DNA from: Pavona decussata
Taxonomy: Eukaryota
Direction: 5' to 3'
NCBI GenBank assembly: GCA_977016875.1
Contig: CDRNST010000318.1
Coordinates: 3,286,001 to 3,350,000, forward strand
DNA: 64,000 nt
Shown here: in pieces, positions 1-64,000 of the stretch
How the letters are laid out: each line of letters opens with the position of its first letter
How positions within the stretch are numbered: the first letter of the stretch is position 1
The notes under the pieces: generated by a model
Told to the model about the DNA's origin: nothing
Database searches by the model: none
The model's input: the letters and a program-made list of their open reading frames with translations, nothing else
Position numbers and translations under genes: made by a program

Positions 1-299
1 CTTGATCACTTAATCATCCACTTGACGGTCACAACAAAGGTCACTCACCGGAAAGAAAAAAAAACAAACAAAACAGATGAAATTCTGAGCGATAGTCGCC
101 CTCTCCTCTCAGTTGATTTAGAATTTATATCTGGGAGCAAAGTTTGCTGATTGGAAGAACAGCGGTTTCTGGTTTCTAATTCTTTTTTTTTCCCAGAGGT
201 AAAAACACTGACCACAATTGGCCATGTTTTCGTTGATGACGGAGAAGTACACATGTTTCATAACTTTAACTTTGTTGTACAACGCCTTTCGGACTTTAC

Positions 300-12150
<11,851 letters not shown>

Positions 12151-13129
12151 AATTTTTTCAAGCAAAATAAAGATTAAAATAAAATGAAATGAAAAACAGA
12201 GTTCTAGGCAGCAACAAAATTCCCGCCATCTTGAAAGTGTTTGCAACAGCAACCAGGCCTCTCAGCCTCGGTTTCGGGTTATAAGAATGTGTGACAACCT
12301 CCGTGACAGCTGGAAACTTATAGACTGCAAGCAGTCCCTCTCTGGATAGTTGAGAGGTCGCGCGAAATAGCCGAGCGCGAAAAAAACTGGAGCAAACGAG
12401 CGGTGATTAGATCTTTCACAGATCCTGCGTATACTTGCAGCATTTTCGTTGTGCGGTTCCTTACAGATTGTTCAGCAGCTGAAAATTATGGGAGTACCCC
12501 CCCCCCCCCCCGGGCCTACGACTGACCTGTTGCAGGCGTTCACATACAGCAAACGACAGAAATGACCATGTTTACCCTGCATTTACCAGTCGCTGTTTTC
12601 AGTCTCTCTAAATTGAGTAGTTTAGTGTATCAAAGGTCAGAATTGCGCTATTCCCATTTATGAACTAAGTGTTTGGTTTTTCAAGCAAACTTAAACGCAA
12701 ATCTCACATTTACCGTTTGCCCGTAAATAGGGGATTCTAAATCCCCTGGTCTAATCTTTCTGTAAAAAAAAAAAAAGAAGTATTTTGCGAGCGGGAAAAA
12801 GCAAGGAAAGACTCGGAGGCCCGGGGGGGGAGGGGTTAGTCCCCTTTCTGGCTGTACGGGGACGTGCCGCTGGTACGCGAGTCTGTCCTGGACCCGTCCT
12901 AAACAGGGTATGGTTGCAAGACTGTCGTTGAGTATTTGGCAATCCGAAATCAGAGACGTTTATCTGTATTTATTTCAGTGAACAATGCTTCACGTCAATT
13001 GTTTCCACCTAAGGTTCACCGCTGAAATTTTGGGATTTTTCGCCATCACTTCTAGGTAATACATTATTTTATCTGAAAATACAAAACTGAATGCAAGGCT
13101 GGCACTACGGCAAAGGGCAGATTTATTGG

Positions 13130-13172
13130 TGGCCAATATTTCGACTAATAGAATTAGTCTTCCTCAGGGCCA
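13130..13172 (-). ncRNA. Inverted copy of the minimal hammerhead ribozyme
   Basis: Reverse complement of 14525-14567, inside the left inverted pseudo-LTR. Confidence 0.78.
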
Positions 13173-13535
13173 GAGCTATACTGAAGGAAAATATAATAAC
13201 GGCTCCTTAAATTAAAGTTTGAAAAATACATGGAAAAACATGATTGGCTAACACATGATATGATGACAGCGTATTTGTAAATATGAGATAACAAAAATAT
13301 ACTAACGGCTCCTAAAATTAAAATTTGAAAAAATATATGCAAAAAAATGATTGGCTAATACATGACATGAAGACAGCGTTCTTGTAAATATGAGATAACA
13401 AAAATATAGAAGTGTATAATCAAGGTTCAGCGTTCGTTTTTCCTGTTAATGCCTTCTGGAGATAACGTTTTCCCTCTATGAATTAGAAAAGCCTCGCGTG
13501 CCTTCCTAACAAAACGAGGCTATAAAGACCGTTTT

Positions 13536-14270
13536 GTGAAAGAACAAATCTTAAGAGCCAAACAGATACCCAGAAGTGAGACATTACAGGAACATAATCA
13601 TGATAAAGATAAATCCAACACCCCAGTCCCCTTCACCATCACTTATAACCCAGCACTACCCAATATCCAAGAAATACTTCACAGGAAACAACCTATTCTT
13701 AACTCCACAGATCGCCTTCAAAAAATATTCAAAGATAAACCATTCATCGCTTACCGTCGTTCACCAAACCTTCGCGACCTTTTGGTTCGAGCAAAACTAA
13801 AGAACCCTAACACGACACCCAAGCTCACCTCTGGCACTTTCCGCTGCAACTCCACTCATGGATGTCTCACTTGCCCTTACATTGACGATGCAAGAACTTC
13901 GTACACTTTTAGCAACACCGGCGAAACAAGACAAATAAAACAACATATAACCTGTAATTCTACTAACCTTACATATATGATTGAATGTAAAAAATGTAAA
14001 AAACAGTATATAGGGGAAACCAAACGCACGATCCGTGAAAGGTTCACAGAACACAGACAAGCGACAAACAACCCACATCACGCCAACTCCACAGCAGCAG
14101 TCCCTACACACTTCAACTTACCAGGTCACTCTTCTGCGGACATGCGACTTATCCCTCTCGAACTACAACCCACCATCAATGCCTCCCGCCGGAAGGCACG
14201 CGAGGCTTTTCTAATTCATAGAGGGAAAACGTTATCTCCAGAAGGCATTAACAGGAAAAACGAACGCTGA
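13536..14270 (+). CDS. Penelope-like element C-terminal ORF fragment: RT thumb end, Cys-rich linker and GIY-YIG endonuclease (RT core lost by 5' truncation)
   Basis: LTKRGY just upstream; AYRRSPNLRDLLVRAK; CNSTHGCLTC; NLTYMIECKKCKKQYIGET (GIY-YIG); RFTEH..THF; EAFLI..TLSPEGIN. The ORF is uninterrupted. Confidence 0.85.
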   Translation: MKEQILRAKQIPRSETLQEHNHDKDKSNTPVPFTITYNPALPNIQEILHRKQPILNSTDRLQKIFKDKPFIAYRRSPNLRDLLVRAKLKNPNTTPKLTSGTFRCNSTHGCLTCPYIDDARTSYTFSNTGETRQIKQHITCNSTNLTYMIECKKCKKQYIGETKRTIRERFTEHRQATNNPHHANSTAAVPTHFNLPGHSSADMRLIPLELQPTINASRRKAREAFLIHRGKTLSPEGINRKNER

Positions 14271-14524
14271 ACCTTGATTATACACTTCTATATTTTTGTT
14301 ATCTCATATTTACAAGAACGCTGTCTTCATGTCATGTATTAGCCAATCATTTTTTTGCATATATTTTTTCAAATTTTAATTTTAGGAGCCGTTAGTATAT
14401 TTTTGTTATCTCATATTTACAAATACGCTGTCATCATATCATGTGTTAGCCAATCATGTTTTTCCATGTATTTTTCAAACTTTAATTTAAGGAGCCGTTA
14501 TTATATTTTCCTTCAGTATAGCTC

Positions 14525-14567
14525 TGGCCCTGAGGAAGACTAATTCTATTAGTCGAAATATTGGCCA
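14525..14567 (+). ncRNA. Minimal type I hammerhead ribozyme in the Penelope pseudo-LTR
   Basis: TGGCC-CTGAGGA-A-GACTAAT(TCT)ATTAGTC-GAAA-TA-TT-GGCCA: stem I TGGCC/GGCCA, CUGANGA core, 7-bp stem II, GAAA, loopless palindromic stem III (ATAT), AUU cleavage triplet. Confidence 0.8.
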
Positions 14568-14745
14568 CCAATAAATCTGCCCTTTGCCGTAGTGCCAGCC
14601 TTGCATTCAGTTTTGTATTTTCACGTTCAAGTGACGCCTGACACGAGGTCTTTCACAAGAGAGATCCGGCAAAATTACCAGCAAGTTTAATTCCTGCGTT
14701 GTGTGGACCTCTGCATTCAAAAGTTTCTTATTTTATCTGTTGTGA

Positions 14746-14962
14746 TAGCCTGCAATGCAGGCGTATTTTTGGAGCGGGAGCGCTGAATAATCCTTCGTTG
14801 CTGCCATCTTGGGCGAGGAAGCGCGAGAGGGCTGGAGCGAGTCAAAAGTGACCCTAAGGGAGAGGACGACTGCCCCCCCCCTCCCCCTCAGCCTCCTTCA
14901 AATACGCGAACTAAATTTATTGTTCAGCGCTCGCCCATGAAAAACGCCTGCACTGCAGGCTA
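14746..14962. mobile_element. MITE with 9-bp TSD
   Basis: TIRs TAGCCTGCAATGCAGGCGTATTTTT / AAAAACGCCTGCACTGCAGGCTA; TSD CTGTTGTGA at 14737-14745 and 14963-14971. Confidence 0.85.
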
Positions 14963-15665
14963 CTGTTGTGATTGCTGTTCGCGTTTCAATACGTGGAACA
15001 TCACGTCCGGTAAGTGACAGTGGTCCTTTGAATGGAATTACTTTTGCCAATAAACACTTGTAAAGCAAGAACTAGATGTTGTCCTAGATCCTTTGTCCTA
15101 AATAGGGTCTTGAAATAGGGGGCGTTGTCCTACACAGGGTAGGTATTTAAGGTTAATTTTGTCCTAAGCAGTGTCAGGGTTTCAAACTCCCAGCGGCACC
15201 CATATATAATACCCAAACACGGGTCAAGTATCCCCCCCCCCCCCTCCCTCCCCCTGGTCGGGGAGTTAGCCGGGGAGAGCTCTCGCCTTCTCTCTCCAGT
15301 CTCCTCGCTTTAATTATTATTCGCTCGCTCCACAACTACAAATTGATCCCTTGCCAGTGAGGCTTATCCTGGATACGGCCGACGGGCAGCAATTTTTAAC
15401 CAAAGACGCGATCGACCCCAACGTAAGTTTAATGTAATTGTCTCTCCGATCCATCAATACACGATAAGTTAAAACTACGCACAAACTTAGGAGCGCTGAC
15501 GCTGAGGTTTTTCCCCCAGCAACCTCCGGGTGATTGTTTATATTTTTTTAGCTCTCCTCTTCTCTCCTTTATTTGAAACGAGGTTGGCTTTTAGTTTCGA
15601 ATTATTGCCGCAAATGCGTGCATCTTTCGTACCACCATCCTAAAATACACTGTACTTGTTGAAAG

Positions 15666-15946
15666 GAATACCGGTCAACTCGCCTACGTGCAAACTCGCC
15701 TATGCCAACTCGCCTACGCCTACTGGTTAACTCGCCTACGTAGGCGAATTTAGGACATAGCACGCTTGTTTAGGTTTATGGATTAAAGAACGAGTTAGAT
15801 AGAACATAAAGTTATTTAAAAGGCATACATTACTTGAGTGAACTCGCCTATGTCAGGAAGAGAAGTCGCCTACGTAGGCGCGCTGACAAGTTGTAGGCGA
15901 GTTTGTTCGTGGGCGAGTTTGCACGTAGGCGAGTTGACCGGATACC
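15666..15946. mobile_element. MITE with 8-bp TSD and AACTCGCCTA subterminal repeats
   Basis: TIR core CCGGTCAACTCGCCTACGTGCAAACTCGCC and its reverse complement; TSD GTTGAAAG at 15658-15665 and 15947-15954. Confidence 0.8.
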
Positions 15947-16359
15947 GTTGAAAGCAATTCTAATTAGGGCTATTCTTTCCTCCCAGACGACAGCGCAGCA
16001 GGTTTCTTTTACAGGTCACTGATTGTATATAAACAAGCTAAACAGGGTCTCCAAGCCCTAACCCCATACTAAAAAGCTAATTCAGGCCTAGGGCACGTTA
16101 ACCCTCTTAGTTATATACCAGTAAAACATTGGCCTGCATTTGCGACCCGTGGGACCTCACCTGTCAGCCAGACGAAGCCATAATAATTATGGCTAATCAA
16201 TACCCCTCATTGCTGTGAATGGTATTAACTGCCGGCTAAAGATATTTGAATTTGGTTCTCAAGATATTTGAAATCATGATCCCCCACAGTTCTGAAAATT
16301 AGCTACAAGTTTTGCAGTCTTGCGAAGAACTGCTTGTTTTATCCACAGTTGCCTGTCAA

Positions 16360-16738
16360 GGACGGTGCCTACTAATAAGGAAGTGTTTTTGTGTGCTTTG
16401 TGACTACTGTATACAGGGAGAGCAGATCTTAACAAGGGCTTTTGAAATCCAAGAAGAAAATAGGGGGTAGCCACACATTCTTTTAGAGATAATAAGGAAC
16501 AATAATTCTAAAAAAATACAAAGCAATGTATGGCATTTTTTATTCCAAATTGAAGCTTTATTATCTCTGAAAAATGTATGGTTACCCTTAGTTTTCTTTT
16601 TAGATACCAGAGTTCTGCTTTCTCTACATAGTTTTAAACCATGCAAAAATAACCCTGTTTTAGAAGGCACCACCTCATAAACCCAAGTATCTCGAGATGT
16701 GCAGAACGTACGCGTGGTAACAAAAGTAGGCACCGTCC
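16360..16738. mobile_element. Non-autonomous DNA transposon (Kolobok-like termini)
   Basis: TIRs GGACGGTGCCTACT / AGTAGGCACCGTCC; flanks degenerate. The superfamily call is tentative. Confidence 0.55.
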
Positions 16739-17754
16739 GTTGATTAAGTGAGCACCCTCGATCTGTCGCTCTCCCTCCCAGAGGTGGTGCATGGGGTAAG
16801 AAACCAATGAATATTTCCAGAAAAAAACAAGGGGCATTGAATTTAATCCATATAATTTTTAGTATAAAGGAGAATACTTTCTCCAAAATTAAAGTTAGTT
16901 TACTGGTGTTCAAAATGTATAAATGGAAAATTTGGAAATTATCAGGGCTCAATGTTTAAAGGAACCATGTCAGCTATTTTTAGTAACACTTTGAAAGTTA
17001 AGTCACATTTGTCCCCAATGTAAATCTGAAAACAAAAAAACACTTTTGTTAAAAGTAAGGCCAGGATCACACCTGCAGAAAAAAATACTTTGTCTTACAA
17101 AACAAAAACTGTCAGGAACAACTTGTCAATTTTTTGTAATGACATTTGCAAGACAATGCTCAAAGGAAAAACTTACGTAAAAGAATTTTGCACAATTAAT
17201 TTTAATAATAATACACTCCTACTTTCAGTTAGATTGAATGCAACAAACAAACATTCAGCCACCAGTGTGGTGTATGTTGGCCTAGCACGTAGAAAACAAT
17301 CACATGAATACTCCATGAGGAAAGTTAAAGTTGGTACAGACCTGGTGCATTTAATATTTCCCCAAAACACCTGCAATTTACACAAAGTGTAAACCGTTTG
17401 GTTTTGTGTAATGGTAAACTCAACAACGAAAGCAAATCACTTACATTTCAAATCAACTCAATTTATTTCATCAATAAATACTGAAACAGTGGGCATTCCA
17501 AACAGCTTAACTGTGACAATAGAAAACTCATCAACTGAGATGATAAACACACATGTTTTGCAAAAACTTTATATTAACAATTCTGTATTTTACCTTTGAA
17601 TGTCAAGCCAAGTACCAAAGTTGATACTTTTTAGTGCATTAACATTTGGTATTTCTAGATTTACCCTTATAATGCATTAATGTGAGAAACAAGAAGCTTG
17701 ATTTAGAAGTTTAAATCTGACTGAATTGTGATTTACACGTTGCATGTTTACTTG

Positions 17755-20736
17755 TCAGCCCTGAGCTTTCTCTGCTCTCATTGTCTTCACATGTTGACAC
17801 ACCTCTACCACGCGCTTGTCATGGGCTGCAAGCCTCTCCTTTTTCTTTCTCAACTCTGCTTTCCGTTTCTCTTCAGATTGCTCCAGCTTCTGTTTGAGCT
17901 TCTCTTCCCAACTTTTCTTGGCCTCCTCCACAAGCAAATCCACAAACTGTCGTGCTTGTTCTATCTTCTGTGACTTTATTCGCAGTCGCTCCTGTAGTGC
18001 ATGGATCTGTGCCTGGCGTTTTTCTTCTGTTGTCGCCATCTTCTGCTGTAAGTTTTCCTCTGTGGTCTTGGACTGCTTCTCAATGCTCTCCTGCAAAGTA
18101 GCCAATACTTCATGTATGTGCTTTTCATGAGCTTGCCATCGCTCCATCTGGGCCTTGCGCTGTAACTCCAGTTTCTCTTTGGTCAGAGCTTCCTTCTGTT
18201 GAATCTTTTCTTCCAACTTCTTTGCATGCAGTGCACTTATCTCCTGCAACTTTGCCTGCACTTCTTTGATGTGCTGGTCCTTTGCATGTAGCCGATCGAT
18301 CAGGGCTTTAATCTGGGCTTCTTTATTCTCAATATGCAAATACATCTTTTGCTTGTGCTTTTCTTCCACTTTTCTGCTTTGCTCTTCCTCTAATTGTTGC
18401 TTGGTTAGCTGGACTTGACTGATTCGCTCATTTTTGGTTGCAACCCTTGCTAGCATTTCACCTTCTATGCTCTGAAAATAAAAGATAAACAAAACATGTT
18501 TGTTATAGGTACATGTTTTCTTGCCTGGGTTAACTGAAATATAAAAGAGAAAAATATAGTAAAGTAAGTGCGCAGTAATGGATTGTTGCGGGTAGTTATT
18601 TACCGGGGTGCAACTGGGTAGATAATTATGGTTAGCACGTAACTCAAACTTGTATTTTTCCCTGTGCTGCCAGTTTGTATCTTATGTATGATACAACACA
18701 GTTGCCCAGTTGTTCCATACAAGATAATTTAGCTGCTGTTTCCGCTTGTTAATTAAAATTGATTGGAGTTTAGACTTTACTTTCAACAATTTATCATGAA
18801 TCTGTTAGAACAGTGGGGATTCCCTTTATTGTTATTATATATTTGCAAGTCCACTGGGTGTTGAGGGCGGCAGCAGTAAGGTCCTGGGTGTCTGAAGAGT
18901 GGATAGCTTGTCCAGTGGATAAATTGCTATCTACTGGATGAAGTTACAGTGAAGATGAACAGCTACTCAGAGTTTGAAGATACTAACACACAACAGGTTT
19001 ATGACATGCTACTTTCCTTGAAGAACCAAACTTTCCAAAGCTTAATGACCTATTATGTTGAAATAAATGCTGGGTTTTATAGATCAAGTTGTAAAATAAA
19101 ATTTAATACCTCCAGCATTTATTCAAGGTAACATTTATTTGAGGTCTGGTATTTATTTGAACCCTTTTCAAGTTAATATTAAACACTCTGACACTGTTTT
19201 AAAAAAGTCCCTCAGTTGTAAAATAGTCATGTTGAGTGTGCAGCTAAATCTAAAGGCCAATTAGATTATTTCTCTGTCATGTAATACACAGCTCCACTTT
19301 GAACAATGGCAAAGTCAACATATCTATCGCCTTTGTGATTGAATGGCTAGCTCAAAACAGCTTTAAAATAGTTTTTGAAGATATCATTAATATATCAATG
19401 TTTGCAAAGAGCAAATAGTGATCGAATGAAGCTGAAAATTTGTCTTCGAGGAGAGGTCTTGGAGCACTTAAGGGTGAACAGCTTTTTGGCCCCAAGAAAC
19501 AGGAATTTGAACTACATAATTTTCAAAAGTCCAAATGCCGAAAGGGTTGATTGACATATTAGAGAGACCAATTTTTGTGTCTAAATCATGCCAATGGACA
19601 TTTTTTAGTCCTAAAAGCAGAGATAAAGAATTAGAAGATTTTGTTGAATTTCTTTGCAGTGATGATCAGGAATAGTTTTGAAACAGACTTGACATAATTT
19701 GAATTAGAAAATAACTCATGCCTCATGCACACTAATAATGATAGGAAATGAGCTGTTAACTATTCTGTTCAGAAAATAATTTCTGTTGCTGGTAAATGTC
19801 TCATTGCCTGTTCCGGAGTTAGGGTTAGGGTTTGGGTTAGGGTTAGAGACTTTGTATGAATTTGGGGAATGCGATCTCAGAATTAATGACCTTTGTATGT
19901 ACCGGTGCTCCTATTGATAGCAATAGCGACTACCCTGAGCATTATAACTAATTAAATGTGTCTGTCTGTCTGGAATTTGGTTACAGGCTGGTTACTACAC
20001 AATGAAACTTAACCAAACTTGGTAAACTTACTAATGTTTATGTGATCTTTCTGGTGATGGGGTTCATTTCTTCATATGACACAGTTTGAACCATTTGTAA
20101 ATTAGGGCCCAGTCCCTTTATGAACTAACATAAATTACCATATTTCAACTGCTTCGTTCTCAAAAACGAGTATGGCGACCCCCTCTTTTTATTTTAATTC
20201 TGGAACTTGTATAGGTTAGCAACTTTACGAAATTTCGTTCATATTTTAGAGGGATGGTCTTAAGAGGGTAAAAAGTTTGGTTACAACTGTCATTTATGAG
20301 ACTTCTCTTGGCTCGTCATTGAACATTCGTTTTATACCACGTTGGGTGTAAAAGATCAAATTATTAACACGCATGCTAATACATAGACTTAGTAATTTCT
20401 ACCTTTCTTCTTTTTTCAGCTGCTTTCATCTTTTCTTCTATCTGCTGTTTGTTTTCTTTTCCTCTTAGTGGAGTGAGACGCGGCTTTCTCGCATTTTCCA
20501 CCTTGGGGCTGAATATGACTTCGTACGCCACGCTGCCGTTGCTCGAAGAAGTTTCTTTGTGACCATGAACAAGAAAATTCCCGGAGTTAGGAAAACGTCA
20601 ACTAGAAAACTTCGCTTTGACCTTTTACAAAGCACTATCAAACGCAAATCAACTGGAGTGTCGTTAGGCTAAAGTATTTTTGTTTATGAAGAAAATAAAA
20701 CTTGAGCTTACCGCGAGCCTCCACCACAGACGCCAT
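17755..20736 (-). CDS. Stathmin-family tubulin-sequestering protein (~297 aa) with five tandem 51-aa tubulin-binding repeats
   Basis: Exons 20712-20736 (MASVVEAR), 20403-20554 (GSVAYEVIFSPK...QIEEKMKAAEKRRK, compare stathmin GQAFELILSPR...EEIQKKLEAAEERRK) and 17755-18471 (SIEGEMLARVA...KMxxxxENKEAQIKALIDRLHAKDQHIKEV). Phases 1 and 0 join in frame; the intron after RRK matches the vertebrate stathmin position as I recall it. Confidence 0.88.
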
Positions 20737-21514
20737 TTTTGTCAAGTTGAACAAAACTGGACGGACAGTGAGATTCTCTGATACACAATGACTCGAGAAC
20801 AACAACTAGTCGTCGACCCAATCTGCTATCGGCTGAAGACAAGTCTAAAGAACTATGTAGTACAAATTAACTGAAATTTTTGCTACGACAGATCAACCTC
20901 ACCAAAACGCGTGGTTGCGTGTTTCAAATTTTCACCCATACACGTGATAGCCAAGAAAACATTTGATTGGTCAATCCTAAATCGCGTCTAGGCGAAGGGG
21001 TTTTACTATTTATTCACTGATTGGTCTGTAAGTAAATCTTTTCCTGATATACATAAATTTTAAATATATACATTGCTTTGTGGCTTGTGGAACCTGTGAG
21101 GTGCTGGAGGGGTACTGGTATTCTACTATGGCTACTATTTTGTCGCCAGCGCTTTGGATTCTTTGTGGTCACAATGGCGACTTGAGCGACTAAAAAAGGA
21201 TAAAAACAACTCAGTAGGACCGGAATGTTATGCCATGAAGACGTGCTTTATGCGAAGAATTTTGCCTATTGTGGAATTTTACACCAAAAGCGCCATCAGT
21301 CGTCGCATAATTTATTTGTTTGAATCCTAAATAGAATATTTTTGCAATATGTAAGTGCTTTTTTTTTTCTGTGTGTGTTACTCTCGCATGCTCGCAGTGG
21401 TATTCGCAGATCAGATAAGCTAAACTTTTTTCGATGAATGCCGCGCCCTTTCAAATAATTGGGGCCATAATCACACTATTAATTTGATCTTTCCTATTAG
21501 GTTGAATGTAGAAA
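20737..21514. promoter_or_regulatory. Probable bidirectional promoter between the stathmin-like and aldolase genes
   Basis: Divergent ATGs ~780 bp apart; two TGATTGGTC (inverted CCAAT) at ~20964 and ~21018; YY1-like CGCCATTTT overlapping the stathmin ATG; probable 5'-UTR intron 21351-21500. Confidence 0.5.
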
Positions 21515-24088
21515 ATGAAGAGAGCAGGGATACACCTTCTCTTCAAACCTTCCCGCTTATTAAATCAGCTCAAAACAGATTTTAATCGTACATCAATTGG
21601 ACGTATCTCAGCGTGCAGGCTGAGCAGTACGGCTGTAAAAGTTCTGTCCCCAGAGGAGGCTCGGATGGAAAACTGGCGGCGGCGTGTTGATTTGGCGGCG
21701 TGTTATCGTGGCTTCGAAAGGTATGGCTTACATGAAGGGGTATGTAATCATCTGAGCATGATGGCTCCGGCGGCAAATGGTAAAGGAGAAGTCATGATGC
21801 TGATCCCATATGGATTGCATTGGAGTGAGGTATGAAAAACGTTCATGCACACGAATATCGCTTTATCCTGTTTACTGGAGTGAGAATTGAGAAAGAAATA
21901 CAGATCAACTTTACAAAGTTGTTAGAGTGCTTGCTTTGCGTTTACGTTTGCTTATAAATTCTCATGTAGATTTAACCAGCAGCCGGCAGTATTTTTAGGT
22001 TGTGGATGTGCGAAAACCACCCCAACAAAAATTGGCCATAAATGAATAGGGTCCTAACTGCTAGCTGGTTTCATTTGTCTTTCAGGTTAAAGCGTCGTCA
22101 TTTGTGGGTCTGAACGAGAAGGGTGAAGTAGTTGAAGGAACAGGAGAGGCTGAGATTTCAGCGTCAACTATTCACCGCGGAGTTCATCGGGCGCGGCCAG
22201 ACGCAGTGTGTGCGTTTCACCTACACCCGCCATATTGCACAGCCATAGGTAGAAAAGTTTTGCACCTTTCAGGTGTTGTGAATATAGCTGTTTTTAGGCA
22301 AATTGTCGCTCTTCTTTCAGACCGATTCTACACTACGACAAGAAAAATCTATAGTAGACAGAGAATTCGAATACGAGGGAGGTGACAGGAATAGGGCTTT
22401 AATGAGCAGACTATATCTTATAATTGTGCTTTTCTGTATTAGGATCCTTGAAAAATCCCAAACTTGCAATGTGCCACCAGAATTCATGTTACTTTTATAA
22501 TCGCATCGCTTACGATCGAGACTACAGTGGGCTCAGCTTGGATGATGAAGAGGGCATGCGCACAGGGAAGCAACTTGGAGACAAGTCGGTACTGTTCATG
22601 TGTAATCACGGGGTACTGGTTGTGGCGGAAACCGCTGCCAGAGCGTTTGATGATGTCTACTATTTAGAGCGTGCCAGTATGACGCAGGTAACTAATATTA
22701 CTATACACGGTTGTCAGGGAAACAAAGTCTTTGTAATTGAAGAAATTCTATCGGTCTGTCTGTCTGTTTTTGGTCTTATCAAGTGAGTTGATATTGTAAT
22801 TTGGTCACTGTCAAGAGATTCGAGAGCTGACGTTTAGTGCCTGTCTGTCTGTCTGTCGGTCGGTCCGCCTACCTGTCTCTCTCTTTTGTCCTCCCTCCCC
22901 CCCCCCCCCCTCCCTCTCTCCTTCTACTTTACAAATTTGTAACACGGGTGCAACAGGTTCAAATTATTCCAATGTAGAGTTACTAAGTAATTTATTCAGT
23001 AAGTGTACCTTAAACCCTCGTGATATTATTAAGTGAACACCATTCATTAGTGGCCAGCTGGTGCAAGCCACTCTAACGTACAGTTGACGTCTTTCCGCCA
23101 GACGTAAGCCGCAGAACGACTTCGTGATATTAAAAATTCATTTAAAAGCAGGAAAGGGAAAAAAACAAATATACAACGACGTTAAATATCCGTTAAATAA
23201 AGGCTGGTATTGCGCATGTTCTCGTTAGTTCTCGCACTCGAAACACGTTTATGAGCACCTCATTTTCGGTTCATCTTTCAATTTTTCGATTTTACTTCAG
23301 AGATGGGACATTCAATTAATAAGCGACCAAGTTTACAAGCACGAGAATTTGAAGTGCAGCGATTTATTATTGTAAGGAAATCTTGCTTTTATTTGCCATT
23401 TTTAAAGTACTCAGAATCATCAAGTCGTAACTTAAATATTGACATTGTAGAAAAATGTTGTCCTAGAAATGGGCTTGATTGAAACAAATGAATTGTTTAT
23501 GTGTAACAACGAAAAATATCAAACGGCCAAGAAAGGTTTAGAGATGAGTAAATCAATACTTTTTTTGTATGCGTGTTTAATCTGCTAACCTATGAGCTTG
23601 ATATCTTCTATGTTATGTGAAATATAAAATGTGATGGTATATTTCCAGCCTGGGGAATGAATGAGAATGATGTATTATTCTAGAAATTGACACAGGCATG
23701 CTCGGAAAAAAGAAATCCGAGTGCTTCTATCAGGAGTCGAACCTAAGACCTTCCGAGTCTCCTGTAGCTCAGTGGTAGAGCATCCGAACTAGTAATCGGA
23801 AGGTCTTAGGTTCGACTCCTGATAGGAGCACTCAGATTCCTTTTTTCCGAGCATTCCTGTGTCACTTTCTAGAATAATACATCACTCTCATCTTCTATGT
23901 TATTTCTCACATTTCCACAGGTCCTGGCCATGTCAACAGGACAAGAATTGTTTGAGTTACCTGACGAAGTAGCAAGGCAAACGTATGAGGGCTTTGACGG
24001 CCAAGGTCAAAGGCAAATATACTGCGATGCTCATTTCGATAGCATCAAACGAGTTCTTGCAAAAGAGTGCCCAGACTACATGGAATGA
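21515..24088 (+). CDS. Class II aldolase/adducin N-terminal domain protein (Zn-binding, PA3430/NovR-like), ~296 aa, with a probable mitochondrial presequence
   Basis: Exons 21515-21829, 22086-22248, 22443-22687 and 23921-24088 join in frame. Motifs: RVDLAACYR..GLHEGVCNHLS, PYGLHWSEVKASS, IHRGVHRARPDAVCAFHLHPPY (HxH), LFMCNHGVLV, YYLERA. The N-terminus is R/K/S/L-rich and acid-poor. Confidence 0.9.
23617..23889 (+). mobile_element. tRNA(Thr-AGT)-like-containing short retroposon with an inverted 5' duplication, in aldolase intron 3
   Basis: 14-bp TSD ATCTTCTATGTTAT (23603-23616, 23890-23903); 95-bp inverted arms 23662-23756 / 23796-23890; cloverleaf at 23758-23830 with A box TAGCTCAGTGG and B box GGTTCGACTCC. 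Confidence 0.8.
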
Positions 24089-24865
24089 GCGTAAGGAATA
24101 TCTGCGGCGTATTCAGATACAACTATGCGCAAATACTTTCTATAAACCGACCATGAAAGGACCTCTTCAAAAACATAGCAGCAATTTACAGCCGGATCTT
24201 AAAGTGGATCGTAATGAGCAGTATACTTTATAAAAAAAAATTTAAAAAGTGGAAGGTTAATGAAACAGCTGAAAATGTGTTTTATATGATTTGGCCTTAG
24301 TTAGACCAGTCAACATGACTAACCTTCGTGAAAAGTCAGTTTTTACTAGCCGAAATATTAGGCAAACTTTTCAGCTCTTTGATCAGCCTTGGATTTTTCA
24401 AAACTGCCAAATATACTATCATGAAATTTCAAAACCGGATGAAAAAACATCTGCCTGTTTCTATTGGGCTCTTCATTAGAATGTCAATAAAGATCACTGA
24501 CGAATTGAACACTTCAGGTACTGAGAATTCGACTTTGCAATGAAAATCAGTTAAATAATGTATGAGGTTTTCCAATTGGCTTGTATGTGTGTTTTGGGCA
24601 ATAAAATGAGGGCTTCTTTTTGTAGTGTTGGGACTGATTTCATGACAATTACCCAGTGCACTGAAGTTTATATGGATTTGCCAGTTCTAGCGTAAGCTGG
24701 ACAGGAGAAAACGAAACGTTAACACGTACAAAAATACGGTAAACCTTGCCACTAATGATGCCGAGTCGAGTCAGAGCCCAACGGACTGGACATACTCTCT
24801 GAATGAGAGATAAGCGTTGTCACCATTTTACGTCAACTTCAGTTTGTATTTTCACAGATCGACAG

Positions 24866-25049
24866 GCGTCATATGTGGGTTGAGTTTGTTGTTGGTTCCC
24901 GTCTTTGCTCTGAGAGGTTTTTCTCCGGGTACTCTGGTTTTCCCCTCTCCTCAAAAACCAACATTTCTAAATTCCAATTCGATTTGGAAAGTGTCTCCAA
25001 TTAGAGTTCTGCGCTAAAGACATTGACACTTGAATGAAGTGATTTATTT
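24866..25049 (+). mobile_element. 5'-truncated copy of the same V/Meta-like SINE
   Basis: Aligns with 44105-44270 (GTCATATGTGGGTTGA..GAGAGGTTTTTCTCCGGGTACTC..CTGCGCT). Confidence 0.75.
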
Positions 25050-25789
25050 CCCTCCACAGGGCTGGGGAAATATGGCGGCCTTTGTTTCCGTTTCCATTGT
25101 ATATTAGGTTTTAAAGGGTGGGTCGATTGGTCCCGTGCGGAATCCTCAATAAGAGGCTATCCCTCGTCAGGTCTCTGCGGAACTCTCAACCAATCTGGCA
25201 TGGTTAGATCTAGTGGGGGCGGTTAGGCCCCAGCCTTTATTAACCAAATATTAAAGTGTGCAGAATTTGCTTAAAGGCTATGAATAGTACACAATACCCG
25301 TCGACAATATGACAAGGTACATGAATGAAACGCTTCTTTCCCTACCATGCCTTCGGGCGACTTGCCAGCGTTAATATCAAAATGGCTGAAAAAGAGAAAA
25401 AAACACAGCCGACAGCGGTACCTCTGGACACTGTGCCGGAGCGTTGTACCATGACGATGCACCACGAGATTTCGGCCCGCAGTTCGCTTATGCCAGCTGG
25501 AGATGGTTCCGGGATGCTTTCCGATACCTTGTCCCCGACAAGACAGTGAGGGAGAGAAAAGTCGGCCCCTAGACCATATGAGACAGATCCCTTTCGTGGG
25601 CACCTCAGTTCCACCTTACTGACTTAAACTGAGATTCAGGCATGTATATATATGACAATGTAGTCATTTTGTCTTCCATGTGGTACGGATGTAGTACGTT
25701 TTGAAGTTTGAGCATGCGCACGGGCTGAAACGATATAATGACGGAAGGATGACTCGTGGTCAAACGACCTGTAGTACCGCTAGTCTTGG

Positions 25790-28020
25790 ACTTCTTTTAC
25801 CTTATTTTATTCTTACAATTTTTGGTGCCGTTTTCCCGAAAACGATTGCTCCTTCGGTGGATTGTTTACATTGTTAATGGAATCAGGTCGTCACTCGAAG
25901 AGCACTGTGAAACCCGTTGCTATTTTTCTGTTTTTGGCTAAAAAGTGAACACTTATTACTGTTCCTTGTAATGAGAATGTGCCACGTTTGTTGCTACAAC
26001 CACTCAGATGCTACCTTTCGCCTCTTGATGTCTGATGACATCAAACCTAACCCTGGACCAGTTTCTGCTTCGACTGCCGGTAAGATCAATTACCTCGTAA
26101 TGAATGCAAGAAGCTTAAAAAGTTATCACAAAGACAGCACAACAACCGAAAACTCTGACGTTACTGTGCGTCAATGAGACATGGTTGAACCAAAAAATCA
26201 GCAACTCTGAATATTGCATTCTGGCTTTACAATATTTAAGAGAGATCGGTCTGATCGAGGTGGTGGTGGAGTTCTTATCACAATCAAAACAGCCTCCTTC
26301 AAAGCTGTAAAAGAATTTAAGCCTGAATCGGAAGTCGAACTGCAACAGCTTGAAATCATTTTTGCCGAAATTGCTACGCTTACTGGTCCAAGAATTTTAT
26401 TCTGTTTTTGCTATGGGCCACAATGACCAAAGTTGGATTGATGTATTCGATAATTTTCTGCATGAAGCGGTTTGTGACCAGTTCGACAACTGATATGGTA
26501 ATTTTGGGTGACTTTAATTTGCCAGACATCCTCTGGGACTCCACTGACAGCGCATCGGGTGTTAACGAACTAACCTTTATTGAAACCCTTCTCGACCACC
26601 TCTTGACATGCACAACTCAATAAAAACCCACTCGTCGCAACAACATACTTGACCTTGTAATCACGAGCTTGCCGAACCGTGTCAATGTAACCGACATATT
26701 GTCTCCAAAAGGTACGGGGATTTTACAGACGTCATTATTACAGCGTCATTATTTTCCAGTTTAAAGCTTTTATAAAAGCCCCACCAAAAACCCTGAGATT
26801 TGTCTACGATTATGCAAAAGGCGACTTTGAGGGTCTCCGTACGGCTCTGTCAACAATTAACCTCTCTTCGATCATAGCCAATGACGATATAAATACTGAC
26901 TGACATCAATGGAAAGACACGTTTCTTGCTTTTTCTGACCATATCAGACCAAAAGGCTTGAGGGACGGAATCCCATACCTTGGATGTCTGGTGCCATACT
27001 TAATGTGATCATGAAAAAGGAATCTATAAGACAAAAGCTGAAACTATCCCCTTCGAGCCACCTAAGGGAGAAGTTAAAAAACTTGCGCAAAACAGTTAAG
27101 CGCAGGCTGTGAAACAGCTGTGATAAGTTTCTTGGTTCCGTCGAGTCCGACCTCAACACAAACCCAAATCGTTTTTTGTCGATATTGAAGCTGAATTCCA
27201 AATCGCTTACAATTCCTAATCGAGTCTCGACGCCAATATCAGCCAGTGCATCCACTGACCCAAGTAATCGTACGCCGTTAAGATCTTCAGCCGAAAATCT
27301 TCGGGAAATAGCCAATCTGCTTAACTCCTACTTCGCATCAGTTTTCGCCAATGACAACCCCTCCCTCCCCCCCCCCCCCCCTCCTTCATCTGGAAGCGAT
27401 GCCAATGCACCAGCTTCTCCTGATATGTCGGAATTATCGCTCAGGGTTAGCGAAATCCACGAAAGCCACCCGAGTGCACTGAGAATTACAGCCCCCCCTA
27501 CTTTTCGTCACTGGTATCAAAAATCTTGGAGCGATGTGTATTTAACACTTCAAAGATAAACTGTACGAGGTGGTAAGAAATTGTCAACATGGATTCATTA
27601 GAGGGAAATGATACACCTCCAACCTTTTGGAAGTTTTGGACCACGTGGGCTCCCTATTAGACAACGGAAAACACGGGTGGAATGATCTATATAGCCTTCG
27701 ATAAGGTGAACCACGGCTGCCTGCTGCAAAAGTTTCACGAATTCGGATTTGGAGGCAGCCTCTTGCAGTGGTTTAACTCTTACCTGATAGGTCGCTACCA
27801 ACGTGTAACAGTGCTGGGCGAAACTTCTGATCCTCTGCCTGTCAGCTCCGGAGTACCTCAGGGCTCCATTTTAGGCCCGACGTTATTTCTCACTGATCTA
27901 TGTAAATTACTTGCTCGATTCGGTCATGACGAGCCACCTTGCCATATTTTCCGATGACACAAAGATATATAAACAAATTTAATCTCAGGAAAATGCTGCG
28001 TACCTACAAGCTGACTTGCT
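25790..28020 (+). pseudogene. Decayed CR1/L2-clade LINE ORF2 (AP endonuclease plus partial reverse transcriptase)
   Basis: DDIKPNPGP, MNARSL, ETWLN, FKRDRSDRGGGGVLI, VILGDFNLPDI, NILDLV; RT motifs AFDKVNH, SGVPQGSILGP, FSDDTK. Many frameshifts and stops, plus an internal deletion near 27460. Confidence 0.85.
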
Positions 28021-28870
28021 TGCTGGCTAGATTGACGTAGGGAAACTCAGCTAGTGCACTTGTTTAGTGCAACATACGATTAATTTTCTCTTAAAGGGTC
28101 GTTGGGTACTTCTGCTACATGCCCAAGACAGTTCTGAAAAATGTTTGGTTCTACGTGATTGGACGTCTATCAAGAAATAACGAGTCTGGTAGCAAATTAA
28201 GGTCGAGTTTTGGAAACTCGGCTTCTAGGGCTCGCCAGAACTAAATAGGACGGTCTCAGAGTCTCCCAGTTCCTGCCAAATTTACCGCAAAGCATTTCGT
28301 TGTAACAAATAACCAGCACGCCTATGGTTAGCCGATTCAAACAGTATTGTTTTCTGGCGAGTTGTAAGGAATCAATATATGATCAATTTTCAAGTGATTT
28401 TAGCCCGGTCCACATGTACGTACGTATAGGTTTTCGATCGTTTTTCTTACTCGTATTTTGAAGGCTAAGTTTGTTGGAGCGCTGATTTATGGGCTCAGAT
28501 GTGTTCAAAATTGAGGCGGCAACTTGCCGAACTTGCAACTTGGTTCAGTTCAACTTGCCGACCCACCGTAAAAAAGAAAAACCGAGAAATAAGATCAATC
28601 CTAAATTGTGTGAATTCCACAAAACTTGCTTGTAAGACTTCTCTACAAGCTCATACTCTGTCGTACTCGAATTTCAATTTCAAGACTCTGAACGTCTCGC
28701 CCTTGCATTTAAAACACTTTCAAGCCTCGGTGTCGCAATTTAAAAAGCCAAAATGTCTCGGGCTCTCGAGGTAAAACGCTAGTCTCGCCGTCTCGTAAAG
28801 TCTCGCTTTTCCCATTCGCCACCCCAAGTGGTGTTATTGTGTGTTTTTTTTTTAATCGGTGAATGCCTCG

Positions 28871-28931
28871 TCTTTTTCTTCCTCTTCTTCTTCTTCTTCT
28901 TCTTTTTCTTTTTCTTCTTCCTCTTCTTCTT
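28871..28931. repeat. (TTC)n-like microsatellite
   Basis: Imperfect TTC/TTT run read directly. Confidence 0.9.
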
Positions 28932-29599
28932 ATGCTTTTTTCGGTTTGGATCCAATAATTGCACAAGACTTGCACTGCGCCGCACAGAGAATATAATAAA
29001 CGATATTAAAATATAACATGATATAATGATACTTGAAAAACAAACTGTGCTTGCGTGCAGACGGCTCAACACGACGCTGGAGCCCCGGGGGCGGGTTATG
29101 CAGTTTATTTTCATGCGGGCGGAGTGAGTTCGCCCGGGGATTCAAACCCTTGCACTTCGACATACCAACTTTTAATGAAACGGTATCCCTTTTACGTTTA
29201 TAAAACAAAACAAAACAAAAAAGTTGTACCTCTTTCCCAGTATACCTTAGCTGTTAAAGCAAAGACTTTTTAAAAATGTCGCTAACGTTTCGCGCATACT
29301 ACGCCGGGTGGAAAAGGCGCCCCTTCGGGTGAAGACTCACTACATTGTCCTATATATGAAGTGGGGCTCTGGAGTAAAGCTTTACACTGTGACGGAGCTC
29401 TGCAACCCCGTCTACAACTTTCTTCAGCAGTGAAATCTGTCAAAAGAATAATATCTCAAATGAAGCGCGGGGTCTATAAAATAATTGATATGTACGAATG
29501 ACAGCCGAAAGCAATTGTATACTTATTCATCGTCAGAAAAGACATAAATTACATGTAAAGGAGTTACATACGTCGTACCGGTCCCAAGTGGAACCCATA

Positions 29600-29720
29600 A
29601 AAAGCGTCATGACGTCATCGCCAACTTGGCCCCTTCAGCCGAGCCAGCCTTTGGCCTCCATTCGGTGCCATGACGACTATTTATTATAAACGGTTTACGT
29701 TAGCCAATCAGAACACCGAC
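29600..29720 (+). promoter_or_regulatory. MAPK15 proximal promoter motifs (CRE palindrome, CCAAT box)
   Basis: TGACGTCA at 29610-29617 and AGCCAATCAG at ~29702-29711, 100-220 bp upstream of the ATG. Confidence 0.4.
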
Positions 29721-29824
29721 TCGATTGTACTCTGTTTTAACCACAGTGAAAACGCCGCATTGTTTAGTAAGTTTAGCGAAATTCATGGTGAAGGAGTCTC
29801 TAGCCTTTCGCAATTTTTTTAATT

Positions 29825-32800
29825 ATGAGTGCTGAAATAGATGCTCACATCACCAAGAAATATGAAATCAAGAAGCGTCTGGGCAAAGGAGTATGTTCAT
29901 TGTTCGTGTCGTTATGTTTCGTGCGGTTGGCGCCATTGCATAAGGCGGATTCTTCGATTTGACTAAGAGTTTGTTACTGTTTATAGGCTTATGGAATCGT
30001 CTGGAAAGCCATAGATCGACGCACGGGAGAAGTTGTTGCTGTAAAAAAGATTTTCGATGCTTTTAGAAATCAAACGGATGCTCAGGTATATCATGAAAAC
30101 ATGCAAGCTTGATGTAAGCTCAGCTTTTAAGAGGCCATATCAGGCTTATTTGAATGAATCATCGCCACTCATTTACACTGTTGTTCGTTTATTTTTGTCT
30201 TCAGAGAACGTTCCGGGAGATTTGTTTTCTTCAGGTATGTAGTCGCATTCAATTTTGTGACGTTTAGATATTTTTGAGGGAAAGAGTCTTATATTGTCAA
30301 ATGTCCGTACCGCTGTCGTCATTTTGCCGAAAAATGGTTGATTTCCGCTTCTCGATCTCACCGGTGAACCGTATGTTTGATTCCAGGAATTTGGAGACCA
30401 CGAAAACATCATAAAACTTCAGAATGTGATTAAGGCAGACAACGATAAGGATATCTACTTGGTTTTTGAATATATGGGTAAGTATTAAGATTATTATCGT
30501 TGCATTTTTCTTGGCTACAAGACAGGTTTTCTTATATCCACCTTAAAAAATTGCGCCATTTATTTCCGTTTAAGAAGCTTGCTATCAGAACCCATTTTTC
30601 CCAATCTATCTTTCGATATATTTCATTATATTCCTTTGTAAGTGTACTGCATTTAAATCGACTTAGCTTGCCCCGAGGTGCGACATAGCGTCTGTTTTCT
30701 TTTGCACTGCCGGGCTGATTTGCATGTTGAAGTATAAATATTGAGTACAGTACTTTCTCAGTTCTCAGCTAAATTTTGAAGTTTTCAAGTATGGTCTGTA
30801 GGTATATTTGGATGGCAAGGCAGATATATTTAGTGAATTTTATGTCATACAATTCTCTTGCCGTTTAAAAAGATTAAAAATTTCACTTTCTGTAGAAAGT
30901 AAGCTTATGTGGAATTATCTGACTAAAATATTTGTGGCTGAACCAATGCTTTACTTCGGCTTCCCAAAAGTCGTGACTACGATCTAAGAATGTTCTTGCG
31001 AAGAAGCAATATAGAATTGACGTCTTCCTATGGAATTTAGATCTTGAGAAATTTAGCAACAATACTTTTAGAGAATAATAATACTATTTCAAAGTTCTAA
31101 ATTTATATACATGTAGGAGGACTGATTGAAGTCTTTTTATTTTATCCTTTTGAAAATTATTACCTATAGTAAATACCATATAAAAGCGATTTTCAGTAGT
31201 ATTTCTAAGTGATGTTATTTATTTTTCATGGATTTAAATGTTAACGTTTTATCAAGTTGCTTGAAAGCTTTGTGGTCAAAATTATGCATTTAACACCTGT
31301 GAACAGAACAGAACCTGTTTTGATTTGTTCCTACAACTCCACAAGTGTCATTGAAAAATACTGAGAACTTATTCTCATTTTCGTGTGCTGAGGATTTTGG
31401 ACTATTCAGCATTGTATGTTTGTCACGTCCTAATAAGCAGATTTATAACATCAGTAATGGATTAATGCTATTCTTCACAGACACAGATCTGCATAATGTG
31501 ATAAAGAAAGGCAACATTCTGAAAGATATACACAAAAGATACATTATGTACCAGGTGAGCAATTTTGCTGCATGTGTGCATGAATTATTTTGTCAGGGAC
31601 TGTTTTCCATCCACCTTACCAAGGAAGGTGAACAGGTATTGGTTTCATGTATCCAGTCTTTCAATTAAAATTAATAACATACTAAAAAATCTTAGAATTT
31701 TCTTAGTTTTATGTACATACATTTTTTATTCTCCTCTTTGCTGGGAGTGGCACCTCCCCACCCCCACCCCCCACCAGAGAAATTCCGATACCTCACAAAC
31801 CACATTTATTTTAATCACTTGTCTTTATATACATATTTTTTGTCAGCTCATTATCAGAGAATAAAATGTTATTATTAAGTCTTTGTTACGTAGTTGAGTA
31901 TGATATTGTTCTTGAGTTCGTGGTATTGTGTAGTGTGGCCGCAATAAAATATAAAATTCCCATGGTAAAGGCTATTTTGATATTCTCAGCTTCATGACAG
32001 CTTCAACCTACCTTTGTAGAAGTTATTTTATCCCTTGATTATAATTACTGTGTTACAAAATTCTTAATTATTGCGTTTAAAACCATAAAAATCTTTTTAA
32101 GTTGGGCAAAAACTTAAATTCAGTAAAAAGGAAACCTTTCATTTTGTTGATAGAAAATGCCAACATCTTATCAGATGTCTGTTGGATATTGCAGTCCTCA
32201 ATCGAACCAATTGTATTTGTCTGTGTTTTCAGTACAGTTAATGAATGACTAAATATCTTGAAGCCTCTGATGTCAATTTGGAGAGCTACTTTGTGGTTCA
32301 CATCATCATGGTTATATGTCTTAATATAATCATTTCTGTTGCAGATATTAAAAGCAGCAATGTACCTGCATTCTGGAAATGTAATCCACCGAGATCAGAA
32401 GGTATTTTGTAAATTGAAATATATCTATAATTCTATACCAGTTCAATTCAGGATGTGTATTCCTTGTTATTGGCTACCATTTTTGGTCAAAAGATAAGTA
32501 ATGGTTTGAGCCTCAGGGGAGGGCCTCCCCAGCACCAAGGGCTTTAGTGGGCTTACATTGGGGGTGTGGTAGGGGGTATATTTGGAATTTTACGGTATCA
32601 GTGCTCTCCATACCTTTTTTATAGGAATGATTGTAGATTACAAGAGGCACTTTTGAATTGGGGCTCGTTCTACACATACAATCAAATGGTGTAGTTATAA
32701 AGTGTTCTAGATTTCATTGTTCTGTGGTTGAAAATTTTTCTTAAAATTTATTTTTTTTATTTGGTTACAGCCAAGCAATGTTCTCCTGGATTCAGAGTGT

Positions 32801-35800
32801 TTTGTAAAGGTAAGTCATCTCCATAAACTATTTGAAGGTTTGGTTTAAGATTTAAAGCAGTGGGTTGACTATAAACCATTTCTAATCAAGTTGTATCAGT
32901 TGCCATGTGAAATCAGTTCTGTGGTTAATGTGCAAGGACATCCTACTTCCTGGGAGTGGTTTCCTCTCTTCCAGCTGAACCCTTGTTGTTTTATGATATA
33001 AAGCGCATGACTGTTGACATGTTAAATTATTTTAAAAAAGAAAATTCAGTGACGAAATTAGTAAACAAATATCACAGGAAGATCAGTCACAAAACAAGGA
33101 GGTTCAGAACAAAAAAAAGCATACAATGTTCATTTTTGGCTTCTCAAGGCTTGATATTTACTATTTTCTTTTTCTTCGTCTTCAAAAATTGAAGGGGTGC
33201 CTGGAAAAAAGCCCGTAGTGACTTCTGATAAATAGCTAGATTCTCCTTCCAAATTTCATTGTATTCGCTTGTGAAACAAAAGGAGAATTTGACCTTACAT
33301 CAAAAGTCACTTAGGGCCTTATTCCACACACCCCTTCAATTTAAAATTGCAACTCAGTTTGGGGGTGTTTAATTTATTTGTAATAATGTTAGTCATCTTG
33401 TCTGAGTATATATTGCTGTCTATTTTTGCAGATTTGTGACTTTGGGCTTGCCCGTTCAGTCACAAGCATTACGCAAGAGGCTGGTGATCCTAGTTTAACT
33501 GATTATGTCGCCACTCGCTGGTATAGAGCACCAGAAATTCTCTTAGCATCTCCAAGGTAAATTAAACTTTCAATCATAACTTTTTATAGTGCATTATTCC
33601 ATGACCAGATTATCAAATCCTTGAATTGGAATTTGGAAATTTTGGTTTTTTGAGGAGAGGGGAAAACTGGAGTTAACCCGGAGAAAAACCTCTCAAAGCA
33701 AGGACGAGAACCAACAAGAAACTCAACCCACATGAGGCTGAGTCTGTCAATCATGCGTAGGGCCAGTTATAATTATAATGTCTCATGCTTTAAGGGATAT
33801 CTTTGTCATTGTGACTTGTACTCTAATGTTTTGTATGTTCATAATGGTGAAGCTAATTAATCGTTAACATTAAAAAATAAAAGTCATGCACTGTCGTGAT
33901 GAAGATATTTTCATGATGCTTCTTGCAGATCATTATAAATACTTAGTTTTTTTATGCTGTTCCTTTTTTGTTATCAGGTACACAAAGGGGGTTGATATGT
34001 GGTCACTGGGATGCATTTTAGGAGAAATGCTTTTAGGTAAGTACAAACCAGCATGGTGTGTCTTCATAAATAATTCAAAACAGAACTTTTTTATGAGTTA
34101 TACAATTATGTCAGATAACTGTTGTATTTTACAATTTAATTGTCCCTGAAAAGATCACAACCCCTCCATCCCTAGATGTCCATCCCTTAGTCAAAACCAT
34201 TTTTCTTTGTGTTGCAGGAAAACCACTTTTCCCAGGCACATCAACATTAGATCAGATTGAGAGAATTATGACAATAATTCCCACTCCATCAAGACAAGGT
34301 AAGCTAAGGAATCTTAATAATATTAATTAACTGATTTTTATTACAGTTTCAAGGGGCAGTTTCATGCCAAAGGCATGGTTTGATTGTGATCAGTTGCATC
34401 ATTAAGCTTTTCTTTTCATTTTCTCATCATTAGACATAGACAGTATCAAGTCACAGTACAGTTCATCAGTGCTGGACAGAATGGCATTAAAACCCAAGAA
34501 AAGCCTTGAAGAGATCATACCTAATGCGCCACCGGACGGCATAGATCTCTTGAAGAAGTTACTTCAGTTTAACCCTGATAAGCGACTGACAGCAGAGCAG
34601 GCTCTAAGTCATCCATTTGTAGCAAGGTTCCACAACCCTGATGAAGAGCCTTCAATGGATTATGATGTGATTCCTGCACTGGATGATGATGTTCAGTTGA
34701 GTGTAGAAGAGTATCGAGTAAAACTTTATGAGGTGGGTACAGTTGACACAAGATTATACTATCAACACATTCATGAAGTTACTTCGAATGAGTGGATGCA
34801 AGTACCATCCATTAGTAGCTAAATTTGGGCTTCCAATGACTTGCTGCATTGAGTCACTCTGCAATGAACATTACAGTCCAGCATTACAAGCCCATTTGTT
34901 TTACGGTTCTAAGTTCAATTATTCAGTTTTGTCAATGTATATTCCCTCACCTATTTCTTCAAAGCATACTCCAGAATGTCTTTCTATCATGAAAAGAAAC
35001 ATTAATTTTACCAGAATAGGTCATGGTCATGGTTGAATAGAAACCAGCTTACAGGGCAGGCCAAAATGGAAATTGAAATATTTCAAACATTTCCTGCTCA
35101 AGTCTCAATGCTGCAGTTACTATTTTATGTAAATTGTGATAATGCAAACATGGCCTACTGTTTTTTTAATATTGTGCATTCTTTTGTATATAGAGCATCA
35201 TCCAGAAGAAAACTAACATTAGAAGACAGAGAAGGGAGATTTTCCTTCAGGATCACAGGCAGAAACAAGCACAGGCTGTTGAACAAGCAAGACAACAGGA
35301 ACACCAACCACTGAAGCAAGTTGAGAACTACCCACACACATCACCAATCAATGCACAGGCCAACCAGCATGTGCATAGCTCACCAGTCAAGTCCTCAGTG
35401 AATAAAAGTGACGGTGTGACAGTTGCATTTGGTAGAACTACAAAGATTCAGCACCAACGATCACCTTCTGCTGGAAAAAGTATGGTCAGAAGACATAGTT
35501 TGGAAAATGACAGCGTAAGTAGCATTTTGTGGGTGTATGTCATAGGAATACCATTCTTCAGTAAATGGACACTGAGTTGTCAGTGACTTTCATCTTATTC
35601 TCAATAATTTGGACTATCAGTCCTGCTCCTAGCAGGTTGCCTGGGTGGGAGTTCAGCTGTGATATTATAATAGAAGCCAAAGAATATTGCAAAGAGAGTC
35701 CATTCTGGGTGGTGTTGAACCTGGAAAATACCTATTTTAGCTCAAGGCAAGAGGGTTAGGTTGTAAACAAACTGTCAGTGGTGCTGCATCAGTGGGGATT

Positions 35801-36502
35801 AGAAGAAATGGATGTTTGTTTTTATCAATAGTGTTTACAGAATGACAAAGGGCTAACGGTTGAAATGTCAGCAGTCGATTCTCTGAGTTATAGTGGCCAA
35901 ATTACCTTACTGAAACTCTGTTGATTTCATACTGGGAATCTGAAAGGATAAAGCCATCTATATTTGACAGTATCTAGCAAGCATCATTGGGACACTATTG
36001 GTACTAATGTTCAATCAGCCAATTGTATCTTTGAACAGTGATAATTTTAAATAATGTAAAAGTTTTGTTTTTACAGGTTATGTCACCACCTAGAGCAAAT
36101 CCTGCTGCTGGCCGCACAAGACCCATCTCTGCCCAGGTGAAGCCCAAGAACACAATAATAACTCGCAGTAACAGCGCAGACAGACTTCTTCAAGTCACCA
36201 GTGCACGCATGGTGAGTTATCTACTCTGATAGCCTCTGGACAAAAGAACTTAAACTGTTGTGTGAATATCATGCTTGCAATTTTCAGTGATAAAATGTTG
36301 TGTTGCCGTCATTTCTAAATTTAAGAATGATTATTTGCAGGTTCCAGCTCAAAGGCCTCCTTCAGCTAAAGCAATGCACAGACCTGCAAGGAAACCGATA
36401 CCAAACCCAGCTTTGATGCGGTCACCTTATGAAAGCTACGCACAAACACATGGAACAATATCAAAGAGTTCTCTACAAGCCCTGCAGTCTAAAGTCTGGT
36501 AG
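29825..36502 (+). CDS. MAPK15: Mitogen-activated protein kinase 15 (ERK7/ERK8)
   Basis: Exons 29825-29890, 29987-30085, 30205-30234, 30387-30477, 31481-31554, 32345-32401, 32771-32809, 33432-33556, 33978-34036, 34218-34298, 34434-34732, 35194-35514, 36077-36211, 36341-36502. Motifs: [93 protein letters not shown], then a basic, disordered C-tail. Confidence 0.95.
33620..33735 (-). mobile_element. SINE core fragment in a MAPK15 intron
   Basis: Reverse complement of the same core (CCCGGAGAAAAACCTCTC..AACTCAACCCACAT). Confidence 0.65.
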
Positions 36503-37823
36503 CCAAAGCTATGGGCTTTAAATTGTTGTACCTTTTAGAGGAGTTTGATTTTATTGCTAGGTGAACTTTAGCTCTAGGGAATTAAAGCTATTTATTAAAA
36601 ATTAATAGTGAACAGAATTAATACAGTGTATAATGATTTGGTGCTTTGCAACATAACATTTGGCAAACATTCATTGAGCCACCGCTGCCTTAATATAATT
36701 TTTGCACCAAAACAGATCTATTCCACTAACAAGAGTTTCAGATAAATTAAAGTTTTGTCATTAGCGAACGAATTATTGTAGTAACATCAAATTGTAAATA
36801 AGGAAACATTTTTCTATGTTCTATGAAATAATACAAGTTGATGTCAGTTTGCAAAATTTTGACAACTCCTGATCATGGATACAATTTATTTTTCTCTTTA
36901 TTTTATTTTATTTTATTAATACTGGGTTACCAACAATAATTTAACAATTCAGCTAGTAGGCATTATTAACCATTTATTTAATTTTAATTGTTAAGGGAGC
37001 TATATGTAGTTAGTTGCGTCTAGTCACAAATTTATCAGCGTTTAATTATTTCAGAGTTATTTGTTGATGTCACTCTCAGTTAAGTTATGAAATGTTTGTA
37101 ATGTAAGCACTGCAAGTTGACTTTGATATAGTTATTTTGTTCAGAGGGGAGGGGGGAAGGAAAAAGGATTTGTACATAATCTTGTAGAGTGTTTTACTCA
37201 CTGGTCTATTTTTGTGACCCTTCTCTGTGAAGAAAGCTAAAGATTTATTGTATATTAGAATGCTACAAAAATAAAATATTAAAACAAAAGAAACCTCGTT
37301 TTCCATTAGTAAAGAACAGTGAAAATCTCTTTCCGGTGGTATAGCAAGTCTGCGGGGTACGGTTTCCTTGTGGCAGCCGACTATTAACAGAGTGGAAAAA
37401 ATAAGGCGGTACGAAGAACAACGGCAAAATATTTGCACTTGTTACGCCAGACTAACGCCCCACTTTTGCCTAGGGGGAGGGAGGTTGGGAACTGCGGGAA
37501 TTAGCAGTCTAATGTGTGAATCACACTTAGTACGCACAAGTTGATCCGCACTTGCTGGTGTCCTCCATTCATTGTGGGTGCTTCACGCGTGCGGTTACGC
37601 GCGAGTATTTTCTTTCCAGCGCGCGCGAGGCAATCACATGCGTAATGAACGTAATCTGGACACAACAAAAACAGTCAAGACCAAACTAGCTTGACACCTG
37701 TTCAAACTGCATTTCATTTACTTAGCTTTAGAGCGGTAGAAAACTACAATGTGTAAAAACTTATTACAGAATAACTAAAAAGCATCCGTCACATTTTTAC
37801 TTCTTCGGTAACAGTGCGGTAGT

Positions 37824-40800
37824 CTATGAGGTGTAGTAAGGACATCCTCCCAAGTACACATTACCAGCCATCATGAGCGGATTGACCAGTGACACTGCCT
37901 GAGCACTGCCGCCTGGATTTTTCGACACCAGGTTACGCATGCAGCCTGTGTATTCTTTAGTGGCCGTCACACCTTTACCCTCCACGCCAGCTGCGAAACA
38001 AAACAATATTGTGGTAAGAAATACAACGACAATGCTCGCAACATCAACATCCAACCAAACTGTTAATTTTCTCAGAGTGAACAACCGGTGCGGCATGCAA
38101 GTGCAAACATGAACAATTTCCGACACCGCGTTTGTATTTACAAAGAATACCATAAAAATGGGGGTTTTCAAGGACGGGCGCCAAACAACTCCATAATCTT
38201 TGCAAGAATGTAAGATTACTGCATTAAGTTTTGTATAGTAATAATAAGTTTTAAACTGTCTGTCATGTAGAGCTCTGTATAATCCTCCGTAAGTTAAGTA
38301 TTGTATTGTGTTATAATGTGAGGAGTAGTTATTTCATCGTACCTGGCAGCCCTCCAGCGTACAGATCATTGTAGATATCAGCACTAGTCTGGGAACCTTT
38401 CCCACCTCCCTCAAGCACGGGTCCATCGTCAACTTGTAGCCTCACAATATTGTTCTCTTTCCACGCCTGGATCTTGTGCCACTTTCCATCGCAAAACTCG
38501 AGTGGATCCTCGGCAGAATGTGTTACTACAAGCTCACCACCGCCATTCTCTGCACGGAAGATGATCTACAAAGAGGATTACAACAATAACATTGGAATAC
38601 TATTGGTAATGACAAACACGATGGTGGACGAAACTTAGCCGAAGCCTTGCGCACTGTTAACGGTTAACGAACTTTCAAATAACGATTTTCATCCACGAAT
38701 ATTAGCGTCAGGTTAAAACATGAGAGTCTCAGGACCCTTTCACATAACATTACAAGAGTATTGTAAAATTTTTAGACGGACTGCTGAAAGGTACTTATGT
38801 AAGGTGGGGGGGGGGGAGGGGAGGGGTGTTTGTAGGGGGAGGCATTATTGGTTGTCGTGAATTCACTTCAAAAAATCCGTACAAATGAAACAGCTGCGTA
38901 TGCACGATTTGTGCTAGCCAGGGTATCAAGCGCTTCCGTTAGGGTTTTTCCTCTTCACTCCCCCTTTTCCCTCCTCATTTTTTCTTTTTTTGTTTTTTCG
39001 CTTTCATCCCAATTTCCGGCGCGCGTTCAAACAGCGAAAAAGCACACAAAAGCCCACGGAAATACTTGCTAAGCAGCCAAAGATTTGTGGGTAAAAGTGA
39101 TTCCCGAGGGCGTCTACTTCTTGGGACAACGACACGAGACAACGGTACTTCAAGGATCCAATATCAGTATTTCCCATGTTAGAGTTTGTTAACTTTCGTT
39201 TTGATCAAAAAAACCATTTTTGTATGTGTGGTTTCTGTTACTGTTTAAAAAGTTTGGGTATAAAGAATTCCCCAATGTTGCGAAATGGGAAGGGCTCAAA
39301 TATACCCAACATCTTGGAACACATTTGCTCTTTATCGGTTATCATCAAGAGCCCATTACCCAGAGAGCACAACTCCTATAGACTCGTGTAACCGCGTTTT
39401 TATTTATTTTTAGATTGAAGTTTCCACAAATCCAGTCTCCCACGGAAGTCTTACTGACCAATCTCATGCTTTGCATAATTCTGATGTGAACCAGAATTTA
39501 AATTTTCGCGGGAAATGGTATTCCCATGCGTATCTAAAAATAGACCGATCTGTGAAAACACCGAAGCAAACGGTTAGTATAGGAGCTGTACGCTCCGAGG
39601 AACGGGCTCATGGTTATCATGTCATGCTACTCACATCGCCACGGATCATTTCTAGCACAATGTAGTCTCCCTTTTTATTTGAAGACGATAACAGAAGTCC
39701 AGTATGTGAAGTTGGTTTGATTTCCAGTAAAATATCCTCTGTCTGTCCCACAGTATACGATTCCCCTGAGGAAGGAAATGCATGGAAGCAACTGAAATGA
39801 AAATCCTGGTGTGCCTGTGACTTGTTCTAGATTTCGCACTATGTTAAGAAATCTGCAAAAGCAATCAGTGCTTGGAAACCTTTAAGGGAATTCAAAACTG
39901 GCGAAAAGACTCGTCCATTGGATAAATTTCCCAGGAATGAGCTAAACAAAAAAGTTCAGTTTCAAAAGAACTCATAATAGTACAATTGCGTTATCGTGTG
40001 TCTGATTCCTTTCGATACGTCTACGACGATAATCAACAGACTTCTGTAGATAAGCACGTGTTATAAAATACACGACTCCGGTGTGCACAGTACTTGTAGA
40101 TAGTTTTTAACCGGCAAACTCACCAACTTTGAGGTAGCCTCCTCCGTTTTCAAAGCTGACTCCAGCCTCGGGGCTATTTTGGTAACACGCTTGCAACTTG
40201 TATGGCGCAGGAGGGGGACCAATGTCCACTTTATTCACTGTTACGTTCCTGATGCAACCTGGGAAACTTACACGTGAACCAGCCTGGAAAATCAATAAAA
40301 AGAACCCGTTGCTTTCATTTGCGAGTAAGACCGGAATTTACTGCTGTCTATAAAGAATTTCTATTTCGTAATTACGAAAACAGAAAACAATTCACGAAAT
40401 TTTCACCTCACCCAGAAAAGAATTCCCTCTTTCCCTTGTAACTTCACCTCTAACTGAAATGAAGAGAGATTAATCTCTGCCTTCCCCACTAAGCATGATC
40501 AAATCTCCACTCACCGGAACTCTTTTGTTGTTATATCCCTCTGGTACTCCGCCTATATACAGCGACTGAAGAGCGTTAACAAACGACGGCGTGCCTTTAG
40601 CTGCGCCAGAGTCCACTTTTTTGTCATCCACATAAAGTGTGCCATTGACTCCTTTCCGCGAAAGCCGCACCTAAGAACACGATCAATGCAATCAACACTA
40701 TGACTGAAGTACTGGGTTTACCAGTCGCTATGTTCAATATGGCTTAGCCGGCAAGAGTGAGAAAGGAGCCTTACGATTGCTTCTCTAAGATGGACCAATC

Positions 40801-43800
40801 ACGGGTTTAATTTTGCAGCGGTTTTGTGTTATGGAATCTTCTTCTGTGTATCTCCTACACTTCTGGCAGAACTTTAGAGAAAGCAGCTTAAAAATGTTTA
40901 TTCATAACTTCGTTGCCTTTCTCGACCGCGTGTTCGCCTCTATAAATGCTAGTGGAGAATTTTACCTTCACTGAACTACAATCACGGATAAAAGTCTTGG
41001 GGTAACTCGACTTCTCTATTCGCTAGAGTAACTCTACTGTTCCCCTAACCCCCGCCCCTCTCTCACACATTGTTGATCCCGTGTATCCAAGCTTTGTCTC
41101 ACCACTGTAACTTGTCGGCCGACATTGGCAAAATATCGTTTGTACTGAATGAATTGAGCCCAGGCTGATTATTTACTATTAACTTACTGTGTGCCAATTG
41201 CCGTCGCTGTAGGATGCTTGAGCAGAGAACAGCTTCAAGATACCACCACCAGCACTGAAGCTACACGACACTTTACCATCTTCTAAATGACACTCTATAA
41301 AGTCCGCCTGGTTGTCATTGGCAGTGTATAACATAATGCCATTTGGATTGGAGGCACGGAATTCAAAGCTCAATTTAGTCCTGGGAAAACAGGCAACAAT
41401 AAACTACTGCTAATTGAATATGAATACTGCTACTGCTACTAAAAATGTTCTTAAAAAGGACACACCTAACGTTTTCGACTTTTCATTCATCTTCAGCTTG
41501 AAGGTGTCACGTAGGTTCAGCGTAGTAAACGTTTAGCGGAGAGCGTTTTATTTTAAACAAACATTTTTTAAGTTGGTGTCTTTTTACAGGAGTAGATTTT
41601 TGGGGGCCAGACAAAGGCAAATCTACTGAGTGCTTAAGAATCTCAAACTATACTTTTGAAAGAGTAAATAATTTTTTTGCATTACCAATCATAACTAAGT
41701 TTTCGAGAATTTTTCAATACGAAGCCTAGTTCTACGTTGCATCCCCTTCACTTGTGCTTCACTTGAGGTTTCATAAGCAGCGTATGCCTGTGGACAGGCT
41801 CCCAAGTGGAGTATAGGGCGAAGACTCCGTTCACTTATTTTTCTTTTCACCCTATTCTCCACTTCTGAGCCTGTTCATAAGCTATGTAGTCACGTGACTT
41901 ACTTCGAACCAATCAACTTGAGGAGCGGTCCTTCAATTTGATAAGCAGCATGGCTGTTAAGGTCGTGACCGAATCCCATCACTCCAAATAGCTGGGCTGG
42001 TGTCTCTGGCATTGGACACACTGGAGCTAGTGTTGTGGGGGTAGGGGTGGGGACAGGTTCTGGTGTTGTTGTGGGGATAGGGGTAGTCGACTCTTCAGGT
42101 GTGCTGGGGGTGGCTGTAGTTTGAATACTAGTGCTTGAGAATTCTTTGCTTGTTGTAGAATCTAAAAAAATGACACATTTGAAATAAGCAGGTTAGAAGT
42201 AGCGAGAATGTAGTGTCACTGTGTTCACTACAGCTGTCTGTCCTATGTTATACGCACAACAATTATTAAACTGCACATTGTGTTTGATATCCTGGTGTCA
42301 GCAGAGGCATGCCTGGAAACTGACAACAAACTTCCTGACCTATTCCTCAAGTGGAGAGAAGCAACAGTGTCAACTGATGATGTCCAACGCTCACGGAAAT
42401 ACTATAAACTTACGATTGACCACACATTTTCTTAGCCGCGTTCAATCCTGGACTTATCAGCTCAACTGTTTCAGTCGGCCAGCATCTTACTAGTTAGGAG
42501 TCTTGTCATTGTTTCATATATACAGCCTTAGAAACTGCTAATTTGAAATCTAACCGTCTCCAAAGTTTCTTTTCCCTAACCTAGGAAGTTCACTTGTTGC
42601 ATTTAGACTATGAACACAGTATGTGATCTATTTAATGAAGAAAACTTGGCCTCGTCGTGTTACAAATATTCTCGCAATAGTTCATCAAAAGGTGTTTAAT
42701 ACTTCTTGCTGCAATTGTTTTCTATTTTCTCCAATCTGTGTTGATGATCCTGATTTTCCACCCCGTCATCCATCTTAACCCTTTAACTCCTAATATCAAA
42801 GAATAAATTCTCCTATTTTGTCCCCATACTTTTCTTACAGAAGTACTAGAGAAAAGTCATTAAAAACTCAAGAAAATTCACCTTGGGTGATTATATCCTT
42901 AATTCTCATGACCTCAGGGATTGAATAAGCATTGAAAATGCAAGGAGAAATTTGATGCTGATCACTGTTGGGCTTTCTTACCTAGCTGACCGATTGGAGG
43001 CCGGGTTGGAGTTATCTCAATAAAAGGATCCTTGGGTGTAGGCTCCGAGTAATCTTCACCATCAAATATGACCGCATTTCTACCCTTGTACTCCATAAAG
43101 TTGAACAGTCTAAGACATAAACAGTGTTAAAAGTGAATAAATCGGTTTTAACAACTCCAAAAGAACGAACAACTGGGTTATAAACTATTCAACCATTGAG
43201 AATGATGTATTATTCTAGAAAGTGACGCAGGCATACTCAGAAAAAAGAAATCCGAGTGCTCCTATCAGGAGTCGAACCTAAGACCTTCTGCGGATTACTA
43301 GTTCGGATGCTCTACCACTGAGCTACAGGAGATTCGTGGGAGCTAAGGCCATTAAACTAGGTTCATGGGACAGACATCCTGCATACTGCTAGGATTTGAA
43401 TGTCGAACGTGTGGTACATGAAATAAAGGTGATGGTAAATTTCAAGCCTGGTGAATGAATGAGAACTATTCAACTATTTCTCACAGGATTGACTCCACTG
43501 TGGTTATTTTAAGTGCCCTGAAGTTCACCATTTTACTCACTGTTAACGTGCGCAAGTTAAACTGTGGCTTAAAGCAATTGAGGTCGTTTTAAACAGACAA
43601 TATCCAGAGAAAAAGAAAACTATACATACACGTCATCGAAAGTCAAGTCTCTGATAGATCCACCTTTCAGGGAATTAAGGATAACGGAGTTGAAATCGTT
43701 TGTCATAAATGTGACATCTTTGGGAATTCCTCCAAGATACATATCCTGTGTTGTTTGGATAACCTGCTGTGACTTGTCTTGGAAGACGCCAGTTTTTTCC

Positions 43801-45070
43801 TCATCATCCACATAAAGCATCAATCTAGGGGAAAAAATAGGTAACATGGCTCAAGACAATGTTCAAATGCTAGTGAGTGACGGATTTCTCATAAGAATTA
43901 CATGGTGATGAGAAAAGAGAACATCAAGCAGCTAGCAAAGCAAGGAAATGTCTGAGACGAGTGCATCTCACAGGATGGTGGACAATAGTGTAAAACACGA
44001 AGGTGCACCATTAAAACAGGGGCCCCATGAGGGGAGCAGGGAGGGCACAGTGGTGAGAGCACTCGCCACTCAGTAACTCGGCCCGGGTTCAATGCCCGGA
44101 CTCGGTGTCATATGTGGGTTGAATTTGCTGTTGGTTCTCGTTCTTTCTCCGAGAGGTTTTTCTCCGGGTACTCGGGTTTCCCCTAGCCTCAAAAACCAAC
44201 ATTTCCAAATTCCAATTAGATCTGGAAAATGTCCCCAGTTAGTGCTCTGCGCTTAATACATTGACAAACTAATTAATTAATTAAGACCAGGACTCTATCA
44301 ACTCATAGCGAACAAGACACTAGCAAGAAGGGTTCCTGTCGTTTCGCTGCAAATAGAAGTCGATTCGCTGCATTACCTGAAGTCGTTTCGCTTCGTCCAT
44401 AAGTCAATTCGCTTCAGCCTGAAAGCTAGTATCAAAACAAAACCCAGTCTGGCATCGCAGAGGTTATAGGTTCGAATCCCGTTCAAGCCTGAATTTTTTT
44501 AGGCTTTCTTTTCGCAACTGCTTAAGTTGCGTAAATATTTCTTCTATTTAATAGCACTTACGTTAAGCCATCCTTGCGAACGGTAACGAAATGCCATTTG
44601 CCATCATTATATTGCTTGTCAGTCTGTAATGTTAGTGGCACACTTCCAGGATTGACTTGAAATGTCACCTTGCCTTCAACCACGCCCAAAACAATAAATT
44701 CTTTCTGAAATTCATTAAACACAGGTTACTATCACTAACTTGAATAAAGCTGCTTTTCAGTAGTATGGTTACAGGGAGTGTTGTTAGCCCCTTCCTGGTC
44801 CAATAAAATCCCTCCCGTTTTCTAGACTCAGTGTCAATGCGTACTATAAAAACTGGATCACTGTACTGCAATTCCAGTGATTTGATTGGCTTAGCGGTCA
44901 TGGTCTATGAGCCATCTTACCATGACTGAGAAATAGCTAATTGTCTTCTGGTTGTTCTTGCAAGCGAAATCAGCAAGATCTATCAATATTTCTTGATTGT
45001 TTTAAATAAAACAATTACTCCACCAACGCTTGTTGGAAATGAGATGATAGATAGCCAACAACGCGCCACA

Positions 45071-45102
<32 letters not shown>

Positions 45103-48100
45103 TCGCGCACTCGTGGAATAATTGTTAAATATACCATTGGAAAGGTCTTGTTGGGTGAAAGGTTTTGATGATGAAAGAACTAATAGCTTCGATAACATCA
45201 AGAAAAAAAAGTTGAAAAAACTTACTGCTGCACAATTTATGAAACTATACCTATGGTCTATACTTATAGGCCATAAAATGACGTCATATAATGTTCAAAA
45301 CTCAAGTGGAACCACGAATCGCAGGCGAGTGGTTTCACTGCCAAGTTTTGAACATTTTATGGCATCATCTTGTTGTCTATAAGAGTAGAGACCATAAAAA
45401 ACTGCCGTGGATGGATTTGTTTTTTACAATACCATGTAAAAAAAAACGAGCGGAATTAGCTTTATTTGCCATTGAGAAAACGCGTGCGTTACATCTGACG
45501 TCATTTTTATTGACGGTACTCTTACGGACAATAGCTACGAGCCAATCAGCGTGCGGAATTTTGACAGTTATTGTAAAACAGATACTGGAAGCACTTTGAC
45601 ATACCCCCATCTGATGAAACTCTAGCAAGAAAAGTCCATGACGGGTAGTAGGGGGCACTTGGAAAGACAAACCGATGTCAAGTCTTCTGGTACGTCTATT
45701 GAAGACAGCCTCCTTGACAAGATAACTGCTATCACTGAGAAATGTAACATTCCAAGCAGGCTGCAAATGTAAAACAAAATAACGAGTTCAGTTCTTATCC
45801 CGGCCATAACAGAAATTTTAGCCCTTCTGTTGCACTTCCAATCTACACTGCCTTTTAAATACTGACCAGGGTTACTGTGAGGCCCACAAATGTTCTGTTA
45901 TGTTCTTTGTTCACAATTATCATGTCACTTGGACTGAAAAAGCTTCGTTAGTGACCAGAGTAAGATTTCCATCACATTCCGATGTTAAAGCATGGAATTC
46001 TGTGTCATACGACAAAGAAAGTGCTCATGGCGTTTCCGATCACCAGTTAAACGCTAGCGTTTTGTAAATGAGCACGGTGTGTACGAGAAATAAAGAGAAG
46101 AATGTGATGAAATTCCACACAATTATTTCAATGCAAATAACCAATATATTCTGAAAGTGATGAACCTTGTTAATTCCATGTTTAGCAGTCTATAGTGTAC
46201 AATTTTTTTCATTCTAGGGATCGCTTAGTTTTGCATTGCTAAATTATATAACATAGGTACAATTTCTAACAAAAATATATTGTTCAGGTTTGTTTTGTTT
46301 TACTTTGCCCATACAGTTTCTTTACTCATAACTCCCCCCCCCCCCCCCCCTCCCAACACACACACACACTACTTCACTGATAGCTATAGGTACCTTAAGC
46401 TGGCATCCAAAAATGTAGCCTGGTGATGGCTGGACTACAATATTGCCGCTATACAGCTTCATCTCTGACAAGCATCCTTTAAAAAATTTTTGTGCACTGT
46501 ATGGCAAAGAAAATAACAAGAGATTGGACACAGACACTAACACAGTAACTGATGGTGAGGAATAGTCTGTGCATTTCAAGCACTATGACATGAAGTTCAA
46601 TACGTCAATCGAATGCCTAGTGTCCAGAGGTGTCCACCCTTCTCCCCCCCCCCCCCCCCCGCCTCTCACTTGAGCCAATCGCTAGGGATTACCATATACA
46701 AAAAAAGGAAAATTCCCTGGGATCGGGGAAAATAAGTCAGTCAAATGCCCCGTGGTGTAACCAAAGAAGAAGGCGACAAGACATTTCCGAGTTGCTTTGA
46801 ACCTCATCACAAAATCCAGGCATCGCGCATAGCTTTTATTCATTTACTAACAAAACTAATTTTCATATGGGAAAGTTCGCACATAGCCATGCGTTCATAA
46901 CGAGGCTCAAAGTAACCTGGAAATGGCCTATTGCCTCACTCCCAGGCTTATCCAAAAACCAACACTGAAAAACACTACTAATAATAATGGAAAACACACT
47001 GAAAACATGGTGCATGGCAAATTCAAAACAACTTATAAATGACGCATTTTAGTGGCTGAGGAACACAGGTCAAACTACAAGTTAACTTTAAACCGATTGT
47101 GTCAATCTCTTGTTAATGAGAGCTTTTTACTGCTAAATTCAAGTACCACATTAATTTAGAATTCGAACTCAAAGGGATAAATGTTAGAAAAGAATCTTTG
47201 AACGTTAAAATCTGATCAGTTGACACTAATTCTGGTTTAGCATAATAATATGTCAGGTTCAGGAGTGAAAACCTCACTCAAGGATCAGGCAGTTTTCTAT
47301 TTTTACACAATTCATCGACATATTTATAATGTAAAATCACAAATAGAAATTACTTACACATTCTCAGGAATTCTGCTTCTGTTTTCGATGCCTCCCCAGT
47401 AAACATATTCAGCAGTCAGATATTTGGGTCTCCCTGCATCACAGTACATCGTGTTTTTAGCAATTTCTTCAACGGAACGATCAGAAGTGTCGGTGATTGT
47501 CAATGTATAACTGAAATCGGTTGGAGCCCTCTTCTGTACTAAAATTTCTTCACCTGTATCATAGAGCTTTTTAGAGCGAATACTCTTGAAGCCACAACCC
47601 ATATCGTATGAAAACCTCAGATATCCATCAGACAGTTCCACGGCTTGAAACAGAGAAGGATGGTCGTCATCAATTTCAATGGCCAATATGCCATTTGATG
47701 AGCTCGTTTTGAATTTAAAATCCATCTCAGTCATGGGATCATTTTCATATTGACCAGACTTGAGGTATCCTGTTCCAAAAAACGTTCTTGATTCTTTATC
47801 TTGCGGTGGTGCAAACTGTGCTTCCCCAGTTCGTGACAAACAGTAACTATCGTCTACAGGTTTGGCAAGCTGAAAGAAAAATAATCATGCAAGAGAAATC
47901 AACCCTGTAGCACTGGCTGGCTAGCTCATAGGGCAGCACTTTATCGCCTCTTTGGCCGTGTTCTCAACTGAACTCCAGCCACTGATTGCGGTCCTGAAGT
48001 AGCCTATGTTGATGCAAAGAGCACAGATATGATGTTGGTTGTTACTGGATTACAAACAGTTCTGTTGACATTTTGTCGTTTGTTTAGAAGTTCACGCCTT

Positions 48101-51100
48101 GTTAAGCTTAGTGACGAGGGACATGATAGTGCTAGAATAAGGTCATGAGTAAATTAGTCCTGGCTTAAATGTGAAGATTAAAGTTACCGTATACCTTTAG
48201 AGGTGTCTAGAGTCCAAGCGATGTAGTGCGTCCGGTTTAAACTGTAGATACCTAAACCCCTATATCAAAATTAATTAAAGCTTATAGAGCTGGATATTAA
48301 ACTGTACCAACAATTTTGAAATAAAATAAATTGTCGAATTTTTCACGACCTCTAAATGCGAGCGTCCGAATCACCTTTTGAAAGCTACAAGTCAACGTGA
48401 ATTTTGCTTTTCGCTGATTTAATTTGCTCCTCAGTTTTCGGACCCAAAGCGCTAAAAAAAACGTGTCTGCAGTTTGCCATATTCAATCGCAGTGAAAAGT
48501 TACAGAACATTTTCGAAAAAGGATTAAACAAAATGTGGAGTGATCGTACAAAACTCGTTCTCAGATAAAAAATATTTTGAAAGAAAAACTTCGCAGACAC
48601 GTTTTTGTTATTTATATGTTGAACTAGGTATTGTTCAAATTTGAAGCGCAAGCGAACAAATTCCCTTTGAGTTTCAGTTCTTGAAAGTGTCCCCTTCAAG
48701 TGAAAAAATTGATTCGAGAAAACAGCGCTAAAAATTCGACAATTCATTTTATTTCGAAATTCTTGGTATTTAACAATTAGACGGCGAGCTCGAGGTTTCT
48801 ATCGGCTGATAGTTGGCGAGGGGCGAAGCCCCGAGCCAACTATCAAAGACGATAGAAACCGAGAGCGAGCCGTCTAATTGTTTTAGCATACCTCAGTGTT
48901 GGATGTATGAAGCAAAAAAATCTTTTTATTTCATAAATTTTGATATATTTGTGCAATGATGCATACTAAATCGCACGCGCTTTCACAAACTGCCGTCTTT
49001 CGATCGATAGACGGCATCTGTGTAGCCAATCAGATTGCGCGTTACGCGATATTCGGTCACTGAGGTATGCTAAAGTTTGATAGAGGGGTTTAGATATCTC
49101 CAGTTTAAAGCGTACCCGCTACATCGCTTGGACGCGAGACACCTCTAAAGATATACGGTAACATTAAATTCACCCTTGTGCGACCCCAAACTACCCATGA
49201 AGGACCAGGGTGCGAAATCAATAGTTTTAATGACCGAAGTAGCTATTGATAATCGGCTGATTGAGTGGGATGAGATACTCCAAGCTATGCCTAGACGAGA
49301 ACAACTTGGTGAATCACGCTATGGTTACATACAAACTTAGAAAAAAAAAATGAATAAAAATATGGCCTTTCTACGGACTATCAATTCTCGTTAAATCGTT
49401 CTCAGGAAGTTTTTAAGTGCACAGCTATGATCGTATTTGCGAAGATTTTTCTAGCTACAAATTCCTAGTTGCCATGTCATACTTATCTCCCGAGCAGTCC
49501 TCTCACATTACAGTAATGGGTTACTGACTGATGTATATGGGCTCTACTTACAGTGAGAGGCCAGCTTAATTCTGAATTCCAAGTTCCAATAAAGTGATGA
49601 TTAACTTGGACACCATCAATACATCCTGTATAATTAACAGTAGAAACTTCAGGTGGTAATCTTGCTGTCATGGGAGCGCCACCAAGAAGGAGCTCACTGT
49701 TCTCATTAAAGGACAGTTTGGGGTTCACCATTCCAAGATTTTCCTGAATACTGACAGCTGTCTCTTCTTTGTTAGCAACATAATTCTTCATTGAAAGGCT
49801 AACTTCATTTCCAGTCCTGTAAAGCAAAGGTGTACAAACAGGTTGATCATGTGTGCATAACGTCAAGCTCCATTAACCCTATCTAGAATGGGGGCCATGC
49901 CCGCACCGACTTTCAACGTTAATAACTTTCACAAAATTTGAGCAAACAGCGTGAAATGTTGTAACTTTTTCAGAACTTCATCTGGGAACAATTTGATGTT
50001 GGCAGGTCACTGTTGATTGGATTTGGTGTTACTGTGGCAATCATTGTTTCACAACTAGGTTTTACAGAAAATGGAAATTCTCATTTCAAAAAAGAAAAGA
50101 AAACATTGTTTTTCGTACAGTAACTTTTACGTTTTTAACTGGTTTAAGATTTTAGTGTTCTTCTGTTGGTTTTATTACTTTTTGGACAATTTCAGGAATG
50201 GCTGAAAAAAGAGAGGGAAGCTGAAAAAGGAGACTGAAGGTCTTCCAATGGCAGCAAAAGATCAGGATCAACGAAAGGTTTTCTTCACAGACAAGTACTA
50301 TCCTTGTGGGCCTTGTCGCTTAATTGCCACTGTGTTTACAGACTTTCCCTAAGAATGAACACTGTCTCATCATGTGATCAGTCTAGGACATCACATGATC
50401 AGTTTAAACCAATCACTCAGAAAATTTAGCGGTGAGCTATAACACTATACAGGCCTGGAATGAAACATTTTCTGCTAAGGAAGTATTATTTCTAGGAATA
50501 TTAAGGGAGCGTTTACTAGAAAACAACGAAACTTACACGTCAAAGTCAACTTTATACCAGACTTTGCCATTAGTGGAGATATTTTTGCTGGATTCAAAGG
50601 TATTACAAATCCCTTCCGTACACATCTTTAGAATTGGTGTGGTCGCTTTGAGCTCCAAAGCTGCAAAGTCTGCCTGTTGTGATTGCCGCTTCGGACGATT
50701 ATTCCCTGAGTTGCCAACATCACCCATAAACATAACCAATCCATTAGGCTCAGCTGGCTTTATGTACATAAGGGTGGCAAAAGATCTGGTGTCTTTCTGT
50801 AGAGCAGCAGGGAGTACTGGTTTGCTGGTTGTCTCGCCATCAAATTTCATGATAAGGGAGGTGTACCTCAAAAGAGTGTTTGCCCTGGCAAGCATTTTGT
50901 CAATATCATCCAAATGTCGCTTCACTTCCGTGTCTAGCTCTTTAACAATCTGCTCATGTCGTCGTTCTTGGATGACAACTTTATCTTTAATGCTTTTAGA
51001 CATATTTATAGCATCTCTCACTTGATTTTCTAATTCAGTGATGTTGTTGTTTGTGGCAATGACTGACTCGTTGAGCCCAGACAGACCTGTCAGCTGAGCC

Positions 51101-54100
51101 TGAAACAGTATAGTACTGAGAGTAAATCTACTATGGAGCATAATACACTATCCCATTTAAGAATTTCTTATCAACTGGAGACAAAATTTTGCCCCTTGCA
51201 CTAATACTAAGAAGTAACATGACCAGTACCCCCTTAAAATAATGAATTTGAATACTACTGATACAAGAAACAGAACGAGCACATCAAAATAGTTGTAGAT
51301 CCCACATTTCAAAGCAAAATCATCAGAGGGAGAGATTTTATGCTAATTTCATTTTTCGAAAAGGATTTGTATGGCTGCCATGTTGGACTGGAGGTCATTT
51401 CTCACAGTGTAGTAATATGGGTAGAAGTGAAGACAGAGAAGTAAAATATATGAAATTCACACATTTCATATCTTCTTTGGGTATATTACAAATTCACATA
51501 TAATGAATTATGCCAGCTCCAGGTTGGCTTGACAGCTTAGTTAAGTAGAGCACTGCACTGGTGTCACAGTTGAAGCCTGAATCTTTTTTTTTGGCTTTCT
51601 TTTCGCAGCTGTTTAACAGTTGCATAGACAATTCGGGGGTTCCTCATTTAATAATTCTTTCATCCACGGTTCAAATACATGAATTTCATATATATTACTT
51701 CCAAAGAACATTCTTAGAAACTCAAAAAATAACCCAGCGAGTGCACGTGCTGTTTGCACTGTTTATAATTCTTAACATGTGCGACAAGAAATAAGAAAAG
51801 GGCTAATTCAAAGAGAGTAAACACCACAGTCTTTGAAAATAGGTGACGAAATGAAAGTACTATGTATTCCTGCAATGCTGTTTATAATTAGAGATTTAAT
51901 AAAATTTCTCAGATATGCACTTTGTACACCAATAAGGCAAAGAATATCAATGGAAAGCAAAAATACCTCAATTTCCTCAGCTTTTTTCTGTGCATCAGCA
52001 GCTCTGTTCTCTGATGCAGTAGCATTGTTCTCAAACTCACTAGCTTTCCCACCTAAGGAATGTAAAATTTTATTAGAATACATCTGAACATACATTGCTT
52101 CTGATTTGTTCTTGCTTTTACAGAGAAGAGATTGAGAAAGATGGCAGGAGATGCTTGTGGCCTTCTTCATCACCAAAGGATAATGAGGATGAGCGAGGCT
52201 GAGTGTGTTACAGATTGAAATTTATTAGTTAACCCACTAACTAGTATGTTATTGGTAATCCCTTAAGGGCTATTACTTCAGACAGTAAAAGCAGTAAAAG
52301 TCATTCTTTCTTTTTGTCATCCTGGCCTGCCTAGATTAGCTTTGCTACCTGCGGCGCCAAGAAATTGTACATGTAAATTTATACAAAGTGGAAGTTGAAG
52401 TTGAATTTTATATGTGTAGCATCATAAATTTGTCAACTGTATGGCAAGTTTTCTCTGAGTTGTCAACTGAAGTCCTTACCTGCAGTTGCAAACATTTGTT
52501 AAGATTTGTTTGTCAAGACTTGTACAGTTTAGTAACTGAAATGTTGTTGTCGCTAGTTTCTTTAATTTTTCTTTGTTGCCAGCAAATCGTTTGTTATATA
52601 GAAGGCAGTCTGGGAAGCATTCACAATAAAACACCAGGATATCTGTAAAAGCTGATTTCATCTCAACTGTACTTGTTCATACCTGGCAAATATGACAGCA
52701 CTTACCTATACGACTTGCTATATCATCAAATCCAGGGAAATTACTTTCCACATCTGCCAAGTCACCAGATACTCTTCTGATTTTATCCCTTATACGTTCC
52801 AGCCTTTTTTTGAGATCATCAAGAAGACTTTTTACTTCACCGTCAACTTTAGCCTCTGTGATTGATGCTGTCTCGTTAAGAACGGAACTTCTATTCTGAG
52901 AGTTCTTAGCCTGGTCACTAATATTGAGTGACTGAAAAAAGGTAATGTGTACTATCAATAACCATTTATACAGTACACTGTTATAAGGAGCATTCTAATA
53001 CCCCACCCCATTAAACAATTAAGAAAGCCCAAATTTTATACATACAGGATATGAAGAGTTGTCATTTTTATTTTAATGAACTTTTCCTGTACATGTTGGC
53101 AGCTCCATTCTAGAGGGCTAGGGATCACGCTGAGAACACTTTATTAATTTTTTTTATATATTTAATACGTGCCGTGATGTAAAACAAACTAAGATAAATG
53201 TTACAAAATCACTGAAGCACAAACAACAACAACAAGTCTGAAAACACTTTGTAGAGGTCTATTTGTAGTGCCCTCATCATCCGTCTGGTAATAAGCTAAG
53301 TGAAGCATAAAATTATTGTCTTATGAGTGAAAAACATTATTTTTTGAGGGCCACGTGGGTAGGTTTCTGCAAGTTGACTACAAATCAGTTGCCTGATAAG
53401 TGCCCAAGAAGAGCAGCAATTGCAGAATTGACTGATGTATAAACAAATTCTCATTGCGTATCTTTTAACCCTGATTGGCATCAACCAACATGATGGGGAA
53501 GCCCAGCCCAGCTCTACACTATTACAACTGCAGTTTATAAGTGCTGCAATAGCTGACTGTACTTTAATTGTCTATGTAAAAAGTACCTTATCTTTTGTAT
53601 CCATGGCTATTCTTTCAGCTTCACGGGCAATCAGTAATGACTCATTTAGTGCACTGACAATATCAGAGTATCTTTGAGATGCATTTACTGCTTTGTGGGC
53701 AAACTCTATATCTGTTAAGAGCTTCTCCAGTTCATCAGCTTGTTTACGCAGTTCCTCTGAATGATTTTGTGCCATGACCACTGATGGAGTCAGGTCATCC
53801 AAAGTTTGGGAAAGATTAGCCACTCTTTTGTTAACTTGATCAATAAGGTCATCAAGCCGTGGAAAACTCCCATTAAAGGCCTACAAACACAAAGCAAGCT
53901 GAATTAATCTTACCTCCATAAAACATGCACACTGCTTAAACCTGAAGCATTCTTCAGCGAAAAATGCAAGTTAGCTGAAACCTCTCAATTTTGCTTTCTT
54001 GATTTAACCACCGAGAAACAATCTTTCACCATCAAAAATTTCTCCAAAAAACTGTTAAGTTGATTTATGTGAATTTATGTGTGTTAATTAACAACTTTGC

Positions 54101-54131
54101 CACAGAAGACACCTTGTTGTTGTAGAGACCC

Positions 54132-54182
<51 letters not shown>

Positions 54183-57100
54183 GACAGGATGGGACGGGGA
54201 GGGAATCTCAAGTAAATTAGTGATGGTAGGAAATAATTTGCTCCTGACTTCTTGGGGGTTACATTCTGGGTGGTTGGACTTTTTCTAGTCTAGTATTAAA
54301 CCCAACAGGACTTTTAATTTGACAACTTGACCTAATTTGTATCTCCCATCAACAATGTACCTGAGTACCCTGTTTCTTGGGTGTAACACTTGTTAATATT
54401 TAGGGTTACACTGACTTTTCACCCTTGGGAATGTCAAAGATCTGTTGGAGATCAATAAAAACACAGGAAAGCTCACAGAAATAGCCACAGAAATTTGCTG
54501 ATGTTACACCCCAAAAGTGAGTAGCTAAACTATCAAGGTTGTTATAGAAAAAAAGAAGTTCAGGTGAAATGAATACCTGGAAACTACCGCTTGCAGACAT
54601 AAGTTCACCGCTGGCAGAGTTAACCACATCCTGCAGACTCATCAAAGCAATGTCAACCTCTTCTTTCTTTTTTGTTGCCTCTATTAATGGTGTCTGTAAC
54701 AAAAAGATGCAAGTTGAACAGAAATATTACATAAGAATATTTAATTCTCGTATAATCAACACAATCACAACATCTATCCATCCATCTAACCACATTATTA
54801 TAATGGAGTTAGTGAGTCAAGCAAGCAACAGAGTAAAGGTTTGTTGTTGGAAAGTTGACGATAGAAGAGCCCGGAAGGAGAAAGCACCCAGCCCAACTCT
54901 CCACCAGGGGATCATGAAAGATTACGACAAGTCCACCAAAAGGTAAGCAGCACACTGGCCTGAAATGTTCAAAGAGCGGATAATTTTATCTTGTGGATAA
55001 GTCACTATTCAGCGGATAAAATTATTTTATGTATTGATTGGAGTACATTATTTTTAGCTGCTAAATAAGTGATTTATCTACTGGATAAAGTTATCTGCTC
55101 TTTGAACAAACAGGGCATGAAGTCCATCTAATGGAAAGGGAATATTGAATCCTCGGTTACTCTTCTGAAGGGACAATCAGACTGCAAATGTTACTCAATT
55201 TTGCATGTTTCATTAACCACAAGCTAACTAAAGTGCCTGCAACTGAATCAACATGTGCAAGTGTATAATTATCAAAATAAGCATCAGTTCTGAAAATGGA
55301 AGTGTTAAAAATTCTGAGGGTACCTCAATGTAGAAATTTATTCGTCAGTCAAACAAAAAGACTTCTTACCATACTCTTACTTAATATGATAAGATGGAAC
55401 CTTTTGTAAATATTAAACAGCCGTTTCAAACTGAGTTGAGCTTACATAGTAAGGACTAGTAGAAAGAATGCATTTCATTCTCGATGATTGGATGGGGGGA
55501 GGGAAGGGTGGGTAAGGTGTTCTTAATAGACTAACCTCTGAGTCGTAACTCCTGCTTATGTTGTTTGTGTCCATGGCAAGACTGGCATTTTCCAAAATAT
55601 CACTGGTCTTGTCGTGAATCATACCAAAGGTACCCATTAACTCATCAAGAGTTTTGTTGACGTTACTAAGGTCATTCCACAGACTCAATGTGCTATTTAA
55701 CAGAGACTTAGCTTGGCTAAGAGATGCCATGGCTAGCTCCTGCTCTTCAATGATTGTCATATTTGTACTGCTGAAGTCTCTGTTTGTGAGTTCCTTCAAA
55801 ATTTCCTCAGCTCTTTCTAACAACAGTGTTTGGTTTGCTTTGTCCGTCTTAAGGGTGTTCGCTATTTTCTTAGCCAAGTCTACGATGTCTAAAATCAAAT
55901 AAAACAAAACAAATGGCATATATTAACTAATCTCAATAATTACCAAGTACACAACCCCCTGTTTATAATTACCCTAAGAAGGGTACAATGGGTCACTTTG
56001 TTTGTTAATTTTTATCCATAATTAAATGAGAAGTAAGTATAAGCATTCTTGTAAATATATATGAACCCTAATTATTTTTTGCTTATTTTCAAATTATTTT
56101 ATTATTTTGTCTTTAGGGATAGCAACAGGCCTGCTGTCTTAAAATTGAAGTAAACTAAGTTTTTGATTGATTGTCTCAGTACGTCTCAAGTTAGCATACA
56201 GTTGTAATCCCTAAGGTTAACTGAGTAATATGCTATCAACTCTACTCAGGTCTACACTTATGCTTGCCTTAAGTCCAAGCCCTGGTTGTTCAAAGAGCAG
56301 ATTACTTTATTCAGTGAATAAAATGTATTGGTTGGAGTACATTTTATCCACTGGATAGCAATTTATTCACTGGATAGAGTTATCTGCTCTTTGAACAACT
56401 TGGGCAAGAACTACCCAGTTTCTGTTGCAAAATCACGAGTTGTGTAAGTATTCTAACTATTCCTCTCTAGAAGGGATGTAAGTACTTTGTAGCATTACTC
56501 CAAAAGTACATTGCAGTAACCATTTACACAGCTGGCCCCGGTGGTTAGGAGCCAATAACTCTATTTAGTGGATAAATTGCTATCCACCAAATAAAATGTA
56601 CTGCAATAATTATATTGATACATTTTATATGCTGGAGAGCGACTTATCCGCTGGATAAGGTTATCAGGTCTTTGAACAACTGGGGCCTGGGATACAAATG
56701 TGAAGTAGAGTTTCTTTTTGTAGGAAACAGCACAGCAGTGGAGATGAACCCTCAGACCTAGTCTTTTGTAATCTATCACAACTGAACTGTTGCTTATTCC
56801 TGTTACTTGAGAGTTCAACCTATTACCAGAAATACTAAACAACTGTTTCTATGAACATACTTTGTACTCCCGTATACAATTAATAGCAAAAATTACATTT
56901 TGTGTGTGAAAATTAACCTATGTGAAAAGGACATGCATGCTCCTGTTGCTTACAGTTCCAAAAATCAGTCATGCCTGCCTATGTTTTTGTCAAATTCTCA
57001 ATATGATGGCCAAGCTGCATTCTATTTCTCCCAAAACAAGAACGAAAATGTACAGAGAATGAAAAAAGATAACTTCTTAATATATATATTTAATTACTTT

Positions 57101-60100
57101 AACGTTACTTCTATTGTACAACTAACATACAAATATCTTGTATCAGAGCTACATTTGTTTACCTTGAGTTCTGTTCAGGGCATCTCTGATTTCTTGCTCC
57201 AATGCAAGAGCATCATCTTCAGTGGATGAGGCAGAATTTAGGGCATTTGTTGCATCATCAGCTGCTTTCATGGCCTTGTTGTCTACTTCCTCTGTTAATT
57301 TCTCAAAACTGTCTGTCCTCTGCATAAGGCTGCTGTCTTGGGTAACATTATCAGAACTTCCATCTTCAGATTCCAGGATGATGAAGAATGACAACAATTA
57401 AAATCAGAATTTCTACAAGATAAGCTGTCAATCTCTTTTCACCATTAGCTTGATGTTATGCTTTGTAACACTATCTCTTTGGTCATCAAGATTACACATT
57501 TTAAAAGAAAATTATCTTGTAAATTGTCTGTTATAATAATCAAGCTTCCTCACAATGCAGCGTAGTATGAACATGACAATCTTTAAGCATGAGTTATAAG
57601 AATTCAACCTTCAGCCACCATAACTACTGAAAATCAACAAGTCTAATGGGAAAATACAAAGGATTATAAGAGAACTATAATTACTCTATTTACAGTAGCT
57701 TCAGCTAGGGCTTTTGGGGAAACAGATTACGCCACTCCATAACTCAAACACCATTAATGCCATAACTATCAAAATTAGAGGGTATTTATAACTTCCCTTC
57801 AGGTCCATAAAATAAGATGACGTCACATCGGTTGAAAAATGCATCTGATTTCTAATAATAACAATTAGTTATAAAAATGATATATATGTATATTTTAGAC
57901 AAAAATAAAGTTGGCTTTAATTTACCATTTGTGGAAGAGATTCCAACAAGCTGAGATACTGCCTCCATTGTTGCATTGTATTTGTTTGTTGGTGGAATCA
58001 GCCTGAAAAAAGGAAAAAAAATTGGTTTTGGTGCCATTCTCATCTGCTTTCCAAGCACCATTTTAATTAAGCCATAAAAGATACTGTACCTCTGAAGAGT
58101 TTCATTTACATCAGAAAAACGTCCTTCTGCAATAATTCCTGCTGTGCCTTCTTGGACAGATTTTAAAGCCAGTGTAACATTACGATCCAAGTTGATTGCT
58201 GTAGTCAACAGCCGCCCCACACACTCACCACAGTATTCACAGCCTTCTGGTGTCAGGATGTAGTTTTCAGGACAGATTGTACAGTTTCCTCCCCACTTAC
58301 AACACTGCCCTGTATTAATGTCACAAAAACCATACAGAGTTTCTGCTCCCTGTTCGCCATTTCCACAGTTGCAAGCTGACAAAGAAATATTGTGGACTTA
58401 CATTGCAATTCACAAACATCACTCCAAGAGGACCTTGGCACACCTTGCATAATTTAATACTAGTATAGAGGTACAAGGGAGGGAAGATGCTCTACAACTT
58501 TGAAGGAGAAGAGAAACCATATAGCCTTGCAAGATGTGAAGTATTTGAAGTAGTCCTTAACAAAACAGAGGGGAGAGAGATACCCTACAAAAAGGCAAGA
58601 TGTTTGCTCTATGTGCCAATTGGATGTTCTTCTTTTTATGCCATAATATAGTGGATGGGTAGGTATTTAACTTACTGCGCATGACTTTTAAACCAGCCAT
58701 CACTTCACCATGTCAGCTGACTCACTTTTGCAATACAAATAGATATTATTAAAGGTGTTATCATTATCATTATTACAGTTTTACGAAGTTGCAATCAGAG
58801 TATAACCTCCCAAGGTTGAAAGGTATCGAAGTCTCCCACAATGCGACAAAAGAGGGAAGGAAGCCCTACAAACTGGCAAGATGTTACAAAAAGTATTAAC
58901 AAAATAGGATACAGAGGGAAGCTAGCCCAGCTATAATCTAACAACAAAAAATATGGTAAACTGCTTACGTTGACATCCAGCAGCAGAGTAGTTGAAGTAA
59001 CCCGCTTTACACCTATCACACGTCCTTCCAGTTACACCCTCTGGGCACTGACACTGACCAGTCTTCACATCACAAGATGGCGACAGTGACACAGGTGTAC
59101 AGTCACAGTCTTCACAGCCAAGACAGCTATCAAAGTTCCAGGTATTTGGCTGCAAACAGTTTTCATTTCATGGTCAGTTATTTTGCAAATGGAAATATTT
59201 TACAACAGCAGGACTGAGGCCTAAATGAGTCATAAAATTTGCTACCAGAAGCAGGCTGTAAATACTAAAGGAGACAAAGTCAGTTAGGAGAGATTTACAG
59301 TTAAAACCAACCAAACAGATACAAACACAGAGAATTAACTTTGAACTGTTTGGGGTATGAAAATACTATTAAAAGGTGCCCTATCCACTTTTGAAAGCAC
59401 TGATGAAAGATTCGTGAACCTAGATCCTATGGAACCCATGCGTCTTGAATGCCTGATTTTCACTTTCTATAGTTAAATGTCTGTACTATGGTCAACTGTG
59501 TTAGCCTACAGCAACCATTAGGGGCCATAAAAGTAAAAATTTATGACAAATATGTGATGACTACCTTGCAGCTGTCACAGCTATCTCCAATAACATTGGG
59601 TTTACAGTTGCAGAGCCCAGTGGTGTGATTACATACTGCTGTGATAGTACCACATTCACTACAAGCACATCTAGCACAGTTCTTCGCAACAACTGCATCC
59701 CCGTAATAGCCATTCAGGCAGTGCTCACACTGGTCTCCTGTTGCAGCATTGGTACATTTGAGGCAATGTCCTGTAAGCGTGTCGCAGCTTCCATTGACGC
59801 TGGAATCAAGATTACCACTGCAAAAACATCTCTGACAGAAGTCACCAGGTTGAGATGGGTTTCCATAGAAACCATCAGCACAACTTGCACATGTCGGTCC
59901 AGAATAGCCTTCTTGGCAATTGCACAGAAGTTCACTGAAGGGATTGAGTGCACATGAAGTAGCAAAGCTGTTTGAAGTGGTTCCTAAGGGACATTCACAA
60001 ATACTGCAGTCGTCGGCAGAGCCTGTTGAGGCATTCCCATAGAAACCAGGTTCACACACTTCACAGTTCCGACCTGGAATGATTGTAGAAATTGTAATAG

Positions 60101-63100
60101 TAGATGTAAGCTTAATATCCATAAATCATTTTGCTTCTAGAACATCAAGGTCATAGGAGTGACTAGCAGAGGGTCTTCTAAGAGACTAAAATATAATAAT
60201 TCAAATAACAACAATACAACACTACAAAGCTATAATTTAAATAATTGTTGACCCTTGGAAACAAAGAAAATGAATAAGCAAGCAGGCTGTTTATTAAATT
60301 AGTTAATGTTCCTACTTTATATTAATGCAGAAAAAAATAGAGAAAGAAACAACATGGTTGGCATTACCAGTGGTGTTATGTAGGCATGAGAAACATTCTC
60401 CTGTTTCATCATGACAGTCGTTGGAGTGACCAAAACAGTTGCAAGGAACACATGAGCTATTATCTGCACCTCTGGTGAATCCTTTGGCACACAACTGAAA
60501 ACCAGTGTAACAATGTAAGCTTGAGAGTTTTAATCATTCTTTTACATTGTGCTTTAAAGTGACACAATCAATGGACAACAACATTTGCTTAGAATGGTTT
60601 TCATTAATAATAAAACAAAATATTAATAAGCACTTGACACTTCTGGGCCAGACAAAAGTTCAGAGCTGGCATGGCAACCAAAGTTACTGGTCTCCCAAAT
60701 ACTACTAAATTAAACATGTTTTTCCTAAATTTTGGTCAGTAATTTGTCATCAGCTTTGAATTCTTCCTTGGAATGAGGACATACTTTGTTCTATAAAATG
60801 TAGGTATAACAAATGCAAAGAAACAGGTAATTATTCAGGAGGTGAAAAGAAAGTGGATATGTTTTCAAAAACAACATTTCCTAGTACTTACGACATAGTT
60901 GGTTTTTGCAGCTCAATTAAGTTCACACATTATTAAAAGACACAGGCTATCAAGAGACTTTACGTCTCTTTTGCAACACTTTATTTGTATTTTTTTCCTT
61001 TTTCTTTTAGTCCACTTTGCTTTCTTCAGCTATAAGCCTAAATTTTACACTATTTTAATATCCTTCAAGGATAATGCTTAAGTTTTTATTTTACTAATCT
61101 ATCCTTACCTCGCAGGATGCCCCCGTGGCCCTTGCTGGACATTCACACAGTTCAACACTCTTTGCTCTTGCTGCTCCCACAACAGGTCCATCAACAGCCA
61201 CATTCATGACAACATCATTGATAAATGCTTCTGCCACCTCTGTGCTATAGGTAGCCCTCAGTTTTAAAGAATTTATGTTCAAAAGCACTGACATGAAATC
61301 ATGTCTGCTGACATTTGATCCACTTCCATCTTCCCACAGGTGCTGCAGCAACAACAACAACAACAATTAATTACTACAGGAACGGAAATTCTGTGCAGCT
61401 AGCAAAAAAATTGTGTTCATGGGTGACATGTGTAAAGCAGAAGTTTAACATCTAGATCAACAAGCACATAGAATGCTACATGCATTGAAAAACAAAACCC
61501 CACTGTACATGTGACACAATCCTTGGAACTGTTGTGAACAAACAGCAATGCTGTTCATATACTGTCAGTTTCAATCAGAATTGAGCGCCCTTCTTGATAT
61601 GAGATTCTGATAAACACTAATTGACTTGAAGCCAAAACTTACCATAGCTGTCACAGTGCAACAAATATCTTACCTCTACAAACAGTGCCTCAACAGCTGT
61701 GGTCTTCCCAGGTGATATTTCCATCTTTTTCTTGTACTGAAGAACTTTACCATCTCCACCCTAAAAAAAAACACCAAGAAAGTCAATTTGTACATACTTC
61801 AAAGGATTTTTAGGTAATGCACATAATTTATAAGGTTTGAGGTCTTTTACAATTCTTGGTGAAAATACACTTAAGTGATGAAATCATTCCCAAGGGAGTG
61901 AAGAAAATTGGTCACAGGTTGAAATAGGATTCAACCTACATTAAAATTAATGTATATGTGCTTATGTGTTTATTTTCCTTTGTTTTTGTGTATCGTAATG
62001 TGTGATGATGAGTATAAAACAAATGATAACAAAAAATATGGGCACTTAAATTTGTGAGAGAATTGTTGCTTCTACAACTCAGAATTAACACAGACATGAC
62101 AGCCCCATGTTACCACCACCAGCAGATGATATGGCTTATGTCTCCAACTATCAACATGGACAGATTAATTTTTTTTATAACTGTCACAGTACCTCTACTA
62201 TGACATCAGGTTTTATAGTAAGCAAGGGAGAGCCGCCTCCTTGTGGGACCTCATATCGCACTGTGTATGTTAGTTTCCCACCATAAGATGACACCTGCAA
62301 ATGATGGACATCACATCATAAATTTCCAGTAATCAAACATGAGGAAGAACCTTTCATCCAATTGTCAAACACCGAGAAGTGGGTTGATAAAACAGGGAAC
62401 AGCCAGATTTTTGTAACCAGCTTCAAGATGTTTGGAAATAAGATGAAACACTCTTTCAAGTATTTGATATAGCTTCTCAAACCATTAATAATTCTTGTAG
62501 AAAATAAAAGCAAAAGTTTGCCAATTTTTTTGAGATTGAAAAGACCATGTTCCCACACTTCCTTCAAGGTAGTGATTTCCTTTGTTTTCTCTTCATGAAT
62601 AATTCGTATTCATATGTCCATATTATAATAAGTTTGAGAACAACTTTTAAAAAAAGATAAAGGTTGTTCCTTCTGAGTCAATATAATCAACTACCCTAAA
62701 TGGCGTCTTGGTGTGGAACCTTGCCATGGTGACAGAGCTTACGTGGGCTAATGAAGATCCAAGCTATGCCAAGTACGTTCAACAATGTTGGAAAGGTTGG
62801 GTCCGAGGTCCCAGACTAAGATCACACCAGCCCCTGCCAACCCGCACTGGGCCAGCGTGGCAGGATTTTGGCCCATTCCTCTCCATGCACTACCTCAATG
62901 ATTCAACGGCCATTCCTGTTGGGTCAGCAGATCTAAACCAAGGCCCAACCACATCGCTTACGGGTAGGGGTGATGTGCGTCAAATACAACTACCCAACCA
63001 AAAAGGCAGTGAAAAAATATATAGATAAATAAATAGGATTGCTGGACATGATGCATACCTTCTTGCCCAGGTATGCCTTAGGTGCTACCCAGTACACTGG

Positions 63101-63218
63101 TTTGTCTTTTTCATCCCTTTGACTACTTATAGCAGCAGACAGATTAACAGCTCCAATTTTCACCACAGATGCAGGAGTGTTCTCTATAGTCCAGTCATCC
63201 ATGCTGTTTACTTCTGAC
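37824..63218 (-). CDS. LAMA5: Laminin alpha chain, alpha-3/5 (LanA)-type; C-terminal part (L4b, LE repeats, coiled coil, LG1-5); gene continues past the right edge
   Basis: 30 phase-compatible exons: ~63059-63218, 62193-62294, 61674-61760, 61109-61342, 60368-60494, 59565-60073, 58969-59149, 58090-58375, 57926-58002, 57163-57363, 55536-55888, 54577-54693, 53587-53880, 52706-52931, 51967-52052, 50537-51099, 49552-49816, 47358-47869, 46394-46496, 45605-45760, 44562-44704, 43630-43824, 42982-43109, 41903-42161, 41188-41380, 40515-40670, 40124-40283, 39635-39765, 38343-38565, 37824-37990 (stop). L4 motif YWVAPKAYLGKKVSSYGG; about 6 LE modules after L4 with SNSFA and NFDSCLGC signatures typical of alpha-3/5; LG motifs (LYIGGVP, YTGCID). 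The alpha-5 symbol is a best guess at subtype. Confidence 0.88.
42776..42975. mobile_element. piggyBac-like MITE with truncated right end
   Basis: TTAACCCTTTAACTCCTAATATC..GGAGAAATTTGATGCTGATCACTGTTGGG; similar to 9222-9458. Confidence 0.55.
43197..43465 (-). mobile_element. Second copy of the same tRNA-containing retroposon: one ~263-bp unit with an internal tRNA-like module, in a laminin intron
   Basis: Highly similar to 23617-23889; tRNA-like part 43257-43332; TSD AACTATTCAAC(C/T)ATT at 43183-43197 / 43464-43478; TGAGAA at both ends. Confidence 0.8.
44031..44282 (+). mobile_element. tRNA-headed SINE with a V/Meta-like core domain
   Basis: Head GGGGAGCAGGGAGGGCACAGTGGTGAGAGCA..CCGGGTTCAATGCCCGG; core GAGAGGTTTTTCTCCGGGTACTC; (TAAT)n tail; related copies at 24866-25049 and 33620-33735. 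Confidence 0.75.
44842..45130. mobile_element. Hairpin-ended element in reverse orientation, in a laminin intron
   Basis: Hairpin ~45009-45127 (AACAATT..GAGATGATAGATAGCCAAC / GTTGGCTATCTATCATCTC..AATTGTT); TGATTGGCT near the other end. Confidence 0.6.
45258..45580. mobile_element. Hairpin-ended element in a laminin intron
   Basis: Imperfect hairpin ~45260-45390 (AATGTTCAAAACT..GAACCAC / GTGGTTTC..AGTTTTGAACATT); TTTTACAATA / TATTGTAAAA inverted pair; AGCCAATCAG near the far end. Confidence 0.55.
48178..49167. mobile_element. Long-TIR (foldback-like) non-autonomous element carrying a nested insertion
   Basis: ~110-bp imperfect TIRs GTTACCGTATACCTTTAGAGGTGTC..AAACCCCT / AGGGGTTTAG..GACACCTCTAAAGATATACGGTAAC; the inverted symmetry continues at 48305-48345 / 48730-48768. 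Confidence 0.75.
48770..49074. mobile_element. Hairpin-ended element with asymmetric inverted repeats and no TSD (Crypton/Helentron-like non-autonomous), nested in the previous element
   Basis: Hairpin 48772-48882 capped by GGGGC-GAA-GCCCC; TTTAGCATACCTCAGTG (48882-48898) pairs with CACTGAGGTATGCTAAA (49058-49074); it interrupts the host TIR. Confidence 0.7.
51438..51701 (+). mobile_element. Second family of tRNA-like-containing short element with a short inverted 5' copy of its 3' end
   Basis: Degenerate internal tRNA-like segment (CAGCTTAGTTAAGTAGAGCACTGCAC..AAGCCTGAA); 22-bp inverted ends 51438-51459 / 51680-51701 with 1 mismatch; related fragment at ~44448-44545. Confidence 0.6.
54133..54183. 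repeat. (GT)n microsatellite followed by poly-G
   Basis: Read directly. Confidence 0.9.
56533..56690. mobile_element. Harbinger-like palindromic MITE (family also at 54957-55118 and 56277-56408)
   Basis: GGCCCCGGTGGTT..TTATCCGCTGGATAA..TTTGAACAACTGGGGCC; three related copies within 2 kb. Confidence 0.6.
62697..62986 (+). mobile_element. RTE-derived non-autonomous short retroposon (5' UTR plus 3' end), with a candidate HDV-like ribozyme
   Basis: TSD CAACTACCC (62688-62696, 62987-62995). ACCTTGCCATGGTG..CTAATGAAG..AGCTATGCC..CCAGACTAAGA resembles RTE/Expander 5' ends, and CCAACCCGCACTGGGCCAGCGTGG resembles RTE-type 3' ends (both from recalled consensus). Confidence 0.6.
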
Positions 63219-63899
63219 CTAAATCGTAAATGGAGGAGACACTGATCATACATGCTAGCTAGAGATGTTGTCTCCTGAGAATCACAGAATAACATTTGCA
63301 AAGCCATTGATAGTTTAAGTGGACAAAAAAGTAAAGTAATATCAATATCATTTTGTGCCTAAATGTATGATTTTGCCCCGGTTGTAGTATAACCCTACCG
63401 TTAACTCAAACTTAGTAAAATTGAACCTTTCGCTGACTCAAGCAAAATCTGATTTTGAATTTCCCTGAATTTGACCCCAGATATTTTCAGGTCATTTGCT
63501 GTCAGCTAACTAGAACTCAGTCAACTTGAACTCCCTGCTTACTTGAACTAATTATACTTTCCCTTGGCTCAAATTTAACCCAATAACAAGAACTCTATTT
63601 TAAAAACATCAGTCAACATGTCAGAACACAGCTGATTGACCAGATCTCAGCCTTTATTGTTTTCTCCTATGTTCTTAAACTTATTGCACCAAAGTGACCC
63701 ATGAATGTGAAAGAATGATAAAACCACAATATTTCCTTAAATTTAATCAAAAGGATACTTGAAATTAAACACCAACCCCACTAACTCAAACTATTTATTG
63801 GTTCCCTTGGGAGTCTGTGCATTAATCTATACAAACAGGGCATAAAACAAGCTACAATTTAGGGGTATATGTTGTAGGTTAAAATGAATCTCAGGTTAA

Positions 63900-64000
63900 A
63901 ATGATTTCAACCTAGGTTGATTTGTATTTTCCTTTGTTTCAGATGTAAATTACCCAACCTTAACAAAGGAAAATACAAATCAACCTAGGTTGAAATCATT
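63900..64000. repeat. 39-bp inverted repeat (palindromic MITE cut by the window edge)
   Basis: AATGATTTCAACCTAGGTTGATTTGTATTTTCCTTTGTT (63900-63938) and its reverse complement (63962-64000). Confidence 0.7.

Follow-up and report, generated by a model that had tools for sequence, protein, structure and literature searches.

The minus strand of the window (the whole 64,000-nucleotide stretch of Pavona decussata DNA that we analysed) carries a stathmin gene, whose three coding exons encode a protein of 297 residues (Table 1). The start ATG at 20736 opens a run of 25 coding bases, which ends at a GT donor past 20712; exon 2, of 152 nt, is flanked by an AG acceptor before 20554 and a GT after 20403; and exon 3 has an AG acceptor ahead of 18471, opens with the codon for Ser60 (part of an RRKS motif) and keeps an open frame until the stop at 17757-17755. 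The reading-frame phases agree: the 25 and 152 nt add up to 177 nt, or 59 codons, and with the 238 codons of exon 3 give the 297 residues. Upstream of the ATG there is an in-frame stop, since the open reading frame that contains it begins at 20805. The orthologous transcripts begin with the same three residues as the Pavona gene and have a similar N-terminus. This is the one canonical-type stathmin gene of this stony coral; both the Pfam profile and an orthologue query found a single stathmin locus in the 602 Mb genome, and a search with a single MGCG-type representative found no STMND1-type gene there.

Table 1. Features of the stathmin gene (window positions, all on the minus strand) and the basis on which each was placed
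Feature	Position	Strand	Basis or remark
5'UTR portion of exon 1, perhaps including proximal promoter (upper limit approximate)	20737..21036	-	related-coral cDNA alignment
Exon 1, coding part, Met1 to first base of codon 9	20712..20736	-	ATG, GT donor
Exon 2: N-terminal cap, regulatory linker and residues 1-12 of unit 1	20403..20554	-	PF00836, cDNA block
N-cap hairpin motif (11 residues)	20505..20537	-	translation of exon 2
Linker with Ser24-Pro and Thr36-Pro (candidate proline-directed kinase sites)	20472..20510	-	translation of exon 2
Exon 3: remainder of unit 1, units 2-5, stop codon	17755..18471	-	PF00836, cDNA block, AlphaFold2
Unit 1, C-terminal 39 residues	18355..18471	-	register; residues 1-12 at 20403-20438 (exon 2)
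Unit 2 (51 aa)	18202..18354	-	alone 27.5 bits, PF00836 positions 99-135
Unit 3 (51 aa)	18049..18201	-	Pfam match in two-unit pieces, not alone
Unit 4 (51 aa)	17896..18048	-	alone 28.7 bits, PF00836 positions 99-132
Unit 5 (46 aa, C-terminal)	17758..17895	-	alone 19.1 bits, E 0.0013, positions 99-134, under cut-off
Conserved 3'UTR block	17431..17504	-	cDNAs L004-L006 at 77-87% identity, outside the coding region

Strong, if indirect, support for the exon model comes from transcripts of related corals. The nearest cDNA falls on three blocks of the window, 21036-20729, 20555-20403 and 18473-17752, which end at the predicted exon boundaries; the second and third correspond to positions 856-1011 and 1010-1731 of cDNA L004. 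The joining of the exons, proposed in an earlier sequence-only reading of this DNA, is thus borne out in orthologous transcripts. That reading had also given exon 1 a length of 25 bp, which is correct for its coding part and too short for the exon as a whole. The 5'UTRs of the related-coral cDNAs L004-L006 align continuously, starting at 20729 and reaching 20885-21036, with 67-71% identity; because this unbroken alignment extends up to about 21036, exon 1 has some 300 nt of 5'UTR besides its coding bases. Transcript contigs of 1.3-2.3 kb from related corals contain complete open reading frames of 295-299 residues, both junction-spanning stretches included. For Porites, Pocillopora and Montipora, RefSeq has the same proteins as these contigs, and the fourth transcript is that of a coral 84% identical at the nucleotide level.

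We also considered whether the gene model could be an artefact, with the exons left unjoined in this species and exon 3 translated from an internal methionine. Gene calls of 232-233 aa that begin at an internal methionine within exon 3, and so lose the N-cap, are indeed numerous in ENA and Logan, and the Logan contigs L007-L013, from a near relative, represent genomic sequence that is unspliced. On the other side are the full-length related-coral transcripts across both junctions, their alignment in three blocks that end at the predicted sites, the GT and AG sites themselves and the consistent phases, and we regard the probability of such an artefact as close to negligible.

Family membership and naming of the orthologues

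We conclude that the protein is, almost certainly, a genuine five-unit stathmin. The stathmin identity, first suggested from the sequence, was confirmed by the Pfam Stathmin family (PF00836), which scores above its gathering cut-off of 24.7 bits on both exons when exons 2 and 3 are searched separately. Exon 2 gives 35.1 bits on profile positions 10-59, and exon 3 gives 85.7 bits on positions 61-135 in four stretches, such that the two matches adjoin across the splice junction with the profile order kept. Pfam searches with the exons and with single units returned no golgin, cingulin, CEP164 or other coiled-coil family at E values up to 1.

RefSeq gives the orthologues quite different product names, among them 'golgin subfamily A member 6-like', 'calponin homology domain-containing protein', 'cingulin-like' and 'centrosomal protein of 164 kDa-like', or leaves them uncharacterized. 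These names, together with the low-complexity composition rich in E, K and Q, are what would be expected of a generic coiled-coil protein (golgin-, cingulin- or CEP164-like) whose likeness to stathmin is compositional. We consider this explanation very improbable: Stathmin is the sole Pfam family above its cut-off, it matches two exons in the right order with the non-helical N-cap included, none of the families that would account for the RefSeq names is matched, and in UniProt the orthologues from Stylophora and Porites carry the name Stathmin. The names are better understood as a systematic annotation error, of which the N-cap exons dropped from many gene calls are the other part. The sequence-only reading had foreseen that automated pipelines might mislabel the protein and attributed this to the short first exon; the mislabelling is real, but the short exon is not simply its cause, since full-length 297-aa RefSeq models are misnamed too.

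The N-cap motif quoted from the sequence is indeed present and is encoded in exon 2. Its central V-A and L/F-S-P-K-V stretch is invariant in all nine coral orthologues, and the motif is also found in sea anemones. The S-P and T-P of the linker that follows are likewise invariant in the nine coral sequences. The RRKS motif with Ser60 is invariant in corals, and its serine is missing from sea anemones. In STMN1, the regulatory phosphorylation sites are Ser16, Ser25, Ser38 and Ser63. The SP, TP and RRKS motifs of the coral protein occupy positions comparable to the STMN1 regulatory sites, and by motif position alone Ser24 and Thr36 would be the equivalents of Ser25 and Ser38; a basic site of the Ser16 type is absent from the coral protein. 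An Arg/Lys-Pro-Arg-Leu sequence in the linker bears only a loose likeness to the published nuclear localisation consensus of STMND1.

Repeat units and the predicted helix

The 51-residue periodicity and the unit starts that had been read from the sequence withstand a quantitative examination. The BLOSUM62 autocorrelation of exon 3 peaks at lags of 51, 102 and 153 residues (1.32, 1.04 and 0.92, with identities of 33%, 29% and 27%). In shuffled sequences (n=2000) the best lag averages 0.24 +/- 0.10 with a maximum of 0.79, and the observed value is reached in none of the 2000, which places the 51-residue period at z>10. A repeat HMM finds five units in register. The description of the helix as five exact periods holds insofar as all five units keep the register, but the fifth has 46 residues and the protein ends there.

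The units have diverged to different degrees. Units 2, 4 and 5 share a common register with respect to the family profile, each match beginning at PF00836 position 99. Unit 3 on its own gives no Pfam match, and in a sequence search of solved structures it gives chance matches only; when it is joined to a neighbour, a stretch is matched on positions 67-134 (units 2 and 3) or 60-132 (units 3 and 4). It is the farthest of the units from the Pfam profile, yet the best conserved among corals. Divergence from the other units is greatest in unit 1, which is identical to them at 5-10 of 34-39 positions, and unit 4 deviates near positions 28-32 from a motif common to units 2, 3 and 5.

AlphaFold2, run on exon 3 as a monomer with an alignment of 24 sequences, returns a single helix over residues 2-237 with a mean pLDDT of 91.9. 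Exon 3 encodes no proline and has glycine at residues 4 and 238 only; E, K and Q together make up 45% of the helix. We take the five units to form one unbroken helix of about 250 residues. On the usual dimensions of helices and tubulin, a helix of about 248 residues (approximately 37 nm) would be comparable in length to five tubulin dimers of approximately 8 nm each (approximately 40 nm).

Unit number in corals, sea anemones and other phyla

Five-unit orthologues of 295-299 residues were found in Porites, Pocillopora, Stylophora, Montipora and Acropora by word-based, exhaustive profile and cluster searches, and across 12 scleractinian sequences the helix has indels amounting to 2 gap cells. 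The sea anemones Exaiptasia (292 aa), Actinia (294 aa) and Actinostola (290 aa) have five units each, spaced by 47, 51, 51 and 51 residues; their unit 1 is shorter than that of the corals by 4 residues, and Actinostola has an extra 4-residue deletion in unit 3. In a score matrix, the best partner of anemone units 1, 2, 4 and 5 is in each case the coral unit of the same position (for unit 5 by a narrow margin) and unit 3 is ambiguous, while a tree of the units does not sort those of the anemones into the coral position-specific clades. The count of five is thus common to both groups and was probably established before they split.

Purifying selection acts on all five units: per-unit dN/dS is 0.03-0.35 where dS is defined, and for unit 2 against the nearest cDNA it is 0.08. 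The invariant positions amount to 37-39% in units 2-4 as against 17-18% in units 1 and 5, and unit 3, with 39% of its positions invariant, has the lowest dN. The conservation profile of the corals shows no 51-residue periodicity (r = 0.04, permutation p = 0.28) and therefore gives no independent sign of an equal constraint on the five units. The non-periodic conservation, the failure of unit 3 to be recognised alone and the motif deviation of unit 4 all weigh against an equal function of the units.

Outside the corals and anemones, other unit numbers are found. In a library of 1.84 billion proteins, only 216 clusters match at E <= 0.001. Four units are present in Mytilus, the thrips Frankliniella, Gordionus and several further sequences; in the leech Helobdella and in a cluster from the tick Ixodes the number detected was three. 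In a model from the beetle Acanthoscelides, four units and possibly a degenerate fifth can be made out by eye, of which the repeat HMM detects two. In the multi-unit stathmins sampled from bilaterians (Mytilus, Helobdella, Ixodes and Gordionus), the distal units are mostly spaced by 47 residues and not by 51. The vertebrate-type sequences in the comparison were two fish-like ones (P0083 and P0131) and the engineered domain R4 (P0065); other vertebrate representatives were left aside.

On the direction of evolution, the unit tree, which is built on 36 columns, resolves only unit 1 from the rest and the coral position-specific clades, and it does not discriminate between reduction and expansion. 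Unit 1 of all phyla forms one clade (support 96/90), and thrips units 2 and 3 are the product of a recent duplication (support 100/99); some of the extra repeats of bilaterians are thus lineage-specific duplications. It had been suggested from the sequence that the two-unit form of vertebrates may be a reduction, and a multi-unit stathmin as the ancestral animal state is a possibility. Given the unit tree, the thrips duplication and the spacing of 47 as against 51 residues, however, independent expansions would fit at least as well and appear at least as likely. Unit number is a stable character of each lineage, with five in Hexacorallia (spaced by 51), four in several protostomes (spaced by 47) and two in vertebrates, and because it is stable and lineage-specific, the evolution of stoichiometry becomes testable.

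Tubulin binding and comparison with known stathmins

Vertebrate stathmin and RB3 have two units and bind two tubulin dimers. By analogy with these proteins, with the Drosophila isoforms and with R4, we suggest that the coral helix would most likely follow a curved row of alpha/beta-tubulin dimers joined head to tail, with each unit contacting one dimer and the N-cap hairpin capping the alpha-tubulin end. A single molecule could in this way sequester dimers in numbers above two, with five as the maximum, and withhold them from microtubules, and phosphorylation in the linker and at the start of the helix would probably bring about their release. Such a scaffold is in our view the best explanation of the five-unit helix, and we hold it with fair though far from full confidence. 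From the related systems we infer that each unit binds tubulin, and likewise the stoichiometry and the phospho-regulation. That the coral protein binds more than two dimers in this manner seems rather probable to us; that it binds exactly five is a more tentative proposal, to which we would give somewhat less than an even chance.

The main competing explanation is that the protein is a five-unit stathmin in which tubulin is bound by some units only (units 1 and 2, for example, or between two and four units), with a stoichiometry below five; the remaining units would act as a spacer, as a stable single alpha-helix or as the site of some other partner. Single alpha-helix domains are rich in E, K and Q, as is the coral helix. 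Partial binding would also accommodate the observations on units 3 and 4, the conservation profile and the word 'variable', which the title of Lachkar et al. 2010 applies to the stoichiometries of the Drosophila stathmins. It is harder to reconcile with units 2-4 being the best conserved, with the scleractinian helix being essentially free of indels and the anemones holding the spacing of 51 across units 2-5, and with a register identical to that of R4, a scaffold crystallised with four dimers. On balance we judge partial binding the less likely of the two, although it is by far the most serious of the alternatives, and we retain the sequestering scaffold as our working model.

The five-unit architecture differs from the two-unit vertebrate and four-unit Drosophila forms. 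Our searches found no papers on five-unit stathmins in the searchable literature, outside which most subscription literature lies. We propose, tentatively, that the hexacorallian stathmin takes up five tubulin dimers in a stoichiometric complex and that its length has been kept since before the divergence of corals and anemones. If this is true, it would be the longest natural scaffold for a curved protofilament known, and the stoichiometry of natural stathmins, known to reach four, might rise to five. The amount of free tubulin is set by stathmin, and the stathmin-tubulin complex is a standard tool of tubulin crystallography; the coral protein may offer structural work a ready-made scaffold for a curved protofilament of ten subunits.

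The coral protein shares with vertebrate stathmin/Op18 and RB3 (STMN1-4) the N-cap hairpin motif, a linker with SP and TP motifs, the RRKS motif where the helix begins and a helix built from 51-residue units, and its units 1 and 2 with the N-cap region align to PF00836 positions 10-135, as in the vertebrate proteins. The vertebrates have two units and four genes, whereas in the coral we found five units and one gene. Unlike the vertebrate STMN set, the coral models show no conserved isoform with a membrane-anchor N-terminus; the long N-termini of the Porites, Acropora and Stylophora models are mutually unrelated and have no membrane anchor in common. We considered alternative membrane-anchor isoforms and rejected them, taking the long N-termini to be model artefacts or species-specific first exons.

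STMND1 resembles the coral protein in its stathmin-like domain and in its broad distribution among metazoans, and its clade is defined by an N-terminal MGCGPSQ lipidation (myristoylation/palmitoylation) motif (PMC11238091). This N-terminus is absent from the coral protein, which begins with Met-Ala-Ser, as do all full-length coral and anemone orthologues. The stathmin phylogeny of Deng et al. 2024 includes Acropora digitifera, is based on 145 trimmed columns and does not mention repeats (PMC11238091).

A natural counterpart is Drosophila stai (Lachkar et al. 2010, as cited in PMC5090033 and PMC3694009), in which, as in the coral protein, the stathmin units number more than two. The statement in the sequence-only reading that Drosophila isoforms have up to four repeats agrees with a review, according to which some isoforms have four tubulin-binding regions (PMC5090033). 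In stai the extra units are contributed, as far as these citing papers describe it, by an alternatively spliced exon (exon 6). In the coral, by contrast, every orthologue has five units, the helix units lie in one exon and the spacing is strictly 51.

Among solved structures the best match is chain I of 4F61, the 'Stathmin-like domain R4', which aligns without gaps over 175 residues (53 identical, 85 positive) and has the same internal period of 51/102 residues as the coral protein. The 4F61 structure is a tubulin-stathmin oligomer (PMC8944587), and stathmin-like domains have been designed for one to four tubulin dimers and the structures of the complexes solved (PMC7491153). R4 (Mignot et al. 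2012, as cited in PMC7491153 and PMC8944587) is artificial and built of RB3 units with four sites, whereas the coral protein is natural, with five diverged units and 30% identity to R4. The two have in common the register and the 51-residue period, and in R4 the addition of units in the same register means the binding of additional tubulin dimers (PMC7491153).

Gene order and transcript structure

The stathmin gene is followed directly downstream, on the same strand of the window, by an RTEL1-like helicase gene. In Acropora cervicornis, the protein model KAK2549772.1 (1157 aa), annotated as "Regulator of telomere elongation helicase 1", has the first ~277 residues of stathmin fused to RTEL1, and the gene order is therefore conserved; the model itself is probably chimeric. 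The 3'UTR of the stathmin gene contains a conserved block matched by related-coral cDNAs, and the coral from which these cDNAs derive is 84% identical in coding sequence. The block may be a regulatory element.

Features at and downstream of the stathmin gene
Feature	Window position	Strand	Evidence
RTEL1-like helicase gene	282-12162	minus	at least 13 exon-sized tblastn blocks
Conserved 3'UTR block, 45-80 nt	17431-17504	minus	77-87% identity to related-coral cDNAs

One additional alanine at the exon 1/2 junction separates the RefSeq isoforms X1 and X2 of the orthologue in both Pocillopora (P0036 versus P0033) and Stylophora (P0038 versus P0035), which looks like the use of tandem acceptor sites spaced 3 nt apart. 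The exon 1/2 acceptor in the window has a single AG only.

Genomic contigs from a close relative

The Logan contigs L007-L013 (SRR286022xx) are genomic and come from a close relative, with 91-93% identity to window 16970-20075, intron 2 included. Their exon-3 open reading frame is near-identical to that of the window and falls in the 90% cluster of the library protein P0001, which is itself 99% identical to exon 3. The contigs show that this exon 3 is shared by a sister taxon or a divergent population. Intron 2 also carries a short, degenerate telomere-like run (window ~19818-19846), with CCCTAA units read on the minus strand.

An apparent R4 construct in the protein library

P0065, a 240-residue member of the representative library, has the same 51/102-residue period as the engineered four-repeat scaffold R4 (PDB 4F61, chain I), and it aligns to exon 3 with an offset equal to that of R4. 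Because both period and offset match, P0065 appears to be the engineered R4 sequence; synthetic constructs would therefore occur in the "natural" protein library.

Follow-up and report, generated by a model that had tools for sequence, protein, structure and literature searches.

No class of retrotransposons is understood less well than Penelope-like elements (PLEs) and, to our knowledge, in vitro reconstitution of the integration step is limited to one of these elements. PLEs characteristically leave partial tandem copies, a 5'-truncated copy in inverted orientation and, at one end only, a tail of 30-40 bp (PMC8557442). Reverse transcription can start at two internal sites in an AC-rich stem-loop, with both target strands cleaved and extended, and in vitro no difference between the strands was seen in the use of the start sites (PMC11167929). 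Metazoan retrozymes occur in animal genomes, including that of a stony coral (PMC7229834; bioRxiv 10.64898/2026.07.22.740005). The window analyzed here, a stretch of 64,000 nucleotides from the stony coral Pavona decussata, carries two copies of a short repeat with a tRNA-like module. The family is most likely a ribozyme-free passenger of Penelope-like retrotransposons and not an ordinary SINE. Its unit is a non-autonomous, non-coding retroelement, most likely inserted through the activity of the reverse transcriptase (RT) and GIY-YIG endonuclease of PLEs.

One of these copies, here the 43-kb copy, occupies 43198-43463 (minus strand) and is 266 nt long against a consensus of 259, to which it is 94% identical. 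A target site duplication (TSD) without strand frames it at 43183-43197 and 43464-43478; within these, AACTATTCAAC is duplicated exactly (43183-43193 and 43464-43474), and 15 nt match with one mismatch. The unit of about 263 bp with a TSD of about 15 bp that the first-pass annotation had described is borne out by these values. The copy is single-armed, starting at about unit position 1 and stopping at the 3' end that we call A (..CATCATTCTCA). A tRNA-like cloverleaf, Thr-AGT by anticodon, occupies positions 133-209 of the 266, i.e. mid-unit (43256-43332, minus strand), and both ARAGORN and Rfam (40.3 bits) recover it where it had been proposed. Its A and B boxes are intact, its pair 1-72 is mismatched, and its anticodon arm has a private insertion of 3-4 nt. 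Directly after the module comes a small hairpin (CTCGGA..CYGAG; 43235-43255, minus strand), whose loop holds the only T6 run of the unit, resembling a Pol III terminator. The upstream hairpin GACA..ATCCT.GCA-GTA-TGC.AGGAT..TGTC, also suggested earlier, is present at unit positions 61-96 (43369-43404, minus strand) as part of the minimum-energy fold. It sits 15 nt 3' of start site B and may be a protein-binding element. A 41-nt 'tail' segment (unit 6-46; 43419-43459, minus strand) lies between 3' ends A and B; it contains an A/C-rich stem-loop that the consensus has in intact form and the 43-kb copy in a weakened one.

The other insertion, at 23617-23889, consists of two inverted arms within a TSD of its own (ATCTTCTATGTTAT; left 23603-23616, right 23890-23903, no strand). 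Its left arm (23617-23756, minus strand) runs from about unit position 170 across the unit junction to 3' end B, and therefore carries the tail. The right arm (23754-23889, plus strand) runs from about position 129 to 3' end A and includes an intact tRNA-like module at 23758-23830 (49.6 bits). In the left arm, 3' end ..CATCATTCTCA is contiguous with TTCATTC.CCAGGCTGGAAAT.., with which the 43-kb copy begins, so that the end-to-start junction first noticed there is indeed continuous DNA. The claim that both insertions stop at ..TCTCA likewise holds, for the 43-kb copy and for the right arm of the 23.6-kb insertion.

Across the coral genome the family has a non-coding consensus unit with a period of 259 bp and 44% GC. 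A first-look search returned 2,389 candidates, with arrays of period 259, and pattern counts put the units at about 2,600 and the end-to-start junctions at about 2,460, for an estimated 1,500 or more insertions. The individual patterns matched 2,579 times for the hairpin segment, 2,583 times for the 3' segment and 2,464 times for the junction. As reversed control patterns had 0 matches each in the same genome, these thousands of matches are not due to chance. The family is young and its copies decay neutrally. This, and the choice of a second sample of copies by the hairpin sequence itself, leaves conservation or covariation of the hairpin uninformative. Among 19 public runs, all in the form of assembled contigs, sequence of the family and its go-back-263 joint are present in two RNA libraries; a DNA-like run has the same presence, joint and depth profile. 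One tRNA-like piece (L045, 90% identical) was considered as the head of a separate ordinary SINE and rejected, since a genome search identified what follows as an LTR belonging to an approximately 5.4-kb retrotransposon; the piece is a truncated older copy or an interrupted relative.

The architecture of the insertions was established from about 37 inspected insertions together with coordinate lists. Whole composite insertions are framed by a single TSD of 11-15 bp, and within it head-to-tail multimers follow one another seamlessly with the constant period of 259. The 5' ends are variable (211-237, 118-129, 52-72 and 99-100). The 3' ends fall at two fixed points separated by 41 nt, A at unit position 5 (..TTCTCA) and B at position 46 (..CTTTCA); the end regions read ..CATCATTCTCA and ..CATTTCTTTCA, and copies abut the TSD directly at one or the other. 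At 64 loci chosen through a match to the 3' segment, units on the same strand are spaced by 259, and 18 loci are two-armed, all 18 with a minus arm followed by a plus arm, i.e. head-to-head; in this sample, the count of arrays and inversions called for in the first-pass annotation came out on its side. All 17 two-armed insertions with readable termini have one arm ending at A and the other at B (p = 8e-6 under a free 50:50 choice). Units and arms within one insertion have lineage variants in common, and such clonal units inside a single TSD indicate that the multimers formed at insertion. This requires a step from monomer to multimer, although a circle is not thereby proven. Snap-back synthesis was rejected as the source of the second arm, because either arm may be the longer and their lengths differ by several units.

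Head-to-tail multimers in one TSD, a head-to-head inverted and 5'-truncated arm, and two fixed 3' ends that leave a tail on one side only make up the full signature of PLEs. An in-genome control is provided by four head-to-head insertions of an element that encodes an RT with a C-terminal GIY-YIG domain. These have the same form, with one arm ending at a first site, the other at a second site about 88 nt further, and TSDs of 9-12 bp. The comparison with host PLEs thus agrees with the earlier suggestion, as coding PLEs show the insertion signature of the family, and PLEs are abundant in this genome (933 GIY-YIG candidates). Under the PLE scenario, the enzyme would nick the target in a staggered fashion, some 11-15 bp apart, and each 3' OH would serve as a primer for the RT, which would begin copying the element RNA at one of two internal sites. 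Both cDNAs would then extend toward the RNA 5' end, often across several units, before joining in the middle of the insertion, and the 41 nt between the start sites would become the one-sided tail. The enzyme likely recognizes the A/C-rich stem-loop of the tail, as well as the hairpin that lies just 3' of site B. Since no strand difference was seen in vitro, the strict rule of one A and one B is not predicted in detail by the published model (PMC11167929).

Non-autonomous elements usually have a recognition region in common with their autonomous partner. In 30 + 8 PLE loci, which represent part of the families by their 3' halves, blastn and nhmmer found no similarity to the unit or to its non-tRNA part. 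The sole match in that search was a family copy that happens to adjoin a PLE, and searching the window in the same way gave no partner either.

The tRNA-like module belongs to the conserved core of the unit, but on its own it probably does not promote synthesis of a full template. In the consensus it spans positions 133-205 of 259, with a perfect A box at 140 and B box at 184, and its fold scores 49.6 bits. The T6 run lies at 216, at a distance of 11 nt behind the module, and thus precedes both sites at which reverse transcription starts. The first-pass annotation had envisaged a retrozyme-like or PLE-parasitic element in which a tRNA mimic supplies the Pol III promoter and possibly sites for RNase P and RNase Z. 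Of this proposal, the PLE parasite is supported. The module as the source of template RNA is not supported, as the T6 lies between it and both start sites. Nor is processing by RNase P and RNase Z, given that the 3' ends (5 and 46) and the scattered 5' ends miss the tRNA borders at 133 and 205. Its further observation that the unit has no hammerhead core was correct: CUGANGA is absent from either strand of the unit dimer. With Rfam at permissive thresholds, no ribozyme family was found up to E 10 in the monomer, the junction or a tetramer, and the same search of both window copies and a four-unit array returned only tRNA and chance microRNA-like matches. Rfam also found no hammerheads in six coding PLE loci, intended as a positive control but uninformative, as these loci hold 3' halves only.

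If the tRNA-like module were a working substitute for the hammerhead, host tRNA-processing enzymes would release unit-length RNA, perhaps circular, for a PLE dimer to copy from two fixed starts, one per DNA strand; we think this improbable. In its fullest form such a retrozyme analogue would have RNase P and RNase Z cut multimers at the module, the product circularized by ligation and then copied by PLE RT in rolling-circle fashion. Metazoan retrozymes are circular and are thought to depend on PLEs (PMC7229834; bioRxiv 10.64898/2026.07.22.740005). Seamless period-259 multimers within one TSD, the monomer-to-multimer step implied by variants common to units and both arms, and the 49.6-bit consensus fold all speak for the analogue. 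However, cuts on both sides of the tRNA would delete it from the template, and all copies retain it; moreover, the scattered 5' ends avoid 133 and 206, and the 3' ends at 5 and 46 are distant from the tRNA. The products of RNase P and RNase Z carry a 5'-phosphate and a 3'-OH, unlike the ends used by RtcB-type ligation. Given also that unprocessed RNA was the main in vitro substrate of the PLE studied (PMC11167929), we regard the analogue as rather unlikely. If true, it would constitute a protein-processed, ribozyme-free route to the retrozyme life cycle.

The perfect A and B boxes and TSDs of 11-15 bp, which fit LINE endonucleases, would also suit an ordinary tRNA-derived SINE moved by a LINE (e.g. 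of the CR1 or L2 type), its arms arising from twin priming and its arrays from later local duplication. The pyrimidine-rich ..ATTCTCA end, too, is presumably comparable to the short repeats that terminate some LINEs on the 3' side. Yet the tRNA does not lie at the 5' terminus and none of the copy classes begins with it, no poly(A), microsatellite or LINE-like tail follows, and the internal T6 would stop Pol III. The clonal multimers inside a single TSD were formed at insertion, and ends 41 nt apart, one per arm in 17/17, are no twin-priming pattern. A LINE-mobilized SINE is accordingly very unlikely. The form of the insertions upholds the view of the first-pass annotation that the family differs from an ordinary tRNA-SINE; the end-to-start junction, with 2,464 matches, is not rare. 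Least probable of all, and barely credible to us, is a repeat spread at the DNA level, either a satellite moved through extrachromosomal circles or cargo of the Helitron/Helentron type. Short-unit tandem arrays dispersed over many loci would fit such an origin, and molluscs do have satellite-like arrays borne by Helentrons. However, Helitrons and Helentrons make no TSD, insert between A and T and have conserved 5' TC and 3' CTRR termini, and among about 37 insertions there were neither Helitron-type termini around arrays nor insertions without a TSD. The coral insertions have precise termini with TSDs of 11-15 bp and no carrier sequences adjoining the arrays, and their graded 5' truncation, head-to-head rule and fixed 3' ends fit target-primed reverse transcription.

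As a short, young and abundant passenger, the coral family provides a readable record of PLE integration. In that record, every two-armed insertion examined used both of two fixed start sites, one on each strand, and multimers were clonal at birth. The family suggests that a hammerhead is unnecessary for riding PLE machinery, and that a tRNA-like module can join a non-SINE retroelement outside the LTR class. For annotation, the family yields about 2,600 spurious tRNA-Thr(AGT) calls in this coral, and many of the short inverted repeats near exons stem from it.

Among described elements, tRNA-derived SINEs resemble the coral unit in being short, non-coding and present in thousands of copies, with a tRNA-like sequence that has A and B boxes. 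The coral family differs from them in its internal tRNA, the lack of a LINE-type tail, the T6 right after the tRNA, and its multimeric and inverted insertions. With TRIMp3 elements (Cassandra, Helenus and Ajax; Kojima 2024, PMC10886601) it has in common that a non-SINE, non-autonomous element took a small-RNA-gene-like sequence into its repeated part. Those are LTR elements, however, with a PBS, a PPT and TSDs of 4-5 bp, none of which the coral unit has.

Metazoan non-LTR retrozymes (Cervera and de la Pena 2020, PMC7229834; Li et al. 2026 preprint) likewise consist of dispersed, non-coding tandem units that are short (170-400 bp) and low in GC, with TSDs exceeding 4 bp and a presumed dependence on PLEs. 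Retrozymes carry a type I hammerhead and have proven circular RNAs, whereas the coral unit, known here from DNA sequence, has a tRNA-like module and no hammerhead core. MRC1 of Chlamydomonas (Craig et al. 2021, PMC8557442) is similarly non-coding, with pseudo-LTRs, head-to-tail multicopy insertions and the PLE signature. Elements of the MRC1 type lack a small-RNA-gene module and have 3' ends in common with autonomous Chlamys elements that have been identified, whereas the coral unit has its tRNA-like core module and no partner among the 38 sampled PLE loci. The autonomous EN+ PLE Poseidon of Anolis (Frangieh et al. 2024, PMC11167929) has, like the coral unit, two internal RT start sites that define the tail and an A/C-rich stem-loop at the start region, and its tandem and inverted products arise with both DNA strands as primers. 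The coral unit differs from Poseidon in having neither an ORF nor a hammerhead, and its tail is 41 nt long. Unlike the in vitro work on Poseidon, the genomic record of the coral family shows a strict pairing of one A with one B in each two-armed insertion.

The 43-kb copy of the 259-bp family, a non-coding repeat with a central tRNA-like Thr(AGT) module, is a 266-nt element on the minus strand (43198-43463) flanked by a target-site duplication (TSD), AACTATTCAAC, at 43183-43193 and 43464-43474, which reaches 15 nt if one mismatch is allowed. Its tRNA-like cloverleaf with anticodon AGT (ARAGORN and Rfam, 40.3 bits) spans 43256-43332, or unit positions 133-209. Identity to the consensus is 94%, and an insertion of 3-4 nt in the anticodon arm is private to this copy. 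The other family insertion in the window, the 23.6-kb copy (23617-23889), consists of two inverted arms within its own TSD, ATCTTCTATGTTAT. In element sense, its left arm reads ..AATAATACATCATTCTCA and then immediately TTCATTCCCCAGGCTGGAAATATACCATCAC.., joining the 3' end of the unit to the unit start. The first-pass annotation, which had described a TSD-flanked unit, a tRNA-like part in mid-unit and a contiguous end-to-start junction, was right on all points.

Exon-like stretches on the minus strand (42960-43130 and 43620-43800) flank the 43-kb copy, which lies in the short gap between them and apparently shares the orientation of both; element RNA could thus come from host-gene read-through. 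Another interspersed repeat, containing ..GAGAGGTTTTTCTCCGGGTACTC.., has three copies in the window (24865-25044, 44104-44282 and, inverted, 33676-33733) that are 82-93% identical. Each tRNA-element copy has one of these ~1 kb to its right, a proximity that the differing TSDs and spacings suggest is coincidence. The window also has a 433-nt inverted repeat (13074-13506 and 14191-14623) with arms 100% complementary, 684 nt between them and direct repeats of 107 bp inside; this could reflect an assembly artefact or a foldback-type element that is very young.

A search of the 602-Mb genome gave 2,389 first-look candidates, and all those scored belong to the 259-bp family, the units of which run head-to-tail with a start-to-start period of 259 bp. 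With up to two mismatches tolerated, the hairpin segment matched 2,579 times, the 3' segment 2,583 times and the end-to-start junction 2,464 times, while the reversed control patterns gave 0 matches each. Given the similar counts for junction and segments, junction-spanning sequence is the rule in this genome; its rarity, which would have counted against the first-pass reading, is thereby set aside. Units within some arrays (as at sampled locus L015) are identical, indicating very recent activity, and other copies are only 84-92% identical with a somewhat different tail region, showing that the lineage is old as well.

About 37 insertions were inspected: 17 were among the top BLAST hits, and the other 20 were drawn from the pattern matches in the order of the contigs. 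A single TSD, 11-15 bp long, encloses the entire insertion, both arms included where there are two, and each insertion was therefore a single event. The unit has two fixed 3' ends, A (..CATCATTCTCA, unit position 5) and B (..CACATTTCTTTCA, unit position 46), separated by a tail of 41 nt. Single-armed insertions terminate at either, the 43-kb copy at A, while in all 17 two-armed insertions with readable termini one arm has A and the other B (probability 8e-6 if each arm chose freely). A stem-loop, GGAAAU / AUACCAUCAC / AUUUCU, is predicted in the tail at unit 21-42 and is present in the minimum-energy fold. Among 64 loci of an independent sample picked via the 3' segment, 18 are two-armed, every one of them minus-then-plus, the 5' ends facing inwards and the 3' ends lying on the outside, and same-strand neighbours are spaced at 259 bp. 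The 5' ends are variable, with some clusters (52-72, 99-100, 118-129 and 211-237) adjoining the hairpin and the tRNA-like part. This clustering (chi-square p 0.015, n = 43, with bins picked post hoc) is only suggestive, and would fit polymerase pausing on a folded RNA.

Sub-lineage variants are shared by all units within an array, and both arms usually have them, as with 116G>A in L023, 125C>T in L080, and 116G>A with 124T>A in L064. The two exceptions are a deletion at 209 in one arm of L070 and 98C>T in one unit of L022. For a mutation of one unit to appear in all units of a later array, the only route is through a monomer-to-multimer step, for which the candidates are rolling-circle copying of a circle, a series of template jumps, and a tandem-forming step intrinsic to integration by Penelope-like elements (PLEs).

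The tRNA mimic had been proposed to act as a Pol III promoter and as a site for RNase P/Z processing. In the consensus, the A box (position 140) and the B box (position 184) are both perfect, and pair 1-72 is mismatched. The unit has no run of four or more Ts apart from T6 at 216-221, which is 11 nt past the tRNA-like part and upstream of the next unit's two start sites. Transcription by Pol III would thus normally end after ~90 nt and miss the start sites, leaving the promoter role unsupported; full templates would require read-through or another polymerase. Processing fares no better, as the tRNA borders coincide with neither the 3' nor the 5' insertion ends, and a template from which RNase P and RNase Z had excised the tRNA would lack a part that all copies retain. 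Both roles may persist as minor routes. Host read-through transcription is a possible source of template, as many family copies, including both in the window, are in or beside genes. In public RNA runs, the family-to-flank depth ratio over assembled contigs resembles that of a DNA-like run, and the joint that goes back 263 is present in all runs, as genomic arrays alone would give. Contigs from 4/4 runs contain 4-18x more sequence related to unit 62-221, from hairpin to tRNA-like part, than to the tail region. The hairpin and tRNA segment thus appears to be a conserved core shared by a wider set of subfamilies and, on these contig sequences, the start-site region appears to be their variable part; such an arrangement would be in keeping with a partner that changed over time.

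The same genome gave 933 candidates for the GIY-YIG profile, and many coding PLE copies are paired minus-then-plus. In a young family encoding RVT_1 with GIY-YIG at the C terminus, four head-to-head pairs (L039/L044, L057/L058, L052/L053 and L041/L042, on contigs C78, C179, C67 and C240, respectively) have arms 98-100% identical. In all four, one arm extends to ..CTTCTYTTATCA and the other ~88 nt beyond, to ..GCTTGGACTTGA, and a TSD of 9-12 bp encloses each pair. These PLEs therefore match the 259-bp family in all three marks, with tail length as the only difference, and their insertions cleanly record PLE integration as it occurs in nature. Searches of 38 sampled PLE loci with blastn and nhmmer found no partner PLE for the 259-bp family. 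Elsewhere, minus-strand GIY-YIG matches at a 2,833-bp period (G000:C1115:1602-7537, on a small 9-kb contig) mark a short PLE arrayed head-to-tail. At L045, positions 2401-2760 (G000:C50:2145842-2146201) and another copy 5.4 kb from it represent the LTR of a ~5.4-kb retrotransposon; many loci have copies of this LTR paired at a distance of ~5.3 kb. The retrotransposon at L045 interrupts an older copy of the tRNA-like element adjoining a PLE.

As its insertion form is that of published PLEs and of the coding PLEs in the same genome, the 259-bp element is likely a PLE parasite, as the first-pass annotation had suggested. In the searchable literature, PLE passengers are hammerhead-bearing retrozymes (PMC7229834; bioRxiv 10.64898/2026.07.22.740005) and pLTR-derived elements of algae (PMC8557442), and tRNA-like modules in non-SINE retroelements are known from LTR elements (PMC10886601); we found no tRNA-bearing, ribozyme-free PLE passenger there. 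Published PLE insertions are partial tandems, often with an inverted 5'-truncated copy in front and a tail of 30-40 bp, often at a single end only (Craig et al., PMC8557442). Naiad PLEs are without canonical hammerheads, and non-autonomous Chlamys elements give multicopy head-to-tail insertions (PMC8557442). In vitro, the enzyme of a Poseidon element cleaves and extends both DNA strands (Frangieh et al., PMC11167929). [quoted passage not shown] The 259-bp family agrees with these published features on all counts, including the 41-nt tail with its stem-loop.
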